In this document: positions 1-64,000 of the stretch, piece after piece
How the letters are laid out: the number at the start of each line of letters is the position of its first letter
Numbering within the stretch: the first letter of the stretch is position 1
Assembly: GCA_049287305.1 (NCBI GenBank)
Contig: JBAQFO010000014.1
Location: 128,453 to 192,452, forward strand
Reading direction: 5' to 3'
DNA: 64,000 bases
Origin: Minisyncoccia bacterium
Lineage (GTDB): Bacteria; Patescibacteriota; Minisyncoccia; Phycocordibacterales; UBA9973
Notes under the pieces: generated by a model
The model's input: the letters and a program-made list of their open reading frames with translations, nothing else
Databases searched by the model: none
Told to the model about the DNA's origin: nothing
Position numbers and translations under genes: made by a program

Positions 1-1093
1 AACAACCAAAAAGATTATTTGAGTTGAAGCAGTGGTCTGAGTAGTAAATATCATGAGAATCCACTATCTGCTGAGAGCCAATTACTTTATTGCTATCCAG
101 CATAGTGAGGACCTGGTAACATTCTGACCCTTCTCCCGTAAAAGACATGTCGTATGAGTCAATCGCACTTCTTACAGTAAAACAAAATTTTGAGTTCTCG
201 CCGCTCTTAATGTCAAAAGAATGATGAACATTGTGGGCATTGTATATGTGGTTTCCCGAAACACCGTTATTGTGAGAGCCAAAAAAAGCACGTTGCGGAA
301 TTTTTGTTCGTAATATATCACGTTCCTTCAAAATATACTCTAAACTTATTTTATTGCTTAATGGGTATTTCAGCACAAATTCTTTATATTTTTCTTTTGT
401 CACTGGTTTGTTAAAAATATAGTAAGATTTATTTACAAGACCTACACAACCTATGCAGTTAAGGCAGTTTCTACAGTCAAAAAGTCCGATACTGTCTACA
501 CAGCTCTCGCATTCCTGGGAATAAGATAGTTTTGTTGATCCCAAGCAATCAATGCATTCATAACAAGATTCTGATTTAAATAGATATAAATTGTCTATTG
601 AGTCTCGGCTATTCCAAACAATGTGGCCATAATCACAATCTTCATCGTCTAATCCGCCAAACACAAGGTAGCAATTCTTGCTTTGATTTATCTGATTGGA
701 ATACTCACAGTTTTCCGTCTGAGAATTCATAACAGCAACTCGCGGAACTAAGTTAAACAACTCTCTAAGCTGACTAAAAAACGGTTTCTTTTCGTCATAC
801 TCTATTCCGTAGGTCATAGGATTCCAGTCATCAGCCCACCACTCTGAAATAGAATATACTGGGAACAGAACATCCGGATTATACACGGTAACTATCATCT
901 CGCCAGATTTACTTGAGGGTCGTTTATATAATGTTTTAAAATTTCTAAAAAGCGTCCTTATTTGCTGTCTGCACATAGGACATTTTTCCGGAGAAGGCAC
1001 TCCCATTTTTTCATAAAATCCAAAATCATCAGGCTCTATTAAAAAGTCGTTTTTACAATTTTGACATATTCGGTTTTCGGTTTTATGTTCCAT
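1..1093 (-). CDS. Cysteine-rich zinc-ribbon protein, paralog of 40807..42513; 3' end runs off the window (not in the ORF track)
   Basis: Minus-strand ATG at 1091-1093. My manual translation reads MEHKTENRICQNCKNDFLIEPDDFGFYEK... then ...QTENCEY... and ...YIFNKPVTKEKYKEFVLKYPLSNK, in frame with no stops seen in the parts I checked. The N-terminal CxxC...C..C ribbon and the internal CxxC-x-NC-x-GC modules are collinear with the 568-aa ORF at 40807..42513. Confidence 0.6.
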   Translation of the reverse strand, partial: MEHKTENRICQNCKNDFLIEPDDFGFYEKMGVPSPEKCPMCRQQIRTLFRNFKTLYKRPSSKSGEMIVTVYNPDVLFPVYSISEWWADDWNPMTYGIEYDEKKPFFSQLRELFNLVPRVAVMNSQTENCEYSNQINQSKNCYLVFGGLDDEDCDYGHIVWNSRDSIDNLYLFKSESCYECIDCLGSTKLSYSQECESCVDSIGLFDCRNCLNCIGCVGLVNKSYYIFNKPVTKEKYKEFVLKYPLSNKISLEYILKERDILRTKIPQRAFFGSHNNGVSGNHIYNAHNVHHSFDIKSGENSKFCFTVRSAIDSYDMSFTGEGSECYQVLTMLDSNKVIGSQQIVDSHDIYYSDHCFNSNNLFGC

Positions 1094-1102
1094 ATTTTTA
1101 AT

Positions 1103-1528
1103 CTACGGGATGGCTGAAATTAAATTACTAACTGATATTTCAAGTTGATTCCTTACGGTTCTTGCAAAATCTAGGTTCTGGTTAAATGGATCAGGTATTT
1201 CCCAAAAAGTTACTTTACTGCTCTGTTTTACATATTCAGGAATATTTTCACTTGGGTTTATAACTATTACTTTATCAACTCCATTAAATATTTCTGGCGT
1301 TACTTGTTTTCTTGCACAATTAGAAACATCTATCCCTATTTCTTTCATAACTTCTACTATATTCATGTCTTTATCTTTTAGTTTTTGTCCTTCTCTATTG
1401 GAATTCTCTTTTACCACTTTTGTGCCAGCGGAGATTGCAACACCTTTTCCCTTGAAAAGATTATTAAAAATTGCTTCTGCGATCTGACTCCTTGCTACAT
1501 TGCCTGCACAAATAAATAAAATTTTCAT
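1103..1528 (-). CDS. Low-molecular-weight phosphotyrosine phosphatase / ArsC-type arsenate reductase
   Basis: N-terminal CAGNVARS P-loop (CX5R-S) in ILFICAGNVARSQIAEAI. Size of 141 aa is typical. Confidence 0.65.
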   Translation of the reverse strand: MKILFICAGNVARSQIAEAIFNNLFKGKGVAISAGTKVVKENSNREGQKLKDKDMNIVEVMKEIGIDVSNCARKQVTPEIFNGVDKVIVINPSENIPEYVKQSSKVTFWEIPDPFNQNLDFARTVRNQLEISVSNLISAIP

Positions 1529-2178
1529 AAATATGATTGTAGAATAATTTCTAAAGCTTTTAAGATATCTTCTTTTTTTATAAATAACTTATTTGCTCTG
1601 TCAAACTCCGGCATTAGTTCTATTGCCTCTTCTGTACACGAACAATGAACAAACAAATACGGAATCGTAAGTTGTTCTTTCTTTGCTGCGAGTAGAGTCC
1701 TGTACACCCAACTATTGCATGCATACTCACCCGCATCCTCAGAGATTTTTGATTCAAAAGGAATATTCGCTTCAGCAAAAAGTTTCTGCATGTTTTCTGT
1801 ATTCCATGCGGACAAATTGGTTTGCAGTTTTTCTTTTTCGGGTCGTGATGGGTCCAGCGGTTTATTATTTTCAAAAGAAGTAAGATATTTTTCATTGTTT
1901 ATCCAATTTATTCCATATCGCTCTAAACGAAATCCCTTTGCCTCAGATGCCATTCCAAAAGAAATAATTACATCAGCGCCTATCTCTTGTGCTTTTTTTA
2001 CTATTACTTCTCCCGGATTTTGTTCCCCTTCAGGGAATAATACAATTGCAGGAAAAATCAAAGAGTAAATTTCATGGTCTGCAATAACTTTTCCATCTGC
2101 AGATAGTGCCAGCCATTTAGTTGGGTTAGTTAAATATTTTCCGAAAGTTTCTGATCCTGTTATAAGCGCCTTTTTCAT
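1525..2178 (-). CDS. pcp: Pyroglutamyl-peptidase I (peptidase C15)
   Basis: ALITGSETFG N-terminus. Cys in EYACNSWVY and His in LFVHCS sit at the positions of the Pcp catalytic Cys/His. 217 aa. Confidence 0.55.
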   Translation of the reverse strand: MKKALITGSETFGKYLTNPTKWLALSADGKVIADHEIYSLIFPAIVLFPEGEQNPGEVIVKKAQEIGADVIISFGMASEAKGFRLERYGINWINNEKYLTSFENNKPLDPSRPEKEKLQTNLSAWNTENMQKLFAEANIPFESKISEDAGEYACNSWVYRTLLAAKKEQLTIPYLFVHCSCTEEAIELMPEFDRANKLFIKKEDILKALEIILQSYL

Positions 2179-5093
2179 TTCATTGAATTAGAAAATTTAT
2201 GATAAATAATATGGAGTTTTTTTACGTTTGTTTCGACTACTTTATTTTTGTCGGTAATAATAAACTTATCGTTATTTGTGACCTTGCCCAGCATGGTGTG
2301 CGGTATGTTCTTCACGACTTTTAGGAATGCAGAGACATTTTTAGGAGATACAGAAACCAATATCCTTCCTTGGCTTTCGGAAAATAGTTTTACTTCCGCG
2401 GAATTTGCCCCTCCCTGTAAATTTTTGATGGAAATATTGCATCCAATCATTCCTCCAACTAATGCCTTTGCAAGCGCTATTGCTAATCCTCCCGAAGTCA
2501 CTGAAAGCGAAGATGCTGCCAGTTCTTTTTGACTAATTTTTTCTACAGCTTTGTATATTTTTATATTTTTTACGGCATCAACTTTTGGCACGTTATTGCC
2601 GACATAACCCAGCATCTTGTAATATTCTCCCCCACCAAGCTCGTCATTAGTTTCTCCCAGCACATAAATTAAATCCCCAGGATTTTTAAATTCAGGTGAG
2701 ATAGTTTTATTTAAATTAGGCATTACCCCAATCGCGGATATTAAAAGAGTGGGGGGAATAGATATAGCCACCGAATTTCCACTTTCATCGTAGCCGTTAA
2801 AATCATTAAACATACTGTCCTTTCCGGAAATAAAAGGCGTGCCATAGCTTAGGGCGTAGTCGTAACATGCCCGGACCGCGCTTAAAAGCTGGCCTAAGCG
2901 CACGGGGTCTCCCGATGAACACCAGCAAAAGTTGTCCAGTATTGCCAAATGAGACATTGTGCCGCCGGACGCCACGGTGTTTCTAATGGCAGTATCAATC
3001 GCGCAAGCAGCCATATCATAGGTATTTATGTCTCCATAAGAAGGATAAGAACTTGAAGTAACAACGGCAGCTTTGGGGGAATTTAATATCGGGTGGAATA
3101 CTTGGGCGTCAGTATTGATGCGTCCTCTGCCAGAAAGGGGTTTAAGAACAGAGGAGGCTTGCACTTCGTGGTCGTATTGTTCCGAGATGAATGAAAATCC
3201 GGCAATATTTTTACTTCCCAGCAACATTTCCAATTCTTCGGTGTATGAATTTTTATTTGAAAATGTCGGCTCGGGATGGTTATGAATAACGGGTGCTGTA
3301 AATAATTGCTGTGAAGGTCTGCCGTCATGCAGGAATCCCATATCAATATCCATAATTTTTTTACCCGTGTATTTTACAATACATTTTCCCGAATTATTAA
3401 ATTTCCCAATAACAGTTGCTTCCACTCCCCTTTTGTCCATTAACTCCTGAAATATTTTCCAGTTATTTTTCGGCACAGAGAGAGTCATTCTTTCTTGTGA
3501 TTCAGAAATCCAAATTTCCCATGGACGAAGCCCCAGGTATTTTAAAGGAACTTTTTCTAAGTCCACCTCCACTCCCCCACACTCTTTTGCCATTTCAGCA
3601 ACCGAGCAAGACAATCCTCCGGCACCGTTGTCGGTGATACTGGTGTATAAGCCCATATCTCTCGCTTCTTTAGCAATCGCATCGCTTAATTTTTTTTGAG
3701 TTATGGGGTCTCCTATTTGGACAGCCGTTGCCGGAGAATTTGAATCCATTGCTACTGATGAAAACGTGGCTCCATGAATCCCATCCAAACCCACCCTTCC
3801 GCCAACCATTACGACATAATCCCCATTTTGTGCTGTTTTAAGATGAGAAGGCGCATTTTTTACTTTCCGAGGGATAATTCCTATAGTTCCGGCAAAAACT
3901 AGTGGTTTGGCGCGGTATCTGTCGTCAAATTTCAAAAAACCGGAAAGAGTCGGAATGCCTGAGCAATTTCCGCCAACGTTTATGCCTTTTATAACTCCGT
4001 CCATGATACGTTTCGGGGGAAGCATAGCTTGTGTCATCGCCCTATCCTTAAAATATTTTGTATCGTCTTCGGGCCGTCCCAAACAAAACCCGTAAAGGTT
4101 GGCGACAGGCCTTGCTCCCAATCCGAAACCAATGGTGTCCCTATTTACTCCGCCTATTCCCGTTATGGCTCCGCCAAAAGGGTCTAGAGCTGACGGGCTA
4201 TTATGAGTTTCTACTTTGTGGGTAATTAGATAATCTTTATCAAAAACTATCCCTCCGGAGTTGTCGGAAAATACCGATACGCAAAAATCTTTTTCTCCTT
4301 TTTGTTTTCGTATTAAATTTGTAGCGCCTTTGATGTATGTTTTATAAAGTCCGTCCACCACATCGTCTATCGGGTTGGCGAAAATAGTGTGTTTGCAATG
4401 CTCCGACCAAGTTTGCGCCAAGGATTCTATTTCAATATCTGTAGGGTTTCTTCCTAGCTCTGTAAAATATCTTTGAATTGCTTGCATTGACGGCAAGTCA
4501 AGAGCGAGCGGACCTCGTCGCTGCCCCTTCTCGTCTTTGACTCCTTCTTTGCCTATCCGCATCAACTCTTCTTCTCCTTCCGAAGCAATCGGAATTTCTA
4601 TAACGGGTTTGGATTTTTCAAGGATTACTTCCGGCGCCACCAGCGGAAAACCTTTTTTGTTTTTGATTTCACTAAAGTTTGCAACATAAGCTCTTTCTAT
4701 AAGAGGATTATAGAGAGACAAAGCCAACTTCTCCAGCTCACCTTCGTCTAGTTTTTCCGTAACTAAGAAAATTTTCGAAGTATAAACTTCCAGGGGGTCA
4801 CTACCCTTGAGGCCTAAAAGGTCAACAATTGTTTCCTTTGCGGTGTGTCCTGCGTTATCTGTCACCCCGGGCTTAAATCCGATTTCAATAGCGTGATGGA
4901 ATTTACCAACTTGAGGAAAAGAGTCTATGGAAAAGATTTCTATGGTGGGATTTGTGAGAGCTTGGGCGACCTTCTGTAATTTTTCCTTGCCTAATTTGTG
5001 GGTGATTAGATAGGATAAGACGGCGCTATTCTTAGCAAGACTTTTGTTTTTCGCCACGTATATCCGAGAAATCATATAGCTATAATATAGCAT
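2175..5093 (-). CDS. purL: Phosphoribosylformylglycinamidine synthase subunit PurL with a fused PurS-like N-terminal region
   Basis: FGAM synthase motifs SEHCKHTIF and KVETHNSPSALDPFGGAITGIGGVNRD. 972 aa with an N-terminal GVTDNAGHTAKE PurS-like segment. No purQ is adjacent. Confidence 0.8.
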   Translation of the reverse strand: MLYYSYMISRIYVAKNKSLAKNSAVLSYLITHKLGKEKLQKVAQALTNPTIEIFSIDSFPQVGKFHHAIEIGFKPGVTDNAGHTAKETIVDLLGLKGSDPLEVYTSKIFLVTEKLDEGELEKLALSLYNPLIERAYVANFSEIKNKKGFPLVAPEVILEKSKPVIEIPIASEGEEELMRIGKEGVKDEKGQRRGPLALDLPSMQAIQRYFTELGRNPTDIEIESLAQTWSEHCKHTIFANPIDDVVDGLYKTYIKGATNLIRKQKGEKDFCVSVFSDNSGGIVFDKDYLITHKVETHNSPSALDPFGGAITGIGGVNRDTIGFGLGARPVANLYGFCLGRPEDDTKYFKDRAMTQAMLPPKRIMDGVIKGINVGGNCSGIPTLSGFLKFDDRYRAKPLVFAGTIGIIPRKVKNAPSHLKTAQNGDYVVMVGGRVGLDGIHGATFSSVAMDSNSPATAVQIGDPITQKKLSDAIAKEARDMGLYTSITDNGAGGLSCSVAEMAKECGGVEVDLEKVPLKYLGLRPWEIWISESQERMTLSVPKNNWKIFQELMDKRGVEATVIGKFNNSGKCIVKYTGKKIMDIDMGFLHDGRPSQQLFTAPVIHNHPEPTFSNKNSYTEELEMLLGSKNIAGFSFISEQYDHEVQASSVLKPLSGRGRINTDAQVFHPILNSPKAAVVTSSSYPSYGDINTYDMAACAIDTAIRNTVASGGTMSHLAILDNFCWCSSGDPVRLGQLLSAVRACYDYALSYGTPFISGKDSMFNDFNGYDESGNSVAISIPPTLLISAIGVMPNLNKTISPEFKNPGDLIYVLGETNDELGGGEYYKMLGYVGNNVPKVDAVKNIKIYKAVEKISQKELAASSLSVTSGGLAIALAKALVGGMIGCNISIKNLQGGANSAEVKLFSESQGRILVSVSPKNVSAFLKVVKNIPHTMLGKVTNNDKFIITDKNKVVETNVKKLHIIYHKFSNSMK

Positions 5094-5141
5094 ACAAAAA
5101 CTAAAGACAAACAGCCTTTTTTCTGCTAGAATATCCCCAAT

Positions 5142-6152
5142 ATGAAAAATATCGTGACCGTTGGCGGAGGCACAGGAAGCTACACAGTTTTGTCGGGACT
5201 TAAGAATCTTTCAAATGTTTCTTTGGCGGCGCTTGTATCTATGTCGGACGATGGAGGCTCTACAGGAATCTTGCGAGACGAGCTTGGGGTCTTGCCGCCC
5301 GGGGACGTCAGACAGTGTTTGGTGGCGCTATCTGAACATACGGACATTGTGCGTAATCTGATGGGTTACCGCTTTGACGAAGGAACCCTGAAAGGCCATT
5401 CCTTCGGGAACATATTTTTAGCAGCCTTGGAAAAAGTGACGGGTGATTTTGCGCACGGAGTGGAAGTGGCGTCTGAAATTTTGAAAATAAAAGGAACGGT
5501 AATTCCTATCACCAAAGACAAAGCCGAGCTTTTAATGAGACTCGCGAACGGCAAAATAATAGAAGGAGAAGATAACATCCAAAACGACCAGGACATACAG
5601 AAATACGGATTAGAAAAATTATATTACAGTTCCGGGGTAACTTTGAGTGAAAAGGCTAAAGACGCAATCCTGGGAGCGGATTATATAATTCTAGGTCCGG
5701 GAAATTATTACTGCTCGGTGCTGCCTAATTTGGTGGTAGAAGGATTTACGGAAGTCATTTCCAAAACCACGGCAAAAATAATTTTTCCCGTAAACCTTAC
5801 CAACAAGTTAGAGCATACGATAAATTGGAAAGTTAGCGATTACGTGAAAGATATTGAAAAATATTTGGGTAGAAAAGTAGATGTTGTGCTGGTAAACAGT
5901 GAATTACCCACAAAGGAACAGATAGAAAAATATGAATTAAAAGAAGGAGAAGGTGTTTACGTGGAAGATGATTTTGAGGACCCGAGAGTAATTCGCGCTC
6001 CCCTTTTATCGCATGTTGTATATGTGAAGGGTGTTGGGGATGTTTTGCCAAGCACAAGAGGGTTCATCCGTCACGATTCGGAAAAAATAGCCAAGTGCGT
6101 TTATGAGATAATAAATACCCGCCTGAACGACCACTCAGTCGGGCAGGAATAA
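5142..6152 (+). CDS. YvcK/CofD-family protein (UPF0052, gluconeogenesis factor-like)
   Basis: VGGGTGSYTVLSGL...SMSDDGGSTGILRDELGVLPPGDVRQCLVAL is the family signature. Confidence 0.7.
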   Translation: MKNIVTVGGGTGSYTVLSGLKNLSNVSLAALVSMSDDGGSTGILRDELGVLPPGDVRQCLVALSEHTDIVRNLMGYRFDEGTLKGHSFGNIFLAALEKVTGDFAHGVEVASEILKIKGTVIPITKDKAELLMRLANGKIIEGEDNIQNDQDIQKYGLEKLYYSSGVTLSEKAKDAILGADYIILGPGNYYCSVLPNLVVEGFTEVISKTTAKIIFPVNLTNKLEHTINWKVSDYVKDIEKYLGRKVDVVLVNSELPTKEQIEKYELKEGEGVYVEDDFEDPRVIRAPLLSHVVYVKGVGDVLPSTRGFIRHDSEKIAKCVYEIINTRLNDHSVGQE

Positions 6153-6153
6153 C

Positions 6154-6750
6154 ATGAAATACATTTTTGATTTTGATGATGTTTTGTTTAAAAACACAGA
6201 CATGCTTAAGCCTAGAATTTTTCACATAATTTCTAGAGAGGCAGGGGTGACTGAAGAAAAAGTCAAAGAACGCTACCAAAAGAATCGAATAGAATTTTCG
6301 CTCGTTAATTTCATAAAAACATTTTTTACCGAGCCGGATATGTCAAAAATAGACCACATTTTCAAGGATATAATGAGTGAAAGCCATAAATTCTTAAATA
6401 TGGAACTAATAGAAGAGATAAAGAAGATAGATAAAAATGACTTATATATTGTTACTAACGGAGAAAATGATTTTAACTGGAGCAAGTTGGCCTATAGCGG
6501 GGTAATGGAATACTTTTTAACAGAACACATTGAAGTTGTGCCAGGGTCAAAACGGGATGCAATTCATAAAATTTGCGATGCAAATCCGAACGAAGAAATA
6601 ATTTTTATTGATGACAGGGACTATTTTATTGAAGATTTGGATAGTCCCAAACTTAAACCGTTATTGTATACGAAAGAAACTAGAGCCAGCGTGCATAAAA
6701 CGTTAAGAGAACTGTCTAAGAATCGCGCTTCTGAGTTAAGAATGAAATAA
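6154..6750 (+). CDS. HAD-superfamily hydrolase
   Basis: FDFDDVLF DxD motif at the N-terminus and a later IFIDDRDY motif. Its start overlaps the stop of the upstream gene. Confidence 0.5.
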   Translation: MKYIFDFDDVLFKNTDMLKPRIFHIISREAGVTEEKVKERYQKNRIEFSLVNFIKTFFTEPDMSKIDHIFKDIMSESHKFLNMELIEEIKKIDKNDLYIVTNGENDFNWSKLAYSGVMEYFLTEHIEVVPGSKRDAIHKICDANPNEEIIFIDDRDYFIEDLDSPKLKPLLYTKETRASVHKTLRELSKNRASELRMK

Positions 6751-6751
6751 T

Positions 6752-8167
6752 CTACCTCCAATATCTTTCTACGACATGATGTTCTTCGGGGCCGGTGCCG
6801 ACGTAAATAATTTTAGCGCCTAGCGTTGCCTCTAGAAATTTTACGTAAATCAGGGCTTCTTTCGGCAGCTTGTTGCCATAATCCGAGAGTTTTCCTTTCC
6901 ATGCCGGAAATGTTTTATAAATTGGTTTTATTTTAACCCTAGATAGGTCAAAGGGAATTTTTTCCGCTTTCTTTCCGTTTATTGAGTAAGCAACACATAC
7001 TTTTATTTGTTTTAAGCCGGAAAGGACATCAAGTTTGGTTAAGACGAGTTCTGTGGCGTTATTCATTTCAATCGCGTATTTCAAAAGCGGTATATCAATC
7101 CAGCCCGTTCGGCGGAGTCGTCCTGTGGTTGCGCCTATTTCGTGCCCTGCGCGCCTAAGGGCGACACCTTGCTCAAACTCACCTTTGCTATTTAAGTCGG
7201 GAAACGGGTATTTTGTCTTCTCTTCTATGTATTTCTTATCTCTACACCAAATTGCGGATTTTTCTCCGCCGAATTCAGTTGGGAAAGGACCTTCTCCTAC
7301 CTTTGTGACGTAGGCTTTTAGTATTCCAATAGCTCCGCCTATGTAGGACGGCGCTATCCCTAGTCCGGTGCCCACACCGCTTGCTATTGTGTGAGATGAA
7401 GTGACGAACGGATAGTGTCCGAATCTTACATCAAGCAAAGCCCCCTGAGCTCCTTCCGCTATTACTTTATTTCCTTTCTTGAGCGCTTCAAGAACCATTT
7501 GAGAAGAATCTATGTTTGGTAATGAGCGCAAAAATTCTACGCCTTTAAAAAACTTAGCTTCACCCTCCTTCAATTCTTTTTTTGAAAGTTCATATCCAAA
7601 AACCTTTCGAAGGGTAGTGCGGTGTTCTTCCGTAAGAGCTTTGTATTTTGTTTCAAAGTCTTTAAAGAATATATCTCCCACTCTTAGCGCTCTTCTTAGA
7701 GTAAGGTCGGTGTAAGACGGAGAAATCCCCTTCCCTGTTGAGCCGATTTTCTTTTTACCTTTTATTTTTTCTGAAACAGAATCCAATATTAAGTGGGTGG
7801 GAATAGTTAGTATGGCGTGAGGCGAGACAGAAATTCTATTCAAATAAGAAACATGAGTTGGAATCATCTGCGCTTCTTCCAGCAACGCGCTCGGGTTTAT
7901 AACCATACCTGCCCCAAGGTGTATATGGGCTTTGCCGAAAACCCCTGATGGTATGAGATGAAACACGTAGCAAACACCTCCGTGCCATATTGTATGTCCC
8001 GCGTTATTGCCTCCCTGGAATCTCACAATTAAATCATTTTTAGACAAGCCGGAGGCTATGCGAGCCACGCCTTTTCCCTTTCCTTCGTCTCCCCATTGTA
8101 GGCCAATAATAGGAGTAATTTTTGATGCCGATTTTTTTATATTTTTTACTCCTAATTTATTTTTCAT
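6752..8167 (-). CDS. purA: Adenylosuccinate synthetase
   Basis: GLQWGDEGKGKG...RFQGGNNAGHT signature. Confidence 0.9.
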   Translation of the reverse strand: MKNKLGVKNIKKSASKITPIIGLQWGDEGKGKGVARIASGLSKNDLIVRFQGGNNAGHTIWHGGVCYVFHLIPSGVFGKAHIHLGAGMVINPSALLEEAQMIPTHVSYLNRISVSPHAILTIPTHLILDSVSEKIKGKKKIGSTGKGISPSYTDLTLRRALRVGDIFFKDFETKYKALTEEHRTTLRKVFGYELSKKELKEGEAKFFKGVEFLRSLPNIDSSQMVLEALKKGNKVIAEGAQGALLDVRFGHYPFVTSSHTIASGVGTGLGIAPSYIGGAIGILKAYVTKVGEGPFPTEFGGEKSAIWCRDKKYIEEKTKYPFPDLNSKGEFEQGVALRRAGHEIGATTGRLRRTGWIDIPLLKYAIEMNNATELVLTKLDVLSGLKQIKVCVAYSINGKKAEKIPFDLSRVKIKPIYKTFPAWKGKLSDYGNKLPKEALIYVKFLEATLGAKIIYVGTGPEEHHVVERYWR

Positions 8168-8173
8168 AATTCA

Positions 8174-9673
8174 TTATTTGTTTTTGTAGTTAGGGGCGGG
8201 ACTTACCATGAAGATGTCATGGACATGGCTTTCATCGAGACCCGCGCGAGTAATTGTGTAAAAAGAGGAGTTTCGAAGTTTTTGTATGTTTTCCGCGCCC
8301 AAGTATCCCATTCCGGCTCGAAGCCCCCCGACATATTGATGTATAACGTCCGACAGAGCGCCTTTGTATGATACATGTCCAGAAACCCCTTCTGGGACGA
8401 GTTTCGTCAGGTCGTATTGGTCCTCCTGGAAATATCTGTCCTTCGAGCCTCTTTGCATTGCGCCCAAAGAACCCATGCCTCTATATTTTTTAAATTTTTG
8501 GTCATTCATGTTTATGGTGTCGCCAGGCGCTTCGTCTGTTCCCGCGAACATGCTTCCGGCCATAACGACATCCGCTCCGAATACCAAGGCTTTTACCACA
8601 TCTCCCGAATGCTTGATACCGCCATCAGCTATGACTGGAATATTTAATTTTTTACACACCTCGTAGACGGAAGAAACCGCGGAAAGTTGCGGCACGCCCA
8701 CGCCGGACACAATTCTCGTGGTGCAAATAGAGCCAGGGCCTATTCCAACCTTAATCGCGCTGGCTCCCGCTTTCGTGAGCGCTAGGGCGGCACTACCGGT
8801 AGCCACATTACCCGCGATGATATCCAATTTAGGAAAAGCTTTTCGGATTTTTTTTACAGCATCCAATACTCCCTTAGAATGTCCATGTGCCGTATCTACG
8901 CATACGACATCAACTCCTGCCTTCACCAAAGCTTCTACTTGAACCAAGACATCCGCTCCGGCTCCAACGGCTGCGCCGACACACAAACGACCAAGAGAAT
9001 CTTTTGTGGCGTTTGGGTATTCTTTTGATTTTGCTATATCGCGATAGGTAATCATTCCAACCAGTTTGTTGTTTTTATCCACCAATGGGAGTTTTTCTAT
9101 CCCGTATTGGCTGAACAGATTGTTGGCTTCCTCAATGTTGGTTTTTGGACCGCCGGTAATAAGTTTAGTGGTCATTATATTTTTTATAGGAGTTGATTCG
9201 TCTTTTTGAAAACGCATGTCGCGATTGGTGACAATTCCCACAAGTGAGCCGTCTTCTTCCACCACCGGGAATCCTCCGAAGTGGTATTTTTTCTGGATAT
9301 TAAAAACGTCGCCGACAGTGGCGGTAACGGGAATAGTTATCGGGTCTATGATTCGTCCTGATTCGTATCGCTTTACCCGCTCTACTTCGTGCGCTTGGTC
9401 TATGATGCCTAAGTTTTTGTGTATTATGCCTATTCCTCCCAATTCCGCTATAGCTATGGCCATCTTGGACTCCGTAACGGTATCCATTGCCGCGGACATA
9501 AATGGAATTTGAAGGCTGATGTTTTTTGTGAGTTTGGTTTTAGTAACAACATTTTTCGGAAGGACTTCGCTGTAATTCGGCACCAAAAGCACATCGTCAA
9601 AAGTAAGTCCTTGCCCTAAATCTTTTGGGGCGGAGTTCTTGCTTGTTTTTGAAGAAGTGTTTTTGTTGGGCAT
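8174..9673 (-). CDS. guaB: IMP dehydrogenase with CBS pair
   Basis: [12 protein letters not shown]-terminus, a CBS-domain insert, and the catalytic-loop region GSICTTR. Confidence 0.9.
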
Positions 9674-9691
9674 ATATTTTTTATACCATAT

Positions 9692-10108
9692 TTACACTAT
9701 TTTTGCTTGTTTTGTTTTTCGGTTCGCGAAGTAGGCATCCAATGAAAAAGAATCCGCTCCGTAGAGAAACGTGGAAATCGCTCCCATAGCCAAGCCAAAG
9801 TCCCTAACCCCAACGCCGTTGTAGCCAACAACGTAAGTAATGAGCAGTAAATGTAAAGCCGAGAGCAATCCTATTATTGTGGTAAAAAATCCCAGAAGCA
9901 AGAGAGTTCCTATAACTATTTCCATGGAACCGTTTATTATTACGAGAGTGCTTGCCTCAAATCCCGAAAGAGATGTTGCCCAGGATGGAATTAGCCCTAC
10001 CCAAGCGTTAGTATCTATAAGCTGTTGGACTCCAAACCACAAAATTACAAGCGCTACGCCTGTTCTGACAATGGTTGGAGCAATAACTTTCATTTTTTCT
10101 GATGACAT
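9692..10108 (-). CDS. DoxX-family membrane protein
   Basis: Four predicted TM helices and a DoxX-like profile. Confidence 0.45.
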   Translation of the reverse strand: MSSEKMKVIAPTIVRTGVALVILWFGVQQLIDTNAWVGLIPSWATSLSGFEASTLVIINGSMEIVIGTLLLLGFFTTIIGLLSALHLLLITYVVGYNGVGVRDFGLAMGAISTFLYGADSFSLDAYFANRKTKQAKIV

Positions 10109-10166
10109 ATCTAATTTTTTTTTAATTAATAATGTTTCAGCATTTTAGCATCCTGCGGGCGTGTTT

Positions 10167-10475
10167 TCAAGAATACTTTCTTACGCCTTCTTTTTTTAAA
10201 AGCGCAAGTTTGGTTTTCACTCCACCCTTGCCAGAATATCCGCCAAGGGCGCCATCGCTTCTTACAACCCTATGGCATGGGATTTTAGGAGCTAACGGGT
10301 TGGCTCCTACGGCATTTGCTACCGCCCGCACCGCGCTAGGCTTGCCAATGCGTCTGGCGAGTTCTTTGTAAGTTACCGTCTCCCCTTTCTTGATGCGCAA
10401 AAGCGCTCCCCATACTTTCTTTTGAAAAACAGTGCCTTTTAACTTTTCAATATCTGATTTATTAATTTTTTTCAT
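10167..10475 (-). CDS. ogt: Methylated-DNA-protein-cysteine methyltransferase, single-domain form
   Basis: TVTYKELA...IPCHRVV active-site motif. Confidence 0.75.
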   Translation of the reverse strand: MKKINKSDIEKLKGTVFQKKVWGALLRIKKGETVTYKELARRIGKPSAVRAVANAVGANPLAPKIPCHRVVRSDGALGGYSGKGGVKTKLALLKKEGVRKYS

Positions 10476-10586
10476 GGTTATTTATTTTTCAACATAGGCA
10501 TAAGTCTATTTTATCACAGCCATAAATTCCGGCAGTGTTTCCATTGGAATTACCTTATAGCGCTGCCACTCATGCAAAATGTTTTA

Positions 10587-11219
10587 TTATTCTACCAAAA
10601 CTGCGCTCACGACAAGACGCTCATCATGAGTCCGATATTCTTTGAGCCACGCCCCAGTGCATGTGATCAACCTCAAGATTTTTCCTTCTCTTATTCTGAA
10701 TATTTCCGGCACATTTTCGTTAAAATCATAAATTTCTGAGCCTGTAACCCTAAAATGTAGTCTTTTATTTTCGTCTGTGGTTATATAAATATCGTCGCCT
10801 TCTTTTAGATTTGAAAGCTTACTAAACACTGCCGGCAAGGATAAGCCATTATCCACATGCCCTGCTATTACCGCGCTTCCTATATTTCCGGGAACTGTCC
10901 CGTATTTATACCAGCCAACATTTCGAAAACTCCTCGGCGTAGCCATGTTTCCCTTTGCAGTTATTCCGACCTTTTGTATATCTGCATTAACGTTAATTTT
11001 TGGTATAGACAGAGCTATCGGATAACCTTTTGGAACTTTTTTTACCGCTTCTTCTTGCAAGCTCGCTGATTCCGAAGTTTCTAAAGGAATACCTATACTC
11101 ACTAAAGGCAATGGGATTTCGTCTGAAGGCGCATAAAAAACCGCATTTGAAAGGACCACCGCAAAAATGATAAGGGCTATGGTGACAACTATTATTAAGT
11201 GGTTTTTCTTGAGTTTCAT
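10587..11219 (-). CDS. Sortase (transpeptidase)
   Basis: N-terminal TM segment. IAGHVDNG (His) and LITCTGAW (TLxTC Cys) motifs. Confidence 0.75.
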   Translation of the reverse strand: MKLKKNHLIIVVTIALIIFAVVLSNAVFYAPSDEIPLPLVSIGIPLETSESASLQEEAVKKVPKGYPIALSIPKINVNADIQKVGITAKGNMATPRSFRNVGWYKYGTVPGNIGSAVIAGHVDNGLSLPAVFSKLSNLKEGDDIYITTDENKRLHFRVTGSEIYDFNENVPEIFRIREGKILRLITCTGAWLKEYRTHDERLVVSAVLVE

Positions 11220-11294
11220 TATTTATTAAAAATAATATCACCACAGAGGAAAAGACGGAAGCCTTATAAATGACAACCGTCTTTTCACTCGTGA

Positions 11295-11774
11295 TTAATA
11301 CTTTCGGGAAGGTTGGTTTAGGTAAATAAATCCAAGAAAAGCTATTAACCCTGAAACAGCCAGGAGGAGAATGTTGTTAAGCGCATTGCCTCCGTATCCT
11401 GTTGTCGGCAAACCCGGAGAATACACTGTCCCGCCGCCTGGCCCAAAGGTAGCTCCGTTACATACCCAGCCATTTATGATGCTGTATCCGTATATGGATG
11501 AACATCCATTCAGATAAGGTATAGCGACTGGTCCGCCGCTGCATGGCGACCCACTTACAACACTATATCCTAATGCGGAAGAACATCCGGGCAAGAATCC
11601 CATGTAGGCAGTCGAATTGCCATTACAAGAGTTTCCAGTAGTTACACTGTAGCCAAGACCGGAGGCACAGCCTGAAGGAAAGGAAGCAGTCTGAGCACTC
11701 GCGCTTGGTGCGCCCATGAGGCCAAAAACACCCAAAACAAACGCTAAGGATAGAATCAAAGAATAAATTTTCAC
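11295..11774 (-). CDS. LPXTG-anchored surface protein with three Cys-pair repeats
   Basis: Signal peptide. Three ~24-aa repeats of form GC-SxLGYS...G..C-G. C-terminal LPTTG, then a hydrophobic stretch, then an RKY tail. Confidence 0.7.
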   Translation of the reverse strand: MKIYSLILSLAFVLGVFGLMGAPSASAQTASFPSGCASGLGYSVTTGNSCNGNSTAYMGFLPGCSSALGYSVVSGSPCSGGPVAIPYLNGCSSIYGYSIINGWVCNGATFGPGGGTVYSPGLPTTGYGGNALNNILLLAVSGLIAFLGFIYLNQPSRKY

Positions 11775-11879
11775 TTTATTTTATAAGGCTAATAATAATT
11801 AAACAACGAATGGAGCCAACTTCGACTATTGTTGATTTCCATTTACTATATAAGACGATGTTGACCTTATTTTATTACA

Positions 11880-12584
11880 TTAATTTTCTTCCTCTTCGTC
11901 AATCCCGCTTTCTCCCCGAGCTCTTTCAAGCACAGACTCCAGGGCGTCTTTAGTCGAATCGCTCTCATATGAGTTCTCTTCTTTTTTTATTTGTTCCCTT
12001 ATCTTCTCTATTTTTTCTGAGTGTCTCTGAAGCTTTGACTCGAGTTCTGTTTCCAGAAATTCTTTCTCATAATTTTCTTTGCGCAGTTCGGCTTTTTTAT
12101 TTTTTATTTCTCTTATATTTTCATCAAAATCACCGAGGTTTTTCTGGATATCTTTCTCTAGTTTCTTGGTATTTTTTTTATTGAGTCTTCCTTTTTCTGC
12201 TAGTTTTTCAAATTCGTCTACCCTCCTTTCTATTTTTCTAGAATTATCTTTAGCTTTGCTTTCAGCGCTTCTGTGAAAAACAGCGGGGATTTTTTCAACG
12301 ACATTTGTTTTTACGCCGTAAAGCAAGTCTCCCGGCAGAGTGTCCAGGGAGGCAAAAGCAGTCGCGCTAGTGAGGGACAATATCAGTCCAGCCAGAATAC
12401 CAACCTTAACGTATCTGCTCTCTAGTAAAAAAGAAAATCTGAAGAAAGGACTAGGAGTTGAATATTTAAGCTTGGTATCAGAGCTTTCCTTTTTTATAGA
12501 AGTGGAGATACGCTCAAATAGACTCCTTTTTTCGGAATCCGATAGTGTGATTTCTTTTAATTTTTTAAATTCCTTCATTTTCAT
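11880..12584 (-). CDS. Putative anti-sigma factor / DUF5667-like single-pass membrane protein
   Basis: Sits immediately downstream of the ECF sigma gene. Has one TM helix and a K/E-rich coiled-coil ectodomain. The arrangement is common in Firmicutes and CPR. Confidence 0.45.
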   Translation of the reverse strand: MKMKEFKKLKEITLSDSEKRSLFERISTSIKKESSDTKLKYSTPSPFFRFSFLLESRYVKVGILAGLILSLTSATAFASLDTLPGDLLYGVKTNVVEKIPAVFHRSAESKAKDNSRKIERRVDEFEKLAEKGRLNKKNTKKLEKDIQKNLGDFDENIREIKNKKAELRKENYEKEFLETELESKLQRHSEKIEKIREQIKKEENSYESDSTKDALESVLERARGESGIDEEEEN

Positions 12585-12594
12585 TGTTTTATTT

Positions 12595-13110
12595 TTAGGC
12601 GTGAAGTTTTGATTTCAAGATACGCAAGCCTCTGTTGATTCGAACCGAAATAGTGTTGGCTGATTCTCCCAGAATAACGGCGATTTCTTTAGGAGTCAAT
12701 TCCTCAACAAATCGTAGATATATCGCTTCTCTGTATATGGGCTCCAGGCTGGCAATTTTTTCCTTCGCCATCTTGGCTTCAAGTAAAACATCTACGCCGA
12801 CAACATTTCCGTCAAACATATCCAGATACAGCTCTTTGTCCTCTGAATTTTCCCCGGGGAAGCTTTGTAGCGGCAAACTCTTCTTTTTCCTATACCAATC
12901 TATCACGAGATGTCTGGCGATTCGGTAAAGCAGGGCGCGTGGCTCATCAACTTTTTCTTTTTGCAGAGTCTGCCAGAAACGCAAATAGGTATCTGCCACT
13001 ATATCCATCGCCTGCTCTTTATCCGACACTCTATATAAGACAAAGCGGAAAAGGCCATCTGTGTTGTCGGCGTAGGCTTTTTCAAAGATTTTTTCTATGG
13101 ATAACTTCAT
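12595..13110 (-). CDS. RNA polymerase sigma factor, ECF subfamily
   Basis: Region 2 (RHLVIDWYRKK) and region 4 helix-turn-helix (LTPKEIAVILGESANTISVRINRG). Confidence 0.8.
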   Translation of the reverse strand: MKLSIEKIFEKAYADNTDGLFRFVLYRVSDKEQAMDIVADTYLRFWQTLQKEKVDEPRALLYRIARHLVIDWYRKKKSLPLQSFPGENSEDKELYLDMFDGNVVGVDVLLEAKMAKEKIASLEPIYREAIYLRFVEELTPKEIAVILGESANTISVRINRGLRILKSKLHA

Positions 13111-13296
13111 ACATGCAGACGATTAACGGCTCGGATACTTACTTATACTAGCATCAAATTTGTAATTATCCATTAATTTCAATCTAGGTAGTCAAATACG
13201 ATTTTGTCAGTAAGTATTTCTACCTTCTTTCGTCTGTGCTTTTAGGAGGATAACCTTTCCATCTTCCTAAGCATTATTAGTTAACATAAAAATATT

Positions 13297-14118
13297 ATGA
13301 AAAACAAGCAAAGTATCGCAACAGGTTTTGTTTTGTTAGCCTTATTGGGGGTGGGTTTAATTTCAACCCCGGCAATGGCGGACAATGAAAACAAAGGAAG
13401 TTCCAAAGGTTTTCTTAATGCCCAAGCTTCTTTAAAAGCCGATGCATTTATGAAAGCTGAAAATGCAACGGGTGTGGTTTTGGGTTCAAATAACTCGCTT
13501 AGAGTTATGGGGGCAAAAGTTACATCAGTTTCCGGAAGCGATATAAGCGCTACGGTTCCTTTCGGGAATAGTTCTCTTAACTTTGTTGTAAAGACAGATG
13601 CAGAGACTAAGTTAAACGGTAAAGTATTATCAGGCGCGTCCGCCCTAGCCGGGTTAAAAGCCGGAGACAAAATTAGCTTTGGCGGAACAATAACCTCTTC
13701 AACAAGCTCGTCAATAGTCGTTGACGGAGACCATGTAGTAAGTCAAGCTCTTTACGGAGGAATAAAATTAGAAGATAAAACTTCTTTCCAAGGTGAAGTG
13801 AAAGCGGTGAACTCTACCGACAGTTACTTTACTCTTAAACTTAAGAGTGGAGTAAGTGTTAAAGTCCTGATTTCAAGCTCAACTGTTATTACTTTAGATG
13901 GCGCAACTAAGCCCCTTTCTTCTCTGGAAGAAGGAGATGAAGTAAGACTAACAGGTGAATTGAATTCTGACGGAAGCGTGATTACTGCTTCCAAGGTCTC
14001 AGCTGAAAGCGAAGATAGTGACGACGAAGAAGACGATAACGATAATGACGACAAGGATGGAAGAAAAGAATTCAGAGGCGGTTTTTGGGGTAAAATCCAA
14101 AATTGGTTCTGGAGATAA
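13297..14118 (+). CDS. Secreted protein with acidic D/E-rich C-terminus
   Basis: Signal peptide MKNKQSIATGFVLLALLGVGLISTPAMA. Tail DDEEDDNDNDDKD...FWGKIQNWFWR. Confidence 0.5.
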   Translation: MKNKQSIATGFVLLALLGVGLISTPAMADNENKGSSKGFLNAQASLKADAFMKAENATGVVLGSNNSLRVMGAKVTSVSGSDISATVPFGNSSLNFVVKTDAETKLNGKVLSGASALAGLKAGDKISFGGTITSSTSSSIVVDGDHVVSQALYGGIKLEDKTSFQGEVKAVNSTDSYFTLKLKSGVSVKVLISSSTVITLDGATKPLSSLEEGDEVRLTGELNSDGSVITASKVSAESEDSDDEEDDNDNDDKDGRKEFRGGFWGKIQNWFWR

Positions 14119-14138
14119 AAATTAAATAAATTTTACCT

Positions 14139-14170
14139 AAAAAAGAGCCCTTAAAAGGGCTCTTTTTCTT
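14139..14170. terminator. Bidirectional rho-independent terminator between convergent genes
   Basis: AAAAAGAGCCCTT-AAA-AGGGCTCTTTTTCTT. Confidence 0.7.
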
Positions 14171-14179
14171 GAGGTAATA

Positions 14180-14464
14180 TTATAATTTTTCCTCAGCTTT
14201 GAAAAGTTCCATAATACTGCCCACAGCTTGACCGATTGCTAGGTCGTCGGCTTTCATATCCAATGATTTCTCGGTTGTGGCCTTTAGATAATTAAAAACC
14301 ATTTCATGAGAAATATCTCCTTTTTCATACATTGAAAAAATTTCGGCAGCGTAAGCATCATATTCCCTACGAGCATCAGGCATATCCGACACGCCTAAAG
14401 GGTCCCAATCTTTCAGTAAAATTGCGCTTATTTCTTTTATTAAAATTTCATTTTCGGGAGGCAT
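14180..14464 (-). CDS. Hypothetical protein
   Basis: 94-aa ORF with a protein-like composition. No recognisable motif. Confidence 0.35.
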   Translation of the reverse strand: MPPENEILIKEISAILLKDWDPLGVSDMPDARREYDAYAAEIFSMYEKGDISHEMVFNYLKATTEKSLDMKADDLAIGQAVGSIMELFKAEEKL

Positions 14465-14483
14465 GCTCGGATTATATCATATA

Positions 14484-15335
14484 TTAGAGATTTGTCGGGT
14501 CAGTCCTAACGTGCAGGTTTTCGTTCAGTCCGTTAATCTTCTCCATCTCGTCTTCCGATAGTTCAAAGTCAAATATCCCGATGTTCTCTTCTATGCGCTC
14601 CTTGTGGGTAGATTTAGGTATGGGGATGAGTCTATGCTGCACACTCCAACGAATTAAAACCTGGGCGTTACTTTTCCCATGCTTTTTTGCTATTTCGCTT
14701 ATTAAAATATTTCGCGAAATGTCACCACTTGCCAAAGGCGAATGCGCTTGGAGGCGGATGTTGTTCGCCTGGCAGTATTCAAGTAATTCTTTTTGAAATA
14801 AAAATGGATGAAATTCTACCTGGTCAACCGCCGGAGGCACCGTGGCATAGCCCTTCATTTCTTTAAGGTGGGCAATTGTATAATTTGAAACCCCAATGGC
14901 TTTGGCTTTCCCTGATTTGTAAATTTCTTCCATAGCGCGCCACGTCTCCTCTCTTTTATTTATGCTGACTTTCCGTTCCGGGTCTGCTGTCGGCCAGTGG
15001 ATTAAATATAAATCCACATACGCAAAACCAAGCTTCTCAAGCGACGTGTCTATGGCTTTAAGCGTGCTCTCGTAGCCCTGGTCTGAGTTGCCCAATTTTG
15101 TTGTTATAAATAATTCTTCTCTAGGAATCCCAGACTCTTTTATGGCTTTCCCCACCCCTTTTTCGTTGTCGTAAAGTTTTGCGGTGTCTATCAATCTGTA
15201 TCCGGCTTCTATTGCCCACTTTACTTCGTTAATAACAGGGTCCCCTTCTTCGGTGCGAAAAGTTCCAATGCCGATAATTGGCATAGTTGAGCCGTTGTTC
15301 AGAGTAACTCTTGATTTTAAATTTAAATTATCCAT
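14484..15335 (-). CDS. Aldo/keto reductase (2,5-diketo-D-gluconate reductase-like)
   Basis: MPIIGIGTF...LIDTAKLYDNEKGVG...ITTKL and IHWP motifs. Confidence 0.8.
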   Translation of the reverse strand: MDNLNLKSRVTLNNGSTMPIIGIGTFRTEEGDPVINEVKWAIEAGYRLIDTAKLYDNEKGVGKAIKESGIPREELFITTKLGNSDQGYESTLKAIDTSLEKLGFAYVDLYLIHWPTADPERKVSINKREETWRAMEEIYKSGKAKAIGVSNYTIAHLKEMKGYATVPPAVDQVEFHPFLFQKELLEYCQANNIRLQAHSPLASGDISRNILISEIAKKHGKSNAQVLIRWSVQHRLIPIPKSTHKERIEENIGIFDFELSEDEMEKINGLNENLHVRTDPTNL

Positions 15336-15442
15336 ATCTATTCAAAATTCATCAATTTTATTATATCAAATGTAGCGAAATTAAAAAATAATGAGGACGG
15401 GTTTATCAAAAAAACAAACTTTAACTATAAAAGAAAAGTCAC

Positions 15443-15489
15443 CCGGCACAGAAGTGTCAGGGACTCTTCTCTGCTACGGGTGACGGGAT
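15443..15489 (-). terminator. Long GC hairpin plus T-run terminator after the TrxR-like gene
   Basis: GTCACCCG...CGGGTGAC perfect 8-bp inverted repeat (extended to ~19 bp with mismatches), followed by TTTTCTTTT on the minus strand. Confidence 0.6.
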
Positions 15490-15490
15490 G

Positions 15491-16537
15491 CTACTTGAGG
15501 GCGAGATAACCGTGAATGTTCTGCACGGCCATTGCGCCTTCTGCGACGGCCGAGGCGATTCGCTTGATGGAGCCGTGGCGGACATCGCCAGCGGCGAAGA
15601 CTCCTGGCATTGAAGTCTCCATAAAGAAAGGTGGACGAGGCAGCTGAGTCAGACGCCAGTGACCGGTGGGAACGTCGTTACCAGTGTAAATCTGACCTCT
15701 CTCATCCAACGCGATGCCGTCCGGAAGCCACTTGGTTTTCGCTACGCTTCCGATGGAGATGAACATCTCCTTGGCGTTCACGACTTCATTCCCCGTCGGC
15801 GAGGTGATCACCACCGACTCAAGGCGGGGGTCGCCGTGAGCCTCTTTGACTTGGGAGTTGTAGTGCATGACGATGTTTGATGCCGCCTTGATGCGCTCGA
15901 TGAGGTATGCCGACATCGTGGAGGAAAGGGCCTCGTTTCTCACCACCATGTGAACCCGGCACCCTTTCTGCTTACAGAGAAAGATGACGGCCTGCCCTGC
16001 GGAGTTTGCTCCGCCGACCACAACCACATCCCCCTCGTATGACTCATCGACTTTCGGAGAGCCATACTTCACTCCCCGTCCGATGAGCCTGGCGACACCT
16101 TCCACTTCAAGAGGACGGTAAGACACGCCGAGCGCGAGAATGACGGTGCGAGTTGGGATGATGGTCCCATCTTCCGTAGTTACGAGAAGCTTGCCGTCCG
16201 ACTGCTGAACGTTGCTGACTCGTGCTGGCACCATGAAGACGGTGCCAAACTTCTCGCACTGAGAAATCGCTCGGTCTGCCAGCTCCTTACCAGTGACTCC
16301 CGCCGGGAAACCGAGAAAGTTCTCGATTGAAGTTGATTCTGCCGCCTGTCCGCCACAACCATCCGTGCTGCGTTCCACTATCAGGGTCGTCAGCCCCTCC
16401 GATTCGGCAGTGATAGCTGCCGACATTCCTGCCAGTGAGAATCTCATTCTGCTAAAGACTGCGGACAAAGGCCGGTATTTAATAAAATGCTTACTGACAT
16501 AAGAGAAGGAAAATTCGATGGAATACTTGTCTGGCAT
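15491..16537 (-). pseudogene. GC-rich TrxR-like flavoprotein oxidoreductase (FNR/TrxR fold, no CxxC); N-terminus replaced and GxGxxG degraded
   Basis: GDVRHGSIKRIASAVAEGAMA C-terminal FAD motif and VVVVGGANSAGQ NAD motif. The N-terminal dinucleotide motif reads FSLAGMSAA instead of GxGPAG. The first ~30 codons of the tracked ORF lie in AT-rich sequence with no homology. The gene body is markedly GC-rich. Confidence 0.5.
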
Positions 16538-17566
16538 CCAGATCGCCTTGCTCGAAATGCCGGAGACCTAGGAGCGATCGTAGACCTGTTAGATCAAAAG
16601 AGATTAATAGAGATAAGAACGTATAGTCAGCACTTCACAAATAATCCGAATGAGAAGTTTCTACTAATGATTCTTGGTAGTCAGGCAAAACTAGAGAATG
16701 ATAATAAAAGTATAAATGTAAAACGTGGATTAAAAACACAAGTCGAAAATGGATTATGGCCCAGTGTTGCTCCCACTGGGTATTTAAATGCAAAAAATAA
16801 AGATCAGAAATGTCATGTATTTGTTGACCCAGACAGAGCACCAGTCATGAAAGAGATCTTTGTAAAGGTGGGACACCAAGGATGGAGTGGTAGAAAAGTT
16901 TTTAGATGGCTCAAAGATATAAAATTTGTAACACGCACAGGCAAACCACTAACTCTTAGTAATATTTATGTAATCCTGAATAACCACTTCTACTATGGAA
17001 GCTTTGAGTACCCAAAGAAAAGTGGTCGATGGTTTCAAGGTAAGCACATACCGCTAATAACAAAAGATTTATACGATGATGTTCAGAAACAATTACACTT
17101 ACAAATAAAGGCTCATGGAAGAAATAAGGAATTTGCATTTACGCGAATGCTAACCTGCGGGGCATGTGAGTCTGGGGTCAGTGCGCAAGAAAAGTATAAA
17201 ACTCTAAAAGATGGTTCGGTAAATAAATACATTTATTATGGATGTACTAGAGCCAGAGATATAAACTGTAAAGAAGGATATATTGAAGAGAAAGTATTAA
17301 TAGACCAACTACTTGGGATAGTAGATAAAATAGATTTGGACAAATCAGGGATAAAGAAAAAGCTTGAAGTAGAAATTGAACGACATAAAAAATTCCATTC
17401 AGGAATAATGGGTAAACCAAAAGAAGAATATTCAGCCAAAGATGCTGACATAAGAAATTATGCAAAATATTTACTTACCGAGGGATCAGTATTTGAAAAA
17501 AGAGATTTGCTAGGCTGTTTAAAAAGTAAAATAAACTTAAAAAATAAAGTAGTTTCAATAAGTTAA
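16487..17566 (+). pseudogene. Large serine recombinase, 5'-truncated (catalytic Ser region missing)
   Basis: Starts inside the resolvase domain (GKFDGILVWHPDRLARNAGDL), about 70 aa short of the catalytic Ser. The recombinase domain and zinc ribbon (CGACESG...YYGCTRAR) are intact. A TAA sits immediately upstream in frame. Confidence 0.65.
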
Positions 17567-19017
17567 TTTACCTCCGGCCAAAAAGTATTTATTACATCAT
17601 CACCTAAAAATTCAGCAAGTTCTCCTGATGGTTTATTTTCACCAATACATTTTGCTACTCTTAATGTCCAAGGGATGTTTTTAGGACTCAAGATTTGAGA
17701 GAGTTGTTGAATTACATCTTTCAAATCATCATCTTTACGGTTCCAAGAATCGCAAGAATCCAAAAGTGTTTGTTTGGCGCCATATTTATTACTCTCAGAT
17801 TTAATTTTTAGTTTTGCTTCATCCCAATTATTTAACCCTAGAGATGAAAGAACTTCGTTAGAAAGAAAAAGGTTTTCAGATTCTCGACACGCAAGTTTGA
17901 TAAATTTTATATTTAACTGCTGATTGCTCTCATCTGCTATTGGTAGTGATTGATCGCCATCCAAAAGAGCATACCCAACTGGATTAGATTGATCTGACCT
18001 TAGGCTAGTAAATAACTTCTCTAAAGATTTTTGATAGTTTTTTACCTCTTCAGACCCACTACAAGGGATAACTGCAAGGGGAACTTTATGATATCTTGGT
18101 ATTTGGCTCCAAATTTTATTATCATCATCTCCCTCTACTAGTAATAGTGGTGCACCAAAAAGTGGACCCATCAAAGCATGCCCCCCTAAACAAGTAGAAA
18201 GTTCTTGTAACGCTTTATTGAATTTTATTGCCTTCTGTTCTTTTATTGAATTATTTAAATAAATAACACTAGTTTTTTCTTCACCATGATAACCAAGAGC
18301 AGAGAGTAACGTAGTACTATGTGTCGCAATTACTATCTGAACTTTATATTTATCAAGTAATTTAACTAAGAAATTTGCTAAGTGTTGTTGCAAGTCTGGA
18401 TGCAAGTGTGTATCAGGTTCATCAATAAGCAAAACTCTACTGGTTTGATTTTCTAATTCCCACATAGCACAAATAGTAAGCAGATCTATTGCTAGAGTTA
18501 AAATTTCTGCTTCCCCTGTACTTAAAGCATTAACACTGGATACAATATCATCATTATGTATTCTCTTTAGTTCAAAGGGAGGATTTTGACCTGTTATAGA
18601 AAATTGGAAATCGGGTAATAATATTTGTAGAGTATCTTCAATATCTTGAACATTAACAGGGCTGGCCGCTCCTCGCGAGGTCACATTACCAATTTTAATA
18701 AACAATGCTTGAATACGAGAAATTGATTCTTGACGATAAGTAGGAGAAAGATTATTTCTCCCTCTTCCAGCTCTGCTAGGAGCGGTCAGTTGTTCCTGCA
18801 TAATCCCAACATCATGAGTAATATCACCAGCTCTTTCTGGAGAAGTGTAATGATAAGTACTTTGATCAGTATCTCTAAGGAGTCTGAGTAAGCGACTTTT
18901 TCCAGATCCATTTTTACCGAACAAAACAGTAATCTCATTTAAATCCTTGAGTTCCCATTGTTCTGCACCAAGATATCCTGGTCTTACAATATTTAAATCT
19001 GAGAAATATTTTGCCAT
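17563..19017 (-). CDS. OLD-family ATP-dependent endonuclease (ABC ATPase + Toprim)
   Basis: Walker A GKNGSGKS, ABC signature LSTGEAEIL, Walker B VLLIDEPDTHLHP, H-loop ATHS. C-terminal Toprim has LLLVEGDDDNKIW (Glu) and LLDGDQS (DxD). Confidence 0.75.
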   Translation of the reverse strand: MAKYFSDLNIVRPGYLGAEQWELKDLNEITVLFGKNGSGKSRLLRLLRDTDQSTYHYTSPERAGDITHDVGIMQEQLTAPSRAGRGRNNLSPTYRQESISRIQALFIKIGNVTSRGAASPVNVQDIEDTLQILLPDFQFSITGQNPPFELKRIHNDDIVSSVNALSTGEAEILTLAIDLLTICAMWELENQTSRVLLIDEPDTHLHPDLQQHLANFLVKLLDKYKVQIVIATHSTTLLSALGYHGEEKTSVIYLNNSIKEQKAIKFNKALQELSTCLGGHALMGPLFGAPLLLVEGDDDNKIWSQIPRYHKVPLAVIPCSGSEEVKNYQKSLEKLFTSLRSDQSNPVGYALLDGDQSLPIADESNQQLNIKFIKLACRESENLFLSNEVLSSLGLNNWDEAKLKIKSESNKYGAKQTLLDSCDSWNRKDDDLKDVIQQLSQILSPKNIPWTLRVAKCIGENKPSGELAEFLGDDVINTFWPEVN

Positions 19018-19058
19018 AATTTTAACCCGTCTAGGTCCTTCGATACTAAACTAAACTG

Positions 19059-19129
19059 CTGGGAGACTAGGAATCGAACCTAGATTAAAGGCTTCAAAGG
19101 CCTCTGTCCTACCGTTAGACGATCTCCCA
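19059..19129 (-). tRNA. tRNA-Gln(UUG)
   Basis: Manual fold of TGGGAGA TC GTCT AACGGTA GGAC A GAGGC CTTTGAA GCCTT TAAT CTAGG TTCGATT CCTAG TCTCCCA G. U1:A72 is typical of bacterial tRNA-Gln. Anticodon UUG. Confidence 0.8.
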
Positions 19130-19133
19130 ATGT

Positions 19134-19370
19134 TTAAAACTTTAACAACAATTCTTTCTTACCCTTGGCCGTTTTGTAATATTTCTCTTTTCTGAAAGCT
19201 TCATACCTATCATCGCATGCTTCAGAATACAGAATTTCAAAAGGGATGCGGGATTTGGTGGATTTCACTTTGCCTGAATTATGATAACTTAGACGTTGCC
19301 CTAAATCATGCGTACACCCTACGTATAGATTACCATCCTTTTTGCTTTTCAAAACATAGACAAAGTGCAT
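19134..19370 (-). CDS. GIY-YIG nuclease superfamily small protein (UPF0213-like)
   Basis: MHFVYVLKSKKDGNLYVGCTHDLGQRLSYHN is a GIY-YIG core. 78 aa. Confidence 0.7.
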   Translation of the reverse strand: MHFVYVLKSKKDGNLYVGCTHDLGQRLSYHNSGKVKSTKSRIPFEILYSEACDDRYEAFRKEKYYKTAKGKKELLLKF

Positions 19371-19375
19371 ATGTT

Positions 19376-19447
19376 TTTGTCCTACCGTTAGCCTCGCCCA
19401 TAGGCTGGAGCCTGATGGCTACGGCCGAGGGACGATCTCCCAATATT
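19376..19447 (-). repeat. Partial duplicate of the tRNA-Gln 5' end (acceptor + D-arm, 25 nt) interrupted by a 40-nt GC-rich hairpin
   Basis: TGGGAGATCGT + CCCTCGGCCGTAGCCATCAGGCTCCAGCCTATGGGCGAGG + CTAACGGTAGGACA. It matches the tRNA at 19105-19131 on either side of the insert. Confidence 0.6.
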
Positions 19448-20495
19448 AACTAACTTTACCATCCTGCCCCAAAATCTTGACCAAAGCAAGCTCTAATGGC
19501 AATTCGGCGATAAAAGCGTTGTCCATTTGTTGATATGCTTCCAAAAACACAGCAAGGGCTGGAGAACGAAGCATTCCAGCTTTGTCTTCTTTTACCAGGT
19601 TTTTCAGAAATTCCATATCGGCTTCCGAAAGGTCCCCAACCATTTCTTCTTCAAGCTTTGGAGCATAACGCAAGATTATTGCCATTCGAAACTTTTGAAC
19701 AATAAGTTTGAAGAATAATTTAATATCCAGGTTGGCTTCTGACGCGGTCCGAATAGTAGTGATGCCTTTTTCCAAATCTTGGAGAGCTATGGCGGACAGC
19801 ACTTCATTTACCATGGTTGTTTTCGGTGCTCCTGTAATTTTCTCCACATCTTCCCTCTTTATTTTTTTACCTTTGGAAAAATTTACAACTTTTTGAAGTT
19901 CTCCGAGGGCGTCACGGAATGATCCGTCGGCGAGCACGGCCAGGAGCTCAGCGCTTCCCGCTTCCAAAGTAAAACCTTCTTTCTCCGCCACGTCTTCCAG
20001 GATATTCTTTAGTATTTTTTCTGTTGGTTTTTTGAAAGTGAAAACCTGACAACGGGAAATAATAGTTTCGGGAACTTTATGGAGCTCGGTCGTAGCCAAA
20101 ATAAATATCACGTGCTTTGGAGGTTCTTCCAATGTTTTCAAAAGCGCTCCCCAAGCATCCTTAGAAAGCATATGGACTTCATCTATTATGTAAACTTTAT
20201 ACTTGGAATCAAAAGGAAGAACTCGCACTCCATCACGAAGCTCTTTGATGTCTTCAATTCCCCTATTGGATGCGGCGTCTATTTCATAGAGGTCGTTCGC
20301 CGAGACGCCGATGTTTTCGGCAAAGATTCTTGCCACCGTGGTTTTACCCGTTCCCCGTGAGCCGACGAACAAATACGCGTGAGAAACTTTATTTGTTTTC
20401 ACTGAGCTTTCCAGCACATCCACTATGTGGTCTTGTCCCAGAACTTCCTTGAATTTTTGCGGTCGGTATTTCCTGTATAAAGCTAAATCGTGCAT
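19446..20495 (-). CDS. dnaX: DNA polymerase III subunit gamma/tau (short form)
   Basis: YRPQKFKEVLGQDHIV...HAYLFVGSRGTGKTT and downstream clamp-loader motifs (ISRCQ). Confidence 0.8.
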   Translation of the reverse strand: MHDLALYRKYRPQKFKEVLGQDHIVDVLESSVKTNKVSHAYLFVGSRGTGKTTVARIFAENIGVSANDLYEIDAASNRGIEDIKELRDGVRVLPFDSKYKVYIIDEVHMLSKDAWGALLKTLEEPPKHVIFILATTELHKVPETIISRCQVFTFKKPTEKILKNILEDVAEKEGFTLEAGSAELLAVLADGSFRDALGELQKVVNFSKGKKIKREDVEKITGAPKTTMVNEVLSAIALQDLEKGITTIRTASEANLDIKLFFKLIVQKFRMAIILRYAPKLEEEMVGDLSEADMEFLKNLVKEDKAGMLRSPALAVFLEAYQQMDNAFIAELPLELALVKILGQDGKVS

Positions 20496-20507
20496 AGCGT
20501 CAGTATA

Positions 20508-21461
20508 TCAAATATTTTTCAGAAAATCATTAGTTATAATCGCTACCTCCTCGGCGTTTTCAGCCTCCATAAGTTTCATCCGTAGCTCTTTTGCGCCGTC
20601 AAAACCGTTGACGTATGCCTTGTAGTGTTTTTTCATGATTGCGAAGTTTTTATGCTCTCTCAGTATTTCTTCGAAAAGCTTGGTGTGCTCTATCATTACT
20701 TTCAACTTCTCCTCTAAGGTTGGAGTAATTCCTTTAAACAGCCATGGATTACCGAAGATAGCTCGTCCCAACATGACCCCATCACACCCCGACTCTTTTA
20801 TTTTTTGTTCTCCGTCTTTTATATCCAAAACGTCCCCATTGCCAAAAATTAAAGTGTCTTTGTTCATCTCGTCGCGAATTTCAATGACACTCTTCATCAA
20901 ATCCCAGTGAGCCGGAACATCAGACATTTCTTTTCGAGTTCGTAAGTGCACAGTAAGCGCCGCCAAATCCTGCGACAAAAGTTCTCTAATCCAAGTGTTA
21001 ATTTCGTTTTTATTATATCCAATGCGTGTTTTCACCGATACGGGTAGCCCGCCTCCGCCCTCTTTCGCTGCTTGAATAATTTCCTTCGCGAGTTTCGGAT
21101 TTTTTATCATCGCCGCACCGGCGCATTGTTTTTCTATAGATTTATCCGGGCAGCCCATATTTATATCTATGCCGTCAAAGCCAAGTTCTTTGCATAGCTT
21201 GGAAGCTTCTCGGATATTCTCTACATTGGAACCAAATATTTGCGCCACAATGGGATGCTCATTCTTGGAAAATTTCAAATCTATCAGAAGTTTTTCCCGA
21301 GCTTTAGGGTGTGCCAGACCGTCCGCGGACACAAACTCGGTCCAAAAAACGTCTGGCTTGCCGTGTTTCGCTATTATCTGCCTAAAGGCGCAATCGGTTA
21401 CGTCTGCCATTGGCGCAAGGCAAAATATAGGTAGTTTTATTTGTTTCCAAAAATTATTCAT
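20508..21461 (-). CDS. dus: tRNA-dihydrouridine synthase
   Basis: CLAPMADVTDCAFRQI, FMN/TIM-barrel Dus motifs and catalytic Cys (NMGCP). The start is moved to MNNFWKQ at 21461, because the 57-aa tracked extension overlaps the upstream gene and is unlikely to be coding. Confidence 0.8.
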   Translation of the reverse strand: MNNFWKQIKLPIFCLAPMADVTDCAFRQIIAKHGKPDVFWTEFVSADGLAHPKAREKLLIDLKFSKNEHPIVAQIFGSNVENIREASKLCKELGFDGIDINMGCPDKSIEKQCAGAAMIKNPKLAKEIIQAAKEGGGGLPVSVKTRIGYNKNEINTWIRELLSQDLAALTVHLRTRKEMSDVPAHWDLMKSVIEIRDEMNKDTLIFGNGDVLDIKDGEQKIKESGCDGVMLGRAIFGNPWLFKGITPTLEEKLKVMIEHTKLFEEILREHKNFAIMKKHYKAYVNGFDGAKELRMKLMEAENAEEVAIITNDFLKNI

Positions 21462-21462
21462 A

Positions 21463-22359
21463 TCATTGCCCTCCAGAGGCGGGTAAAAACTTGAAATATA
21501 CCTTATTGCCGAAACGGAGGTCAATATACAAAAGCGATGAGTATTTATTCTTAAAGCCCGAAAGAAGAGGCTCGGTAGCCAGTGCGGCCTGTAAGTTCTC
21601 CGCCACTTTTTCCAAATCTGCCTCGGATTCAAAAATTATTTTAGGTCCTGCTGTGTTTGAATCGTTCCTTGCCAAGAACATTTCTATATCGCCGTCAGGT
21701 AGAACACTTATCATCACAGGGTCTGTTCCCATACCAGAGACAACATCTTTAAATAAAACCAATTGCTTGAAATTTTTCCCAGAAAAATACGAACCAATAG
21801 GGTTTTCTGCGGCGTTATTATCTAGTGCTCCGTAAAATTTAAAGTAAACTTCTCCGGAGAAGAACGGCGCTTCGTCAAAAATATATCCTTCGTTATCCAG
21901 GAAATAGCATTTATTTTCCTCCAGACGAAGAGTTTCTATCGGTGGGATTTCTCCACACCACATATATAAAGCTTCCCTTTCGGATACAGACACCACCAAG
22001 ATTTTTCTATCTCTGACGGATAGGTCAATTTTACCCAGACGAGAGAAGTTTTTCTGAAGTGTTGCCTTTATTGTCCCCTTTGGATAAAACAAAACATTTG
22101 TCTTCGGAAATAACCAAATATATTTTCCCGTAATCTGTTCTTCTACGGATGTTTTTATTAGATTGGTCTCAACAACTTTATTGCCTGAAATTTCAACCGA
22201 ACTTATATTCAGCCCTTCCACTTTGGACAGGTAGGTTCCCGTGGTAAATAGAACTGCGACCGCAAAAAGTAATATCAAAAATTTACGGACAACGGCATTC
22301 CGCCTTTGTTTTTTTAATTCCGCTAAGCGCGGAGAGCTGAGAACATTTCTCTTATGCAT
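21463..22359 (-). CDS. FtsQ/DivIB-like cell-division protein (POTRA)
   Basis: Basic cytoplasmic N-terminus, a single TM helix and a POTRA-like ectodomain. Weak. Confidence 0.4.
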   Translation of the reverse strand: MHKRNVLSSPRLAELKKQRRNAVVRKFLILLFAVAVLFTTGTYLSKVEGLNISSVEISGNKVVETNLIKTSVEEQITGKYIWLFPKTNVLFYPKGTIKATLQKNFSRLGKIDLSVRDRKILVVSVSEREALYMWCGEIPPIETLRLEENKCYFLDNEGYIFDEAPFFSGEVYFKFYGALDNNAAENPIGSYFSGKNFKQLVLFKDVVSGMGTDPVMISVLPDGDIEMFLARNDSNTAGPKIIFESEADLEKVAENLQAALATEPLLSGFKNKYSSLLYIDLRFGNKVYFKFLPASGGQ

Positions 22360-22360
22360 T

Positions 22361-23668
22361 TTATTTAATTACATCTTTCCCCATGAACTTTAGCAGGGCT
22401 TCGGGGACTTTTATGCTGCCATCCTCTTGCTGGTAGTTTTCTATTATTGCGATAAGAGTGCGGCCGATAGCCACCACGGTCGCGTCATTCATATGGACGG
22501 GTTCTATTTTCCCGTCGCTTCTCCTTACTCTGGTATTCAAACGACGAGACTGAAATCCTCCGGTGTAGTCAGAGCTATGCGTTTCTCTGTATTTATTCTG
22601 TCCGGGCATCCAGGTTTCTATATCAATCTGTCTAGTGTCAGGGAAACCCATGTCTCCGGTGCAGACTGACACCACTTGATAAGGTAGCTTTAAAGTTCTC
22701 AAAACATATTCCTGGATAGCGACCAAGAAATTTTGTTCCTGCATGGCGTTCTCAGGCAAAGAAAAAACTTCCATTTCCAGTTTATCAAACTGATGCTGGC
22801 GCAATATTCCGTTGGTATCTTTTCCCGCCGCTCCAGCCTCTCGGCGAAAGGCGGTAGAATATCCGGCATATCTTATGGGCAAATCTCTTTCTTCAAAAAT
22901 TTTATTCATGTGCATAGCGCCTAGGGTATGCTCGGCGCTTCCGATAAGCATCAAATCATCGTTCGGAAAGATATAATGCTCTTCGGGAGTCATATATCTC
23001 GCCATTTTTACCTGAACCACGGGCCTTATAAACACCGGCGGGATTACGGGCAGAAATTTGGAAGGGGTTATTGATACGTTGGCTTCTTCGGCGATTTTTT
23101 TCAGTGTTTCTTCGTTGGTTAAAAACTCCAAACACATTTGGATAAGCGCAAATTGCATCATAACCAAATCCCCCTTTAGGTAGGCGTACCTGGAACCCGA
23201 AACTTCCCCGGCAGTTTCAGTGTCAATTATCCCAAGCGCTTTTCCTATTTCGTAATGTTCTTTGGGGACAAAAGAAAACTGAGGTTTTTCTCCCCATGTT
23301 TTTACAACTTGGTTGCCGGTGTCGTCAGGGCCTTCGGGTGTATCTACGGAAGGAATGTTCGGTATCTTCAACATTATTTTTTGCCATTCCTCCATCGTAG
23401 CCTTTAGCTTTTCTTCTTTAGCTTTTATCTCATCTTTTACCACACGCATTTCCTCAATAAGCTGAATCTTGAGAGCTGAATCTTGGTTGCGTCCAATGTC
23501 ATTAGACACACGGTTTACTTCGCTGCGGAGTTCTTCAACTTCTTTTAGCTGGCTAAGGCGTTCGTCGTCCAGAGAAATTAGTTTTTCAATATCAACTTCA
23601 ACGCGCTTTTTATCCGCTCCGGCTTGCACGATATCTTTGTTTTCACGAATGAATTTTATATCCAACAT
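22361..23668 (-). CDS. serS: Seryl-tRNA synthetase
   Basis: Coiled-coil N-arm and class II motifs (FRREAGAAGKDTNGILRQHQFDKLE). Confidence 0.9.
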   Translation of the reverse strand: MLDIKFIRENKDIVQAGADKKRVEVDIEKLISLDDERLSQLKEVEELRSEVNRVSNDIGRNQDSALKIQLIEEMRVVKDEIKAKEEKLKATMEEWQKIMLKIPNIPSVDTPEGPDDTGNQVVKTWGEKPQFSFVPKEHYEIGKALGIIDTETAGEVSGSRYAYLKGDLVMMQFALIQMCLEFLTNEETLKKIAEEANVSITPSKFLPVIPPVFIRPVVQVKMARYMTPEEHYIFPNDDLMLIGSAEHTLGAMHMNKIFEERDLPIRYAGYSTAFRREAGAAGKDTNGILRQHQFDKLEMEVFSLPENAMQEQNFLVAIQEYVLRTLKLPYQVVSVCTGDMGFPDTRQIDIETWMPGQNKYRETHSSDYTGGFQSRRLNTRVRRSDGKIEPVHMNDATVVAIGRTLIAIIENYQQEDGSIKVPEALLKFMGKDVIK

Positions 23669-23716
23669 ATGTATATATTCTATATCAAAGCTGGTATAAT
23701 TACAAAGTTGATATTT

Positions 23717-24583
23717 ATGCAGATTAACAAACTGCCAAAAAATAAATTTCCAAAGGCTCTCTTAGAAATTCCCCAACCTCCGGAGAATCTTTGGGTTAAA
23801 GGCGAAATGCCTTCTGAAGACTTAATACATTTATGCGTTGTCGGCTCCCGTAAAAACACAAGTTACGGAAGAGATTGCTGTGAAAAAATAATCGCCGGAT
23901 TGAAAGGTTACCCCATAGTGATAGTATCAGGCTTGGCAATGGGGATAGATGCGATAGCCCACAAGAAAGCTTTATCGGTGGGGCTCAAAGCGCTAGTCTT
24001 TCCTGGTTCAGGATTATCACCTGAAGCAATGTATCCCAAAACAAACGTCCTGCTTGCGAATGAAATACTGGAAGCGGGCGGATGTTTAATATCGGAATTT
24101 GACCCCGACTTTAAAGCAACTCTTTGGAGTTTCGCTAAACGAAATAGATTAATGGCTGGAATTTCTAAAGCAGTTCTTATTATAGAAGCGGAAGAAAGGT
24201 CGGGCACGCTCATAACCGCGCGACTGACTACGGAATACAATAGAGATCTATTGGCTGTCCCAGGCTCAATTTTTTCTCCCAACTCTGTCGGTACAAACAA
24301 GCTTATCCGCCAAGGCGCTACCCCCGTCACCTGTGCCAACGACGTCCTGGAAGCCTTAGGATTTGAAATTCCCAAAAGCGAAGAAAAGCAAGCAAAGCTG
24401 TTTTTGGATTTGCTACCGGAAGAAAAAATGGTAGTAGACATTTTAAAAGAGCCTCTGCCTCGCGATGAGCTTATAAGGGCAATGAAAATGTCCGTGCCTA
24501 ACGCCAATGCCCTAATATCGGTGATGGAAATCAAGGGATTAATAAAAGAAGAAGTGGGTGAAATTAAAATTGATTTCAGGTAA
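23717..24583 (+). CDS. dprA: DNA-processing protein DprA (Smf)
   Basis: VVGSRKNTSYG...IVSGLAMGIDAIAHKKAL Rossmann motif. The start is moved to MQINKL, because the first 31 codons of the tracked ORF overlap the serS promoter region. Confidence 0.8.
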   Translation: MQINKLPKNKFPKALLEIPQPPENLWVKGEMPSEDLIHLCVVGSRKNTSYGRDCCEKIIAGLKGYPIVIVSGLAMGIDAIAHKKALSVGLKALVFPGSGLSPEAMYPKTNVLLANEILEAGGCLISEFDPDFKATLWSFAKRNRLMAGISKAVLIIEAEERSGTLITARLTTEYNRDLLAVPGSIFSPNSVGTNKLIRQGATPVTCANDVLEALGFEIPKSEEKQAKLFLDLLPEEKMVVDILKEPLPRDELIRAMKMSVPNANALISVMEIKGLIKEEVGEIKIDFR

Positions 24584-24639
24584 ATCATTCTATCTCCAAT
24601 TTGCGTTTAAAATATCTTTCGTGTAATACTTGGTAATCC

Positions 24640-26856
24640 ATGAAACTTTTAATTGTTGAGTCACCGTCGAAGGCCAAAACAATCGAGAAATATCTTGAGG
24701 GCGCTTTTACTGTGCGGGCGTCAGTAGGGCACATCCGTGACCTTCCGAAATCAAATAAGCAAGCAATAGATATTGAGGCGGGCTTTGTTCCACATTACGA
24801 AATTTCTAAAGGCAAGGAAAAAGTTGTTCATGAGTTACAAAGCTTAGCGAAAAAAGCGACTGAAATTCTACTGGCGACAGACCCCGACCGTGAAGGAGAA
24901 GCTATTGCTTGGCACATAGAAGAATTATTGAAAGCTGACAAGAAAGTAAAAGCTCCAATAGAAAGAGTTGCTTTCCACGAAATAACCAAAGAAGCCGTGG
25001 AAGAAGCGCTGCTTCATCCACGAAAAATAGACACCGCCCTCCGGAAAGCCCAAGAAGCCCGCAGGGTGCTGGACAGGCTTGTCGGCTACGATTTGTCAGG
25101 GTTAATTTGGAAAAAGGTTAGATACGGTCTTTCCGCGGGGCGCGTGCAGTCCCCTGCTCTTCGCATAATAATGGAGCGGGAACGGGAGATTCGAGCCTTT
25201 GTTCCTGAAAAATATTGGAAAATTTTAGGACTATTTGATACCGCCAAAAAAGACAAGCTCACCCTTGAATGCAGTGAAGAGCCGAGAGATGAGAAATTGG
25301 TTGAGAAAATATTAACAGAAGGTAAAAAGGGCGTTTGGGTGGTGAAAGACGTGAAAGAAAGCGAACAGAAACGCAGTCCCCGCGCGCCATTTACGACTTC
25401 CACTTTGCAGCAAACCGCAAGCTCCCGCTTAGGCTACTCGCCTTCCCGCACAATGCAGATTGCACAGAAACTTTACGAGGCAGGGCACATTACTTATATG
25501 CGAACAGACAGCACTAACTTATCCGCCACCGCTCAAGCTCAAATTGTTTCATTTGTGAAAAAAGAGTTTGGCACGGAATATGCCGAAGGAAGAATTTATA
25601 AAACAAAATCAAAAAATGCCCAGGAAGCTCACGAAGCTATCCGTCCTACACATATAGAAAATCTTCACTCAGGACACGACGACTACGACAAGCTTTATCG
25701 CCTGATATGGGAGCGAGCTGTCTCTTCTCAAATGACGGACGCGAAACTTTTGAAAACAAAAATAATCGCGACCATAGAGGGACACGAAAACCTGCCTCCG
25801 TTCGGCGCCGTAGGGTCTCGGCTTCTTTTCCCCGGCTGGCTAAAAGTAGACAGCGGAGCTCGCGGAGACGACGTGGAGCTACCACTATGCGCAAAGGGAG
25901 AAAAATTAAAATTACTGAATTTAATAAGTGAAGAGAAGTTTACCGAACCGCCAGGCAGATACAGCGAAGCCGGATTAGTGAAAGAGCTTGAGCAAAGAGG
26001 CATTGGCCGTCCTTCTACTTATGCGTCAATTATGCGAACCATAGAAGACCGTGGATACGTAAAAAAAGAAGGTAAAACATTGTTCCCAACGGATGTCGGT
26101 GAAGTCGTGTCGGATTTCCTGGAAGCGCATTTTGCGAATTACATTTCCGATACTTTTACCGCTGAGATGGAAGACCAGCTTGATGAAATTTCCAGAGGTG
26201 AACGCGAATACGAAAAAACCTTGAAAGATTTTTATGGTCCATTTCTAAAAGAAGTAAAGTTAAAAGAGAAACTTGAAAAAGCCACCAACTTAGGAGATGC
26301 TCCCGAAAATATTAAATGTCCCAAATGCGGAAGCCCGATGATAATCAAACTGTCGCGCGGAGGGAAATTTTATTCTTGTTCAAAATTCCCTGACTGCGAC
26401 GGAGCACTGATGCTGGACGGCACCGAATTAAAAGGCCCCGAAGAAACGGGCGAAATGTGTCCAAACTGTGGTGAAAAGAAAGGTAAGTCCGGCGGAGGCA
26501 AGCTCGTAATACGAACTAGGCGTGACGGCGGAGGAACATTTATTTCTTGTTCCCGATATCCTAAATGTAAATTTATTAAGCAAGACGAAGCGGAGCTGGC
26601 TAGAAAAAGAACCGGAGTGATGTGTCCAACGTGTAAAGTCGGAGATATTTCTGAACGACGTGGAAGATTTGGAATTTTTTATTCTTGTTCAAATTATCCT
26701 GATTGCAAATTTGCAATCAAAGCAAAACCAACCGGAAATATATGTAAAGAGTGCGGAAGCTTAATGATGGAAGGCACAAAAACGATACCGGAAAGATGTT
26801 CTAATAAAGCCTGCAAAATGCACAACCCACACAAAATTCCTAAAATTGAAGCATAA
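24640..26856 (+). CDS. topA: DNA topoisomerase I with C-terminal zinc ribbons
   Basis: Toprim MKLLIVESPSKAKTIEKYL, active-site region GHITYMRTDST, and three C4 ribbons (CPKCGS..., CPNCG..., CPTCK...). Confidence 0.9.
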   Translation: MKLLIVESPSKAKTIEKYLEGAFTVRASVGHIRDLPKSNKQAIDIEAGFVPHYEISKGKEKVVHELQSLAKKATEILLATDPDREGEAIAWHIEELLKADKKVKAPIERVAFHEITKEAVEEALLHPRKIDTALRKAQEARRVLDRLVGYDLSGLIWKKVRYGLSAGRVQSPALRIIMEREREIRAFVPEKYWKILGLFDTAKKDKLTLECSEEPRDEKLVEKILTEGKKGVWVVKDVKESEQKRSPRAPFTTSTLQQTASSRLGYSPSRTMQIAQKLYEAGHITYMRTDSTNLSATAQAQIVSFVKKEFGTEYAEGRIYKTKSKNAQEAHEAIRPTHIENLHSGHDDYDKLYRLIWERAVSSQMTDAKLLKTKIIATIEGHENLPPFGAVGSRLLFPGWLKVDSGARGDDVELPLCAKGEKLKLLNLISEEKFTEPPGRYSEAGLVKELEQRGIGRPSTYASIMRTIEDRGYVKKEGKTLFPTDVGEVVSDFLEAHFANYISDTFTAEMEDQLDEISRGEREYEKTLKDFYGPFLKEVKLKEKLEKATNLGDAPENIKCPKCGSPMIIKLSRGGKFYSCSKFPDCDGALMLDGTELKGPEETGEMCPNCGEKKGKSGGGKLVIRTRRDGGGTFISCSRYPKCKFIKQDEAELARKRTGVMCPTCKVGDISERRGRFGIFYSCSNYPDCKFAIKAKPTGNICKECGSLMMEGTKTIPERCSNKACKMHNPHKIPKIEA

Positions 26857-26861
26857 AAAAT

Positions 26862-26912
26862 AGCCGGCACTCACATTACTCCTTTCGGATGTGGCCGGCT
26901 ACTCGAGAGTTG
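26862..26912. terminator. Bidirectional terminator
   Basis: TAGCCGGC(AC)...GCCGGCTA 8-bp perfect stem with inner CACAT/ATGTG, followed by a T-run on the minus strand. Confidence 0.55.
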
Positions 26913-26991
26913 GAAGGTCTCTCACCTGATAGTGCTAGAAATGTCTAGCGGCATTGCCTGGTTTTAGTTCGCGCCAGGCTTGCGGGTGCGT

Positions 26992-27816
26992 TTATGGAAT
27001 CGGAGTAGTTGTCACACCCCGCGAAGGATTGTAGCGATACAGATACGTATCACATCTTCCTCCACCGTCCACGATGGTGACGAGGTTGTCTCCTTCGTAG
27101 ATGATGCCCTCCCCGTTATCAGGGTTGTAGAGCTCAACCTCCATTCCCTCAGGCGTTCGAGTGATGGATTCGTCCGAGAGGGCATAAAAGTTGACGAGAA
27201 CCCGAGCATCACCACTCTCTGTGATGACCTTCATGCGGTTGCTCACTTGCACTTCATTGATTCCGAAAGAAGGCGAGCCGTAGAAGTTCATGTCAGAGGA
27301 CAGGGTCACCATCTCCTCTCTCTCGGGGTCGAATACTCGAAGGAAAAGCGTCGGCGCTCCCTCCAGAGTCAGCATCGGTGGGATTTCGCCATACCAGAAC
27401 GAGATGAACCAGTCTCCCTCTTCTTCCACGGAGAAGGCGCCGGTATTGAAACGTTTCCCGGTCGGGTATTCAAGAATCGGGACTACCACCGAGAATCGGT
27501 GCAGGTGGCCTACGAAGGAAAGCACCTTGTAGGCGCTGTCCTTGACGATAGCGCCGTCGAACTCGGGGTCAGCTGAGGGATTGTGATTCGTCGACGCGAC
27601 GTTGCGTCGTGAACCTTCCTCACCCATGATGCGATTGATGAGCGCGTGGTCGTGAACGAGCCGGGTTCCGCTGCCGGGCTTGCCGATTTCGGACGTGGTG
27701 ACCTTTCTGACGCCGGTCGGGAGCTTGCGCTCCTGGCCCGACACGACGAAGGTCGCGAACGAGAAAACGACGGTCATGATGACGAGGAGCGCAGTGATGA
27801 GGTTACGGAGTTTCAT
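26992..27816 (-). CDS. Hypothetical secreted/membrane-anchored protein, GC-rich gene
   Basis: N-terminal hydrophobic anchor LITALLVIMTVVFSFATFVVS. 274 aa with no recognisable domain. 60-nt samples at 27001-27120 counted 50-57% GC. Confidence 0.5.
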   Translation of the reverse strand: MKLRNLITALLVIMTVVFSFATFVVSGQERKLPTGVRKVTTSEIGKPGSGTRLVHDHALINRIMGEEGSRRNVASTNHNPSADPEFDGAIVKDSAYKVLSFVGHLHRFSVVVPILEYPTGKRFNTGAFSVEEEGDWFISFWYGEIPPMLTLEGAPTLFLRVFDPEREEMVTLSSDMNFYGSPSFGINEVQVSNRMKVITESGDARVLVNFYALSDESITRTPEGMEVELYNPDNGEGIIYEGDNLVTIVDGGGRCDTYLYRYNPSRGVTTTPIP

Positions 27817-27935
27817 TGAATCCTCTTTCTTTCAGCCTGCCTTTCGGCCTCCGGCTGTCCTGTGATATAACAACACATTTTCACGGAAAAAGCAAGTTTT
27901 TCCGTACTGCGACAAAAAATGCTACAATCACATTT

Positions 27936-29408
27936 ATGGTAAGCCTTAAGGAAATTATTGAATTAATGGAGGGAGGCGTAACTAAGAAAGAGGAGGCTCT
28001 TCTAGCGAAAGCCTATACTTTCTCGGAAAAAGCCCATGAGGGGCAAAAAAGACTTTCCGGCGACCCATATTTTTTTCATGTTACCGAAACCGCAAAAATT
28101 CTTGCAAAGCTCGGGATGGACACTCAGACTATTCTGGCAGGTCTTTTGCACGACACTCTAGAAGATACGAAAACTACCGAAGAAGATATAAAGAGAGAAT
28201 TCGGGGATGATATTTTATTTTTAATAAAAGGCGTCACAAAGCTTGGAACCCTTAAATACCGCGGACATGAACGGCACGTTGAATCGCTCCGAAAATTCTT
28301 CGTAGCCATGGCGCAAGACTTGCGGGTGGTTATCATTAAATTTGCTGACCGGCTTCATAACTTGAGGACTTTGGAATTTATTCGGGAAGAAAAACGAAAA
28401 AGAATAGCAATAGAATCCATTGAAGTTTACGCTCCCCTTGCAAACCGCCTTGGTATGGGTAAATTAAAAGGAGACCTAGAAGACGCCGCCTTTCCTTACG
28501 CCTACCCTAAAGAATATAAAGAAATAGAAGAAATAATAAAAGAAAAGAAAGAACTATATGAAAAATATCTGGCGGAAGTCAGCGAAGAACTACAGAGAGA
28601 GTTGAAAAAAAATAAAATCAAGGTAGTAGAAGTAAACTACCGAATCAAGCACAAATATAGCCTGTATAAAAAGCTTTTAAAATACGACAAAGACATAGAC
28701 AAGATTTACGACATCGTGGCGCTACGGGTTGTGGTGGAAACAGTAGAAGAATGCTATAGAATTTTAGGAATTATCCATTCACTTTGGAATCCGCTACCTG
28801 GCAGAATTAAAGACTACATAGCTATTCCGAAACCCAACGGCTACCGCTCCATACATACTACAATTTTTACGGGCTTGGGCGGAATAGCAGAAATTCAAAT
28901 AAGAACCAAGGAAATGCACGCTGAGGCTGCTTATGGTATCGCGGCTCACTTTGCCTACAAGGAACGAAAAGGTAAAAGGATGGTAGAGGACAACAAGAGT
29001 AAATTTAAATGGGTGGAAGAATTAAAAGAACTGAACTATTACCCTAATGATCCTAGTAAATTCATTGACCACCTCAAGAAAGATTTCTTTAACGACCGAA
29101 TTTTTATTTTTACTCCCCAGGGAGACGTTATTGATATGCCCGAAGATTCTTGCCCATTGGACTTTGCCTATTCGGTTCATTCCGACATAGGCAACCATAC
29201 CTTTGGCGCGAAAGTTAACGGCAAAATGTCTCCTATTTTTTCAAAACTAAAAAACGGAGATATTGTAGAGATTGCCACCAAGAAAGACTCCCATCCTTCC
29301 AGTAAGTGGTTGGAATACGTGAAAACTACCGTGGCTAGAAAACATATTAAGTCATACTTGGAAAAAAATAGTCTATTGTCTAAACTAAAATCCTTCGGGA
29401 AAAGCTAG
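27936..29408 (+). CDS. rel: Bifunctional (p)ppGpp synthetase/hydrolase, short Rel (HD + synthetase + TGS, no ACT)
   Basis: HD motif HDTLEDT, synthetase YRSIHTT, TGS domain (NGKMSPIFSKLKNGDIVEI). Start at MVSLKEII, preceded by a TACAAT -10. Confidence 0.8.
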   Translation: MVSLKEIIELMEGGVTKKEEALLAKAYTFSEKAHEGQKRLSGDPYFFHVTETAKILAKLGMDTQTILAGLLHDTLEDTKTTEEDIKREFGDDILFLIKGVTKLGTLKYRGHERHVESLRKFFVAMAQDLRVVIIKFADRLHNLRTLEFIREEKRKRIAIESIEVYAPLANRLGMGKLKGDLEDAAFPYAYPKEYKEIEEIIKEKKELYEKYLAEVSEELQRELKKNKIKVVEVNYRIKHKYSLYKKLLKYDKDIDKIYDIVALRVVVETVEECYRILGIIHSLWNPLPGRIKDYIAIPKPNGYRSIHTTIFTGLGGIAEIQIRTKEMHAEAAYGIAAHFAYKERKGKRMVEDNKSKFKWVEELKELNYYPNDPSKFIDHLKKDFFNDRIFIFTPQGDVIDMPEDSCPLDFAYSVHSDIGNHTFGAKVNGKMSPIFSKLKNGDIVEIATKKDSHPSSKWLEYVKTTVARKHIKSYLEKNSLLSKLKSFGKS

Positions 29409-29415
29409 TTTGTTT

Positions 29416-30393
29416 CTAAACACTGAAGTGGGAAATATTATATAAATCCGCGTCATCCATGCCTTTGTCATCCGAAGTCGTGTCGTCTACCGGCGTTTCC
29501 GTAAGTGAAGCTTCCATGTTTTGCGCTATGTGATTGTCCAACATCTCAATTGGCTTCTTCTCTGTCTCCCCTTTCTGAATTAAATCCAAAATAGTGCGAA
29601 GGTCTTCCGTGGAAAAAAAATCTATTCTGATTTGCCCACCCAAATCTTTGCGGTCAATGTGTACGCGAGTGCCCAGTTTCTCTTGGAATTCTTCTTCAAG
29701 CTCCGTGATTTCAGGATCCGGCATGAACTCTTTCTTGCGCACTCGGTCGTAAGCTATTTTTCTTGCAAGCCGCTCAGCTTCACGCACGGTAATTTTTTTA
29801 TAAACTATTTCCTTAAATAAAACTATTTGTTCTTCGGGATGGTCAGCAAGCATCAAAATAGGGCGAGTGTGCCCTTCACTAATTTTACCCTCAGAAAGAG
29901 CCGTCAAAACTTCTTCTGGCAAACTCAAAATTCTAAGAGAGTTGGAAACATATTCTCGGCTTCTCCCCATCTTTTTAGCAATTTCATTATGGGTAAATTT
30001 AAATTCGGTTACGAGTCTGAAAAATGCTCTGGCTCTATCCACCGCGTTTAAATCTTCGCGCTGAAGATTCTCAATAATCGCAAGTTCCAGTTTCATTATA
30101 GCCGTATCTCCCGTGCGTATAATTACCGGAACTTGAGCCACTTGGGCAAGTTTTGCCGCTCTTAATCGGCGCTCTCCGGCGATAAGCTCATATTCGGTCA
30201 CTAAACCCTCTCCTCCCACTTTTTCTACCTCCACTCGGGACACAGTGAGCGGCTGCAACACTCCATATTGTTTTATAGAGTCTGCTAAGTCCTGGAGCCT
30301 AGCTTCGTCAAAATCTCTCCTAGGCTGGTAGGGATTCGGCTTTATTTTATCGGTATCAATCCAGAAAATTGAATTGGAATATAAGTTAGACAT
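29416..30393 (-). CDS. parB: ParB/Spo0J-family protein (no adjacent parA)
   Basis: ParB box GERRLRAAKLA, an HTH, and an acidic C-terminal tail. Confidence 0.8.
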   Translation of the reverse strand: MSNLYSNSIFWIDTDKIKPNPYQPRRDFDEARLQDLADSIKQYGVLQPLTVSRVEVEKVGGEGLVTEYELIAGERRLRAAKLAQVAQVPVIIRTGDTAIMKLELAIIENLQREDLNAVDRARAFFRLVTEFKFTHNEIAKKMGRSREYVSNSLRILSLPEEVLTALSEGKISEGHTRPILMLADHPEEQIVLFKEIVYKKITVREAERLARKIAYDRVRKKEFMPDPEITELEEEFQEKLGTRVHIDRKDLGGQIRIDFFSTEDLRTILDLIQKGETEKKPIEMLDNHIAQNMEASLTETPVDDTTSDDKGMDDADLYNISHFSV

Positions 30394-30520
30394 AAATTGA
30401 TTTTAACATAAACATTTTCTTTTTGATAATTGATTTATATGCACTTGTTGTGTATTATGTGTGCATTGCCCTTATCGCTTACTTACAAAGGATTGAGGGT
30501 AAAGCAGAGCAGTTTGCTTT

Positions 30521-30604
30521 GCCCAGGTGGCGGAATTGGTAGACGCGATAGACTCAAAATCTATTGATGGCAACATCATGAGAGTTCGATTCTCTCCCTG
30601 GGCA
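30521..30604 (+). tRNA. tRNA-Leu(CAA), class II long variable arm
   Basis: GCCCAGG...ATAGA CTCAAAA TCTAT...GAGAGTTCGATTCTCTC CCTGGGC A. Confidence 0.8.
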
Positions 30605-30699
30605 CATAGCAAGTAAATTTATTTGCTTACGCGGAGGAATCGAAAGGATTTTCGTTGTCGAGCAAAGTGAGACCGAAAATCACCTGGCTATGTAATAGC

Positions 30700-30720
30700 C
30701 GATTCTCTCCCTGGGCACAC
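30700..30720 (+). repeat. 20-nt direct repeat of the tRNA-Leu 3' end
   Basis: CGATTCTCTCCCTGGGCACA occurs at 30587-30606 (within the tRNA) and again at 30700-30719. Confidence 0.6.
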
Positions 30721-30737
30721 TAGTTAATATAAAAAGC

Positions 30738-32060
30738 ATGGCAAGAGAAACAAAAAATTCCACAGATTTGGAGATAAACGGCGGTAAGAAATTATCCGGC
30801 ACTATTTCAACGGGCTATTCAAAAAATGGCTCTGTTGGACTTTTGTGCGCCTCGCTCCTTAATAAGGGAAAAACTATACTCCACGGCATAGCCCGAATTG
30901 AAGAAGTCTACAGAATAATAGAAATATTGGAAAGTATAGGAGTTAAAGTTGAGTGGGTTGGTTCCAACACCGTAGAGCTCACTCCTCCGAAAGAATTTAA
31001 CGTAAAAAAATTAAACAAAGAATCAGCAGAGAAGACACGCTCCATTCTTATGTTCATCGGACCACTTTCACACTTCCTTCCTTCTTTTTATATTCCCCAC
31101 GCCGCCGGATGCCATTTAGGTAAGCGCACCATAGCCGCCCACAGGTACGCCTTGGAAGAATTGGGAATCAAAGTAGCTGTTACCGCGGATAGATACGAAA
31201 TCAAAACTGAAAAGTTTACTCCCGGAAATATCGTAATGTATGAGGCTGGCGATACTCCCGTGGAAAATGTGCTCACCGCTGCGGCTTTAATCCCCGGTAA
31301 AACCATCATTAAATTCACAAGCTCAAACTATCAAGTTCAGGAAATTTGTTTCTTCTTGGAAAAATGCGGAGTGAAAATTGAAGGCATTGGCACATCTACC
31401 TTGACTGTCCATGGAGTAAAAAGCATCAATAAAAAAATAGAATACAACAACAGCGAAGACCCTATAGAATCCATGACGCTGATTGCGGCAGCCATCGGCA
31501 CAGACTCAACTCTCACGATAACTCGATGCCCGATAGATTTTCTTCAGCTGGAATTATATAAACTTTTGAAAATGGGGTTGAAATATGAAATCATAAAAAC
31601 ATACAAAGCCGAAAACAAGAGAACGAACCTGGTAGACTTGATAATTTACCCTTCCAAGTTCATAGCGTTGGACGACAAAATCCACGCCAACCCATATCCA
31701 GGAATCAACATGGATAATTTGCCCTATTTTGTTATCCCAGCCATGAAAGCGAAGGGACAAACAATGATTCACGACTGGGCATACGAAAATCGAGCTATAT
31801 ATTTGACTGAAATCAATAGAATGGGAGCGCAAATAACTCTTGCCGACCCGCATCGACTCTATATAGAAGGCGGAACCAAGCTTCACCCTGCTCAAATGGT
31901 CTGCCCTCCAGCCCTAAGACCTTCCATGGTCATATTAATTGCCATGCTTTCTGCGCCAGGCGTTTCAATTCTTCGCAATGTATATATGATTCATCGCGGA
32001 TACGAAGAAATTGTAAAACGCTTAAATTCCATCGGAGCCGATATAAAAATTCTTGAATGA
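30738..32060 (+). CDS. murA: UDP-N-acetylglucosamine 1-carboxyvinyltransferase (EPT family)
   Basis: EPT fold signature. Catalytic Cys context AGCHLGKR. Confidence 0.65.
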   Translation: MARETKNSTDLEINGGKKLSGTISTGYSKNGSVGLLCASLLNKGKTILHGIARIEEVYRIIEILESIGVKVEWVGSNTVELTPPKEFNVKKLNKESAEKTRSILMFIGPLSHFLPSFYIPHAAGCHLGKRTIAAHRYALEELGIKVAVTADRYEIKTEKFTPGNIVMYEAGDTPVENVLTAAALIPGKTIIKFTSSNYQVQEICFFLEKCGVKIEGIGTSTLTVHGVKSINKKIEYNNSEDPIESMTLIAAAIGTDSTLTITRCPIDFLQLELYKLLKMGLKYEIIKTYKAENKRTNLVDLIIYPSKFIALDDKIHANPYPGINMDNLPYFVIPAMKAKGQTMIHDWAYENRAIYLTEINRMGAQITLADPHRLYIEGGTKLHPAQMVCPPALRPSMVILIAMLSAPGVSILRNVYMIHRGYEEIVKRLNSIGADIKILE

Positions 32061-32911
32061 AACCCTTTATCGTTGTAGTTCTCGGCCAAACAGCTACCGG
32101 CAAGAGCGCCTTGGCGGTAAAAATTGCAAAAAAATTAAACGGCGAAATAATTTCTGCCGATTCCAGACAGATATATAAGAGTTTAAATATAGGCACCGGC
32201 AAGATAGCAAAGAAAGAAATGCTCGGCGTTCCCCACCACTTGCTCGATGTGGCGAACCCTAAACTTAAATTTGCAGTTTCACAATACAAAAGCTTAGCGG
32301 ATAAAAAAATAAAAGAAATATTAGGGCGAGGCAAAACTCCCATCATTTGCGGAGGCACCGGATTTTACATAGATGCTGTAACTAAAGGCGTAGTATTCCC
32401 AGAAGTTCCACCAAACGCAAAATTGAGAAAAGTTTTAGAAAAGAAATCTGCCCTGGAATTATTTACGATACTTAAAAAACTGGACGCGAGACGGGCTAAA
32501 ACCATAGATAAAAACAATAAAACAAGACTAGTTAGAGCAATAGAGATAGTGGAGGCTTTGGGCAAAGTTCCTGCTGTTACCCAAGTAAAACCAAAATATA
32601 AATTTATTAAAATCGGATTGCATGTCCCGATCATTCAGTTACAGAAAAAAGTTGAGAAAAGGGTCGCCAACATGTTCAAGGAAGGCTTGTTAAAGGAAAT
32701 AGCTAAGTTAAAACGGTCAGGGATCTCGGATAAGCGATTGAAGGAGTTGGGATTTGAGTATTGGAACCCATCTCCCGAAAGAGTAATAATCGAGACAATA
32801 AAATACGCAAAACGCCAAATGACTTGGTTTAAAAGAGATAAAGAAATAAAATGGCTTAATGCGTCAAATTCAAAGGATGTTCACAGTAAAGCCTTAAAGC
32901 TTCTCAACTAA
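32057..32911 (+). CDS. miaA: tRNA dimethylallyltransferase
   Basis: P-loop LGQTATGKS, ADSRQIY, and GVPHHLLD. Confidence 0.85.
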   Translation: MKPFIVVVLGQTATGKSALAVKIAKKLNGEIISADSRQIYKSLNIGTGKIAKKEMLGVPHHLLDVANPKLKFAVSQYKSLADKKIKEILGRGKTPIICGGTGFYIDAVTKGVVFPEVPPNAKLRKVLEKKSALELFTILKKLDARRAKTIDKNNKTRLVRAIEIVEALGKVPAVTQVKPKYKFIKIGLHVPIIQLQKKVEKRVANMFKEGLLKEIAKLKRSGISDKRLKELGFEYWNPSPERVIIETIKYAKRQMTWFKRDKEIKWLNASNSKDVHSKALKLLN

Positions 32912-33523
32912 ACCAGGTATCTCATTAAATCTATACGTATTCGCGTCCGCGTCTACAAAGCTGTTTTTGGCGTATAAAATTATCTTCATTCCGGCATCCT
33001 TGGCCGCAATAACGTCCGTGGAAGTATCTCCTATATATACGCATTCTTCGGGTCTTAAATTAAGCTTCTCCGCGCAAAGAATTAAAGGGGCGGGATGAGG
33101 TTTGTGGTTTTCGGTATCTTCATACGACACTACGGCTTGGAAATATTTTTGAAGCGGAGCAAGCTGAGGCATTCCAAAAATACTGGATCTTATCCTGCTA
33201 GTCACTATCCCCAGCGCATATTTATTACTTAAGTCTTCTACAACCTCATACAAGTTTTTCGGCACATTGAGCATTTCGTGCGGATAGGGATGCTGATCTT
33301 TATCCGCCGCAGCCTGCCAAATTTTTTTAAGTTCTTCGGCAGAGGTCAATTTTGTAAGGCTTTTTATGGCATTTTGCATTGTGAGATGAACAAGTTCCCT
33401 GAAAGCTTCCCGGGTGGGTTCGGCAAAACCATATTTTTTCATCAAAACAGAGAAAAATTTCAAATTAGCCTCAAACGAATCCAGGAGTACGCCGTCTATG
33501 TCAAAAATTACCGCTTTAATCAT
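32894..33523 (-). CDS. HAD-family hydrolase (beta-phosphoglucomutase-like)
   Basis: VIFDIDGVLLDS motif I and the GDTSTD motif. Confidence 0.65.
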   Translation of the reverse strand: MIKAVIFDIDGVLLDSFEANLKFFSVLMKKYGFAEPTREAFRELVHLTMQNAIKSLTKLTSAEELKKIWQAAADKDQHPYPHEMLNVPKNLYEVVEDLSNKYALGIVTSRIRSSIFGMPQLAPLQKYFQAVVSYEDTENHKPHPAPLILCAEKLNLRPEECVYIGDTSTDVIAAKDAGMKIILYAKNSFVDADANTYRFNEIPGLVEKL

Positions 33524-33524
33524 T

Positions 33525-34196
33525 TTATACTTTAGAAAAAGGATTGAAGTTGGTTTTCGTATCGTAATAATCCTCCCCTTCTTTCTTTTTCAAGAAAGCG
33601 ACAACTCTATATGTAATCGGGGTGAACAGCACTTCAACTGCTGTTTTGAAAATATAATTTGAAATTATAATCGGAAGAATCAAAGAATTCGGCAAAATAC
33701 CGACGAAGGCAATTAAAACAAAAAGAGAGCTATCCACGAACTCTCCGACCACAGTAGAGCCAATAGTGCGGGTCCAGAGCCACTTCCCTTTTGTTTTTAT
33801 TTTCATTTTGGCGAGAATAAACGAATTGGAAAATGCTCCGGCAAAATAAGCAATCAGGCTCGCTAGCACCAACCTCGGGGTTAAGCCAAGTATCGCTTCA
33901 TAGGCCGCCTGGTTGCCCCAATCCGCTGCCGGAGGAAGTTTCCCCACAACAATGAAAACTACGGACATCATTAAAGCCATAAAAAATCCAAGCCATATGA
34001 CATTTCTTGATTTCCTGTATCCGTAAACCTCCGTGAGAATATCTCCGAAAATATATGATAAGGGAAATAATAAAGTGCCTCCGTCAAAAACAAACCATTT
34101 TAAATCCACGATTTTGGTGGACGCTATGTTTGAAACTAAGAGGACGGAAACAAAGAATACGCTTATTGCTCCGAGATATTTATAATTTTTTTCCAT
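33525..34196 (-). CDS. YhhQ-family queuosine-precursor transporter
   Basis: Polytopic membrane protein of ~220 aa with a FPLSYIFGDILTEVYGY segment. Confidence 0.55.
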   Translation of the reverse strand: MEKNYKYLGAISVFFVSVLLVSNIASTKIVDLKWFVFDGGTLLFPLSYIFGDILTEVYGYRKSRNVIWLGFFMALMMSVVFIVVGKLPPAADWGNQAAYEAILGLTPRLVLASLIAYFAGAFSNSFILAKMKIKTKGKWLWTRTIGSTVVGEFVDSSLFVLIAFVGILPNSLILPIIISNYIFKTAVEVLFTPITYRVVAFLKKKEGEDYYDTKTNFNPFSKV

Positions 34197-34201
34197 GAAT
34201 T

Positions 34202-35569
34202 TTAGTTAAAAGAAACGTTTTTAATATTAAGAAATTCTCTTAGTCCATAGTCCGACAATTCTCGTCCGTATCCGGATTTTTTAATCCCTCCAAACGGCGC
34301 CCGCGGGTCGGATTTTACCATATCGTTGATACAGACATTCCCAGCCTCAATATTAGGAATCAAACGCTTGGCTTTTTCCATATCGGAAGTAAAAATTGAA
34401 GCCCCCAACCCATACCTCGTATCGTTGGCAATTTCCACCACTTCTTTTTCGTTTCTAAATGAAATAATCGGAAGAACCGGGCCAAAAACTTCTTCATCAT
34501 ATACGGGCATCCCCTTGGTAACTTCAGTTAAAACCGTTGGCAGATAAAAATATCCTTTTCCTTCCTTTCTTTTGCCTCCACACATTATTTTTGCGCCCAG
34601 GGCCACGGAACTCTCTACTTGTTTTGAAACTTCAAGTAAAATTTGCTCCGTCGCAAGCGGACCGATATCCGTGTTTTTGTCACCAGGATCCCCTACTGAA
34701 AGTTTGGAAAACTCCTCGACTACTGCTTGGGTAAATTCTTCCTTTACGCTCTCCTCTACGATAAATCGCTTTGCTGAAATACAACTTTGTCCAGTGTTAC
34801 CCTGGAGCCTGGACATCACTGCGAATTTCGTCGCTGTTGCTATATCCGCGTCGGCAAATACGACAAATGGGTCGCTTCCACCAAGTTCAAGGACAACTTT
34901 TTTTATTTCTTGCCCGGCTACTTTTGCCACTTCGCTTCCTGCTTTCTCACTGCCAGTCAAAGAAACAGCAACAATTCGCGGGTCGCGGATTAATTTCTCA
35001 ACCCGTGAAGATGGGAGAAATAAGTTTTGAAATACTCCCTCCGGAAATCCGGCCGCCCGGAAGGATTCTTCTATGGCTGCCGCGCACTCGGGCACATTTG
35101 ACGCATGTTTAAGGACTCCGACGTTCCCGGCTATTATTGCGGGGACAGCAAAGCGATAAACCTGCCAAAATGGAAAATTCCAAGGCATAACGGCAAGCAC
35201 GACACCTAAAGGGTCAAACTCCACATATTGTTCCTTCTTTTCGGTGGGTAAAACTTGTGGAGCCAGCATGTTTTCAATATTGTCCGCATAGTAATCGCAA
35301 AGGAAAGCGCATTTTTCTATACCACCCGGTCCGGACTTCATTGTTTTGCCCATTTCAAGCATTTGTAGAGTTGATAATTCCTCGATGTGGCTACGTAAGT
35401 ATTCCCCAAGCTTGCGCATTAAATTTGCTCGTTCTTTTAGGGGAACTTTTCTCCAAGAGTTGAACGCAAGCGATGCTGTGGTAAGCTTCTGCTCCAATTC
35501 TTCCTCCGATATTTCATTGAACACTTTTGAAACTTCTTCTGTTGTTGGATTTTTGGATTGAATTGGCAT
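34202..35569 (-). CDS. NAD(P)-dependent aldehyde dehydrogenase
   Basis: ELGGSDP and catalytic GQSCISAKR motifs. Confidence 0.8.
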   Translation of the reverse strand: MPIQSKNPTTEEVSKVFNEISEEELEQKLTTASLAFNSWRKVPLKERANLMRKLGEYLRSHIEELSTLQMLEMGKTMKSGPGGIEKCAFLCDYYADNIENMLAPQVLPTEKKEQYVEFDPLGVVLAVMPWNFPFWQVYRFAVPAIIAGNVGVLKHASNVPECAAAIEESFRAAGFPEGVFQNLFLPSSRVEKLIRDPRIVAVSLTGSEKAGSEVAKVAGQEIKKVVLELGGSDPFVVFADADIATATKFAVMSRLQGNTGQSCISAKRFIVEESVKEEFTQAVVEEFSKLSVGDPGDKNTDIGPLATEQILLEVSKQVESSVALGAKIMCGGKRKEGKGYFYLPTVLTEVTKGMPVYDEEVFGPVLPIISFRNEKEVVEIANDTRYGLGASIFTSDMEKAKRLIPNIEAGNVCINDMVKSDPRAPFGGIKKSGYGRELSDYGLREFLNIKNVSFN

Positions 35570-35570
35570 A

Positions 35571-37232
35571 TTACTTAATTTTCTTATTTTTAATTCCCGC
35601 CAAAACTTGATTGGCTTTGTTATAGCTTATTGGACAGGATATGACATGAACCCCTTTTGAATTGATAACTTTTTTCAAAATAACTGCCAGGTCTTCCGCC
35701 TTGTTCACCTTATGTCCAATGGCTCCAAAACTATTTGCCAGCATTACAAAATCAGGGTTTTTAAAAGATAAAGCAAATGCGGGAAGTTTCATGCTTTTTT
35801 GCTTCCAGCGAATCATTCCAAGGCCTGAGTCATCCAGAATTAAAACAACCAGGTCAAGTTTCAGCCGAACTGCCGTTTCTAGCTCCGCGATGCTCATCAT
35901 TATACCGCCATCCCCGGATATCACCAATACTTTTTTCTTTGGATTAATCATTTTGGCGGCAATACCCGACGGAAGTCCGGCACCCATTGTGGCAAGAGCA
36001 TTATCCAACAACAAACTGTTTTGTTCGGCGCAAACCAAATTTCTGGCAACCCAAATCTTATACATCCCGTTATCCAACGCGAGTATCCCATCTTTTGGAA
36101 ATATTTTATCTATGTCTGACACAAGACGTTCGGGGCGAATTGGAAAATCTTTTGAGTCTGCAAATTTTGCTATATCTTTTTTCAGGGCGTTCTTGGTTTT
36201 GTAAAAAAATCTGAAATCCCATGAAGAGTTTATTTTTATTTCCTCGGAAAATCTCCAAAGGGTGTGGGAAATATCTCCAACAACTTCGTGGGTCGGAACA
36301 TACACTTCATCCACATCCGCGGGAGAAAAATTAATATGAATAACTTTGCAATGCTTGCCATCAAGGGTAATCGGCGGTTTTTCACTGATGTCATGACCAA
36401 TCATGATTACTAAGTCGGCATTACGGAGGGCTTGATGAACATAATCTCCTTCCGACAACGCGGTGGTTCCTATATAAAGCGGAGAATTTTCATTCTCAAC
36501 CCCTTTGCCCATCTGGGTGGACACGAAAGGAATGCCGGTTTTATTTAGAAATATTTCCAGCTGTTTACGCACCAGCTTCCTGTTTCCTCCTGCCGCTAGA
36601 ATAGCTAAGGGTCGTTTTGATTTCTCTATTTCCATTAGCGCATTTTTTATCGCCTTATCATCGGCGGATGGACGGCGAACTTTGTAAGGAGGTATCGGAA
36701 CGTTTTGACAGAATTCTTCAGCAATATCCTCGGGTAATTCCAAATGAACAGCGCCCGGACGCTCGGCTAATGCCAACTTAAAAGCTTCGCGAACCATGCT
36801 GGCTACTTTGTCTCCCGAAACAATGGTGGCTGAATATTTCGTGACAGGCGCCATCATTTTCACCACGTCCACGATTTGAAATTGTCCTTGTTTGCTTTTT
36901 TTAATCGGTTTTTGACCCGTAATCACCAAAAGAGGAATCCCCGCTAGCTGGGCATGCGCTACTCCGGTAAAAAGGTTCGTCGCCCCCGGTCCAAGAGTAG
37001 AAAGCGCCACACCAACTTTCCCCGTAAGTCTGCCTATCGTGGCTGCCATAAATGCCGCTCCTTGCTCGTGACGAGTGGTAATAAACTTTATCGTGGAATT
37101 CCTGAGCGCTTCCAAAAAAGCCAAATTTTCTTCACCTGGCACTCCGAAAACATATTCTACGCCCTCGGATTCCAGACACTCCACGAGTACTTCAGCCACG
37201 TTTTTTATTGAACTTTTTCTTTGGGATGCCAT
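35571..37232 (-). CDS. Thiamine-pyrophosphate enzyme, acetolactate synthase large-subunit-like
   Basis: GVPGEENLAFLEAL...TTRHEQGAAFMA pyrimidine module and a C-terminal TPP GDG motif (ISGDGG). Confidence 0.7.
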   Translation of the reverse strand: MASQRKSSIKNVAEVLVECLESEGVEYVFGVPGEENLAFLEALRNSTIKFITTRHEQGAAFMAATIGRLTGKVGVALSTLGPGATNLFTGVAHAQLAGIPLLVITGQKPIKKSKQGQFQIVDVVKMMAPVTKYSATIVSGDKVASMVREAFKLALAERPGAVHLELPEDIAEEFCQNVPIPPYKVRRPSADDKAIKNALMEIEKSKRPLAILAAGGNRKLVRKQLEIFLNKTGIPFVSTQMGKGVENENSPLYIGTTALSEGDYVHQALRNADLVIMIGHDISEKPPITLDGKHCKVIHINFSPADVDEVYVPTHEVVGDISHTLWRFSEEIKINSSWDFRFFYKTKNALKKDIAKFADSKDFPIRPERLVSDIDKIFPKDGILALDNGMYKIWVARNLVCAEQNSLLLDNALATMGAGLPSGIAAKMINPKKKVLVISGDGGIMMSIAELETAVRLKLDLVVLILDDSGLGMIRWKQKSMKLPAFALSFKNPDFVMLANSFGAIGHKVNKAEDLAVILKKVINSKGVHVISCPISYNKANQVLAGIKNKKIK

Positions 37233-37233
37233 G

Positions 37234-37878
37234 TTATTTATTATTTTTCTTATATCTTTCCATGTGTTTCGCCTCTACTTTGTGGGTTTTTTTAGCCTTG
37301 ATAATTTTCTCCATTGTCTGATTATCAACGATATCTTTAAATGTTCTCATAAAATTATCGAAATCAAAAAAGTAGTCTTTGTAATATGGGTTAATGAAAA
37401 AATCTCCCTGTCTCCATGTGGAAATACTGGCAACGTTATGCTGAAGAATTGCTTCAATTTTATCAAGCGAATGGCTAAAGTGGGCCTCCTGAGTTTTGTT
37501 TTCTTCCATTTCTTTCCAAAGAGAGAAAATTTCATTCCCTTTTTCTTTTGGTAGTTTCTTTACTATGCTTTTTATAGCTTTTTTCTCAGCTCTTTTTTTG
37601 TTTGCTTTTATATTGCGCATCGAAACTTCATGTGAAGGAATATCCCCGGTTATAGCCTCAGCCAAATCATGGATAATAACCATCTTTAATACTTTCAACA
37701 AATTTACTTTCGGCCTTATTTCGTCAGCTAGAATCATCGCCATAAGTCCTAACATCCATGAGTGCTCAGCAGTGCTTTCCTGTCTTTTAGGATTTGAAAG
37801 CCAAGAATGCCGAGTTGTTGTCTTTAGCTTTTCCGCCTTCTCGTAAAAATCTATGAAATTTTTAATTGATTTTTTCAT
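37234..37878 (-). CDS. HD-domain phosphohydrolase (YfbR-like)
   Basis: HSWMLG...IIHDLAE HD motif. Confidence 0.6.
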   Translation of the reverse strand: MKKSIKNFIDFYEKAEKLKTTTRHSWLSNPKRQESTAEHSWMLGLMAMILADEIRPKVNLLKVLKMVIIHDLAEAITGDIPSHEVSMRNIKANKKRAEKKAIKSIVKKLPKEKGNEIFSLWKEMEENKTQEAHFSHSLDKIEAILQHNVASISTWRQGDFFINPYYKDYFFDFDNFMRTFKDIVDNQTMEKIIKAKKTHKVEAKHMERYKKNNK

Positions 37879-38330
37879 AATTTCCCTTCTTTTATAAGCT
37901 GGATCGCAGATTTTCCTGTTTGGGTTTTAAAAGTTATTTCCTTTAAATTTAGCAATGCATCCATTATACTATCTACATGCTTAGGCACTGTATTTTTTGG
38001 TATCTTATCAATTTCAAAATATTCAATCTGGTCTGCTTCGTCGTTTAAAGTAGCTTCTCCCCCTGTAATCCTACATAAAAAAGAAAAGTTTATACTATTT
38101 TTCCCTAACTTATTATAAACTGCAAAAAGCTTAATAATCTCAACATCAAAACCAGTCTCTTCCTTCACTTCTCTTTTTACCCCTTCCACCGGAGATTCTC
38201 CTGTCTCTAAATTTCCTCCTGGTAGGTTCCATAAGTCGTAATCCCGCCTATGAACTAACAACACCCTTCCTTTTTCGTCGAAAATGACTCCAAATGCTAC
38301 CACAGTAAATTGTGTTTTATTTTCCGGCAT
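37875..38330 (-). CDS. NUDIX hydrolase
   Basis: Nudix box GGNLETGESPVEGVKREVKEETG. The start is moved to MPENKTQ. Confidence 0.7.
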   Translation of the reverse strand: MPENKTQFTVVAFGVIFDEKGRVLLVHRRDYDLWNLPGGNLETGESPVEGVKREVKEETGFDVEIIKLFAVYNKLGKNSINFSFLCRITGGEATLNDEADQIEYFEIDKIPKNTVPKHVDSIMDALLNLKEITFKTQTGKSAIQLIKEGKL

Positions 38331-38589
38331 TATTTTTACTCCACCATGTTTTAATAAAAGGCAAAGATAGGGTTGATAGCAGATATCCTGCTGCCGGAAC
38401 AAAAGCTTTAAGCCATGGGAAGGTGTCGTGAATAACCACTAGCCAAATTCCAGCGATAACGTATGTGACAATTGTAATAAATAATTTCCTTGTCCAGCTT
38501 ATTTCCCAAGCCTTGTCGGATTCCACTTTCAAATTCCTGTTCTTGATAAGTTCTACTTCTTTTTCTAAGTTTTGGATTTGTGGTTCCAT
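38317..38589 (-). CDS. Small membrane protein (hypothetical)
   Basis: Two predicted TM helices. Confidence 0.3.
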   Translation of the reverse strand: MEPQIQNLEKEVELIKNRNLKVESDKAWEISWTRKLFITIVTYVIAGIWLVVIHDTFPWLKAFVPAAGYLLSTLSLPFIKTWWSKNNAGK

Positions 38590-38758
38590 TAAATAATTTA
38601 TTTAAACAAAGATTAAGGGAATTGGTCACGAGTATTTTTCTGCTGAAAAATCTCTCGACCCCGCCTCGCGCCGTCGCGCTCCGGCTTTCGATTAGCCCTA
38701 TTGCCACGCAATGATGATATGCGCGCATAGTCATTTAGACTATGTTTACATATCATTG

Positions 38759-38829
38759 CGGGCGATGAGGGAATCGAACCCCCGACATCGGTTTTGGAGA
38801 CCGAAGTTATGCCACTTAACTAATCGCCC
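38759..38829 (-). tRNA. tRNA-Trp(CCA)
   Basis: GGGCGAT...TCGGT CTCCAAA ACCGA...GGGGGTTCGATTCCCTC ATCGCCC G. Confidence 0.75.
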
Positions 38830-38893
38830 TTGTTTTTAAAAGCTAAAAACGACCCTGAGGTCGTCTTTAGTATAGCAGAAAGGCGGAGAAAAT

Positions 38894-39052
38894 CTACTTC
38901 TTTACCTCTTTATGCTTGGTTTTCTTTTTACACCATTTGCAGAATTTGTTGAGCTCAATTTTCTTGGTGACAATCTTCTTGTTCTTGCTGGACCAGTAAT
39001 TTATGCGCTTACAGCCTCCACATCCGAGTTTTATAAGTCTATCTTGTGACAT
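38894..39052 (-). CDS. rpmG: 50S ribosomal protein L33 (below the ORF-track length cutoff)
   Basis: My translation is MSQDRLIKLGCGGCKRINYWSSKNKKIVTKKIELNKFCKWCKKKTKHKEVKK, which shows the L33 C4 zinc-ribbon pattern. Confidence 0.7.
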   Translation of the reverse strand: MSQDRLIKLGCGGCKRINYWSSKNKKIVTKKIELNKFCKWCKKKTKHKEVKK

Positions 39053-39091
39053 ATGGCTATATTAATACAGATTTGGCAATAAAGCAACTCC

Positions 39092-40060
39092 TTAGTTCAC
39101 CGTGGTTTTTAATTGTTTCTCTCTTTTAAATCGCTCCATAGCGAGGTCAATAAGTCTATCCAATAACTTGGTCTGAGGAATCCCTGATGCCTCCCAAAGC
39201 TTCGGATACATGCTTATGTTGGTAAATCCGGGTAAGGTATTTATTTCATTAACTAAAACTTCTCCATTTTTCTTTAGGAAAAAATCAACTCGCCCCAGCC
39301 CTTCACAGCTTAAAGCTTGAAATGTGCTTATCGCAAGCTCCTGAATTTTTTTCGCAGTTTTTTTGTCTATTTTCGCGGGTATTTCTGCTTTAGAGCCTTC
39401 CCCTTTATATTTTGCATCGTAAGAATAAAATTCCTCGTTCGCGATGATTTCTCCCGGGACTGAAGCCATTGGAAAGTCATTCCCCAGCACGGCGCATTCT
39501 ATCTCTCTGGCGTTAATAAATTCTTCCACAATTATTTTCGTATCGTAACGGAAAGCTTCCTTAATGGCTTTGTTGAATTCTTTCTTGTTTCGCGCTTTAC
39601 TCACTCCCACCGACGAGCCCATGTTGGCGGGTTTTATAAATACGGGCAAACCCAGAACTTTTTTTATTTTATTAAAATTTATTTCACCACTTTCTTTTAA
39701 AGTTATAAATTTTCCAATCGGAATACCCGCATCGCGAAGCAATCTTTTCATAACATCTTTATCCATCCCTACAGCCGAGCCCAATACTCCCGCCCCAACA
39801 AATGGCACTCCGGCAAGCTTAAGTAATCCTTGCATACTTCCATCCTCTCCAAAAGGCCCATGGAGAACAGGGAAAATCACGTCAAATTTCTTTACCATTT
39901 CGGCGTTAAACTTACCATCTCCGTTTATCTTGACCGGAGTAATTTTATATTTATTTTTATCTAGCGCTTTAATTACATTTTTAGCAGAACTAATAGAAAC
40001 TTCGTGTTCTGCCGACTTGCCTCCAAAAAGCACTGCCACCTTAAGCTTATTTTTTGCCAT
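39092..40060 (-). CDS. ddl: D-alanine--D-alanine ligase
   Basis: VAVLFGGKSAEHEVSISSA N-terminus and ATP-grasp motifs. Confidence 0.85.
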   Translation of the reverse strand: MAKNKLKVAVLFGGKSAEHEVSISSAKNVIKALDKNKYKITPVKINGDGKFNAEMVKKFDVIFPVLHGPFGEDGSMQGLLKLAGVPFVGAGVLGSAVGMDKDVMKRLLRDAGIPIGKFITLKESGEINFNKIKKVLGLPVFIKPANMGSSVGVSKARNKKEFNKAIKEAFRYDTKIIVEEFINAREIECAVLGNDFPMASVPGEIIANEEFYSYDAKYKGEGSKAEIPAKIDKKTAKKIQELAISTFQALSCEGLGRVDFFLKKNGEVLVNEINTLPGFTNISMYPKLWEASGIPQTKLLDRLIDLAMERFKREKQLKTTVN

Positions 40061-40075
40061 ACGCTCAATTATACA

Positions 40076-40804
40076 TTACTTATTTAAAATCGCATCCTTG
40101 AGCCCTCTAGGCACATTAGTAAGGCTTCTGGCGCCTTTTTTGGTGATTAGATACATATCTTCTATCCTTATGCCTCCGAAGCCTTTAAGGTATATCCCAG
40201 GCTCTACGGTCATTACACACCCAGCTGGGACAATATCTTCGCTCTTTGGCTTGAAATTCGGCCACTCATGAATGACCGTGCCTACTCCGTGGCCAAGCCC
40301 ATGCTTAAAATTATTTTTGTATTTTTTCGCTAAAAAACTTCGGGCCGAATTATCAATAACTTTCGCATTACGCTCTCCTTTTTCCAATTTTCTAATAGCT
40401 CGATTTTGCGCCTCAAGGACTGCTAAATATACTTTCTTCTGCTTCTCTGTTGGGATGCCCCAGAAATATGTGCGAGTCATGTCGGAACAATAATGGTTCC
40501 AGGTTGTCCCAAAATCAAACATAACAATATCTCCTTTCTTTAATTTTACATTAGAAGGCTCATGATGAATATCGGCGCTCCCTTTTCCGAAAGCCACAAT
40601 CGGAGGAAAGGATAAAATTGGCGCTCCGTTCTTCACGAAAGACTTTTTAATGAACTTAGCGACTTGAATCTCTGTAATCCCATCCGCTAGATAGCCTAAA
40701 ACATCCCTCAAAACTTTTTCACTTATTCTTTGGGCTTTTATAATACTGGACAACTCTTTTTTGTTCTTGACCGCTCGCACTTCATGAATTAATTTTGTTT
40801 TCAT
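40076..40804 (-). CDS. M24-family metallopeptidase (Xaa-Pro peptidase-like catalytic domain only)
   Basis: HGLGHGVGTVIHEWP motif and the metal ligands. Confidence 0.7.
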   Translation of the reverse strand: MKTKLIHEVRAVKNKKELSSIIKAQRISEKVLRDVLGYLADGITEIQVAKFIKKSFVKNGAPILSFPPIVAFGKGSADIHHEPSNVKLKKGDIVMFDFGTTWNHYCSDMTRTYFWGIPTEKQKKVYLAVLEAQNRAIRKLEKGERNAKVIDNSARSFLAKKYKNNFKHGLGHGVGTVIHEWPNFKPKSEDIVPAGCVMTVEPGIYLKGFGGIRIEDMYLITKKGARSLTNVPRGLKDAILNK

Positions 40805-40806
40805 TT

Positions 40807-42513
40807 TTAATATACTTCCTGTTTATAACAAGTCTCGCAATAAATTATCGGTGCGTAAGATTCGGTGTACACGGTTTCCACTTCCACACTGCATTTGCCA
40901 CAATTGCGTTTTATTAATTTCAACGGCGGGCGTTTGGCAATCCGGCGCATGTGTCGGACATCAAAACAAACCCGAGGTAAAGGAAGATTCATTCTCCGGT
41001 AAAAAGCCAGCTCGTTCGGCGTAATGCGATATGCCCCGACAGAAAATGGGCTATCTTTTTCACCGCACTCAATTACTTCTTTAAGGACGGAATCCTCAAC
41101 TTCCTCTATTGTCTCGGGCAGTTCCCCGCTTTTTATTGTTGTTTCATAATTCTTTTTTTCTTTATCTTTCCACCTATAACCTTTTTGTAAAGCTTCTTCT
41201 TTTGTCAAAGGGGAGAAATCGTAGGCGGCAGTTTCGTTATAGGCGAAAGTGGAAAGCTGTTCGGGAAAATGTTCCCCAAACCCATGCTTGAGTCCTCTAT
41301 TATCAACGAACGGCATATCTTTCATGTGCTCTATTATCTTGGTAACAAGAGCTTCGTAATCTTCTTTGGTGTATTTTTTATTTAAAATAGAATACTCGCC
41401 TTTCTTTAAGCCAATACATCCGAAGCAATTTCCAGCTCCGGGACAGGAGTCGCAGTAAGTAAGGTCATGAGCGCCCATCCAGCACTGGGTGGAAAAGGAA
41501 ATTCTGGAACAATTAATTCCGCAGTTCTCGGATTCATATATCAATTCCGAATTATTCCCCCACTCAAAGTAGTCCATACAGTCTTGGGCATCAAAAACCG
41601 AAAAAAGAAACTTGCCGTCCTTAACACTAAGTGAATCAAATGATTGGTGGACGTTTTTGGAATTAGAAAACCAATTACCGGAAACATTTTCAGATTTCAC
41701 CGAGTTAATTGCTTTTTGCGGGAATTTTTTTCTGAATTCGGGAAATTCTCTCTCCATTTTTTCTATTCCGGTTGCGGTGTGAAGCCCAAGTTCCTTCAAT
41801 TTTTCAAAATACTCTTCTTTGGAGTAAGGCTCGTTCCAAATATGAAATTCTTTATTCACAAGGTTTACGCAACCGACGCAATTGGAACAATTCCTGCAAG
41901 AATACAAGAAAGAGGAGTCCCGGCAATTACTGCTTTCCTGGGAGAATCTAGTATTGTAAGAATTCTCGCAGTTAATACATTCATAGCAAAGTTCTAAGTT
42001 GTTAACCCAGGCGCAGTCACTAGTGTCTTTTATTCTTTCAACCACATAAGAATAAAAAGAATCCGTCGGACTCGTTGCCCTGAAAACCATGTAAGAATTC
42101 TTTGGGTCGGTGACTCTGTGAACGTAAGGGCTGTTCACGGACATCCCCTGACGAACCAAGGACATCTTCGGAACCTTGTTTAGAAGCTCTTGGAATTGTT
42201 CAAAGAAGGGTTTTGAAAAATCATAATCAATTCCATAGTCATATGGATTCCAGTCGTCGGAATACCATTCCTCTGTTTCGTAAACAGGAAATGGGGCCTC
42301 AATCGGATACATGGAAAAAATGTCTTTTCCGCTTAAGTCGCTTTTCCGCTTATATAAAACTCTTTCCCCGGTGCTTGCCAAACGTCGGACGAAGCGGCAA
42401 TCCGGACAAAATGTCGGGGGCAGAACTTTTATTTTTTCGTAAAATCCAAAATCATCCGTTTCTATAATAAAATCTTTTTTACAATTTTGACAATTCTTTG
42501 TTTCGGATTGCAT
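40807..42513 (-). CDS. Cysteine-rich protein with terminal zinc ribbons and internally duplicated CxxC/NC/GC modules; paralog of 1..1093
   Basis: N-terminal CQNCKKDF...CPDCR, C-terminal CGKCS...CETC. Two internal modules of form C..C.NC.GC(V/I).L.NK...I.N..Y(S/T)KE(E/D)Y. Confidence 0.55.
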   Translation of the reverse strand: MQSETKNCQNCKKDFIIETDDFGFYEKIKVLPPTFCPDCRFVRRLASTGERVLYKRKSDLSGKDIFSMYPIEAPFPVYETEEWYSDDWNPYDYGIDYDFSKPFFEQFQELLNKVPKMSLVRQGMSVNSPYVHRVTDPKNSYMVFRATSPTDSFYSYVVERIKDTSDCAWVNNLELCYECINCENSYNTRFSQESSNCRDSSFLYSCRNCSNCVGCVNLVNKEFHIWNEPYSKEEYFEKLKELGLHTATGIEKMEREFPEFRKKFPQKAINSVKSENVSGNWFSNSKNVHQSFDSLSVKDGKFLFSVFDAQDCMDYFEWGNNSELIYESENCGINCSRISFSTQCWMGAHDLTYCDSCPGAGNCFGCIGLKKGEYSILNKKYTKEDYEALVTKIIEHMKDMPFVDNRGLKHGFGEHFPEQLSTFAYNETAAYDFSPLTKEEALQKGYRWKDKEKKNYETTIKSGELPETIEEVEDSVLKEVIECGEKDSPFSVGAYRITPNELAFYRRMNLPLPRVCFDVRHMRRIAKRPPLKLIKRNCGKCSVEVETVYTESYAPIIYCETCYKQEVY

Positions 42514-42542
42514 GATTTTCTGTTCTACAATTCTACAGACTT

Positions 42543-43691
42543 TTAAAACAACTTCGCCACGTCGTGGTAGGTAATGACAAGCATAAGAGTGATTAGGATA
42601 ATAAATCCAATCATGTTCGCGGTGTTGGCTATTTTGGGGTTTATGTGTGAACCTTTTATTTTTTCTATAAGCAGGAAGAAGAGCCGTCCGCCATCAAGCG
42701 CCGGGAATGGGAAAAGGTTTATGATTGCCAAATTTATGGAAATAAGAGCGGCAAAAGAAAGAAGGTAGACGAAACCAAATTCGTATGCGTCCCCTACTAT
42801 ACCTACCATACCCACCGGTCCGGTAACTGCTGCCATGCTGCCTTCGCCCTGTATAGCCTGCCCCAGAAGGCTAAAAAGCCCCACCACGGTGCCTTTGGTG
42901 ACCGATAGGGTTAGCTTCAGTCCTTCGTAGAAAGCCCTATGGACAGGCAATTTTGCGGTTCCAACTTGGTCCATTGAAATACCTATAATTAAATCTTTAC
43001 CTTCTTCTCTCGTAGGAACAACTTGGGCGAATTCACCACCTATTTCATCTGCATAATCCATTTTTTGCCCCTTACCACGAATGTATTCTATCCAAAGCGG
43101 ATATTCTTCATTAGCTTGTGTATGGCTTGTTATGAAATTCTTAAGTTCTTCAGGATTCGGATTTCGTAAATAATCTTCAGGGTTCGCAGAATACGGCATT
43201 GAAATTTCAATTATTTTATCCCCGACTTTCAATCCGGCTTTTTCCGCGGGAGATTCTTTTGCGATGGAAGTTATCACAAGGTTTACGTTTTCCAAATCGT
43301 ATCCGGCAGGAGCAGAACCGACAGATGTCGGAAGTCCTGATATAAATCCGACGGAAAATAAAAACCACGCAAGCATAAAGTTCATAAACACTCCGGCAAA
43401 AAGCACTATGGCTTGTTGCCATTTCGGCTTGTTTATAAAACTCCTCTTAGCGTCCGGTCCACTTACGCTCTCTTCATCCGGACTTTCGCCAAAAATTTTT
43501 ACGAAGCCTCCAAGAGGCAATAAATTGAAAGTGTATTCGGTCTCCCCTTTTTTAAATCCAAATAGTTTCGGAGGAAATCCGAATCCGAATTCGTCTACTC
43601 GGATGCCAAATTTTTTGGCAGTAAAAAAATGCCCAAATTCGTGGACCAGAACCAGCACCAATAAAATTACGACAAAAATTACAATACTCAT
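42543..43691 (-). CDS. rseP: RIP metalloprotease RseP (site-2 protease)
   Basis: HEFGHFF zinc motif, a PDZ domain, and LPLGGFV. Confidence 0.85.
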   Translation of the reverse strand: MSIVIFVVILLVLVLVHEFGHFFTAKKFGIRVDEFGFGFPPKLFGFKKGETEYTFNLLPLGGFVKIFGESPDEESVSGPDAKRSFINKPKWQQAIVLFAGVFMNFMLAWFLFSVGFISGLPTSVGSAPAGYDLENVNLVITSIAKESPAEKAGLKVGDKIIEISMPYSANPEDYLRNPNPEELKNFITSHTQANEEYPLWIEYIRGKGQKMDYADEIGGEFAQVVPTREEGKDLIIGISMDQVGTAKLPVHRAFYEGLKLTLSVTKGTVVGLFSLLGQAIQGEGSMAAVTGPVGMVGIVGDAYEFGFVYLLSFAALISINLAIINLFPFPALDGGRLFFLLIEKIKGSHINPKIANTANMIGFIILITLMLVITYHDVAKLF

Positions 43692-43697
43692 TTAATA

Positions 43698-44249
43698 TTA
43701 TCCCATTACTTCCTTCTCTTTCCTGTCAAAAACAGCTTCCAGGTTTCCGTTCGCTTCATTTATAATTTTCTGCAACTCCTCTTTTGCTCTGAATTTATCG
43801 TCTTCGGTCATTTCCGCATTTTTTTCTTTGGCTTCAATGTCTTCCATTACTGCTTCCCGTTCGCGCCTGACAGTGATGCGGCTTTCTTCCAGTTTTTCTT
43901 TAAGAACCTTCACCAGAGTCTGCCTGGTTTCGGTTGTAAGTTGAGGGAAAATAACTCTGAGCCCTTGGTCGTCGGTTGCTACCGATAATCCCAAGTTTGC
44001 TCCCACAATGGCTTTTTCTATACCTTTAACTTGAGTTTTGTCCCAAGGAGCGATACGTAGAGTTTTCGGGTCTTCAATAGATACTGACGCAACATTTTTT
44101 AGCGCCACGAATGAGCCATAGGATTCTACAGAAATACCGTCAAGAACCATCGGAGACGCCCGTCCAATATTTAATTGGCTATATTCTTTACTCAGAAATT
44201 CTTCTATTTTTTTAAGTTCGGCTTTGAAATTTGAAAAATTATATTGCAT
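43698..44249 (-). CDS. frr: Ribosome recycling factor
   Basis: 183-aa protein with an RRF profile. Confidence 0.8.
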   Translation of the reverse strand: MQYNFSNFKAELKKIEEFLSKEYSQLNIGRASPMVLDGISVESYGSFVALKNVASVSIEDPKTLRIAPWDKTQVKGIEKAIVGANLGLSVATDDQGLRVIFPQLTTETRQTLVKVLKEKLEESRITVRREREAVMEDIEAKEKNAEMTEDDKFRAKEELQKIINEANGNLEAVFDRKEKEVMG

Positions 44250-44278
44250 ATTCTTTATTGTAACATTTTTTAATAATT

Positions 44279-45046
44279 TTATAAACTGGGAGTTATTAAC
44301 GCCACGGATTCCATTAAACTCTTAGAAGAAGAGCCCGGCATGCGGAGAAATTCGCGGACTTTAAAAAAATGCGCAAAGCAATTCTCTGGAAAATTATGCC
44401 GTCTTGACCCTTCCCCGATTACGGGGTGGGACTTACGCCACTCAAAATTTTCCAGAGAATTGCGATGTAAGGTCAGTTCCAGTGCGTTTAAAAATTTAAT
44501 AGCTTTAGAACGGGCGGAATCGGACGAAATAATTTCATTCCCTTCTTCGTCTTCTTCATCATTTTCCGTGAGCAACTCTTTTATAAAGTCAATCCTGGCC
44601 GGAAGCGACATCGCGATAAATTCTTCGGCCTTCTTTGCTTCTTCCTCCACGTGTGACATGGAAGGAATCAAGTAGAACCTGGAAACCAAAGTTTTCAAAA
44701 GAGCATTGGTGTCCGGAACTATAAGGAAAAAGTGGGTATTCTGTATTGGTTCTTCAAACATCTTAAGTAAGGTATTTTGAGCTTCCAGCAGAAAATTATT
44801 CGCAGTGATAATAAAAATTCTCTTTTCGGTGGAAAAACTTTTTTGCGAAGCGAATGCTTTCAGGTTGCGCGCATCATCAATTTTAAAAGAATCCTGGTGA
44901 ATGTGAATAAAATCGGAATTACCGGTTGTCTTTATTCCGATGCTTTCCAAGAAAGATTTTATTGTCGGCACTATTTCTTCACGAACGCCTTCAATTAAAT
45001 ACGCATGGTGTAAATTCTCTTTATCAAAATAGTCTCCGAGATTCAT
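44279..45046 (-). CDS. holB: DNA polymerase III delta-prime-like clamp-loader subunit (divergent)
   Basis: HAYLIEG, LLKMFEEP, FFLI and LKTLVSRF motifs, collinear with delta-prime. Confidence 0.55.
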   Translation of the reverse strand: MNLGDYFDKENLHHAYLIEGVREEIVPTIKSFLESIGIKTTGNSDFIHIHQDSFKIDDARNLKAFASQKSFSTEKRIFIITANNFLLEAQNTLLKMFEEPIQNTHFFLIVPDTNALLKTLVSRFYLIPSMSHVEEEAKKAEEFIAMSLPARIDFIKELLTENDEEDEEGNEIISSDSARSKAIKFLNALELTLHRNSLENFEWRKSHPVIGEGSRRHNFPENCFAHFFKVREFLRMPGSSSKSLMESVALITPSL

Positions 45047-46060
45047 TTATTTTTTACTTAACACAGTCTTTTTATAAACATCCAGATGTTCAAGCGCTAT
45101 TCCTGTGCCTTTAACCACACAGAAAAGTGGGTCTTCCGCCAAAGTAGCCTTAACTCCGGTTTTCCTGTAAACCAAGTCAGTGAGATTGCGTAATTGAGAA
45201 GAACCTCCGGTCATAATTATCCCATGGTCTATGATATCGGACGCAAGTTCAGGAGGAGTTTCTTGGAGCACGTCTTTAATAGCTTTAATAATATGCTTAA
45301 GTTCGGTATCTATCGCCTTCACTATTTCGTTGGTTCCCACCTGGGCTGAACGGGGTAAGCCTTGGATAAAATCCCGGCCTTTGATAGTTACTCTAAGCTC
45401 TTCTTCAAGTGGAATCGCAGCCCCGATTTTTATTTTTACTTCTTCGGCAGTCCTGTCTCCGATAGCCAGATTGAAGGTTTTTTTGATGTAGTCGGCTATG
45501 GCGGCATCAATTTTATTGCCAGCAAATTTTACGGATGTGGAAGCAACTATTCCACCCAAAGATATCACCGCAACATCCGTCGTTCCGCCACCGATATCCA
45601 CCACCATGTATCCTGTAGATTCGTAAATCGGAATCCCCGCGCCTATTGCCGCAAGAATCGGCTCTTTCACCACGTAAGCATTTCTTGCTCCCGCGCGTAT
45701 AGCTGCTTCTATAACGGCACGACGTTCTGTAGAAGTAACTCCCGCAGGAACCGAAACCATCACATCAGGTTTGAAAAAACTGAATTTACCCATAGCTTTT
45801 CCTATAAAATACCGGAGCATCGCTTCGGTTACCCGATAGTCCGCTATCACTCCGTCCTTCATTGGGCAATAAGTGATAATAGATTCCGGAGTTTTTCCAA
45901 TCATATTCTTGGCCTCAAATCCTATCGCCAGTATTTTATTATCTTGTTCCGAAACAGCCACCACGGAAGGCTCATTAAGCACGATTCCTTTTCCCGGAGA
46001 AAAAACAAGGGTATTGGCCGTGCCCAAATCTATCCCTAATTTGCGTGAAAAAATTCCCAT
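45047..46060 (-). CDS. mreB: Rod-shape-determining protein MreB
   Basis: IDLGTANTLVF and actin-fold motifs. Confidence 0.9.
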   Translation of the reverse strand: MGIFSRKLGIDLGTANTLVFSPGKGIVLNEPSVVAVSEQDNKILAIGFEAKNMIGKTPESIITYCPMKDGVIADYRVTEAMLRYFIGKAMGKFSFFKPDVMVSVPAGVTSTERRAVIEAAIRAGARNAYVVKEPILAAIGAGIPIYESTGYMVVDIGGGTTDVAVISLGGIVASTSVKFAGNKIDAAIADYIKKTFNLAIGDRTAEEVKIKIGAAIPLEEELRVTIKGRDFIQGLPRSAQVGTNEIVKAIDTELKHIIKAIKDVLQETPPELASDIIDHGIIMTGGSSQLRNLTDLVYRKTGVKATLAEDPLFCVVKGTGIALEHLDVYKKTVLSKK

Positions 46061-46108
46061 ATGAGACTAATATAACACAGTTTTATGCTAGAATGAAATT
46101 AATAAATT

Positions 46109-48055
46109 ATGAAAGTCATATCCGTAATACCTCTAAAAAAAGGCATCTTGAAGGGAGACCTGACTTACTTCACCAGCTTGGATGTCAGACCTGGCAACAT
46201 TGTAACCGTGCCCATAAGAAGTAAAAAAACCTTAGCTCTGGTTATATCTTCCGCTTCACTATCTGAAACAAAGGGCGACGTAAAAGGCATGAATTTTAAT
46301 TTGAAAAAAGTTACGGAAAACATGGGAGAATCGGTTTTCTTGAAGGAATTCCTTGATACCATTTTTGATGCCTGCGATTATTTCGTCCAAAACAAAACCC
46401 GAGCCATAGCTTCTTTTATTCCCGCCATATTTATAGAAAAATACGAAAAACTTTCCAAGATTCGACATGATGAGGTAAATTTAAAAAAGAACGCCCATGT
46501 CGGGGAGAAAAATATAAAATCTGAAAAATTAGTTTTTCAGTATCCGTTTTCTGACAGAATTTCAATTTATAAAACTCTTGTCCGGGAATCTTTCGCCAGA
46601 GGCAAGTCGGTGTTCCTAGTTTTACCCACCGAAAGCGATATTTTGAAATTCGAAAGCGCCCTATCCAAGGGAATTGAGCAATTTACTTTCTCCTTATATA
46701 GCGGAATAAGCGCCAATAAAAATCTGGGGACATATGAAAAAATAATAACTTCCTCTCATCCAGTGCTAATTATAGGAACGGCGCCTTTTCTTTCAATACC
46801 AAAAACAGATATCGGCACTATTATCCTTGAGCACGAAAACTCAAGCGCTTACAAAATGATTGCTAGGCCATATTTTGACCTTCGGTTTTTCGTGGAACTT
46901 TACGCCTCAAAAATCAAAGCTAAATTTATAATGGGCGACGAAATACTCAGATATGAAACAATAGGCCGGATGGAAAGAGACCATTTACACCCTCTTCATC
47001 CCCTTTCTTATAGGATAGACTTTGCGGGACAGATAGAAATTCCCAAGGCTCCGGAAAAAACAGATAAGAAAAAATTTCAAATTCTTAAAGAAGAAAGCAT
47101 AAAAGAAATAAGTTCCGCGCTCCAAAGCAAGAAAAACATTTTTATATTTTCTCTGCGGAAAGGCTTGGCTACTCAGACACTATGTAAGGACTGTGGAGAA
47201 ACCGTAAGCTGCCCGGAATGCAGCACTCCCCTTGTGCTGTATTTATCGCACCAAGGCAAGAAAAGGATGTTCGCCTGCAATCGCTGTGAGCGGGAAATGG
47301 AAGGAGATATCGCTTGTAGTTCATGTAAAAGCTGGAATCTGATTCCGCTCGGAATTGGGACAGATACGGTTTACGAAGAAATATCCAAACTTTTTCCACA
47401 AGCAAAAATTTTCAAATTAGACAAAGAGTCGACAAAAACAGCCAAGGGAGCAAAAGAGGTAATAAAAGAATTTGAATCTACTCCCGGCGGAATTCTTATT
47501 GGAACCGAAATGACATTTTTCTACTTGAAAAAAGAGGTCCCGTTTTCTATCATCGCTTCTTTTGACTCGCTTTGGAGTATCCCAAACTTTAGGATGAGTG
47601 AAAAAATAATCCAGATAATCCTTTCAACACTAAGCGTAACCGAAGAAAAATTAATAATCCAAACCAAAAATGAGAAGGATGGGATTATCCAAGGAATAAA
47701 ATCCGCCAACTTAATGCCTTTCGTGCGTGAAGAACTGGAAGACAGGAAAAGACTTGAATATCCTCCATTTAAAAAATTTATAAAAATCAGCCACACGGGA
47801 GATAAAGAGCAGACAATGCGAGCCCGAAAATTTCTAGAAGAATCGCTCGCCGAATATTCCCCTGAAATATTTAGCGGGTTCATCGCAAAAATAAAAGGGA
47901 AATATGTAACTAACGCTCTCATAAAAATGGAGCCAAAAAAATGGTCCTTGCAAGAAATAGTGACGGACGGAAGTATAGACCAAAACCTGCTTCTCAAGTT
48001 ATCTTCTCTGCCACCTTTATTTGAAATAATAGTAGACCCGGAAGACTTGTTGTAA
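46109..48055 (+). CDS. priA: PriA-like primosomal protein with degenerate helicase motifs
   Basis: 3'-DNA-binding N-domain and the C4/C4 zinc region (CKDCGETVSCPECS...CNRCE...CSSCKS) are conserved. The Walker A position reads FSDRISIY and the DEEH position reads EHEN. Confidence 0.6.
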   Translation: MKVISVIPLKKGILKGDLTYFTSLDVRPGNIVTVPIRSKKTLALVISSASLSETKGDVKGMNFNLKKVTENMGESVFLKEFLDTIFDACDYFVQNKTRAIASFIPAIFIEKYEKLSKIRHDEVNLKKNAHVGEKNIKSEKLVFQYPFSDRISIYKTLVRESFARGKSVFLVLPTESDILKFESALSKGIEQFTFSLYSGISANKNLGTYEKIITSSHPVLIIGTAPFLSIPKTDIGTIILEHENSSAYKMIARPYFDLRFFVELYASKIKAKFIMGDEILRYETIGRMERDHLHPLHPLSYRIDFAGQIEIPKAPEKTDKKKFQILKEESIKEISSALQSKKNIFIFSLRKGLATQTLCKDCGETVSCPECSTPLVLYLSHQGKKRMFACNRCEREMEGDIACSSCKSWNLIPLGIGTDTVYEEISKLFPQAKIFKLDKESTKTAKGAKEVIKEFESTPGGILIGTEMTFFYLKKEVPFSIIASFDSLWSIPNFRMSEKIIQIILSTLSVTEEKLIIQTKNEKDGIIQGIKSANLMPFVREELEDRKRLEYPPFKKFIKISHTGDKEQTMRARKFLEESLAEYSPEIFSGFIAKIKGKYVTNALIKMEPKKWSLQEIVTDGSIDQNLLLKLSSLPPLFEIIVDPEDLL

Positions 48056-48099
48056 TTTTCAGCACATATGCTATCTTCGTAGTGAAAGGAGCTCTTCGT

Positions 48100-48255
48100 A
48101 TGAGCGTAGTCGAGGGCAAAACTCCCGTCGAGAACGACAATGCGCACTGGGAAGGCGCAGCAGACGAACCCCACACCCCAACTGCATCAACAACACCTCT
48201 TTTTGAGTGGCCTTATCCCGACGAGGGCCACGGGGAGGAAGCTCACGAAAAGTGA
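48100..48255 (+). CDS. Small acidic protein (51 aa) in a GC-rich island
   Basis: AAAGGAG Shine-Dalgarno 8 nt upstream. MSVVEGKTPVENDNAHWEGAADEPHTPTASTTPLFEWPYPDEGHGEEAHEK. Confidence 0.4.
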   Translation: MSVVEGKTPVENDNAHWEGAADEPHTPTASTTPLFEWPYPDEGHGEEAHEK

Positions 48256-48269
48256 GGAAGGAGCCGGAA

Positions 48270-48452
48270 ATGGCCAACGAAGAATGGTCAGACGCCAACA
48301 TTGGAGGATGTTGTAGCGGAACAGGCCCCGGAGGGCAGTCCATCGCCGACACCTCCGATTCCAACGACCCGAACGACCCCGTCGTCGTCACCAGCGACGG
48401 ATCTCGAATCCACACCAACGTTCGGAGTCCCGATGAATTGGTGGGAAAGTAA
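48270..48452 (+). CDS. Small acidic protein (60 aa) with GGCCSGTGPGG motif in a GC-rich island
   Basis: GGAAGGAG SD 6 nt upstream. MANEEWSDANIGGCCSGTGPGGQSIADTSDSNDPNDPVVVTSDGSRIHTNVRSPDELVGK. The tracked 81-aa ORF begins further upstream, but this ATG is the SD-supported one. Confidence 0.4.
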   Translation: MANEEWSDANIGGCCSGTGPGGQSIADTSDSNDPNDPVVVTSDGSRIHTNVRSPDELVGK

Positions 48453-48456
48453 TCCA

Positions 48457-48497
48457 CCGCCTGAAGAGAAGCGACCGCGCTCTCACAGGCGGTTTCT
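48457..48497. terminator. Hairpin plus T-run terminator
   Basis: CCGCCTG...CAGGCGG 7-bp stem followed by TTTCTCTTTTT. Confidence 0.5.
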
Positions 48498-48501
48498 CTT
48501 T

Positions 48502-49173
48502 TTAGGCAACTATAACCGTAAACTCCCCTCTTTGTTTTTCTTTATTGTTTACAAAATATTCCAAAACTTCGGTCGGTGTTCCGGTTTTAAATTCCTCATA
48601 AATTTTAGTAAGTTCACGCGCCACGCAAACTTTTTTATCAGGGCAAAATTTCACCAAGGATTCAAGAGTTTTTAAAATTCTATGAGGTGATTCGTAAAAC
48701 GCCATTGTTCTCTTGGATTCCGCAATTTCTTTAAATAATGTTTCTCGGCCTTTTTTGTGAGGGAGAAAGCCCAAGAAAGTAAATTCATGAGTTGGAAGTC
48801 CCGAACCCGAAAGCGCGGTAATAAGAGCGGTGGCTCCGGGAATTGGAGTCACCTCTATTTCGGGAAGATTTTCTTTTATTTTAGAAACTAGCAATGCTCC
48901 CGGGTCGGAAATTCCCGGCGTTCCAGCATCGGAAACAAGCGCCAGATTTTTCCCCTCTCGCAGAAGCTCAAAAATTTTATCGGTTTTCCCCAGCTTACTC
49001 TGAGCGTGATAGCTCATGGTCGGCTTCTTGATATCAAATTTATCCAAAATCTTTTTGGTTTCTCGGGTATCTTCACACAATATCACGTCAACACTTTTAA
49101 GTGTTTCTATAGCTCGGAGTGTGATGTCACCCATATTCCCGATTGGCGTGGCTACAATGTAAAATTTAGTCAT
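48502..49173 (-). CDS. rsmI: 16S rRNA (cytidine1402-2'-O)-methyltransferase
   Basis: YIVATPIGNMGDIT...ILCEDTR motif. Confidence 0.85.
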   Translation of the reverse strand: MTKFYIVATPIGNMGDITLRAIETLKSVDVILCEDTRETKKILDKFDIKKPTMSYHAQSKLGKTDKIFELLREGKNLALVSDAGTPGISDPGALLVSKIKENLPEIEVTPIPGATALITALSGSGLPTHEFTFLGFLPHKKGRETLFKEIAESKRTMAFYESPHRILKTLESLVKFCPDKKVCVARELTKIYEEFKTGTPTEVLEYFVNNKEKQRGEFTVIVA

Positions 49174-49182
49174 ATAAATAAA

Positions 49183-49548
49183 TCAATGCTCTGGGATATC
49201 TTTTTCATGGATTCTCGCTGTTTCTTCCCTTTTATCCAGTATATCGCAAAATATTAAATTTGGTTCCGAAATATCTGTGGTAGTCGCGCCAGACTCAATG
49301 GCTATATCTTTTAATTTTTCCAATATCCTGTCGCACTCCACGATAACTTCTTCTATGCTTATTTCTTTTACATAAAATTTAGAGGCGACCATACTCCAGT
49401 CTTCTTCCACTGCGGCTAATTTTGGGTTCTTGAATTTTTCTTTAGGATTCGTGAATTTTTCTCTGATAAGATAACCAAAACCGTTAATAAGTTTTTTCTT
49501 TTTCTTATATTGCTCTTGTTGTTCAACCCCGGGTGCGCTCTCTTTCAT
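49183..49548 (-). CDS. Hypothetical protein
   Basis: 121-aa ORF, no motif. Confidence 0.3.
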   Translation of the reverse strand: MKESAPGVEQQEQYKKKKKLINGFGYLIREKFTNPKEKFKNPKLAAVEEDWSMVASKFYVKEISIEEVIVECDRILEKLKDIAIESGATTTDISEPNLIFCDILDKREETARIHEKDIPEH

Positions 49549-49561
49549 GTTTATGTGAACA

Positions 49562-49954
49562 TTATTTTACAGATTCGCCACTGTCGTCTAAAAGCATTTT
49601 TTGTATTTGTTTTACTATCTCTTCGTTTCGAGCCATTAAATTCTCGTATGAAAGCTGTTCTTTGGACAAATGGGCAGTTTCTTCCGCAAACTCCATCATT
49701 TCTTCTAATACAGCGATCGCAACAGGCAAGGCTTCGTGTATTGGAATTAGTTTAGCTTCAAACCTGTTCACGGCATCGGCGAGGCGCTCTCTCCACTCAT
49801 CAATGGTATCCCTAAATTCTTCTCTAGTTTCTGCAGGTAAGTTCTCTCGGATAACTTCCCCGAGACCAATAATTAGTTTACCTTTTTCGTAAAACTCTGC
49901 TTGTTTCCTTATGAGTTCTATTGTATTTCGGGGTCCGGGTGGTTTTAAGTCCAT
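49562..49954 (-). CDS. Hypothetical helical protein
   Basis: 130-aa ORF, no motif. Confidence 0.35.
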   Translation of the reverse strand: MDLKPPGPRNTIELIRKQAEFYEKGKLIIGLGEVIRENLPAETREEFRDTIDEWRERLADAVNRFEAKLIPIHEALPVAIAVLEEMMEFAEETAHLSKEQLSYENLMARNEEIVKQIQKMLLDDSGESVK

Positions 49955-49991
49955 ACAATAATTATAAATTAAAACACCGCAATGTAAACCT

Positions 49992-50441
49992 TTATTTTCT
50001 GTATTTTTTAGTTCTCCATTTATCCGCTATTTTTACTCGGGTAAGCGAACGCTCGAGTTCCGCTTCGAAGTGTTCAAAGTCCACCACATCCTTATTTTTC
50101 ATTTTTTCTTTCAATTCGTCCGCTCGAGCTTTCGCCTGTTCTATTTTCTCGTCAGAGAGCTCCGCCATGTGTTCCGCGAAGTCAGCCAGAACGGCAACCT
50201 CCGTTGTGCCTTGCTCGTTGTGCTTTATCTCCACAAATCCTCCTACCACTGCCATTGGCACAAGCTCTCCGCCAGAGTAAGCCACGACATCCCCTGATGA
50301 AAGCCCCGTTATTAGCGGAATATGGTCCGGCAGAACTGTTATTTCCCCTAAAAGCGTAGGCAGGCTCACCTGGTCAACCATCTCTTCCAAAACCAGTCTT
50401 TCGGGAGTAACAATTTTAAGTTTTAGTTGTTTTGTGTTCAT
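49992..50441 (-). CDS. atpC: ATP synthase F1 epsilon subunit
   Basis: LKIVTPERLVLEEMVDQVSLPTLLGEITVLPDH. The start is moved to MNTKQ. Confidence 0.8.
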   Translation of the reverse strand: MNTKQLKLKIVTPERLVLEEMVDQVSLPTLLGEITVLPDHIPLITGLSSGDVVAYSGGELVPMAVVGGFVEIKHNEQGTTEVAVLADFAEHMAELSDEKIEQAKARADELKEKMKNKDVVDFEHFEAELERSLTRVKIADKWRTKKYRK

Positions 50442-50607
50442 TTTTAATCCTTGCCCGTCCAAAGCTTTAGCGAAGGAGGGTTAATTGTTTTGACATAAGT
50501 ATTCTTTTAAATTACTTTTTAAAATGACTTGCGAACGCGACTGGCGTGAGCACGAGGAATTTTTTACCAAAAAAATATCCGTGCATTTTAAAAAGTGAAT
50601 TTAAAAA

Positions 50608-51987
<1,380 letters not shown>

Positions 51988-52011
51988 TTATTAATTATTA
52001 ATTTTAATTTT

Positions 52012-52902
52012 TTAATTGACACTTGCCATCCCTGCGCTTATCTCCGATATCTCTCTGGTAATGTTCGCCTGCCTTGCTTTGTTGAACATTAGGGTGAGGT
52101 CATCAATCATTTCTCCCGAAGCATCCGAAGCATTCTTCATGGCTATCATTCTGGCGGACTGCTCTGAAGCGTTGGACTCCAGAATCATTTGGTAAACCTG
52201 CATTCGGGTAATCTTTTCGGCAAGCATCGTTATTAATTTATCAAAATCTCCTTCAAACAAATAATCGGTTTTGTTCTCTGATTGTTTTTCTTCGGCATTT
52301 TCTATCGCCCCTTTCACCTCTTTTTTTGAAATAGGAAGAAGCTGCTTGACTGTCGGCTTCTGAGCCAGGGCCGAGGTGAAGTGGGTGTATGATATGTAAA
52401 CTTTTTTGTATCCGCCATTCCTGTATTCGTCCACTATAAGCTTGGAAAGAGGCAGAACATCTCTGAGGCCTATGTTCACATCGGGGATATCGGTAAATGC
52501 TCCAGTAATATTTTGATTTATTCTCCTCATCGCCACATCTCCCTTTTTCCCCACAGTTACAATGTCGGTTTCTGCTTCGTTCCCAAGTTGTTTTAATTTC
52601 TGTAACGTTGATTTTATAACCTGAGAGTTATAACCTCCACATAGACCCCTATTGGAAGTAATGAGCACGATAAGATTTTTGCCTTCCGCCTGTTCGTTCC
52701 AAAACGGATCGGTTGATTTTTCAATGTTAGCGGCAACAGAAGCCAGAATTTCGGAAGAATACTCCGCATATAAACGCGAAGCAAGCGTAGAATAAACCGC
52801 GCGCTTCATCTTTGAAGCAGCCACAAGCTCCATGGCTTTGGTTATTTTCTTGGTGTTCTTTACGCTTTTTATTCTTCTTTTAATTTCTTTTGTTCCTGCC
52901 AT
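52012..52902 (-). CDS. atpG: ATP synthase F1 gamma subunit
   Basis: MAGTKEIKRRIKSVKNTKKITKAMELVAASK. Confidence 0.9.
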   Translation of the reverse strand: MAGTKEIKRRIKSVKNTKKITKAMELVAASKMKRAVYSTLASRLYAEYSSEILASVAANIEKSTDPFWNEQAEGKNLIVLITSNRGLCGGYNSQVIKSTLQKLKQLGNEAETDIVTVGKKGDVAMRRINQNITGAFTDIPDVNIGLRDVLPLSKLIVDEYRNGGYKKVYISYTHFTSALAQKPTVKQLLPISKKEVKGAIENAEEKQSENKTDYLFEGDFDKLITMLAEKITRMQVYQMILESNASEQSARMIAMKNASDASGEMIDDLTLMFNKARQANITREISEISAGMASVN

Positions 52903-52917
52903 AACAATATTTACCGA

Positions 52918-54417
52918 CTAATTAAAATTCTTTTTAAAGTCTTCAATTACTTTCTTGAGCTCTTCTTCGCCTTTGTCACTCCACATTTTCTTTTCGGTAA
53001 TTTCTTTATAGAATCCTTTAGCATTATGCTCGCTGTATTCTATGAGACCGCTTTCAAAGGCTTTTATTTTTTCTACCGGCACGTCATCCATATACCCCTT
53101 GGTAAGAGCGTATAGCGTCACAACCTGATGTTCTGTTTTCACAGGCGCATATTGAAGCTGTTTCAAAACTTCCACTGCTCTCTTACCGCGTTCCAATTGT
53201 CGTTTAGTATTGTCATCCAGGTCCGACCCGAATTGAGAGAAGGCTTCCAGTTCCCGGAACTGCGCAAGGTCAAGTTTTAAGGTTCCGGCCACTTTTTTCA
53301 TGGCTTTAATTTGAGCACTGGAACCCACACGGGACACGGATGAACCCACATTTACCGCTGGTCGGATTCCTTTGTAGAACAAATCAGTCTCCAAGAATAT
53401 CTGTCCGTCAGTTATAGAAATCACGTTGGTAGGAATGTAAGCAGATATATCTCCGGCTTGAGTTTCAATAATTGGGAAAGCTGTAATGGACCCACCTCCA
53501 TATTTCTCGTTACGTCGGCAAGCTCGTTCCAAAAGCCTGGAATGCAAATAAAAAACGTCTCCGGGATACGCTTCACGGCCGGGAGGGCGTCGCAGTAAGA
53601 GAGAAATTTCACGGTATGCGACAGCATGCTTGGAAAGGTCATCGTAAATTATCAGCACGTCTTTTCCTTGGTCCATAAAGTATTCGGCAATGGATACTCC
53701 GGTATAAGGAGCGATATAAGAAAGTGAAGCGGCTTCGGATGCTCCGGCAGAAACTATGACGGTGTATTTCATCGCACCGCCCTCTTCCAGGCGAGCTTCA
53801 ATTTTTCTAAGTTTGGAATCTTTCTGTCCGATTGAGACATACACGCAAATCATGTTTTGGCCTTTTTGGTTTAAAATAGCGTCAATAGCAATAGCGGTTT
53901 TCCCAGTCTGGCGGTCTCCGATGATAAGTTCTCGCTGTCCGCGTCCTACGGGAATAATTGCGTCAATAACCTTTATACCTGTTGCCACCGGCTGGTCAAC
54001 AGAAAGTCTGGTCACGACTCCGGGAGCCACCTTTTCAATAGGGTAAGTTTTTGTTGATTTAATAGCGCCTTTGCCATCTATAGGCACACCGATGGCGTTT
54101 ACCACCCGGCCTAAGATATCATCCGACACCGGAATTTCAAGAATTCTCCCGGTTGCCTTGACCTCATCCCCTTCTTTTATGTTGGCAAAATCTCCAAAGA
54201 TGATTACCCCCACCAAGTCTTCTTCCAAGTTAAGAGCAACTCCGGTGCTGCCGTTCGGGAAAGTCACCATTTCCGAAGATTTAATATCGGAAAGTCCGGA
54301 AACTTTCGCGATTCCGTCAAAAACTTCTAACACCTTTCCAACCTTCTCTACCTTAACCTGAGCGGAAAAATTTTCTATTTCTCTTTTTAAATTTTCTACA
54401 ATGTGATTTGTGCTCAT
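52918..54417 (-). CDS. atpA: ATP synthase F1 alpha subunit
   Basis: P-loop GDRQTGKT. Confidence 0.95.
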
Positions 54418-54824
54418 ATGGTCTTTGTTAGGTGTGCTTGTAATTTTTTAATTTTGTTTTTTATACTTAAATCTATTACTTCGTCATTTATCTCTGCTCT
54501 CCATCCTCCCAGCAACCTCTCGTCCAACTTCTCTTCCAAAATTATTTCTTTTCCCCCATAGCGTTCCGATAATGCTCGAGCTAGGTTCTTTCGGGTGGCG
54601 TCACTGAGTTTTTTCGCGGTGTAAATTTTTGCTTCTATTTTTCCCTCTTCCGTATTTATTATTTTATTCAAACGCTCCATGATGTCTGGCGCCTTGGACA
54701 ACAGCCTTCTTTTGGCGAGAAAATTCACGACTTCGGCATAGGCACGAGACTGCTCGTTCTTGTCTTTGCCTTGGAGTGCTAAGTATATCGCCCGAGCTAT
54801 GTTGTTGTTGGAAATTGCTGCCAT
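54414..54824 (-). CDS. atpH: ATP synthase delta (OSCP) subunit, short
   Basis: Position in the operon and an OSCP-like C-terminus. Confidence 0.65.
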
Positions 54825-54829
54825 AATAT

Positions 54830-55321
54830 TTATATCTTCTTCAGCTCATTTACCGTTTTATCATTAAAAGAATCATCTATTTTGGTTCCTATTAATTTTT
54901 CCGTGGCGGCAAGCGTCAGTGTTACTATTTCCTTTTTCGCTTCTTCCACCATCTTTATTTTCTCCGCTTCCAGGGTCTTTTTCCCGTTTTCAATAATGCC
55001 TGTTACTTCAGCTTTTGCATCTTCCAGCATCTGAGCTCGTTTTGTCTCGGCTTCTTTTTTGCCTTCTTGAAAAATTTTATTTGCTTCGGCTTTTGCGCGC
55101 ACCAGGGCTTCGCTGTATTCTGCTTCGGTTTTTGCCAGAGTTGAGGCGTTGGCCTTAGCGTCATCTATGCCCTTCGCTATTTTCTCGCTTCTTTCCTCCA
55201 TAAGCTTGGAAAGCGGCTTCAAGGCAAAAATATATAAAACCACGAAGACGACTCCGAAGTTTACCGCTTGGGCGATGATTATTTTCCAATCTATGTGAAA
55301 TGTAGAAATTATTGATTCCAT
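54830..55321 (-). CDS. atpF: ATP synthase Fo b subunit
   Basis: N-terminal TM helix plus a long charged helix. Confidence 0.75.
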   Translation of the reverse strand: MESIISTFHIDWKIIIAQAVNFGVVFVVLYIFALKPLSKLMEERSEKIAKGIDDAKANASTLAKTEAEYSEALVRAKAEANKIFQEGKKEAETKRAQMLEDAKAEVTGIIENGKKTLEAEKIKMVEEAKKEIVTLTLAATEKLIGTKIDDSFNDKTVNELKKI

Positions 55322-55427
55322 TTGCTTGATTATAATTTGTAAATACTCCGGACACGGCTTCTATTTTCCGAGAACATCACGGGATGCGCCCAGAAACTAG
55401 CAGCCGTAGCTACTAGGTTGAGAGTGG

Positions 55428-56793
<1,366 letters not shown>

Positions 56794-56794
56794 A

Positions 56795-57118
56795 TTAATT
56801 TTTCTCCGTTTCTTTTATTTTCTTAATATAATCTTTTACCACTCTTACCATGCCAACGCAGGTCACCACGAAACCAACCCCCGTAAAGATAAAAAATATT
56901 ATCGGCTCGGTGCCAAACTTTTTGTCCAACATTTTCCCAAAAACAAGCGCGCAGACAATCGGAATGACTATCCAGGTAGAAATCTGGCTAAATATCTGGA
57001 TGCCTGCAACCCACCCTACCATGCCCTTCTTGGGGCTTGAATCCACTTTATTCTCTTTTAAATTTGTCTCTTCCACAAAAACAAAGCCGTTTAGGGGCTT
57101 TCGGATAGTATAAAGCAA
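56795..57118 (-). CDS. AtpZ/AtpI-like small membrane protein
   Basis: Sits directly upstream of atpB. Two TM helices. Confidence 0.4.
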   Translation of the reverse strand: MLYTIRKPLNGFVFVEETNLKENKVDSSPKKGMVGWVAGIQIFSQISTWIVIPIVCALVFGKMLDKKFGTEPIIFFIFTGVGFVVTCVGMVRVVKDYIKKIKETEKN

Positions 57119-57186
57119 AAGAGCCTCTGATGCAACAGCCTTAATTATTGCTTATAAGTATTAATTTTGTTATAGTTTTTCCTATT

Positions 57187-57258
57187 GAGCGTGTAGTTCA
57201 GTGGTAGAACGCTGTCCTGATAAGACAGAGGTCGATGGTCCGATTCCATCCACGCTCA
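57187..57258 (+). tRNA. tRNA-Ile(GAU)
   Basis: GAGCGTG TA GTTC AGTGGTA GAAC G CTGTC CTGATAA GACAG AGGTC GATGG TCCGATT CCATC CACGCTC A. Confidence 0.8.
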
Positions 57259-57300
57259 CAGACAAAAAACAAAAAACCGCATTCCTGCGGCTTTTTGTTT
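57259..57300. terminator. Bidirectional terminator
   Basis: AAAAAACCGC-attcct-GCGGCTTTTTGTTT. Confidence 0.65.
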
Positions 57301-57318
57301 CAAAAACTAATTTAAATA

Positions 57319-57633
57319 TTAGTATTCTCTTCGTCCTCCACCACCGTATCCACCGTTTCCTCCACTAGATCGTGGGGGTCGAGCTTCCATAGGGCGAGCT
57401 TCATTGACTGTAAGTTTGCGTCCTTCGAAATCTTGGTCGTTGAACATAGAGATAGCTTTCGCTGCTTCATCCTGAGATGACATTTCTACGAATCCAAAAC
57501 CCTTTGAACGACCAGACATTTTGTCCATGATAATCACAGCAGAAACAACGTTTCCAGCTTGTGCGAAGAGGTCCCTAAGGGCGTCTTCTTGAGTGCTGTA
57601 AGGGAGTCCCCCTACATATAGCTTTGTAGCCAT
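57319..57633 (-). CDS. RRM-type RNA-binding protein with Gly-rich tail
   Basis: RNP1 KGFGFVEM and RNP2 LYVGGL. The tail is SSGGNGGYGGGGRREY. Confidence 0.85.
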   Translation of the reverse strand: MATKLYVGGLPYSTQEDALRDLFAQAGNVVSAVIIMDKMSGRSKGFGFVEMSSQDEAAKAISMFNDQDFEGRKLTVNEARPMEARPPRSSGGNGGYGGGGRREY

Positions 57634-57790
57634 ACTTTTATACTTCTCCCGTTTTTGAAAAATCGGGCAAAAACTATTTAATAAACCTGCTACAAAGAGT
57701 AATCTTTCTAGCCGGCGTAGAAACTCTTTTTCGCTAAATGAGGCCTACAAAAAAATAATACCATATAAAAAATAAAATGCAATCGGCAGA

Positions 57791-57847
57791 AAACTTTTTC
57801 GTCCTTTTGGACTCATCAGGCAAGACACACATCTTGCGAAAGCCCGG
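57791..57847 (-). ncRNA. Candidate type-III hammerhead ribozyme
   Basis: Minus-strand RNA GGGCUUU C^ GCAAGA-UGUGUG-UCUUGC CUGAUGA GUCC-AAAA-GGAC GAAA AAGUUUU. It has NUH = UUC at the cleavage site, stem I of 6 bp, core CUGAUGA, stem II GUCC/GGAC (G10.1:C11.1), core GAAA, and an open stem III AAAGUUU/GGGCUUU. Confidence 0.45.
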
Positions 57848-57958
57848 ACAGAATGATGCTGTCCGACCTGGAGGAACTCCAGGATTTTGATGTTGGCCGG
57901 CTGACGCGCGGCCTGACGATTCCTGTTTTAGTGGCGAAGGAACATTTCGCGTGGAGGG

Positions 57959-58453
57959 TCAGTGGCGGCGAGGAGGAAGCGTGATAATGCTGAATTCGAA
58001 ACTGTGGACTGGATTCGAATCCTCCTGTGGATGCCGACAGAGACAGTTCGGACAGATCGGGTCCGTCGTCGCGAGCTTCCAGTTGGCGCGAAGGACGAGT
58101 CCTTCGGTACCAAAGAGGTCGAACTCTGCTTGGACCGCCGACCAGAAGAAGCTGGTGGCCGCCTGAAGCTGGCCGGCGATCTTGTTCGTCCGGCTCGCGA
58201 GTTCGTGCATTTCCTCCGGCATCATCTGGTTGAGGTCGTCGAAGGTGAGTCGCTGAACCTTGGCGACTTCAGCGTTGCGCTGCTCTGTCAGCCGGCAGAT
58301 GAGCGCCCAAAGCTTCTGGAGCTCTTCCGAAAGAATGCCGGCCTCCTCCTCGCCCGCGTACGTGCGGATCAGTTTGAGGCGGTCTCCAGCGATGGCAACC
58401 TCATCTGGCGTGACGGTGGCGAGATGTTCCAGGAGTCTTTCGATCAGTTTCAA
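57959..58453 (-). CDS. Hypothetical soluble protein, GC-rich gene, probable TTG start
   Basis: AGGAGA SD 6 nt before the TTG. 164 aa with a CPNCLC motif near the C-terminus. The antisense 173-aa ORF is Arg-rich and was rejected. Confidence 0.45.
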   Translation of the reverse strand: MKLIERLLEHLATVTPDEVAIAGDRLKLIRTYAGEEEAGILSEELQKLWALICRLTEQRNAEVAKVQRLTFDDLNQMMPEEMHELASRTNKIAGQLQAATSFFWSAVQAEFDLFGTEGLVLRANWKLATTDPICPNCLCRHPQEDSNPVHSFEFSIITLPPRRH

Positions 58454-58565
58454 GGTGATTCTCCTATTCTGCTATTAAACTAACCTTATTGAATTAGCCA
58501 CAGCTTCAAAAAAATAAAAAATTATTACTCTCTTGAAACTATGGCTAAAATGTAAAGAACGCTAC

Positions 58566-58626
58566 ATACTCTGGCATTATAGCACACTTTATACCAGTTT
58601 GTCAAGTAAAAAACCCTTACTAATCA
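58566..58626 (-). promoter_or_regulatory. Repeat module copy A: terminator hairpin (of the DUF805 gene) plus TTGACA-N18-TATAAT promoter facing 57959..58453
   Basis: Minus strand reads AACCTTGATTAGTAAGGGTTTTTT then TTGACAaactggtataaagtgtgcTATAAT. About 85% identical to copy B at 59897..59955. Confidence 0.55.
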
Positions 58627-58680
58627 AGGTTTTTTACTGCGCATGTAATAATAGTTTTACAAATTTATTATTTATGATAT

Positions 58681-59106
58681 TTACGCAACGGGAGCAACAG
58701 CAGGAGGAGTAGGCGCTGCTGGCATTCCCTTTGGGTTTTGGCCGTATTTGTTGTCTCCGGCATCCGAATCTCGGCACAAGAACACCAAAAGAACTATCCA
58801 TCCTACTATGGGAATAAGCCACATAAACCACCACCAACCGCTGTGGTTAGTATCGTGCAATCTTCTGATAGTCACGGCGATAGAAGGCACCAACACAGCC
58901 AAAGAGTAAAGAGATGTCAGCACGCCTGTTTCGTAAGTAAATGCTCCCATGTTTTTTGTAATGTTCAAACCCGTAACAGATTCAACAATGGATAAACCAA
59001 TGCTGATAAGAAAGTTGAAGAGCACGAACATCCAAAACTCTCGTCTCCTTGACCTGCCGTCAAACATCGCGTATTTTTTAAAAACAACCGTTTTAAATTC
59101 TTCCAT
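58681..59106 (-). CDS. DUF805-family inner-membrane protein
   Basis: RRLHDTNHSGWWWFMWLIPIVGWIVLLVFL signature. Confidence 0.6.
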   Translation of the reverse strand: MEEFKTVVFKKYAMFDGRSRRREFWMFVLFNFLISIGLSIVESVTGLNITKNMGAFTYETGVLTSLYSLAVLVPSIAVTIRRLHDTNHSGWWWFMWLIPIVGWIVLLVFLCRDSDAGDNKYGQNPKGMPAAPTPPAVAPVA

Positions 59107-59272
59107 GTTTATAATATTTGTTATGAATAATTAATACACACGAATTATACAATATTCAATAAAAATTAGTAAAGGCCATTCAACGTTTGAAGAATGGCCT
59201 CTGATTGTCTGCTCACGCGAGACCTACGGTCCTTATTTTTTTGCGCGGGGGAAACTTCCCGCTTCGTCATCG

Positions 59273-59875
59273 TCAGAGAATTTCTTTCAGTCGGACAAGC
59301 CGGCTCAGGAAAACACTGACGGCGTTGAGACTCACCCATCCGAGCCAGACATGGACCAGCTCCATCTCCGGCCGGTGTCGCCAGAACATCGGCAACACCG
59401 CTTCCCACGTCAGAAACAAGACGTATGGGAAGACGACGAAGAGGATGATCAGATTACCCAACTGCCTGAGTGGCGGAATACTGGTCAGAAGCCAGAATCC
59501 AACGCAGGCCAGAAGAGCAACCTTGGCGCCGTCGGGAACGTGGTACCACGCGTAGTTGTTCCGTAGCCACGCTCCGACGCACAGCGCAGCGAAGACGATG
59601 AAGATCAATACGACGTGGTTGAATCGAACCCCTCCCGCAGCGCGAGCGACGAGCCGCTTGCCCGTTTCCGCCATCGTCGGGAAACTCCTGACGAGTAAGT
59701 AGACGAGGTATACGAGAAGAACTGCCTTCATGTGCAACCGTGGAAGATACGAGTAGCTGTTCCACAGAAGCATTATGAAGACGAGAACCAAGAACTTCAC
59801 GACCCATGTCATGAACTTCTCGAATGTCGTCAACCCCATGAACTTGAAAATGTACTTCGCGAACTCTCCAAACAT
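59273..59875 (-). CDS. Hypothetical polytopic membrane protein, GC-rich gene
   Basis: AGGAGG SD 8 nt before the ATG (MFGEFAKY...). Roughly five hydrophobic helices. The tracked ORF start at 59926 is the TTG of the promoter -35 box. Confidence 0.5.
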   Translation of the reverse strand: MFGEFAKYIFKFMGLTTFEKFMTWVVKFLVLVFIMLLWNSYSYLPRLHMKAVLLVYLVYLLVRSFPTMAETGKRLVARAAGGVRFNHVVLIFIVFAALCVGAWLRNNYAWYHVPDGAKVALLACVGFWLLTSIPPLRQLGNLIILFVVFPYVLFLTWEAVLPMFWRHRPEMELVHVWLGWVSLNAVSVFLSRLVRLKEIL

Positions 59876-59896
59876 CGGTGAATCCTCCTGCCGCAT

Positions 59897-59955
59897 ATTA
59901 TAGCACACTTTATCCCATTTTGTCAAATAAAAAACCCTTTATTCTTAAGGGTCTT
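59897..59955 (-). promoter_or_regulatory. Repeat module copy B: TTGACA-N18-TATAAT promoter abutting the SD of 59273..59875, plus an upstream hairpin and T-run (probable prfA terminator)
   Basis: Minus strand reads ACCCTTAAGAATAAAGGGTTTTTT then TTGACAaaatgggataaagtgtgcTATAATatgcggcAGGAGGattcaccgATG. Confidence 0.55.
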
Positions 59956-59985
59956 TTACCTTCTGTGTTGAAAAAATTTCTTGTT

Positions 59986-60957
59986 TTATTCCTCCTCCTC
60001 GTCCCCTACGGCACCGGATTCTATGTCATTAATTATATCGCTTATATCCCCTTCCATTATTTTCGGCAAATTGTGCCAGGATTTTTTGATGCGATGGTCA
60101 GTCACTCGGTCTTGGGCAAAATTATATGTTCGTATTTTCTCGCTTCGGTCTCCGGAACCTATTTGGCCCTTTCTAATCCCCGCATGCTTAGCAGCTTCTT
60201 TTTCTTCTTCCAGTTGTTGAAGTTTATTTGTTAAAATAAGCATCGCTTGTTCTCTGTTGGCAAGCTGGCTCCTTTCGTTTGTTGACCTAACGTCAAGACC
60301 AGTTGGTTTATGAATTATACGAACAGCAGTTTCAACTTTGTTAACATTCTGTCCGCCTTTTCCACCGGAGCGAGAATACTCCATTTCAAATTCTGCTGGG
60401 TTTACTATAAAAGTTATTTTCTTACGAATAGGAAGCACTGCCACTGACGCCGTGGAGGTGTGCACTCGTCCGTTCTTCTCGGTTGCGGGGATTCTTTGGA
60501 CTCTGTGGACTCCGGTTTCGTAGCGCATTTTTTTATAAACATCCCGCCCTTTTATTTCAAAACTTGCTTCCTTGTAGCCGGAAAGGTCGCTCTTTGACTC
60601 ATAGTTTACTTTCCATTGCCACTTCTCCGCTTCGGAAAACTTTTCATACATATGCGCCAGCTCCCACGCAAAAAGAGAAGCCTCGTCTCCTCCGGCTCCC
60701 GCCCTTACTTCAAGCACAATTTCATTGGGAAATTCTTCGGCTTCTTTGTCTTTGTCTAAAATATCTTGAACTTGTTTTTCTATTCTTTCCCTTTCTTCCT
60801 GGAGAGTCTTCAATTCTTTCCCAGCCAGCTCGTGAAGTGTGTCGTCAGAGTCCAGCATCTCCCGAACTTCCGCTTCTTCGCGCGCCAAACGCTCAAGCTC
60901 TCCCGCAAGGTAGCTTGTGTTGTGATTCTTTTTAAGTTCTTCTAGATCAAGAGACAT
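59986..60957 (-). CDS. prfA: Peptide chain release factor 1
   Basis: GGQ motif (GGQNVNKVETAVR) and the RF1-type PAT tripeptide (RIPATEKNGRVHTS). Confidence 0.85.
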   Translation of the reverse strand: MSLDLEELKKNHNTSYLAGELERLAREEAEVREMLDSDDTLHELAGKELKTLQEERERIEKQVQDILDKDKEAEEFPNEIVLEVRAGAGGDEASLFAWELAHMYEKFSEAEKWQWKVNYESKSDLSGYKEASFEIKGRDVYKKMRYETGVHRVQRIPATEKNGRVHTSTASVAVLPIRKKITFIVNPAEFEMEYSRSGGKGGQNVNKVETAVRIIHKPTGLDVRSTNERSQLANREQAMLILTNKLQQLEEEKEAAKHAGIRKGQIGSGDRSEKIRTYNFAQDRVTDHRIKKSWHNLPKIMEGDISDIINDIESGAVGDEEEE

Positions 60958-61062
60958 ATCATCAAAAAATTAAAGTTATATAATTTTTTAGAATGGTCTG
61001 GCTGGGATAGGGACCCAGGAACCCGAGGACCTTATAAAAAATTGATATAACTTTAATTTTAT

Positions 61063-61284
61063 TTACTTTTTTGCCTTAGCAGAAGAAGCCGCTTGTCGCT
61101 TTTTGAATCGTTCTACACGGCCAGCAGTATCCATTATTTTTTCGTTTCCAGTATAAAAAGGGTGGCATTGGCTGCAGATTTCCATTGCAATAGAAGGCAT
61201 AGTGGAACCAACCTCAAAAACCGCTCCGCAGGCGCAGGTCGCTTTTGTCTTTAAATCATATTTTGGGTGTGTTGCTTTTTTCAT
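61063..61284 (-). CDS. rpmE: 50S ribosomal protein L31
   Basis: [11 protein letters not shown]...CACGAVF...[10 protein letters not shown]. Confidence 0.9.
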
Positions 61285-61307
61285 AACTTTTTTAGGTTAT
61301 CACACAA

Positions 61308-62696
61308 TTATTGATTAAGCAAATCTATATTAGCTTGAATTTTGGCTTTGTGGGACATTACCCCGTTGCTGTAACCGCACGTAGTTCCTCCGGAACCGTA
61401 ATATCTGCATGCCGCTTTATGTTGAAGAGCGGCACTTGTGCCGACAGCTCCCAAATCCGTTAAATACATAGCTGAGGCCATAAAGGCGTCTTTTGGAGCC
61501 CAAGGATTAGCGTCATACCCCAGTAAAGTCTTCAATCGTCCTTCAAAGAGCGTCCAGGTAGTGGGAATAAATTGCGCGGGTCCCATGGCTCCTCCGTATC
61601 CCGCCACTCCGGCGATAGGACAAGAAACAGCTGTCTGATTCCACACAAGTCCGAGCTTGGCGGTAATTCTTAGAAAATCATCAACATCTCCTTTTCTTCC
61701 GGCCATCCCCATAGGCTTCATTACATTCGCAAAGGCAGTTCCAGTATTTTTACCTACCCCCGCTCCCGTCGTCTGATTAGTCAAATAACACTGCCCCACA
61801 TTTGAACCCAGATTGCTTTCTTGAGTAAGTATTGCCAAAAGGAACGCCGGCTCAATCCCAGTCAACTTTTGCGCATCATTGGCGTAAGTAAGCGCTGTTC
61901 CGAAGTCAATCTTCGTTGAAATCCCGGCAAGCGGGAATAATGCAGCGCGAATTCTATCTGCCTGCACCTTCTTTTCAGCGGCAAGCTTCAAATAAGCAGC
62001 CTCAGTTTGCTGGCTTATGGATAGAAGTTTTTTCTTTTCGGCCTCCGATACGGAAACTTTCTGCTGAGCATTTTCCAGTTCCGCTTTTGCATCCGTCTCC
62101 GCGTCTTGTTTTTTTTCTAAATCTTGTTTTGCAATTTCCGTCTCTGTTTTGACTCCTCGGATGGTATCTACGGAATTTTTAACCGCTTGCTTGATAGAAG
62201 CATAGGATTCCACGTCGCTGTAAAAATTGGAAACGCTTTCGTCCGAAAGGATAAGGTGAACCATATTTTCGTTATCAAACTCGTTCGTATTTCTTAACAG
62301 CTGAGCGAGAGATTGGTGTTCCTTTTTTATTTTTTGAGAAAGAGAATTAATGGTGTTATTCTTTTCGGCTATGTGAACTTTCAGCTGGGCAATAACCAAA
62401 GCCCTGGCTTTCACCTTGGTCTTGAGGGCGTTAATCTGGCTTGTCAGGTAATTGACATCTCCTTTAAGAGTGCCTGTTTGCTTCTGCTGTTCTTTTTGCT
62501 TCTGCAGAAGTTCCGCTAGCTGGGCTTCTATTTGGCTTAGTTCCTTACGGCAATAGTCTTTATCGGACTCGCTGGAAGAAGAGGTGAGCTTCATGCAGTC
62601 AAAAGCGGCATTTGAAGTATGCTTTAAAGGGTTCCAAAATAAAGATATTATTACAATAAAAAAAGCTATGACCGTATTTCTCACCATAGCTTCCAT
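61308..62696 (-). CDS. Secreted coiled-coil protein with C-terminal lytic-transglycosylase (SLT-like) domain
   Basis: Signal/TM segment, a long coiled coil, then AILTQESNLGS (catalytic-Glu context) and AMYL motifs. Confidence 0.5.
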   Translation of the reverse strand: MEAMVRNTVIAFFIVIISLFWNPLKHTSNAAFDCMKLTSSSSESDKDYCRKELSQIEAQLAELLQKQKEQQKQTGTLKGDVNYLTSQINALKTKVKARALVIAQLKVHIAEKNNTINSLSQKIKKEHQSLAQLLRNTNEFDNENMVHLILSDESVSNFYSDVESYASIKQAVKNSVDTIRGVKTETEIAKQDLEKKQDAETDAKAELENAQQKVSVSEAEKKKLLSISQQTEAAYLKLAAEKKVQADRIRAALFPLAGISTKIDFGTALTYANDAQKLTGIEPAFLLAILTQESNLGSNVGQCYLTNQTTGAGVGKNTGTAFANVMKPMGMAGRKGDVDDFLRITAKLGLVWNQTAVSCPIAGVAGYGGAMGPAQFIPTTWTLFEGRLKTLLGYDANPWAPKDAFMASAMYLTDLGAVGTSAALQHKAACRYYGSGGTTCGYSNGVMSHKAKIQANIDLLNQ

Positions 62697-62726
62697 TATA
62701 TCATATTTTGAGAGAAAGTTAGTATT

Positions 62727-63395
62727 TTAACCTGCTTTTTCCTCCTTAGCGGGAGCTTCCGCGCCTGCTTCACCTTCCTCTTCTTTCTTGCCTTTCTTCT
62801 CTACTTCAATAGCGGACAAATCAACAGGCGCAACTTCTTCCTCTTTCTCTTCCACTTGAGCCACGATAGAAGCAACCACGTCTGTTCCCTCTGTGATTGC
62901 AACTACTCCTGCCGGTAATTTAATGTCGGAAACAACCACGCTGTCTTCCAGAGTATTAAGCGAAGAAACGTCTACTGTGAGGTTGTGAGGAAGGTCAGCA
63001 GGAAGAGCCTCCACTTCTATTTCGTGAAGCACTTTAACGAGGTTTCCGATTCCGCTCTTTACCGCGCCCGCAATGCCGTCAAAGACAAGCGGAACTTTAA
63101 CGTGTATCTTTTTCTTCATATCTATCGCCAGGAAATCAGCGTGTATCGGCTCGCCGGTTATGGGGTCTACCTGGACTTCGTGGATAAGGACATCAACTCC
63201 TCCTTCTGGCATGTCTATCTTAACAGCGGAAGATTCTCCCGCATCTCTCCAGATTTTCTTAAATTCTACTTTAGAAAGCGCAATATGGGTGGTTTCTTTT
63301 CCGGCACCGTAAAAAACAGCCGGGATGTCCCCTGCTTTTCGAATAACTTCTAGTTTTTCTCCCCCTGCTCTCTTTTTAGCTTTTATTGCGAACAT
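62727..63395 (-). CDS. rplY: 50S ribosomal protein L25 / Ctc form with acidic tail
   Basis: L25 N-domain profile and an E/K-rich C-terminus. Confidence 0.7.
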   Translation of the reverse strand: MFAIKAKKRAGGEKLEVIRKAGDIPAVFYGAGKETTHIALSKVEFKKIWRDAGESSAVKIDMPEGGVDVLIHEVQVDPITGEPIHADFLAIDMKKKIHVKVPLVFDGIAGAVKSGIGNLVKVLHEIEVEALPADLPHNLTVDVSSLNTLEDSVVVSDIKLPAGVVAITEGTDVVASIVAQVEEKEEEVAPVDLSAIEVEKKGKKEEEGEAGAEAPAKEEKAG

Positions 63396-63431
63396 GAATA
63401 CATTATATATAAAAACCGGAAAATTGCAAAT

Positions 63432-64000
63432 CTAAACGGAATGCTTGGCGTCATGCTCCACCGCCACGTGTGAAGCAATATATTCCTTCGTGCCTCCAGT
63501 GCTTTTCGTGGGAACTTTCTTCCCGGCGTTAAAAATATTTTGGGGATCAAACATGGTCTTTATTTTTCTGAAAACTTCCAGCATGTTGTCTCCATACATT
63601 TTACCCAGGTAGGGGGTGCGAATAAGTCCGTCATTGTGTTCGGCCGACATGGAGCCATGATATTTCATCACTAGGTCAAAAACTTTTTCTCCCACCTCCA
63701 AAATAGTTTTGGCTGTGTCTTTCCGCTTGAAGTCCATAAGCGGAATCACGTGGAAATTCCCATCTCCCGCGTGCCCAGCTAAAGTAAAAACCAATTTGGA
63801 TTTATATTGGTCCAATATATCCTTGAGCTCCGGAACGAACTTGGGCAAAAATTCCGGACGCACAATGACATCATCCACGAAGGGTGCCGTTCTCATTCCG
63901 CGAACATGCTTCCGCAGGAGGGCAAAACTCTCCCGCCGGATATCCCAATATTTATTGGCCTCTACCTCTGACTCCGTTATGTGAACTTTGAGTTTGAAAT
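63432..64000 (-). CDS. FAD-linked oxidase (GlcD/D-lactate dehydrogenase-like), C-terminal part; N-terminus lies beyond the window end
   Basis: FAD-oxidase C-domain motif GHAGDGNFH. The reading frame stays open through to 64000. Confidence 0.65.
   Translation of the reverse strand, partial: FKLKVHITESEVEANKYWDIRRESFALLRKHVRGMRTAPFVDDVIVRPEFLPKFVPELKDILDQYKSKLVFTLAGHAGDGNFHVIPLMDFKRKDTAKTILEVGEKVFDLVMKYHGSMSAEHNDGLIRTPYLGKMYGDNMLEVFRKIKTMFDPQNIFNAGKKVPTKSTGGTKEYIASHVAVEHDAKHSV

Follow-up and report, generated by a model that had tools for sequence, protein, structure and literature searches.

Anatomy of the tRNA-Gln locus

The locus considered here belongs to a metagenome-assembled genome of a Minisyncoccia bacterium (CPR/Patescibacteria) and was analysed within a 64-kb stretch of DNA, hereafter the window. 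On the minus strand, dnaX is followed by the dinucleotide AT and nucleotides 1-12 of tRNA-Gln, by a 39-nt GC palindrome (called H), by tRNA nucleotides 12-25 and the spacer AAAACAT, then by a 78-aa GIY-YIG ORF, the spacer ACAT and an intact tRNA-Gln(UUG) gene (Table 1). The orphaned tRNA fragment begins 3 nt past the stop codon of dnaX, and the end of this upstream copy lies 7 nt from the ATG of the GIY-YIG ORF. Both halves of the copy are exact: ATTGGGAGATCGTC is present exactly twice in the window (19118-19131 and 19431-19444), as is CTAACGGTAGGACA (19105-19118 and 19378-19391). The chance expectation is 0.01 for each 14-nt half, and two matches were obtained in 0 of 100 shuffled sequences. 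The halves are separated by CCCTCGGCCGTAGCCATCAGGCTCCAGCCTATGGGCGAGG (19392-19431), which interrupts the 5′ strand of the D-stem at tRNA position 11/12 or 12/13, a single C making the exact insertion point ambiguous.

Table 1. Features of the tRNA-Gln locus, in window coordinates
Feature	Position	Strand	Remarks
dnaX (DNA polymerase III gamma/tau)	19446..20495	minus	upstream neighbour; anchor for cassette-free orthologous loci
Orphaned tRNA-Gln 5′ fragment, AT + positions 1-12, ATTGGGAGATCGTC	19431..19444	minus	exact 14-nt repeat of 19118-19131
Type-A palindromic element H, 39-nt core CCTCGGCCGTAG-CCATCAGGCTCCAGC-CTATGGGCGAGG	19392..19430	minus	12-bp stem with conserved G.G mismatch; C on each flank
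Copy of tRNA positions 12-25, CTAACGGTAGGACA	19378..19391	minus	exact repeat of 19105-19118
Spacer AAAACAT, orphan tRNA copy to start codon	19371..19377	minus	
78-aa domain-only GIY-YIG nuclease gene (UPF0213 / Slx1-YhbQ-like URI domain)	19134..19370	minus	PF01541, E = 7e-17
Spacer ACAT, ORF stop to tRNA +1	19130..19133	minus	
Intact tRNA-Gln(UUG)	19058..19129	minus	ARAGORN; Rfam tRNA model, 64.8 bits

The original prediction, made from the sequence of the window, had described a partial tRNA-Gln duplicate split in its D-stem by a hairpin, with a 78-aa GIY-YIG protein as the only gene between the two copies. This layout holds in every detail except for the one-base ambiguity of the insertion point. 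The GIY-YIG gene is indeed the sole ORF between the repeats, where non-coding sequence amounts to about 76 nt. The identical arrangement is found in two independent Logan assemblies (L001 and L002), hence the locus is not an assembly artefact.

The orphan copy contains the motif AGGA (19380-19383) 9 nt ahead of the GIY-YIG start codon, a spacing that makes it a possible Shine-Dalgarno sequence for the ORF. A scan of 18950-19750 for promoters and terminators returned no minus-strand site near the module. At H itself, the GC stem lacks the T-run of a terminator or attenuator, the palindrome being followed by CTAACGGTAGG, and no terminator-like site was reported there. An Rfam search for introns or known RNA families over the whole window recovered only four tRNAs. 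A group I intron carrying a GIY-YIG ORF can be set aside, as there is no ribozyme core, the insertion lies in the D-arm and not in the anticodon loop, and a complete tRNA follows. No further copy of H or of the GIY-YIG gene is present elsewhere in the window.

The GIY-YIG protein

The 78-aa product matches PF01541 over residues 1-71. An alignment of 39 homologues shows no variation at Y5, Y16, H30 and E62 and almost none at R26, and the protein carries the GIY...YIG motifs, the conserved Arg and His and the metal-binding Glu of the GIY-YIG superfamily. It resembles stand-alone URI-domain proteins of the UPF0213 / Slx1-YhbQ-YazA subfamily and matches by sequence the UPF0213 structures 1ZG2 (BH0048, E = 1.6e-8) and 1YWL (EF2693, E = 2.4e-5), which places it in the Slx1/YhbQ/YazA family. 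Members of this family are structure-selective nucleases, and Slx1 proper also has a C-terminal PHD/zinc-finger domain (PMC7017083). Such a domain is absent from the 78-aa protein, in which the GIY-YIG domain leaves no space for a second one; there is likewise no DNA-binding domain that would confer a long recognition site, the protein consisting of the catalytic domain alone. The two UPF0213 structures were deposited only as ‘hypothetical UPF0213 protein’, and no function is assigned to the bacterial stand-alone relatives in the literature searched.

In total, 124 homologues were found, for the most part in CPR genomes. PADLOC gave no match between the protein and a defence family. Neither relatives of the protein nor copies of H were found in IMG/VR viral contigs (0 in both cases), which gives no sign of transport by phage.

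Recurrence of the arrangement and its boundaries

A GTDB scan restricted to one genome per species, with a query built from 13 close sequences, identified 396 relatives, of which the best 80 loci were kept. A tRNA gene on the same strand lies at most 130 nt downstream of the ORF in 42 of these 80 best loci. The closest homologues, some 30 in number and at least 55% identical, are nearly all encoded within about 120 nt upstream of a tRNA-Gln gene (CUG or UUG), most of them within 50 nt, with two at tRNA-Glu. Further GIY-YIG clades are located upstream of tRNA-Glu, Ser, Arg, Thr, Trp or Leu. In almost all tRNA-linked loci, an incomplete duplicate of the local tRNA, split by a GC-rich palindrome, lies upstream of the ORF. 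Palindromes of the Gln clade have the arms seen in the window (CCTCGGCCGTAG / CTACGGGCGAGG) and share the G.G mismatch, and most occupy an identical position in the tRNA. Among the loci retrieved through the protein, about 30 contain these arms. The original prediction had allowed for a random local duplication, should the module have no counterparts in related genomes and no further copies in this one. The nearest relatives do lack it, and the hairpin is unique in the window; the module is nevertheless abundant across CPR, and a chance duplication is contradicted by the presence of the same layout in dozens of CPR/Patescibacteria genomes.

In 35 of about 50 loci, covering 20 different tRNA 5′ ends between them, nucleotides 1-12 of the orphan copy match the local tRNA without a difference; the cross-locus control gives 0.8%. 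The flanks upstream of position -2 are no more alike than controls, indicating that the duplication begins at the tRNA itself. Right of H, the segment with nucleotides 12-25 agrees less well with the local tRNA, and the departures are asymmetric: at nucleotide 16, 9 loci combine a T in the orphan copy with a C in the local tRNA, and 1 locus shows the reverse. This asymmetry suggests that the segment travels with the cassette, but it could also result from C-to-T decay.

At the 3′ end of the ORF, the coding sequence itself often extends into the tRNA gene. In 18 of 29 loci, the ORF runs through tRNA nucleotides 1-12 and terminates at the D-loop TAA (T13-A14-A15), which is the position of the H junction in the orphan copy. 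Translation of AAACAT as K-H, with the ORF running on into the tRNA, is common among the homologues; several carry the C-terminal tails ‘KHWGIV*’ or ‘KHCGIV*’, corresponding to translated AAACAT and tRNA positions 1-12, with the D-loop TAA as the stop codon. Similarly, N-terminal extensions of the type ‘MGEANGRT...’ in several homologues correspond to the translated 3′ arm of H and the tRNA D-loop. The ORF of the window has its own stop codon 4 nt ahead of the tRNA. A mirror image of the arrangement occurs in non-CPR relatives (L037, L048, L059, L063 and L082), where an intact tRNA is followed by the ORF and then by a 3′ tRNA fragment with a hairpin.

Hairpin H as a dispersed element

H folds into a 12-bp stem with one G.G mismatch (DNA fold of -11.1 kcal/mol, z = -2.8), and its stem sequence, mismatch included, is conserved rather than co-varying. 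A metagenome scan detected H in at least 120 contigs, and positions were tallied for 100 non-redundant copies among the matches listed. Of these 100 copies, 42 precede a GIY-YIG ORF by at most 140 nt (32 share its strand and 10 lie on the opposite one), while 46 are located elsewhere, with no GIY-YIG gene nearby. The canonical tRNA D-arm site is occupied in 38 of the 100, including 12 at which no ORF remains. A C is present on both flanks in 98 of the 100 listed copies, which fits either a 1-nt duplication or a C within the element, and beyond this flanking C almost no target preference is apparent among them. The constant position of H within the orphan tRNA is therefore better explained by its being part of a cassette than by independent insertions.

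Copies of H are found in both orientations, nested within one another and in tandem arrays with spacers of exactly 1 nt (four copies in L091 and three in L138). H thus behaves as a REP-like element, that is, a dispersed, GC-rich imperfect palindrome found in both orientations and in clusters, on the basis of the at least 120 metagenome contigs; the window holds a single copy. In other genomes, H also occurs inside long ORFs, including LepA (...VPPP[LGRSPLGRSPTGEPTGEA]KESV...), as copies of 29+1, 38+1 and 53+1 nt, the length being a multiple of three and the insertion being read through. This in-frame behaviour resembles that of Rickettsia palindromic elements and does not concern the copy of the window. 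Because the insertions within ORFs are multiples of three and are read through, removal of H at the RNA level was rejected. An autonomous form with terminal inverted repeats, in which the ORF would lie between split arms of the type-A hairpin, was not found in a search confounded by the fact that the two arms differ by one base.

Coupling between nuclease clades and palindromes

Clustering of the proteins revealed that the type of palindrome or inverted repeat tracks the GIY-YIG clade and not the identity of the tRNA. The type-A clade, for example, takes in two tRNA-Glu loci (L017 and L023), while a separate clade, chiefly found at tRNA-Glu, has a different palindrome (CCCCGCCAGCCCTCCCG...). 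In further clades, the ORF is enclosed by short inverted repeats: ACCCCGTTAGAT...ATCTAACGGGGT, TTCACCCGCC...GCGGGTAAA and TGCCCCGTGTAAT...ATTACACAGGGCA. In these forms, the insertion interrupts a protein gene cleanly at a conserved motif and the target is not duplicated, as in SNIA|EG of the four-helix-bundle ‘23S rRNA IVS’ proteins and REVIL|NAVIHRDY of AlbA_2-like proteins.

The hairpin had also been proposed to be an insertion of the REP/MITE kind. Its dispersal over at least 120 metagenome contigs and its in-frame insertions in proteins bear this out, but as a nearly constant part of the cassette, of a type that tracks the nuclease clade, it is not an independent accident at the tRNA. REP/RAYT or IS200/IS605 elements proper can be discarded, as the associated protein is a GIY-YIG nuclease and no HUH (Y1) gene is adjacent in the window.

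Cassette-free loci next to dnaX

Seven of the closest DnaX orthologues (85-89% identity) were compared. A tRNA-Gln gene lies downstream of dnaX on the same strand in four of them (L083, L086, L087 and L208) and near dnaX on the opposite strand in two (L084 and L209). The GIY-YIG gene, the orphan copy and H are absent from all six of these tRNA-Gln/dnaX loci, a sporadic presence of the kind expected of a free-standing homing endonuclease gene. At the seventh locus (L210), the GIY-YIG gene is also absent after dnaX, and ARAGORN detected no tRNA on the 4.3 kb retrieved.

Several cassette-free loci contain an unrelated ORF of 70-150 aa between dnaX and the tRNA, indicating that this intergenic region is a variable spot and that the difference between the loci exceeds a simple insertion. 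Since the nearest relatives are just 85-89% identical in DnaX, a gain of the module in this lineage is inseparable from its loss in the others. Compared with four cassette-free relatives, the tRNA-Gln of the window differs at positions 27, 41, 43, 49 and 61, which amount to two compensatory pairs and one further change, and its anticodon arm is identical to that of the cassette-bearing locus L005. These differences and the match to L005 would be compatible with co-conversion of the tRNA, without proving it.

A tRNA-repairing cassette as the preferred explanation

Taken from the comparison of sequences, the most probable explanation is that the locus holds one copy of a selfish cassette of about 313 bp, inserted in the 5′ part of the tRNA-Gln gene; we give this reading a probability of roughly 65%. 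The split tRNA fragment, H and the nuclease gene would together make up one copy of a widespread, apparently undescribed mini-element of CPR. From left to right, the putative cassette would comprise H, a D-arm remnant (12-25) that may serve as a ribosome-binding site, the GIY-YIG gene of the Slx1/YhbQ, UPF0213 type and, at its right end, a replacement for tRNA nucleotides 1-12. Insertion at 12|13 (GATCGTC^TAAYGG) would strand nucleotides 1-12 of the host upstream, beside H, and join the cassette-borne nucleotides 1-12 to nucleotides 13-72 of the host. In this way the essential tRNA would stay intact, and the element could persist in an essential single-copy tRNA gene because it carries the 12 nt needed for rebuilding.

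Copying of the cassette into cassette-free tRNA alleles would be driven by a break made by the nuclease, which may be structure-selective for its cognate hairpin or for hairpin-like tRNA DNA. The route could be double-strand-break repair (homing) or a Campbell-type recombination of a circular form through the 12-14 nt of tRNA homology, and the same nuclease might mobilise solo copies of H in trans. As the regenerated tRNA would retain the proposed target, self-cleavage must somehow be avoided. Among the observations that count against the cassette, a 78-aa catalytic domain has no evident DNA-binding module for site-specific recognition, the 64-kb window contains a single copy of H, and the IMG/VR viral contigs yielded neither H nor the gene; the possible C-to-T decay at nucleotide 16 and the variability of the dnaX-tRNA interval among relatives also weigh against it.

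The original prediction had also considered an att-type footprint of an element aimed at the 5′ half of the tRNA. The junction of a tRNA-targeted mobile cassette corresponds to this proposal, except that an integrase and an att system are both lacking and that the element consists of little besides the GIY-YIG gene. This proposal and that of a REP/MITE-like hairpin each capture one half of the cassette and complement each other. A tRNA-att integrative element in the usual sense was rejected, as there is no integrase between the repeats and the repeats are the 5′ portion of the tRNA.

A broader and tentative view, which we consider doubtful as a whole, is that the locus represents a novel class of minimal DNA transposons or homing elements in which a domain-only GIY-YIG nuclease of the Slx1/YhbQ type would act as the structure-specific mobiliser of its cognate hairpin. 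Such a class would spread in two forms, with ORF-bearing cassettes that hijack tRNA genes and mend what they break, and solo hairpins that colonise intergenic DNA and, in frame, protein-coding genes. The chance that a new class of transposon is involved is substantial.

Alternative explanations

The same components could have been assembled by two events, a local duplication of the tRNA 5′ end that was later struck by a REP/MITE-like hairpin preferring that sequence, next to an ordinary Slx1/YhbQ-like repair nuclease placed upstream of a tRNA for co-expression. The many contexts of the 46 listed H copies with no GIY-YIG gene nearby would agree with such a history, as would the wide distribution of UPF0213 proteins, for which mobility is not known. 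In addition, an insertion in a functional tRNA would be lethal, so that only pseudo-copies would display H. This course of events is nonetheless unlikely: a hairpin with almost no target specificity beyond a C occupies the same tRNA position in dozens of genomes, the orphan copies fit 20 different local tRNAs, and the hairpin type tracks the nuclease clade. Moreover, the end of the ORF is exactly the junction, the gene is absent from close relatives, and sister clades interrupt protein genes. It is quite improbable, too, that the locus is primarily an RNA device, in which the hairpin-split fragment would be a structured 5′ leader controlling expression of the GIY-YIG gene, as the original prediction had also proposed, or processing of the co-transcribed tRNA. 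Such a leader would offer a stem-loop for stability, a ribosome-binding site and perhaps a signal that mimics a tRNA or is read by RNase P, and these functions would account for its conservation. The conservation of the stem sequence without co-variation, the occurrence of H in both orientations relative to the ORF and its presence in tandem, nested, far from any GIY-YIG gene or translated in frame inside proteins all speak against such a device, which also leaves the duplication and the empty sites unexplained. What it does account for is the placement of the fragment directly upstream of the ORF, with AGGA ahead of the ATG, and the thermodynamic stability of the hairpin. A further point in its favour is that the unit, located 3 nt past dnaX, lacks a predicted promoter, which implies co-transcription of the leader, the ORF and the tRNA. 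A leader or ribosome-binding role of the orphan fragment is possible and compatible with the cassette.

Finally, the repeats could be the att-type scar of a larger island, given that the DNA directly 3′ of the tRNA includes a low-GC segment (0.33-0.35), a large serine recombinase with a truncated N-terminus and a fused ATPase of the AriA/AriB type. This recombinase and the PARIS-like ATPase would then belong to an element that integrated at tRNA-Gln and gave rise to the partial duplicate. However, the repeats flank the GIY-YIG ORF only and not the island, they copy the 5′ end of the tRNA and not its 3′ end, and no second copy of the tRNA fragment is present at the island's distal end, near 16.4 kb. 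Furthermore, the unit of repeat, hairpin and ORF recurs in genomes that have no such island, and tRNA att sites would be atypical here, as serine recombinases typically do not use them. An origin of the repeats in this island is thus extremely improbable.

Relation to known systems

The cassette shares features with several known systems. Like the Seg proteins of phage T4, for example SegB in the T4 tRNA gene cluster (PMC2330249), it involves a small GIY-YIG gene located in or among conserved genes, including tRNA genes. Both are sporadic among relatives, and both presumably spread by cutting of the element-free allele and repair copying. Seg proteins, however, reach about 200 aa or more and include DNA-binding domains, in contrast to the bare 78-aa catalytic domain of the UPF0213/Slx1 type found here. 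In addition, Seg genes leave the target gene unsplit, bring no replacement segment, have no cognate palindrome and reside in a phage, whereas the cassette lies in a cellular CPR chromosome.

A parallel to the repair of the target may be an element in the mitochondrial atp6 gene of Allomyces macrogynus, reportedly described by Paquin et al. in 1994, which is said to combine a GIY-YIG ORF with a replacement for the displaced part of the gene. In both cases, the intact host gene would be rebuilt from a segment borne by the element, while the resident segment stays behind close by as a pseudo-fragment, giving a direct duplication around the ORF. The Allomyces element reportedly replaces a protein C-terminus in an organelle, whereas the cassette would replace 12 nt of the 5′ end of a bacterial tRNA. 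The hairpin terminus and the use of the tRNA D-loop TAA as the ORF stop further distinguish the cassette.

With REP/RAYT and IS200/IS605 systems and Rickettsia palindromic elements (RPEs), H has in common a GC-rich imperfect palindrome with a conserved mismatch, found in both orientations and in clusters, and with RPEs it also shares in-frame insertion in proteins. We know of no mobilising enzyme for RPEs. As in systems that recognise hairpins, one type of repeat is linked to one cognate, repeat-flanked nuclease gene. The cassette differs from REP/RAYT and IS200/IS605 in that the nuclease is of the GIY-YIG type instead of an HUH/Y1 transposase, and the number of copies per genome seems low.

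Non-intron insertion sequences encoding GIY-YIG proteins were described in CPR rRNA genes by Tsurumaki et al. 2024 and were judged unlikely to spread by homing (PMC11270868). Those insertions and the cassette share CPR hosts, the GIY-YIG superfamily and a location at stem-loops of structured RNA genes, and neither is a group I or group II intron. That report concerns rRNA genes only and does not mention tRNA, and it describes neither a hairpin-split copy nor a regenerating duplication. Integrative elements that target tRNA genes (attL/attR) resemble the cassette in that a partial tRNA copy is directly repeated around the insert and the intact tRNA is kept, but they use the 3′ part of the tRNA, span kilobases and encode a tyrosine integrase, whereas the cassette, of about 300 bp, uses the 5′ part and has a nuclease as its only product. 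No description of tRNA-linked cassettes combining a GIY-YIG gene and a palindrome, or of CPR palindromic elements of the H kind, was found in the open literature.

Implications for CPR genomes and the UPF0213 family

CPR/Patescibacteria have tiny genomes with single-copy tRNA genes, which makes an element that resides in an essential tRNA and brings its own repair patch a striking parasitic strategy. If the cassette is what it appears to be, the pseudo-tRNA fragments that recur in CPR metagenome-assembled genomes, and assembly breaks in them, would be explained, and the non-intron GIY-YIG insertions in CPR rRNA genes, so far unexplained, would be linked to a broader family of elements. A likely mobilising enzyme would also be identified for palindromic repeats that, in addition, remodel proteins in frame, and biochemistry would gain a compact nuclease directed at hairpins or tRNA. 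Stand-alone UPF0213 GIY-YIG proteins would acquire a biological role. Under the broader and more tentative transposon view, the REP/RAYT and IS200/IS605 systems would have their first counterpart driven by a GIY-YIG nuclease, and the orphan UPF0213 family would receive a functional assignment.

The tRNA-Gln locus of the window and its relatives

The first 26 nts of the window tRNA-Gln are the same as in four cassette-free dnaX relatives (L083, L084, L086 and L087), from which it differs at positions 27, 41, 43, 49 and 61, i.e., by two compensatory pairs and one further difference. Its anticodon arm is identical to that of L005, another locus bearing the cassette (hairpin H, a tRNA D-arm remnant, the 78-aa GIY-YIG ORF and a replacement of tRNA nts 1-12). 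Judged from these body differences and the L005-like anticodon arm, the tRNA body may have been co-converted with the cassette.

In close relatives, dnaX is directly followed by an unannotated ORF of 143-152 aa or 70 aa, for which there is no Pfam hit on record. It sits between dnaX and tRNA-Gln in L083, L086 and L208, while in L210, a relative without the GIY-YIG gene after dnaX, no tRNA was found on the 4.3 kb scanned. Because this ORF is absent from the window, the dnaX-tRNA intergenic spot is hypervariable.

On its 3′ side, tRNA-Gln adjoins a low-GC segment (0.33-0.35). This segment encodes a 484-aa fused AriA/AriB (PARIS)-like OLD-family ATPase (PADLOC AriAB, E = 2.8e-28) and a large serine recombinase whose resolvase domain is missing its N-terminal ~55 residues. 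It has the appearance of a defence islet that has decayed next to tRNA-Gln.

Two independent Logan assemblies of the window genome have contigs that end at the same base (...GGTAGGAC), within the downstream repeat copy. Their shared end could correspond to a graph branch created by allelic variants (e.g., tandem or empty forms), or simply to the repeat itself.

Relatives and putative derivatives of the cassette

Directly upstream of intact tRNAs, ORF-less versions of the cassette were found in which an orphan tRNA 5′ end is followed by H, the D-arm remnant and a 10-40-nt spacer, the unit being present two or three times in some loci. These versions appear to be non-autonomous forms derived from the cassette. 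Non-CPR loci have the mirror-image arrangement, with an intact tRNA (Gly, Cys or Arg) ahead of the GIY-YIG ORF, which is followed by a 3′ tRNA fragment in which a GC hairpin takes the place of the T-loop or the anticodon arm. Some of these units form tandem arrays with two or three ORFs.

Type-A hairpins, the GC-rich palindromes to which H belongs, also lie in frame within long protein-coding genes, where their length is a multiple of three, a likeness to the Rickettsia palindromic elements. LepA, for example, is extended in this way by 18 residues that follow VPPP. Hairpins also occur in tandem arrays, with units separated by exactly one C, and nested within one another, an arrangement which suggests that new copies would enter existing ones at a boundary or in the loop.

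Related GIY-YIG ORFs bracketed by 12-13 bp inverted repeats interrupt protein genes, cleanly splitting those of four-helix-bundle "23S rRNA IVS proteins" at SNIA|EG and AlbA_2-like genes at REVIL|NAVIHRDY, with no target duplication visible at the interrupted genes. In one sister clade (L061, L068, L069, L073, L079 and L081), the right inverted repeat, ATCTAACGGGG, has 8 nts (TCTAACGG) that are also present where the cassette inserts, in the D-arm of tRNA-Gln/Glu, a match with a roughly estimated chance probability of ~0.01. This match may be a hint of mimicry of an element end by the tRNA D-loop.

Table. Positions of the features discussed
Feature	Loci with positions	Other loci
tRNA-Gln	window 19058-19129	
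D-arm at cassette insertion site	window 19105-19122	
Low-GC segment	window 16487-19017	
Shared contig end	L001:2947, L002:1814	
Unannotated ORF directly after dnaX	L083:3046-3504, L208:3050-3502, L210:3048-3479, L086:2868-3080	
ORF-less cassette versions	L089:11674-11929	L097/L119/L196, L124, L128, L166, L177
Mirrored architecture, non-CPR		L037, L048 (Zixibacteria); L059, L063 (Ignavibacteria); L082 (Chitinophagales)
In-frame type-A hairpins in long protein-coding genes	L110:3426-3478, L117:832-884, L199:3656-3708	L096, L112, L153, L161, L188, L205
Hairpin tandem arrays or nests	L091:4245-4403, L138:1115-1233	L020 vs L019, L010, L029, L024, L015, L030
GIY-YIG ORFs between inverted repeats, splitting protein genes	L040:2480-2780, L061:2480-2860	L039, L031, L051, L065; L068, L055

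Follow-up and report, generated by a model that had tools for sequence, protein, structure and literature searches.

The window, by which we mean the whole 64 kb stretch of DNA that was analyzed, carries two genes for cysteine-rich proteins of one family (Table 1). A preliminary description of this DNA had called them paralogues, and they are real: both are open reading frames, and their products align by BLASTP with 41% identity over 365 aa (E 5e-89). Because the copies are 41% identical, they are ancient paralogues and not an assembly duplicate. The product of copy 1 has a 100% database match; copy 2 is complete on the source contig (555 aa, L001:6725-8389). The motifs quoted in the same description are found at both N-termini, as CQNCKKDFIIETDDFGFYEK and CQNCKNDFLIEPDDFGFYEK, and twice within copy 1, as CRNCSNCVGCVNLVNKEFHIWNEPYSKEEY (aa 206-235) and CDSCPGAGNCFGCIGLKKGEYSILNKKYTKEDY (aa 354-386). 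The gene neighbors that it named are also seen, with rseP and frr beside copy 1 and a phosphatase and a peptidase beside copy 2. Copy 1 lies in the co-oriented string holB-frr-rseP-[copy 1]-M24 peptidase-ddl, and the holB-frr-rseP-gene synteny is kept in loci L003, L007 and L031. Copy 2 is preceded by a C15 peptidase and a low-molecular-weight (LMW) phosphatase, and on the source contig it lies within a purine operon, between the LMW phosphatase on one side and purQ on the other.

Table 1. Family genes in the window and the protein features encoded by copy 1.
Feature	Coordinates	Strand	Description
Copy 1 ('type A')	40807..42513	(-)	Complete gene, 568 aa, ATG start; P0001, NCBI WAV15_04385, annotated hypothetical protein
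N-terminal finger pair, aa 1-72	42298..42513	(-)	Site 1 (C8, C11, C36, C39) and degenerate second ribbon
Module 1, aa ~102-241	41791..42210	(-)	Leading helix, ~9 coils of 12-residue beta-solenoid, cap motif, helix
Module 2, aa ~252-391	41341..41760	(-)	Duplicate of module 1, Cys ladder more degenerate
Linker domain, aa ~401-477	41083..41313	(-)	Motifs WGxFFP, SPFAYNE, PLTKEEA...G..W; conserved
C-terminal finger pair, aa 478-568	40810..41082	(-)	Sites 3 and 4
Copy 2 ('type B')	1..1093	(-)	First 364 of 555 aa, rest cut by the window edge; P0121, WAV15_04160

The family's products are predicted to be soluble proteins of ~550-600 aa, with neither a transmembrane segment nor a signal peptide. They share one plan, in which a treble-clef zinc-finger pair is followed by two homologous modules, a conserved linker domain and a second, homologous finger pair. 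AlphaFold2 (AF2) models of copies 1 and 2 have pLDDT values of 83.5 and 82.3, each with a pTM of 0.84; in both, confidence within the solenoid coils is just 59-76. The linker domain is modeled with a pLDDT of 85-97, and our searches found no Pfam match to it and no homologue of known function. A member contains a median of 34 Cys (range ~27-43). Taken as a whole, the protein has a median pI of 6.1, which is acidic to neutral, whereas the finger pairs are basic (pI 8.8 and 9.0) and carry conserved CR..RR motifs.

The two terminal finger pairs are homologous as wholes (HHalign probability 99.8%, E 8.7e-30), and together they hold four Cys4 sites whose conservation was followed across 481 non-redundant members. 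Site 1 is a treble-clef finger with all four Cys in both window copies and CCCC in 450 members. Site 2 (positions 58, 61, 79, 82) is lost from both window copies; it is CCCC in 128 of the 481 and otherwise lost, with correlations of r 0.98-1.0 among Cys 61, 79 and 82, and C58 often persists. At site 3, about 64% of members have CCCC and loss is all-or-none (C491/C519 r 0.98); type A has partly lost this site, keeping only C483 and C516 (plus H521). Site 4 (C538, C541, C559, C562; spacing C-x2-C-x17-C-x2-C) is CCCC in 470 members (98%) and ends the protein as ...CYxQEVY. Judged by these sequence patterns, in which the Cys of a terminal Cys4 site are retained or lost as a set, these sites behave like structural zinc sites. 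The earlier suggestion that the terminal ribbons bind metal is supported by this all-or-none behavior and by relatives that pass the cut-offs of two zinc-finger models, zf_Tbcl (PF13451) and zf_Tbcl_2 (PF23477).

Both terminal fingers share with these two models the pattern C-x2-C...FY...P-x-P-x-x-C-x-x-C-R, and several members score past cut-off at aa ~7-44, ~467-509 and ~517-554. For zf_Tbcl (24-bit gathering cut-off), copy 1 has no match, copy 2 reaches 18.2 bits (E 0.0025), and the relatives P0179, P0239 and P0213 pass with 27.5, 25.1 and 25.0 bits. For zf_Tbcl_2 (27-bit cut-off), copy 1 again has no match, the C-terminal finger of copy 2 lies outside the scanned 364 aa, and the relatives P0143 and P0179 pass with 28.7 and 29.1 bits. 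At E ≤ 0.01, zf_Tbcl and zf_Tbcl_2 match 22 and 19 of 84 diverse members, respectively. However, the models have no assigned function and cover <25% of a family protein, leaving the central ~400 aa without a counterpart.

The last finger resembles two further groups of proteins. [quoted passage not shown] The likeness is one of pattern and not of membership, as neither window copy nor a four-site member matches TIGR04272 (36-bit cut-off). The LIM domain is a double treble-clef zinc finger for protein-protein interaction, and a profile search with the last finger picks up the second finger of CRP-type LIM domains ('W..C..C....L......YC..CY'; E 0.006-0.05), with E values for second LIM fingers running from 0.006 to 0.49 overall. 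This match is weak and partial, however, and the His/Cys pattern of the first LIM finger differs. We rejected LIM membership because the second finger alone aligns, and one of 84 members has a Pfam LIM match, itself weak (E 0.0017).

The internal duplication claimed in the preliminary description lies far beyond chance. HHalign aligns modules 1 and 2 over 139 columns with a probability of 100% (E 4.7e-40), whereas a control alignment against aa 401-477 has a probability of 1%. Each module forms a tight beta-solenoid with 12 residues per coil; one residue in three faces inward, and most often it is a Cys. Along the sequence, the autocorrelation of Cys reaches 0.68 (lag 3) and 0.59 (lag 12), and it is positive only at multiples of 3; the family consensus stacks into rows of 12; and the beta-bridges in the AF2 model of copy 1 show the same 12-residue recurrence. 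The CxxC-x-NC-x-GC motif that is seen repeatedly corresponds to the final solenoid coil. Module 1 has an inward Cys/Ser ladder and the cap motif NLVNKxYxIWNxxYSKEEY. Module 2 has lost most of its Cys and is otherwise conserved; across 150 cluster representatives, no residue apart from its N378 is fully invariant. Two solenoid coils have Cys at all four inward positions (CxxCxxCxxC).

The solenoid Cys vary differently from those of the terminal sites. They are exchanged one by one for Ser, Leu, Val or Ile, and their pairwise co-variation is weak (r ≤ 0.5, compared to r 0.98-1.0 in the zinc sites). The quartet at 206-215 is CCCC in 72% of members, and quartets break singly (CCCS, LCCC, SLCC and others). 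Because they are swapped singly, the solenoid Cys look like core-packing residues and not ligands.

Elsewhere, a solenoid with a Cys ladder and 12-residue coils is known from the Tenebrio molitor antifreeze beta-helix (AFP, PF02420), a secreted protein with disulfide bonds, and the shared trait is small inward residues, mostly Cys, at every third position. We treat this resemblance as an analogy and not as homology. A few members carry faint precomputed PF02420 flags, but hmmscan (E ≤ 1) on the flagged members does not list PF02420, and neither does the PDB profile search. Unlike the antifreeze protein, the family proteins have no signal peptide, and their Cys do not co-vary as disulfide pairs.

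The preliminary description could not assign these proteins to a named family, in agreement with a search of Pfam and NCBIfam with both window copies (364 aa of copy 2), which returned nothing above cut-off. The central ~400 residues have no covering match in Pfam, NCBIfam, PDB or BFVD. Across 84 diverse members, Pfam matches were confined to the terminal ribbons, apart from a single GNAT fusion, probably an artefact of gene calling. A single-sequence search of PDB gave no match, and a profile search (E ≤ 10) gave the weak alignments to LIM second fingers and nothing else. We set aside a defense system, as neither copy matches a PADLOC protein model, and a phage origin, as IMG/VR holds no relative. 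Literature searches on the ribbon domains, DUF8128 and paralogues in Parcubacteria or CPR bacteria found nothing describing the family; the CPR-C4 paper is unrelated.

The proteins form one large, ancient, unnamed family, mainly in Patescibacteria of the Parcubacteria/Paceibacteria type. Database matches number >5,792 in 90% clusters, all annotated as hypothetical; a few members are named 'zinc-ribbon domain containing protein' by NCBI. At 50% identity there are 5,248 clusters with E ≤ 1e-3 and 2,250 with E ≤ 1e-30. Strict CPR specificity was rejected, because single copies are also present on a 3.26 Mb contig labeled Bdellovibrionota and on a flagellin-encoding contig of 1.16 Mb. Single-copy members in such larger, non-CPR-looking genomes have no type IV coupling protein (T4CP) gene within 10 kb.

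The paralogues of one genome number from several to many; they diverged long ago and often lie head to tail in arrays. A locus survey with 83 sources, the window itself included, found 206 members in 82 loci; at least two copies are present in 51 of the 82, and the largest arrays contain 8-9. The median identity of a member is 43.5% to its best same-locus copy and 58.9% to its best copy in another genome, and 94% of members are nearer to a copy elsewhere than to a neighbor. A recent, lineage-specific expansion, as in an arms race, is contradicted by these cross-genome identities, which exceed the same-locus ones. In three genomes, the type A orthologues are 78, 66 and 68% identical to type A, compared to 83, 71 and 73% for frr, 65, 47 and 65% for rseP and 59, 54 and 54% for holB. 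The orthologues therefore evolve about as slowly as frr, with strong purifying selection on each. The earlier picture of two copies in housekeeping contexts was correct about the contexts but understated the family, which has thousands of members, arrays of up to 8-9 genes and a characteristic neighbor, a VirD4/TraG-like ATPase.

This T4CP ATPase is the commonest neighbor of the family, present in 28 of 82 loci. Of its 34 genes, 25 abut a family gene, either directly or across a CutA1 gene, and nearly all are on the same strand. The linkage is reciprocal: in a reverse test that started from the ATPase and used 72 loci on metagenome contigs, a collection independent of the first locus set, a family gene lies within two genes of the ATPase in 50 loci and somewhere in the locus in 59. 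The order FAM-FAM-T4CP recurs in two more distant lineages. Since the loci are phylogenetically related, the linkage could partly be inherited synteny. The neighboring ATPase occurs as a fused DUF8128-T4CP protein or as a split transmembrane protein plus ATPase; many of these T4CPs are soluble and others are membrane-anchored. They score far below the equivalog cut-offs for TraD/VirD4, match the DNA-import ATPases CedD and CedB weakly, and show just generic HerA and mad8 P-loop similarity to PADLOC models. One of them, subfamily ii, carries the TIGR04272 CxxC-x17-CxxC ribbon (47.8 bits; cut-off 36). CutA1 lies between the T4CP gene and the first family gene in several loci. The genes secDF and dnaK also recur near family loci, as would fit inherited synteny for part of the linkage.

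The window copies differ from this arrangement, which speaks against a T4CP role: copy 1 belongs to a string of housekeeping genes and copy 2 to a purine operon, neither is beside a T4CP gene, and no T4CP-like gene was found in the 64 kb window.

By the published counts, this phylum has thousands of VirD4-like T4CP genes without a link to a secretion apparatus. A survey of 2,918 Patescibacteria genomes counted 5,713 VirD4-like T4CPs, only 148 of them near virB4, and its authors could not rule out exaptation of these T4CPs to other functions (PMC12102498). The same survey reports a t4cp close to a relaxase gene, and it found canonical relaxases to be nearly absent (109 in 103 genomes), with the comment that very different ones may await discovery (PMC12102498). 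The role of these T4CPs, and the substrates of the essential Patescibacteria type IV secretion system (T4SS), were left open (PMC12102498, PMC12857230).

We tentatively propose that the family comprises T4CP-associated clients of a zinc-finger/beta-solenoid plan, with a role as adaptor or scaffold favored; we rate this reading, whose functional part comes from gene neighborhood only, slightly below an even chance. The family proteins would work with the orphan VirD4/TraG-like T4CPs encoded beside their arrays. Docking, on the ATPase or on a shared partner, would fall to the conserved finger pairs; one T4CP subfamily carries the same C-x2-C-x17-C-x2-C ribbon. Client specificity would come from the solenoid faces, which vary from one paralogue to the next. 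We prefer an adaptor or scaffold to cargo for export, since sequence change in the family is as slow as in frr and the chain finishes with a folded zinc finger, with no flexible tail.

Export itself is the best of the alternatives, although we consider it unlikely. The family proteins would then be substrates recognized by the T4CP, either effectors or surface proteins, and would be delivered to the cell surface or into a host cell; outside the cell, the Cys ladder would oxidize to disulfides as in the Tenebrio protein. Substrate genes are often found next to T4CP genes, as with relaxases or with the Bartonella Bep arrays beside virD4, and family genes are likewise tandem, directly adjoining VirD4/TraG-like ATPase genes in the same orientation. 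Effector families typically form multigene arrays, the literature names no T4SS substrates for Patescibacteria, the Cys-ladder solenoid recalls the secreted Tenebrio protein, and with no Sec signal any export would need another route. However, frr-like conservation and ancient paralogues are unlike host-interaction effectors, and some copies sit within housekeeping operons. The proteins end in a folded Cys4 finger that 98% of members conserve, not in a flexible charged tail, and they have no BID, relaxase or other known T4SS-signal domain. The single Leu/Val swaps and the lack of all-or-none co-variation among solenoid Cys argue against obligate disulfides, and most such T4CPs lie far from virB4 (PMC12102498), many of them being soluble.

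Somewhat less likely still is a nucleic-acid factor, whose basic finger pairs would bind DNA or RNA; it would act with an FtsK/VirD4-type translocase in the uptake, transfer or processing of DNA, or on its own in RNA metabolism. The pI and CR..RR motifs of the finger pairs are consistent with it, as are the co-transcription of copy 1 with frr, the relationship of T4CPs to DNA translocases with the weak CedD/CedB matches, and the scope left for divergent relaxases (PMC12102498). The protein as a whole is not basic, though, and searches of Pfam and NCBIfam returned neither a nucleic-acid-binding family nor any motif of the nuclease, HUH or helicase kind. The closest analogue of the last finger, by a weak match, is the protein-protein module LIM, and a nucleic-acid role does not obviously account for the many paralogues.

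We regard as improbable a metal-storage, metal-chaperone or thiol-redox protein that uses the ~27-43 Cys, perhaps together with CutA1. The abundance of Cys, with CCCC at the 206-215 quartet in most members, invites this reading, and CutA1, from a divalent-ion tolerance family, sits by the T4CP gene in several loci. Yet a metal or redox role of the central Cys is not supported, because they are singly replaced and weakly co-varying, unlike the terminal sites, and module 2 is conserved despite losing most of its Cys. The preliminary description had offered the proteins as possibly metal- or redox-related; their CxxC-x-NC-x-GC motif is a solenoid coil and not a ligand motif. The same substitution and co-variation patterns led us to drop an Fe-S reading of the central Cys and argue against a disulfide one. 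A 4Fe-4S ferredoxin-type site in particular is rejected by the spacing (CxxCxxCxxC, compared to CxxCxxCxxxC(P)), the absence of a conserved Pro, the singly broken quartets and the lack of a Fer4 Pfam match, and neither a thioredoxin-like CxxC context nor a redox family match was found in Pfam or NCBIfam. An origin of the second copy by faulty assembly or binning, or by recent duplication, is suggested solely by two similar genes in one window; the preliminary description had named a recent assembly duplication. It is ruled out for practical purposes by the 41% identity, a separate orthologue set for each copy (60-83% identity in other genomes), the differing contexts and a GC content in both copies like that of the flanking DNA.

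Patescibacteria have genomes of roughly 1 Mb or less, yet some of them give at least 13 kb to tandem copies of this family, which together with the frr-like conservation implies a core function. The fold is of interest in its own right, with two Cys-ladder solenoids of 12-residue coils clamped between two homologous double zinc fingers, and our searches of PDB and BFVD found no solved or viral-predicted structural relative. For the orphan T4CPs, the reciprocal gene linkage names a candidate set of partners. A broader reading, which goes beyond the T4CP-associated role proposed above and which we hold to be possible but doubtful, is that the family and its flanking VirD4/TraG-like ATPases, often with CutA1, constitute an undescribed, vertically inherited and VirB4-independent system of Patescibacteria, in which the paralogues would be client-specific adaptors of a translocase or the clients themselves. 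If true, such a VirB4-independent adaptor system would explain the thousands of orphan T4CP genes in these reduced genomes.

The two cysteine-rich genes match exactly two proteins of one MAG labelled Minisyncoccia, P0001 (WAV15_04385) for copy 1 and P0121 (WAV15_04160) for copy 2, each annotated as 'hypothetical protein'. Both reading frames and all motifs quoted in the preliminary description were recovered when the copies were compared (41% identity over 365 aa, E 5e-89), and copy 2, cut by the window edge, is complete on its source contig. Each copy has a separate set of orthologues at 60-83% identity, from which we read the pair as ancient paralogues; together with their low mutual identity, this excludes an assembly duplication. 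The coordinates of these genes and of the other features are collected in the table.

Coordinates of family genes, their neighbours and other features (window positions, or positions in a fetched locus where an L-number is given)
Feature	Location	Strand	Details
Copy 1 ORF	40807..42513	-	ATG start, 568 aa
Copy 2 frame in window	1..1093	-	364 aa starting MEHKTENRICQNCKNDF, continues beyond window edge
Copy 2, complete	L001:6725-8389		555 aa; contig fetched around neighbouring phosphatase gene
Purine genes	1..8167 and L001:1-16641		purA, purL, purQ, purF, purN, purD, purE, purM, purC, purB
Single family copy	L163:10001-11614		3.26 Mb contig labelled Bdellovibrionota (GC 57%)
Single family copy	L165:10001-11665		1.16 Mb contig with flagellin
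Split T4CP, TM proteins	L129:6060-7976		463 aa (two TM) and 174 aa (one TM)
Split T4CP, soluble ATPase	L129:8001-9479		488 aa
CutA1	L129:9526-9828		between soluble ATPase and first family gene
Fused T4CP	L097:13671-16046		~790 aa, TM-anchored
ParE toxin-antitoxin pair	L166:11774-12339		ahead of T4CP, between array and ATPase
MerR-family HTH and AbiEii toxin	L048:4943-5671 and 8454-9230		at array
T4CP subfamily ii ATPases	L046:3807-5990, L009:10688-12958, L065:7811-10039		soluble, ~700-757 aa
tRNA-Gln (TTG)	19058-19129
tRNA-Leu (CAA)	30521-30605
tRNA-Trp (CCA)	38758-38829
tRNA-Ile (GAT)	57187-57259

With its purine genes, the genome looks like it has a complete de novo pathway, a notable set because Patescibacteria genomes are usually described as without de novo nucleotide synthesis; copy 2, a C15 pyroglutamyl peptidase and an LMW phosphatase lie between purL and purQ. 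Beyond the four tRNA genes, no Rfam family reached its gathering score within the window.

Internal duplications were tested by profile-profile comparison. Module 1 (aa ~102-241) matched module 2 (~252-391) with a probability of 100% (E 4.7e-40, 139 columns), bearing out the module duplication proposed earlier, and the N-terminal finger pair matched the C-terminal one (99.8%, E 8.7e-30); the control, module 1 against aa 401-477, gave 1%. The comparison thus shows two nested duplications, and with them a five-part plan of finger pair, module 1, module 2, conserved linker domain and finger pair. The AlphaFold2 models, a check suggested beforehand, are confident overall for both paralogues (pLDDT 83.5 for copy 1 and 82.3 for copy 2, pTM 0.84 each), with confidence down to 54-76 in the repeat cores. 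Family proteins, in which neither a TM segment nor a signal peptide was found, have a median of 34 Cys; they are mildly acidic overall (median pI 6.1), although their finger pairs are basic. At the N-terminus of one relative, P0377 (731 aa), lies a GNAT acetyltransferase domain (~180 aa; Pfam E 3e-08), which may be a genuine fusion or the product of merged gene calls.

Across 481 non-redundant members, the terminal Cys sets behave as metal sites (copy 1 numbering). Site 1 (C8, C11, C36, C39) is CCCC in 94% and site 4 (C538, C541, C559, C562; C-x2-C-x17-C-x2-C) in 98%. Site 2 (positions 58, 61, 79, 82) has all four Cys in 27%; the remainder, including both window copies, have lost it, often with C58 retained, and the Cys at positions 61, 79 and 82 correlate pairwise at 0.98-1.0. 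About 64% of members have a complete site 3 (483, 491, 516, 519, plus H521), of which type A, the type of copy 1, keeps C483 and C516 as its sole remaining Cys. In the proposed Pfam search, relatives pass the cut-offs for zf_Tbcl and zf_Tbcl_2, precisely at the terminal Cys sets, and both window copies score below them. Zinc binding by small CxxC-x17-CxxC proteins has been measured by ICP-MS (PMC12704099).

The central Cys are confined to a strict three-residue register, with autocorrelation of 0.68 at lag 3, 0.59 at lag 12 and negative values at lags that are not multiples of 3. The module consensus consists of about nine 12-residue rows, [NS]-x-[ND]-C-x-x-C-x-x-C-x-x, and the beta-bridges of the copy 1 AlphaFold2 model recur every 12 residues; central Cys are swapped singly for Ser, Leu, Val or Ile, and their co-variation is weak (r<=0.5). 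From this combination, we read each module as a tight beta-solenoid whose coils are 12 residues long and carry a ladder of inward Cys/Ser. The CxxC-x-NC-x-GC module motif is not a ligand motif but the last solenoid coil plus its cap, with Cys swapped singly. The Tenebrio antifreeze protein has this geometry too, with inward Cys on 12-residue coils; no sequence homology between it and the family was found.

Treble-clef ribbons and a beta-solenoid are building blocks of known kinds; the whole family is unnamed and uncharacterised. As first stated, its architecture matches no named family, no Pfam or NCBIfam model spanning the central ~400 aa. PDB sequence searches gave no match, or weak LIM second fingers alone, and Foldseek with both models gave no match in PDB and weak phage zinc-ribbon matches alone in BFVD. 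PADLOC returned no match for either copy, and IMG/VR no relative.

An exhaustive profile search, clustered at 50% identity, found 5,248 clusters at E<=1e-3 and 2,250 at E<=1e-30; nearly all of the top 150 are 530-600 aa long and match almost end to end. Relatives are encoded at no fewer than 575 loci (one genome per GTDB species), and those of the best 80 that have a name belong to Nomura-, Staskawicz-, Lipton-, Jorgensen-, Sungii-, Moranii- and Brennerbacteria and Parcubacteria RAAC4. A search from a divergent member added MAGs labelled Gracilibacteria and the single copies on the Bdellovibrionota-labelled and flagellin-encoding contigs. Strict confinement to CPR is ruled out by these single copies, near which no T4CP was found; horizontal transfer or an ancestrally wider distribution could explain them. 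The family HMM identified 206 members in 82 fetched loci, 51 of them with two or more, and L078, L075, L074, L068 and L024 each hold 6-9 co-oriented copies inside 13.7 kb. Members share a median identity of 43.5% with their best match at the same locus and 58.9% with their best match in another genome; for 94% of members, a copy from elsewhere is closer than any neighbouring one, and at 48% identity the family falls into about 49 groups. By these measures the paralogues are old, and the multi-copy arrays are ancient. The family is under strong purifying selection. In the same three genomes, type A orthologues are 78, 66 and 68% identical, like frr (83, 71, 73%); rseP (65, 47, 65%) and holB (59, 54, 54%) are both less conserved.

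When the non-family ORFs of the 82 loci were clustered, the dominant neighbour was a P-loop ATPase (34 genes in 28 loci) that matches TrwB_AAD_bind, T4SS-DNA_transf, TraG-D_C and DUF87 and, below NCBIfam thresholds, TraD, VirD4 and CedD, that is, a VirD4/TraG-like coupling ATPase (T4CP); CutA1 (11 loci) and DnaK (10 loci) are next commonest. Twenty-five of the 34 ATPase genes have a family gene beside them, with or without CutA1 in between, and the two are almost always co-oriented. The linkage is reciprocal. With the most conserved ATPase subfamily as query (alignment A4, whose sequences share 66-84% identity with the first), an independent metagenome collection yielded 72 loci with enough flank, and a family gene lay within two genes of the ATPase in 50 and somewhere in the locus in 59. 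Recurrently, the genes run in the order secD, secF, HTH protein, 463-aa protein (two TM), 174-aa protein (one TM), T4CP ATPase (~488 aa), CutA1, n family genes and a large TM-anchored T4CP (~790 aa); two more distant lineages have TrmB, two family genes and a T4CP (DUF8128 plus T4SS-DNA_transf), with a ParE toxin-antitoxin pair ahead of the T4CP in one of them. The housekeeping contexts first described hold for the window copies, copy 1 in holB-frr-rseP-[gene]-M24 peptidase-ddl (gaps of 29 nt upstream and 2 nt downstream) and copy 2 in a purine operon, with no T4CP homologue found anywhere in the window. In L005, however, the type A orthologue belongs to a two-gene array between two T4CP genes and directly adjoins the downstream one.

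By eye, the large T4CP resembles the 463-aa protein over its N-terminal half, so that this protein and the soluble ATPase together look like a split form of the large T4CP. Fused and split forms can flank one array; the fused form has DUF8128 plus T4SS-DNA_transf in L166 and L167. Towards its C-terminus, T4CP subfamily ii has a bona fide TIGR04272 CxxC-x17-CxxC ribbon, the same pattern as family site 4; after it come a long low-complexity tail (~250 aa) and, as the last motif, a conserved ...EVPEDVLxKILE. CutA1 (divalent-ion tolerance, PII-like) keeps its position in 10 loci besides L129, and the MerR, AbiEii and ParE genes are mobile or defence-type insertions, placed within arrays or between an array and its ATPase.

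We infer a functional partnership between the family and T4CP-like ATPases, and consider their linkage probably functional. Exaptation of the VirD4-like T4CPs of Patescibacteria to other functions could not be ruled out by the authors of a previous study (PMC12102498). Family proteins may act as adaptors or scaffolds for these ATPases, the conserved finger pairs serving as docking modules and the paralogue-specific solenoid faces as client-binding surfaces; we favour this role because of the slow evolution and folded C-terminus, and offer the specific mechanism tentatively, as a minority expectation. Among the remaining possibilities, that the proteins are cargo comes first and a nucleic-acid-handling role second, followed by the metal or redox role initially suggested. 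No description of the array organisation and T4CP linkage was found in the searchable literature, and there is a substantial chance that the family marks a new T4CP-dependent cellular system.

Follow-up and report, generated by a model that had tools for sequence, protein, structure and literature searches.

Hammerhead ribozymes of the RF00008 family are found in viroids, satellite RNAs, plant retrozymes and some bacterial intergenic regions. Bacterial prophage regions contain clustered hammerheads that flank single genes; these cleave in vitro as well as in vivo, and the role proposed for them is to cut long transcripts down to mRNAs of gene length (Perreault et al., 2011; PMC3088659). A 2017 review places type I and type III hammerheads in bacterial intergenic regions beside small non-conserved ORFs, and treats the role of hammerheads in prokaryotes as an open question (PMC6155905). 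The association of bacterial type I and III hammerheads with small non-conserved ORFs and with phages has been known since 2010-2011, and a preliminary description of the locus discussed here erred in taking type III to be unusual in bacteria.

RiboJ is a synthetic insulator engineered from the type III hammerhead of sTRSV and a hairpin. It is placed in the 5' UTR, and its cleavage uncouples downstream expression from the upstream sequence. In mammals, Martick and colleagues reportedly found, in 2008, a discontinuous hammerhead in the 3' UTRs of Clec2 mRNAs, split by a long insertion. It is said to remove the poly(A) tail and to lower expression.

The element that we compare with these systems lies in a window of 64,000 nucleotides (64 kb), the whole stretch of DNA that was analyzed, and occupies positions 57791-57845 of its minus strand. 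From 57845 to 57791 this strand reads GGGCUUUC GCAAGAU GUGU GUCUUGC CUGAUGA GUCC AAAA GGAC GAA AAAGUUU. The 5' strand of stem III, GGGCUUU (57845-57839), ends in U16.1 at 57839 and is followed by C17 at 57838. Then come stem I, in which GCAAGAU (57837-57831) pairs with GUCUUGC (57826-57820) around a GUGU loop; the core CUGAUGA (C3-A9, 57819-57813); stem II, GUCC-AAAA-GGAC (57812-57801), with the pair G10.1:C11.1; GAA (G12-A14, 57800-57798); and the 3' strand of stem III, AAAGUUU (57797-57791), whose A57797 forms the A15.1-U16.1 pair with U57839. All invariant core nucleotides are present, and position 17 is C, not G. CUGAUGA, GAA, A15.1-U16.1 and C17 are shared with the RF00008 hammerheads, as is the three-helix junction with its open stem III; hairpin loops cap stems I and II, an arrangement that loop-loop contacts require. 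The helices stand in type III order and measure 7 bp (stem I), 4 bp (stem II) and 7 bp (stem III), the last being weak, with three A-U, one G-C and three G-U pairs. Cleavage is predicted 3' of C57838, between 57838 and 57837. The preliminary description had proposed a canonical type III hammerhead on this strand with the same scissile bond, and every element is found where it was placed, with the support of 128 relatives.

A descriptor search of the window finds exactly one hammerhead motif. Among 300 dinucleotide-preserving shuffles of the window, none contains a motif whose helices reach 6, 4 and 6 bp, and a looser descriptor yields 0.017 motifs per window, in agreement with the earlier judgment that a chance match is very unlikely. 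Rfam RF00008 (Hammerhead_3) aligns end to end, over model positions 1-54, with 37.3 bits. The E-value is 1.1e-6 when the local region is searched and 1.9e-4 when the whole window is compared with all 4227 families; in the latter comparison the hammerhead is the sole significant non-tRNA match. An Rfam covariance search had been named beforehand as a check on the motif, and a lack of hits above threshold as its refutation. At the gathering score the outcome is formally a refutation: the motif scores 11 bits under the 48.5 bits of RF00008, and a default Rfam scan is silent. The significant E-value and the covariation of the family override this. Curators set the gathering score to suit seed sequences from viroids and plants; it does not define a hammerhead biochemically. 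R1, a covariance model of the family, gives the window copy 70.4 bits, the window sequence being among the 128 used to build the model; searched against the 64 kb, R1 finds a single hammerhead copy.

In a nearest-neighbor model, which ignores the tertiary structure of the hammerhead core, the hammerhead fold of the 56-nt unit is 2.2 kcal/mol less stable than the minimum-energy fold, and with more flanking sequence the gap grows to ~6 kcal/mol. Competition of this kind had been foreseen, from an upstream hairpin thought to share the G-run of stem III. Alternative folds are indeed 2-6 kcal/mol more stable, but the hairpin has only one G (57845) in common with stem III, and these folds do not refute the motif, because 30% of family members show an energy gap equal to or larger than that of the window copy. 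The more stable folds, the weak stem III and the score under the Rfam gathering score are what can be said for a chance match or a decayed, inactive relic. We consider this reading very improbable. Comparable motifs are absent from the shuffles, every invariant nucleotide is intact and the energy gap is typical of the family. Moreover, a near-identical hammerhead is present in a related genome (contig L133, 4288-4342), where the protein corresponding to the neighbor of the window ribozyme is 39% identical; between the two ribozymes there are 4 differences in 56 positions, and outer stem III accounts for 3 of these. The element at 57791-57845 is a genuine type III hammerhead, and it is very probably active in self-cleavage.

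Relatives were searched for in species-representative genomes with the exact 23-nt string of core and stem II, CUGAUGAGUCCAAAAGGACGAAA, which occurs at at least 120 loci and in at least 130 copies. Going by record titles, and with the matches listed in unknown order, ~97 of the 120 loci listed belong to CPR/Patescibacteria; 12 are titled 'bacterium' without lineage and 11 carry other labels. Saccharibacteria, the most frequent lineage among the matches listed, hold most of the copies listed, and cultured, genetically tractable strains of this group now exist. Paceibacterota and Woese-, Kaiser-, Nomura-, Taylor- and Gracilibacteria are also represented among these matches. A type III fold with an 18-nt stem I hairpin is found in 124 of the 131 copies listed, and position 17 in these 124 is C (95), U (21) or A (8), never G. 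The CUGAUGAGUCCAAAAGGACGAAA-type family is also carried by 36 IMG/VR uncultivated viral contigs, often in 3-5 copies per contig, and arrays of 2-5 copies occur in some CPR loci and viral contigs; 50,697 GenBank phage records contain chance matches only. As far as these matches allow us to judge, the hammerhead family is large and concentrated in CPR/Patescibacteria chromosomes, and is also present in some uncultivated phage contigs. No copy in 18 related loci reaches the RF00008 gathering score. Since standard Rfam annotation misses them, such ribozymes are probably under-reported in CPR genome annotations. Beside the Saccharibacteria copies no Rfam family is adjacent, and only tRNAs are found elsewhere in those loci. 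A sub-family of Saccharibacteria loci (L164, L201, L225, L247 and L252) has a conserved structured domain of ~85 nt, ~90 nt upstream of the hammerhead, in which AUGGCAAGUGGAUAUGGG pairs with CCCUAUGUCUGCUUGUCAU around internal hairpins; this domain has no Rfam match at gathering score.

The 128 aligned sequences show the pairing expected of the fold. Paired cells amount to 89.5%, as against 64.4% in shuffles and 32-42% with slid partners, and the covariation score is 0.677, as against 0.18 and at most 0.12, respectively. In stem I pairing reaches 95.5%, and each of the 7 pairs shows all four Watson-Crick types and changes on both sides; in stem III covariation supports the inner 5 pairs. Stem II does not vary in the main set, because the search string contains it. 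It covaries in variants retrieved with a descriptor and a stem I-specific pattern (GUUC/GAAC, GCUC/GAGC, GUCG/CGAC, GUCA/UGAC and GUCU/AGAC). Among the copies listed, loop I is UGUGU-like (GUGU at its center in 57 of 124, with the first loop bases at least 90% conserved) and loop II is AAAA or NAAA, while the stems vary. Such conservation suggests a tertiary contact between loops I and II, natural hammerheads with loop-loop contacts having the same appearance, and for this reason the word 'minimal', applied to the motif at first, does not suit it. The UGUGU-like and NAAA loops are also the family's own, distinguishing it from other RF00008 hammerheads.

The gene that precedes the ribozyme on the minus strand is an orphan, P0001 (57959-58453), which encodes 164 aa from a TTG start with an AGGAG Shine-Dalgarno sequence 8 nt upstream. 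The ribozyme is found 113 nt after its stop, matching the 3'-UTR position of ~110 nt in the preliminary description, and is followed by the T-rich tract noted there. P0001 has no Pfam domain, and a word-based protein search with it returned P0001 itself as the sole match, annotated as a hypothetical protein in a metagenome-assembled genome of Minisyncoccia (CPR/Patescibacteria). An exhaustive HMMER search of 1.84 billion representatives found 27 full-length homologues of 145-190 aa, with the common motifs LQKLW, FFWA, GW.V and C..CG.RH; because of these homologues and their conserved motifs, we regard the ORF as real. Its AlphaFold2 model (pLDDT 88, pTM 0.79) has no structural match in PDB or in BFVD (viral structures). 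The gene had been described as GC-rich and horizontally acquired. The former is correct (~60% GC at 57800-58450 versus ~42% for the genome); the latter is unproven, and P0001 is better seen as a resident, fast-evolving gene than as a recent arrival, since in the related genome this locus is occupied by a homologue whose promoter and leader are the same. An antisense ORF of 173 aa (57962-58483, plus strand) is divided into codons at the same points as the orphan gene. It is probably an artifact and not a gene, because GC-rich codon usage gives few TTA, CTA and TCA codons.

Transcription of P0001 has clear start signals. A sigma-70 promoter at 58576-58605 (minus strand) consists of TTGACA, an 18 nt spacer and the extended -10 element TG-n-TATAAT, and agrees with consensus at 12 of 12 positions. 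It follows the terminator of a DUF805 gene, an arrangement also seen in L133. The leader contains GUUCUUU at about +9 (58554-58560), which is conserved in the L133 leader, and a long 5'-UTR hairpin (58494-58548, inverted repeat I1 with 27-nt arms), whose stem ends UUAGCC/GGCUAA are kept in L133. From P0001 to the next gene (57959 to 57633) the minus strand has no terminator-like site; the first intrinsic terminator downstream of the promoter is at 57266-57301 (minus strand). The gene in between is co-directional and encodes an RRM-type RNA-binding protein (57319-57633; Pfam RRM_1, E 1.1e-21), with its start codon 157 nt from the ribozyme. A possible extended -10 element for this gene, TGG TATTAT, can be read at 57755-57763 of the minus strand, where the promoter scan did not report one. 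The order on the minus strand is L31, RF1, a 217-aa GC-rich membrane ORF, DUF805 with its terminator, P0001, ribozyme, RRM gene and terminator, and a convergent tRNA lies beyond. An ATP synthase operon and L25 are also among the neighbors, and a Pfam scan of the four ORFs nearest to the ribozyme finds no integrase or phage genes.

The probable role of the hammerhead is, in our view, to give the orphan mRNA its 3' end by self-cleavage and so to set P0001 apart from the housekeeping gene downstream. An mRNA started at the promoter (58605-58576) would carry P0001 and the ribozyme, and because there is no terminator before the RRM gene, RNA polymerase would be expected to read through both into that gene. 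The ribozyme would fold co-transcriptionally and cut after C57838. The upstream product would be a P0001 mRNA with two hairpins, P3 and P4, near its 3' end, followed by a tail of 8 nt that terminates in a 2',3'-cyclic phosphate. The other product, from downstream of the cut, would be a 5'-hydroxyl RNA headed by the folded ribozyme body, and may carry the RRM gene; if the putative promoter at 57755-57763 is real, this product would matter little. The ribozyme would thereby take the place of a terminator as the 3'-end-forming element, and a strongly expressed, fast-evolving accessory gene would be uncoupled from a housekeeping gene, with a presumed stabilizing or insulating effect.

The neighbors of the ribozyme show the same asymmetry across the family. 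When same-strand ORFs of at least 70 aa within 350 nt of the ribozyme are called mechanically, an ORF ends upstream in 108 of the 131 copies listed and one starts downstream in 83. Among the copies listed, the GC content of the upstream ORFs exceeds that of their own 8-kb loci by a median of 8.3 points, with an excess of more than 8 points in 55 of 108 and a deficit of more than 8 in none; for the downstream ORFs the difference (+0.8 points) is at background level. The difference is also found without ORF calls: in the copies listed, the 400 nt upstream have 54.1% GC and the 400 nt downstream 46.0%, and upstream exceeds downstream in 82 of 106 (p 6e-10). Viral copies do not show it. Upstream proteins are nearly devoid of Pfam domains (22 families over 108 proteins), and 86 of the 108 are singletons in an all-against-all BLASTP comparison; downstream proteins are housekeeping ones such as topoisomerase, ribosomal protein S2, MetRS, GroES and SHMT (copies listed in both cases). 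Terminator-like sites beside the ribozyme are not enriched among the copies listed (15/107 and 9/107, versus 9-10/107). Given this family-wide asymmetry, the window has the typical arrangement: GC-rich orphan gene, hammerhead, housekeeping gene and no terminator. The regularity of the context, a conserved ribozyme behind GC-rich, unrelated, domain-less genes and before housekeeping genes in many CPR lineages, in most cases with no terminator close by, leads to a testable hypothesis, namely that the ribozyme forms and insulates the 3' ends of accessory-gene mRNAs.

The ribozyme could instead mainly serve the gene that follows it: through cleavage the RRM mRNA would acquire a structured, well-defined 5'-OH end and be shielded from the sequence upstream, in the manner of RiboJ. 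Downstream same-strand genes at 83 of the 131 copies listed are consistent with such a service, as are the start codons that usually lie ~15-30 nt past the ribozyme in viral copies. Many CPR copies, too, are followed by a conserved leader (GUUCUUU and a long hairpin) and then a start codon. The window ribozyme, however, has no such leader behind it, the RRM start codon is far off with a possible promoter in between, and a same-strand ORF is more consistent upstream of the copies listed than downstream. Service to the RRM gene is therefore quite unlikely to be the main role, though it is compatible with 3'-end formation.

The leader module is itself recurrent. GUUCUUU(N)AAA is followed by a 15-20 bp hairpin of variable sequence and a start codon in the window (58554-58560 and 58494-58548, minus strand), in L133 (4889-4960 and 4344-4420) and in many of the loci L134-L298, and it stands ~9 nt past the consensus promoters of P0001 and of its counterpart in L133, P0002. 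GUUCUUU is found 5-9 nt after ~25% of CPR hammerheads (36 of 131 copies listed versus 5 of 131 controls), and the module is absent from viral copies. Pairing of GUUCUUU with AAAGGAC (loop II/stem II) as an anti-ribozyme device was considered and rejected: GUUCUUU is unchanged when stem II is GCUC/GAGC, GUCG/CGAC or GUCU/AGAC, and is missing in viral copies.

Between the P0001 stop and the ribozyme, the 3' UTR contains several structured parts on the minus strand. The proximal module (57895-57950) has two hairpins, GCGAA/UUCGC (57934-57950) and GGCCG/CGGCC (57895-57913). It aligns with L133:4171-4240, where it lies behind a different gene, and in the second hairpin pairing is kept there with swapped bases, as read from the sequence (GCCGG/CCGGC). 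A single-stranded linker follows, AACAUCAAAA (57885-57894), with CAUCAAA or AAUCAAA in six distinct relatives. Its CAUCAAA is complementary to UGAUG of the ribozyme core (57814-57818) and pairs with it in the minimum-energy fold; the linker may serve to attenuate the folding of the ribozyme from within, or the match may be coincidental. The two perfect hairpins announced in the preliminary description are both present: P3, CCUGGAG UUC CUCCAGG (57867-57883), and P4, CGGACAG CAUCAUU CUGUCCG (57845-57865), each of 7 bp. P4 would end the upstream cleavage product, and overlaps stem III at G57845 only.

The layout of CAUCAAA, P3 and P4 before stem III defines a sub-family made up of the window, L133, L221, L286, L291 and L295; in the five relatives, too, a hairpin occupies the P3 position. 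The stem sequence of P4 differs among the window, L133, L286 and L295, and the hairpin forms in all; L221 and L291 have one common stem, one compensated pair away from that of L286. By this comparison P4 is conserved in structure, not in sequence. The two-hairpin module is confined to the sub-family, and family-wide there is no significant enrichment of stable structure directly 5' of the ribozyme relative to coding controls (p 0.78, 0.31).

L133 shows how these modules are distributed. Its hammerhead stands behind a different gene (420 aa), and the ~110 nt from the stop of this gene to the ribozyme align with the 3' UTR of the window. P0002, the positional homologue of P0001 with the same promoter and leader, has after its stop the first 12 nt of the same 3' module, at which point the contig ends (5487-5498). 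Because hairpins and hammerhead recur after a different gene in L133, and start again behind P0002, the alignments indicate that they are a portable, multi-copy module. The other loci of the P0001 family contain no hammerhead and no other Rfam ribozyme, so the ribozyme is not tied to this protein family. In L122 (2217-2291), what stands behind the P0001-family gene P0020 is not a hammerhead but a poly-G/poly-C hairpin of ~75 nt. P0001-family contigs often stop 12-50 nt past the gene (the ends of L133, L123, L125 and L126), in keeping with an assembly interrupted by a multi-copy element or by sequence that varies among strains.

A portable module raises the question whether leader, GC-rich ORF, hairpins and hammerhead make up an exchangeable or mobile cassette, shared by CPR bacteria and their phages, whose 3' boundary is the ribozyme. 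The main role of the ribozyme would then be in the biology of the element and not in the housekeeping of host mRNA, for example in resolving arrays into unit-length RNAs that might circularize or be mobilized. Consistent with this are the hypervariable cargo next to a near-identical ribozyme (P0001 and P0002 are 39% identical, RF1 in the same two genomes 91%), the same 3' module behind two different genes in L133, the arrays in CPR loci and viral contigs, the contigs that end right behind P0001-family genes and the contrast of the GC-rich cargo with the host genome. The window itself, on the other hand, has a single hammerhead in housekeeping surroundings, integrase and phage genes are not found nearby (Pfam scan of the four nearest ORFs), the gene occupies the same locus with the same promoter in the related genome, and viral copies come without GC-rich cargo. 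The sole flanking direct repeat, of 14 nt (CTACAAAAAAATAA at 57745-57758 and CTTCAAAAAAATAA at 58504-58517; 13/14 identical, 759 bp apart), does bracket the GC-rich gene and the ribozyme, but it is A/T-rich and absent from L133, and as an island boundary was discarded as probably due to chance. On balance a cassette boundary is a rather unlikely explanation.

On a larger scale, CPR bacteria and their phages may have a gene-cassette system of their own that is delimited by ribozymes, the hammerhead marking one cassette end; we put this forward tentatively, and doubt it more than we credit it. Each cassette would have a conserved leader (GUUCUUU and a long hairpin) behind a promoter or a previous ribozyme, then an orphan ORF, GC-rich and hypervariable; one or two hairpins would follow, and after them a type III hammerhead. 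If such a system exists, cargo genes could be exchanged or strung into arrays by way of the conserved untranslated modules, and self-cleavage would free stable monocistronic RNAs, possibly able to circularize.

Formation of the P0001 mRNA 3' end, the reading that we favor, has its closest parallel in the clustered prophage hammerheads. Like them, the window ribozyme adjoins a small non-conserved ORF on the same strand, its relatives form such arrays, and the role proposed, the processing of long transcripts into gene-length mRNAs, is the same. It differs in being one copy with housekeeping neighbors and no integrase or phage genes found nearby, and in its CPR host and GC-rich cargo, which are not mentioned in the literature searched. 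That literature contained no paper tying hammerheads to CPR/Patescibacteria, and no report of systematic GC-rich orphan cargo upstream or of a recurrent leader module; the CPR expansion and the GC-rich cargo appear to be new. Unlike the paired hammerhead copies of circular RNA replicons and retroelements, the ribozyme is a single copy in a DNA chromosome. It is driven by a promoter and has no meaningful flanking repeats in the window, which separates the locus from viroid-like, retrozyme and Obelisk-type elements. RiboJ resembles it as a type III hammerhead placed between parts of transcription units; the window element, however, is natural, lies in a 3' UTR or intergenic region and has its hairpins upstream, whereas the RiboJ hairpin is downstream. 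With the Clec2 hammerhead it reportedly shares a position inside the 3' UTR of a protein-coding mRNA. The Clec2 ribozyme is eukaryotic and split, whereas cleavage in the window would leave protective hairpins on the coding fragment.

A second GC-rich island, at 59200-59800 (55-61% GC), lies between RF1 and DUF805 and is without a hammerhead. It contains the ORF at 59273-59926 (minus strand), whose 217-aa product is membrane-like and has no solid Pfam hit. The same interval in L133 holds other genes, of 71 aa and 420 aa (Band 7-like), and because its gene content differs in this way, the RF1-to-RRM interval looks like a variable hotspot.

Follow-up and report, generated by a model that had tools for sequence, protein, structure and literature searches.

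The DNA analysed here, referred to as the window, is a 64-kb stretch from a Minisyncoccia MAG, and its gene content includes ATP synthase, a ribosomal protein, topA, a relA-like gene and tRNA genes. On the minus strand, an insertion lies between two housekeeping genes, prfA and the gene of an RRM-type RNA-binding protein (Table 1). The insertion comprises three self-contained units: module B followed by ORF B; a gene for a DUF805 membrane protein; and module A followed by a leader, ORF A and a structured 3′ element. Its right boundary is formed by a hammerhead motif rather than by a second module, so that recombination from module to module would not be sufficient by itself to account for the whole insertion. 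In the related loci L015, L017 and L018, whose prfA genes are 95%, 91% and 89% identical to that of the window, respectively, the prfA–RRM spacer measures 84–183 bp and holds no insertion; the DUF805 gene is missing from the spacer of the relatives. Three elements of the locus, namely the hammerhead, the leader hairpin and the DUF805 gene as a part of the insertion, do not appear in an earlier note on this DNA.

Table 1. Features of the insertion and its flanks, listed from prfA to the RRM gene
Feature	Positions	Strand	Description
prfA (release factor 1), conserved left flank	59986..60957	-	Pfam PCRF and RF-1; homology with L015, L017 and L018 ends exactly at the stop codon
Insertion	57783..59985	-	2,203 bp; in blastn of the window against L015, L017 and L018, alignment breaks at 59986 and resumes at ~57782
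Module B hairpin and T-run	59927..59959	-	Intrinsic-terminator-like, 3′ of prfA; fold −13.5 kcal/mol, z −4.4, then UUUUUU; homologous to the module A hairpin
Module B promoter	59897..59926	-	TTGACA, 18-nt spacer, TGTGCTATAAT; 12/12 consensus plus extended −10
Shine-Dalgarno AGGAGG of ORF B	59884..59889	-	8 nt before ATG, 7 nt after the −10 hexamer; read from sequence
ORF B	59273..59875	-	200 aa, ~5 predicted transmembrane segments (five hydrophobic segments), GC3 0.73
ORF B 3′ UTR	59160..59272	-	~62 nt resembling the beginning of the 3′ element of ORF A, followed by a hairpin (59173-59200) with T-rich tail
DUF805 membrane-protein gene	58681..59106	-	Pfam DUF805, 1.4e-35; host-like GC; inside the insertion
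Module A hairpin and T-run	58606..58637	-	Intrinsic-terminator-like, 3′ of the DUF805 gene; fold −12.4 kcal/mol, z −3.8, then UUUUUU
Module A promoter	58576..58605	-	TTGACA, 18-nt spacer, TGTGCTATAAT; 28/30 positions match module B
5′ leader of ORF A	58454..58575	-	Motif GTTCTTTA(C/A)AT; ~24-bp hairpin at ~58495-58548; GGAG 7 nt before TTG
ORF A	57959..58453	-	164 aa, soluble, GC3 0.73; unannotated family
Structured 3′ element of unit A	57847..57958	-	Series of hairpins, the last abutting the hammerhead; fold z −3.8
Type III hammerhead	57789..57846	-	Located at the 3′ terminus of the insertion; cleavage predicted after C at 57838
RRM-type RNA-binding protein gene, conserved right flank	57319..57633	-	Pfam RRM_1, 1.1e-21; directly after prfA in L015, L017 and L018

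Coding capacity and composition

At the GC-rich segments, the GC content of the window jumps from ~0.41 to 0.60, and the strand assigned to ORF A differs between gene callers: the Logan annotation has an antisense ORF of 173 aa in its place. Both observations would fit GC-rich segments that are assembly chimeras, contamination or non-coding structured RNAs, an explanation to which we give next to no weight. An independent Logan assembly of run SRR28062879 yields an identical contig of 3,246 bp that extends from prfA through the RRM gene, and other samples contain comparable GC-rich inserts in which promoter, leader and hammerhead recur. Moreover, ORFs A and B display the coding signature GC3 > GC1 > GC2, and codon-position GC together with a conserved protein family establishes the minus-strand frame of ORF A as coding; on the same grounds, the GC-rich islands are ruled out as structured non-coding RNAs. 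The overall GC content is 0.59 for ORF A and 0.54 for ORF B, and the GC3 of both stands against a median of 0.41 across 67 ORFs of the window. ORFs A and B are thus truly coding and compositionally foreign, and the description in the earlier note of a GC-rich gene behind each copy of the module holds.

A duplicated module of putative terminator and promoter

The two copies of the module (58576-58637 and 59897-59959) are 84.1% identical over 63 nt (blastn within the window, E ~7e-13), and a repeat search aligned 58576-58635 with 59897-59956 without gaps at 83% identity. The earlier note had proposed a duplication of ~60 bp with ~85% identity, which is borne out, with copy A displaced by ~10 nt from the interval given there (58566-58626). 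The order of elements that it had read on the minus strand (hairpin and T-run, TTGACA, 18-nt spacer, TATAAT) is likewise present in both copies, together with an extended −10 element, TGTG. Both promoters match the sigma-70 consensus perfectly. The hairpins share their stem sequence and, judging from sequence and fold, look like terminators; 2 nt separate the end of each hairpin, with its T6, from the −35 hexamer. Within the window, TTGACA-N16-19-TATAAT occurs twice, at the two modules (0.05 expected), and a search with the 30-mer promoter core at up to three mismatches returned the two module sites only (0.00 expected). The AGGAG-type ribosome-binding site that had been placed behind both promoters is found there in copy B; in copy A, the Shine-Dalgarno sequence lies ~115 nt further downstream, behind a conserved, structured leader of 122 nt.

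Could two optimal terminators and promoters have evolved independently, with their likeness imposed by functional constraint on TTGACA, TRTG, TATAAT, the GC stem and the T-run? Consensus elements do make up 16 of the 30 promoter positions, and the 23 specified bases are found again in distantly related CPR genomes, in one Clostridia MAG and in phage contigs, a recurrence that indicates that the spacer ATAAAGTGTGC is widely favoured. However, 12 of the 14 promoter positions outside the −35, TGTG and −10 elements are identical between modules A and B, as are the junction TTTTTTA(C/T)TTGACAAA and the stem ACC(C)TT...AAGGGT. No other promoter of the window comes near the module sequence, and beyond the leader, which interrupts it, the likeness resumes in the Shine-Dalgarno region GGAG(A/G)AT(T)CACC. 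We consider convergence very unlikely; judged by their sequences, the two copies are homologous.

The ORF A unit

The leader of ORF A folds with −35.8 kcal/mol (z −6.8). The corresponding leader in the related locus L027 folds alike (21 bp, z −4.7) with a different apical sequence, and the leader motif is found also in L028 and L069. Matches to miRNA and snoRNA families of Rfam at 58491-58552, obtained at permissive thresholds, merely reflect the long leader hairpin.

ORF A encodes a member of a family of 150–190 aa proteins that are GC-rich everywhere, with the same promoter type always upstream. A full HMMER scan gave 28 matches at E≤1e-3, comprising ORF A itself and 27 others, and the TTG start is consistent with the N-termini of the homologs. 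The family is characterized by the motifs VG.L..L.KLW, FFW..V..EF and R.GW.V...P.C..CG.RH. The AlphaFold2 model of ORF A (pLDDT 87.3, pTM 0.81) has no structural match in BFVD or the PDB, no relatives of the protein were found in IMG/VR viral contigs, and neither ORF A nor ORF B has a match among the PHROGs. The unit has no recognizable terminator and ends in the hammerhead.

The 3′ element and a hammerhead ribozyme

The 3′ element and the hammerhead together are 80% identical over 166 nt to positions 4180-4341 of L027 (E 1e-31), where they sit behind an unrelated gene of 416 aa. Comparison of the stems by eye revealed changes on both sides with pairing kept, GGCCG/CGGCC against GCCGG/CCGGC in one stem and CGGACAG/CTGTCCG against GTGCAGA/TCTGCAC in another.

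The core of the hammerhead is complete (CUGAUGA ... GAAA, a U-A closing pair and C17) with respect to the expected C3 U4 G5 A6 N7 G8 A9, G12 A13 A14, the A15.1-U16.1 pair and H17 at the cleavage site. Stems I (6 bp plus one U-G pair) and II (4 bp) are closed by loops and stem III (7 bp) is open, as in the type III layout. With the Rfam model RF00008, the motif scores 37.3 bits (E 7e-6 for the region and 2e-4 for the window), which is under the gathering score of 48.5, so that automatic annotation would miss it. Across the whole window, Rfam at gathering thresholds reports four tRNAs only, and at permissive thresholds the hammerhead is the sole credible extra match; loci with similar promoters gave tRNAs only. 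A covariance model built from 29 phage copies gives 66.9 bits, and since these copies were chosen for the same 23-nt core, the independent evidence in this score comes from stems I and III and loop 1 only. In an alignment of 31 sequences, 99.8% of the cells are paired, and there are 122 two-sided changes versus 32 in shuffles; every variable pair changes on both sides with pairing kept, and shuffled and slid controls are far lower. No additional type III hammerhead was detected 3′ of ORF B, 3′ of the gene at 26992-27816 or anywhere else in the 251 kb scanned, initially by script and later with the class-specific model.

Hammerheads that flank single genes have been described in phages and prophages (Perreault et al. 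2011, PMC3088659; Rfam RF00008, clan CL00010). The hammerhead of the window resembles them in its complete three-stem core and in lying between genes, where a single-gene unit ends. The identical 23-nt core is present on 36 IMG/VR contigs, nearly all with the same architecture, and these share loop 1 (U-GNGU-G) and the preceding hairpin as well. By contrast, the window carries a single copy, neither tandem nor in a flanking pair, on a CPR chromosome, and its stem III is longer than the ~4 bp of the phage motifs. Covariation and core sequence identify the hammerhead as genuine and as a member of a phage-associated class.

The ORF B unit and the DUF805 gene

For ORF B, a word-index search of 5.8e9 proteins returned only the self match, and no match was found in IMG/VR, PHROGs, PADLOC or the compared loci. 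The absence of detectable homology, asserted earlier for both GC-rich genes, stands for ORF B in the word-index and viral searches and is overturned for ORF A by its HMMER matches. The two ORFs are unrelated, yet ~62 nt of 3′ UTR are common to both units (local alignment score 35; none of 2000 shuffles scored as high). As read from the sequence, the hairpin in the ORF B 3′ UTR is terminator-like.

The DUF805 gene has a weaker promoter of its own at 59144-59173, as located by promoter scan. The encoded protein matches PHROG 12855 (4.9e-30), a generic membrane-protein PHROG in the category ‘moron, auxiliary metabolic gene and host takeover’.

The gene at 26992-27816, which had been included in the pattern as a third GC-rich gene, shares the codon bias and lacks the module: blastn found no similarity between its upstream region and the modules, and it was rejected as a third copy. 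The resemblance of its 3′ UTR to that of ORF A is not significant (p ~0.08).

Related modules and an insertion hotspot

Homologous hairpin and promoter modules are present in two relatives: in L016 the module follows prfA, and in L028 it stands in front of an ORF A homolog. The ORF A homologs of L027, L028, L029 and L069, which lie in three different genomic contexts, have promoters of the type TTGACAAA...GCTAT in front of them, and in 148 kb of lineage loci such promoters occur only before GC-rich cassette genes. From its distribution, this promoter type appears to travel with the cassette genes. The promoter pattern is matched exactly in only 8 GTDB genomes and 8 JGI contigs, in some cases before genes that are not GC-rich, and the composite junction pattern AAGGGTTTTTTAYTTGACAAA has no match in viral contigs.

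The ORF A unit, with its promoter type and leader motif, occurs in at least three genomic contexts, at this locus in relatives and at two others. The prfA–RRM spacer is in turn occupied by different genes: L068 holds a GC3-rich ORF of 83 aa there, and L027 holds four GC-rich ORFs, one of which is the ORF A homolog. Together with the module directly after prfA in L016, these comparisons of gene order identify the spacer as a lineage-specific insertion hotspot.

A purely local origin of the repeat would be simpler, the intergenic region (a terminator and the next promoter) having been copied once by segmental duplication or gene conversion, with no portability or role in mobility, and the GC-rich genes having arrived by unrelated transfers. 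This is consistent with the two copies in 64 kb, which lie 1.3 kb apart in the same orientation, and with the lack of a recombinase nearby; the presence of ORF A homologs at the same locus in several relatives would also fit a long-resident gene with its own promoter. However, the homologous modules of L016 and L028 head other sequences and junctions, the ORF A unit with the same promoter type adjoins tRNA genes in L029 and L069, L029 has a duplicated promoter module of its own (GGAGCAAATATTGACA...), and units A and B share 3′ UTR sequence in addition to the 5′ module despite their unrelated ORFs. We regard a local duplication as unlikely. The earlier suggestion of a portable cassette, or of capture of foreign ORFs behind a host promoter, is supported in part, by foreign, self-contained units in an insertion absent from close relatives, the modules of L016 and L028, the several contexts of the ORF A unit and the 3′ UTR sequence common to the two units; the attribution of the promoter to the host is not supported, since the type was found only before cassette genes in the lineage loci.

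A site-specific system, integron-like or borne by a transposon, would make the hairpin or the 3′ element a recombination site and not primarily a transcription signal. Each unit does consist of an ORF and a structured 3′ element, in the same orientation and at one hotspot, and L029 has a direct repeat of a tRNA end beside a related unit. Against this, no phage, integrase or transposase genes were found in or adjoining the insertion, and no recombinase ORFs in 55-64 kb of the window; apart from a serine recombinase at 16487-17566, ~40 kb away, none was noticed in the window. Target-site duplications or att-like repeats at the insertion ends were not recognized by eye, and no terminal inverted repeats were seen. 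The hammerhead and its supporting hairpins, moreover, account for the 3′ element. Typical integron cassettes are without a strong promoter of their own, whereas each unit here has one. Such a system is highly improbable at this locus. What remains of the resemblance to integron cassettes with attC sites is the arrangement of same-orientation ORFs of unassigned function with structured 3′ elements at one insertion site; the 3′ element here is more probably a ribozyme with hairpins than an attC site.

Comparison with PeSLs and morons

The closest structural parallel to the module is the promoter-early stem-loop (PeSL), a composite terminator/promoter cassette of T4-type phages. PeSL repeats, of which there are ~50 per phage genome, concentrated in variable (hyperplastic) regions, provide homology between otherwise unrelated ORFs, and indels between close relatives map to the regions that carry them; recombination between PeSL copies gives rise to indels, replacements or mini-circles, and the conserved flanks serve as portable homology for the swapping of unrelated ORFs (Arbiol et al. 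2010, PMC2839356; Comeau et al. 2014, PMC4122927). Like the modules of the window, a PeSL joins a stem-loop of terminator type to a sigma-70 consensus promoter and a Shine-Dalgarno sequence in one short repeat, located directly upstream of orphan-like, non-essential ORFs in a variable region. Both module copies lie in a variable insertion before an orphan or near-orphan ORF. The Shine-Dalgarno sequence at the 3′ end of the motif is shared with copy B only, the leader intervening in copy A. Several features differ: the setting is a Patescibacteria chromosome, between housekeeping genes, rather than a T4-like phage; there are two copies within 64 kb; the whole stem-loop precedes the −35 hexamer; the GC content of the cargo is strongly shifted; and one unit has a conserved structured 3′ element with a hammerhead, which has not been described for PeSL units. 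Given the housekeeping gene content and the Minisyncoccia source, the module is best viewed as an analogue of the PeSLs and not as a member.

The units also resemble phage ‘morons’ (Cumby, Davidson and Maxwell 2012, PMC3594210). They are independent transcription units with their own promoter (both units) and, in the case of ORF B, their own terminator-like hairpin; their GC content, including GC3, differs from that of their neighbours; and they are inserted between genes that are adjacent in related genomes (L015, L017 and L018). The ‘moron’-category PHROG matched by the DUF805 gene is a further likeness. Unlike morons, the insertion is not part of a phage or prophage; at the end of unit A, a ribozyme takes the place of a terminator, and a homologous 5′ module, which is absent from the moron definition, is common to both units.

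A model for the locus

We think it probable that the 60-bp repeat is a composite regulatory cassette, combining a terminator hairpin, a very strong sigma-70 promoter and a Shine-Dalgarno sequence, that heads two horizontally acquired units and that these, with the DUF805 gene, make up a 2.2-kb insertion at a hotspot. By analogy, the locus would represent a PeSL- or moron-like cassette system in a Patescibacteria chromosome, in which both the movement of the cassettes and the functions of their parts are predicted. On the basis of sequence and fold, the module hairpin would halt transcription arriving from the upstream gene, which is prfA for copy B and the DUF805 gene for copy A, and each unit would thereby be insulated. 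The module promoter would then drive high and autonomous expression of the foreign ORF. In unit A, the long leader hairpin may, speculatively, act as a processing or stability element. At the other end of the unit, the type III hammerhead is predicted to cleave itself, as suggested by its full conformity to the core of active types and by covariation. Cleavage would leave the ORF A mRNA with a hairpin-protected 2′,3′-cyclic-phosphate end and detach it from any read-through into the RRM gene. The second copy of the module most likely arrived with the second cassette or arose by recombination during its insertion, as in the PeSL systems. As the source of the cassettes, a phage or another mobile-element gene pool is presumed from the phage-type hammerhead and the moron-like anatomy; no relatives of ORFs A and B were found in IMG/VR viral contigs, which leaves a phage source putative.

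A wider reading, which we offer as a possible but doubtful one, is that Patescibacteria (CPR) chromosomes host a cassette system of their own. GC-rich orphan genes would be carried as ready-to-express units between conserved ‘handles’ (a terminator, promoter and Shine-Dalgarno sequence at the 5′ end and a structured RNA, sometimes a hammerhead, at the 3′ end) and would enter a small number of hotspots, the prfA–RRM spacer among them, in exchanges brought about by recombination between handles, possibly with CPR phages as suppliers. This would provide a route of gene gain in reduced genomes and a chromosomal counterpart of the modular shuffling mediated by PeSLs.

The genomes of CPR/Patescibacteria are small and streamlined, and how they acquire and express genes is poorly understood. 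From this locus it would seem that incoming foreign genes bring their insulation, promoter and RNA-processing signals along and collect at a defined hotspot beside essential genes. The arrangement, with a duplicated module and a phage-type hammerhead, has so far been known mainly from phage genomes. If the cassette model holds across genomes, a mechanism of T4-type phages would extend to bacterial chromosomes, and the module would offer a sequence handle for recently acquired and probably highly expressed accessory genes in uncultured lineages, as well as candidate strong promoters and terminators for CPR genetics. The locus would also be a natural case of a hammerhead acting as the 3′-end-forming element of a single-gene unit. 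The ORF A family, which is conserved, unannotated and always located in such units, and for which a confident structure without a PDB or BFVD match is predicted, represents a target for functional study.

Composite insertion between prfA and the RRM-protein gene

The window derives from a Minisyncoccia (Patescibacteria) metagenome-assembled genome (MAG). Close relatives, picked via prfA (release factor 1), share the gene order L31, prfA, RRM-protein gene and ATP synthase, with a prfA–RRM spacer of only 84–183 bp (loci L015, L017 and L018, with prfA identities to the window of 95%, 91% and 89%, respectively). Homology to these relatives, as detected by blastn, stops at the prfA stop codon (position 59986) and resumes at approximately 57782, so that 2,203 bp of the window represent an insertion. 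The insertion comprises four parts, in this order: a hairpin–promoter module (module B) with ORF B and its 3′ UTR, a DUF805 membrane-protein gene, a second module (module A) with a leader and ORF A, and a 3′ element. The earlier note saw the modules and missed the hammerhead ribozyme, the leader hairpin and the composite nature of the whole prfA–RRM interval. An independent Logan assembly contains an identical 3.2-kb contig across the entire insertion region.

Features of the insertion, of other regions of the window and of compared loci
Feature	Location	Strand	Description
Insertion	57783–59985
Module B (copy B)	59897–59959	−
ORF B	59273–59875	−
DUF805 membrane-protein gene			Host-like GC; PHROG match in the 'moron' category
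Module A (copy A)	58576–58637	−
ORF A leader hairpin	58495–58548	−
ORF A	57959–58453	−	164 aa (NCBI)
ORF antisense to ORF A	57962–58483	+	173 aa (Logan)
Type III hammerhead	57789–57846
Stem III, 5′ strand			GGGCUUU, then C17 at the predicted cleavage site
Stem I			GCAAGA(U)-GUGU-(G)UCUUGC
Core strand between stems I and II			CUGAUGA
Stem II			GUCC-AAAA-GGAC
After stem II			GAAA, then stem III 3′ strand
Flavoprotein gene	15491–16537	−	Thioredoxin-reductase-like; GC3 0.65
Recombinase gene	16487–17566	+	Serine-recombinase-like; low GC
Third GC-rich gene	26992–27816	−	274 aa; GC3 0.69
Terminator hairpin of third gene	about 26862–26905
GC-rich island	48060–48500	+	GC 0.57
Small ORF	48100–48255	+	51 aa
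Small ORF	48270–48452	+	60 aa; GGCC-rich; acidic product
Direct repeats	795–1083 and 42221–42509		About 70–73% identity; 41.4 kb apart
Extra hairpin	L018 7967–8015		45 nt
GC-rich region upstream of module	L028 526–1325		About 800 nt; identical in L030
Element with ORF A homologue	L029 1–260 and 780–840
Region downstream of promoter	L016 8045–8114
Region downstream of promoter	L007 2020–2180		Saccharibacteria MAG
Region downstream of promoter	L021 980–1150		Unclassified JGI metagenome contig

The same spacer holds an 83-aa ORF with a GC3 of 0.69 in locus L068 and four GC-rich ORFs, an ORF A homologue among them, in L027; in L016, a homologous hairpin-plus-promoter module lies directly 3′ of prfA, at the contig end. 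Compared across loci, the spacer is a hotspot for GC-rich insertions. Exactly where the window has its insertion, L018 has an extra hairpin, ATTCACCTCACCCCAGCCCTCTCCTTGTTAAGGAGAGGGCGAAAG, which terminates in GGCGAAAG and adjoins a shared TTTTGCATTT; it could be a scar left by loss of a cassette, or else a small insertion of unrelated origin.

Duplicated hairpin–promoter module

The duplicated terminator-plus-promoter element claimed in the earlier note is present, with 83–84% identity between copies over 60–63 nt (blastn included), although the true location of copy A is offset by approximately 10 nt. Both copies consist of an A-tract, stem, loop, stem and T6 run, with predicted hairpin energies of −12.4 and −13.5 kcal/mol (z about −4), followed two bases later by TTGACA, an 18-nt spacer and TGTGCTATAAT. 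Perfect TTGACA-N16–19-TATAAT occurs at two sites in 64 kb, both in the modules (0.05 expected), and the 30-mer promoter core is absent elsewhere in the window even when three mismatches are allowed. The remaining promoter-like sites in the window are of the extended −10 type (TRTGnTATAAT), without a good −35 hexamer. That the two copies converged on consensus signals is very unlikely, as their identity extends outside the consensus positions: 12 of 14 such spacer positions, the hairpin stem sequence and the T-run/−35 junction are identical, which argues for common descent.

Public data contain few exact matches to TTGACA-N7-ATAAAGTGTGCTATAAT. Of eight GTDB genomes with a hit, seven belong to the CPR, and several matches stand ahead of GC-rich ORFs. 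Very similar promoters in L016, L019 and L020 lack an obvious downstream Shine–Dalgarno sequence or ORF, and are followed by common motifs, GGAAGGG and AATTCACCCC among them; the heptamer ATTCACC is also found 3′ of the ORF B Shine–Dalgarno sequence. Two contigs found by promoter-pattern scans, L007 and L021, have GC-rich, ORF-poor DNA downstream of the same promoter and share the motif (c)tctgcctcgcac there. This sequence, which in L007 matches no Rfam family at the gathering threshold, may correspond to an as yet undescribed non-coding RNA transcribed from a strong promoter.

Coding status of ORF A and ORF B

The start of ORF B lies 8 nt past an AGGAGG that is itself 7 nt past the −10 hexamer. 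ORF A has a TTG start, and between it and its promoter lies a 122-nt leader containing a nearly perfect hairpin of approximately 24 bp (−35.8 kcal/mol, z −6.8), of a length compatible with RNase III processing or with a role in stabilising the mRNA. This hairpin is the source of spurious Rfam miRNA hits. At the same position, L027 has a hairpin with a conserved base and a wholly different apical sequence.

Both modules are indeed followed by GC-rich genes, as first described (GC of 0.59 and 0.54). In both ORFs GC3 (0.73) exceeds GC1, which exceeds GC2; because of this signature, and of a GC3 well above the median of 0.41 across 67 window ORFs, they are protein-coding genes with foreign codon usage. 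The signature rules out a reading of either ORF as structured RNA. An assembly artefact or non-coding RNA as the explanation of the locus is scarcely credible given the independent assembly, the analogous loci in other samples and the coding signature. The ORF A island is open along its whole length on both strands, and NCBI and Logan call opposite strands on identical sequence; codon-position GC, the protein family and homologue N-termini identify the minus strand as coding.

The absence of detectable homology claimed for both genes holds for ORF B, which contains about five hydrophobic segments and has no detectable homologue in a word-index protein search, an IMG/VR viral scan or the fetched loci. 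It does not hold for ORF A: a word-index search returned only the self match, and when 1.8 billion cluster representatives were scanned in full with HMMER, 28 reached E ≤ 1e-3 (7 of them ≤ 1e-10), all but two with lengths of 144–218 aa. The family alignment contains the conserved motifs VG.L..L.KLW, FFW..V..EF and R.GW.V...P.C..CG.RH, and yields an AlphaFold2 model with pLDDT 87 and pTM 0.81. ORF A has no Pfam, PHROG or PADLOC family and its model resembles nothing in BFVD or the PDB; it thus belongs to a genuine protein family that lacks both annotation and a known function.

Probable hammerhead ribozyme

A complete type III hammerhead occupies the final 58 nt of the insertion; it is the only credible non-tRNA Rfam hit in the window (RF00008, 37.3 bits, under the gathering score of 48.5; E of 2e-4 for the whole window). 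L027 carries the same ribozyme (34.8 bits) in a 166-nt stretch with 80% identity to the ORF A 3′ UTR (E of 1e-31), located 3′ of a 416-aa ORF unrelated to ORF A. Judged by eye, two hairpins in this stretch have changed on both sides between the window and L027 with pairing kept.

IMG/VR contains 36 perfect copies of the 23-nt core, almost all set in a layout of hairpin, short stem III, GUC-type cleavage site, stem I (loop U-GNGU-G) and core, and most just upstream of a gene start, approximately 10–30 nt before the start codon. In an ungapped alignment of 31 sequences, 99.8% of cells are paired (about 37% in slid controls) and 122 cells show both-side changes, compared with 32 in shuffles (observed value reached by 0 of 500); the phage set was chosen by the core, so that the independent evidence lies in stems I and III and loop 1 only. 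A covariance model built from the 29 phage copies alone scores the window copy at 66.9 bits and finds no further copies in 251 kb. By these comparisons, the ribozyme very probably is real and belongs to a phage-associated class, in agreement with published hammerheads flanking single genes in prophages (PMC3088659). The IMG/VR loci (L032–L067) themselves form a coherent phage type III class with identical stem II and core, conserved loop 1, a stem III of only 4 bp and a hairpin immediately 5′ of it all; as the window and L027 copies fall below the RF00008 gathering threshold, this class may be under-annotated.

Cassette-like units in relatives and known systems

ORF A homologues are GC-rich relative to the host everywhere (GC3 of 0.56 versus 0.25 in L028 and 0.56 versus 0.30 in L069; 0.79 in L029), and are always preceded by one promoter type, TTGACA(AA)...GCTAT..T; the leader motif GTTCTTTA(A/C)AT is present in four of five units. 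The unit occupies the prfA/ATP-synthase locus in L027 and L028, in L029 lies next to the 3′ end of a tRNA gene, close to both an att-like direct repeat and a ParB_N-domain gene, and in L069 adjoins unrelated metabolic genes and a tRNA. L029 has a duplicated promoter module of its own, with two successive small units opening with GGAGCAAATATTGACA.... In the window, the 3′ UTRs of ORFs A and B, two unrelated genes, open with approximately 62 nt of shared sequence (alignment score 35, reached by 0 of 2,000 shuffles). Together, these patterns suggest that promoter, leader and 3′ element move along with the ORFs they frame. A one-off local duplication of the module without portability is thus unlikely, given the homologous modules in relatives, this shared 3′ UTR and the three contexts of the ORF A unit.

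In L029, the tRNA end gatccctacccccggagca recurs approximately 170 nt downstream, and looks like an att site. The region directly upstream of the module and ORF A homologue in L028 is apparently non-coding and contains inverted repeats at long range, such as ttccgcctcgggcattttccgctagggtg ... ccctagcggaaatgcccgaggcgga, as well as an internally repeated motif, ggg(g)atgg.gagggcagac; it has no Rfam match at E ≤ 0.1 and could represent either what is left of an element or a large structured RNA.

The units have the anatomy of autonomous expression cassettes, each comprising an insulating terminator, strong promoter, Shine–Dalgarno sequence, foreign ORF and 3′ end-forming element, and are inserted between genes that adjoin each other in relatives. 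From sequence, structure and comparison, the hairpin would terminate transcription, the promoter would drive high expression, the hammerhead would form the 3′ end and insulate the RRM gene, and module homology would allow cassette exchange. The proposal of the earlier note is upheld in part: the units are foreign and apparently portable cassettes, but ORF A does have homologues and the promoter is no 'host' promoter. In 148 kb of lineage loci, this promoter type is found only ahead of cassette genes. An integron-like or transposon site-specific system is highly improbable, as no integrase was found within or next to the insertion and each unit has its own promoter.

Promoter-early stem-loops (PeSLs) of T4-type phages are repeated composite stem-loop/sigma-70-promoter/Shine–Dalgarno motifs before orphan genes in hyperplastic regions; recombination between them reassorts unrelated ORFs and generates mini-circles (PMC2839356, PMC4122927). 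The window cassettes match PeSLs more specifically than morons (autonomous extra genes in phage genomes), but lack the defining phage context of both; we therefore classify them as units that would work like a PeSL/moron cassette, and not as members of either family. Were such cassettes confirmed as a system spanning whole CPR genomes, they would gain in interest.

Other GC-rich islands and repeats

The flavoprotein gene has a C-ending codon bias like that of ORFs A and B, and is abutted and slightly overlapped by the recombinase gene; together they may be another acquired island, in which no module copy is present. The third GC-rich gene, between topA and a RelA/SpoT-like gene, also lacks the module; its product, which matches nothing in Pfam, PHROG or PADLOC, carries a signal or anchor segment at its N terminus. 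The island between a PriA-like gene and an opposite-strand gene contains two small ORFs with good Shine–Dalgarno sequences, then a strong terminator hairpin; it has no Rfam hit, and a longest-ORF approach misreads it as a minus-strand ORF. The direct repeats, unrelated to the module finding, appear to be paralogous coding sequence.
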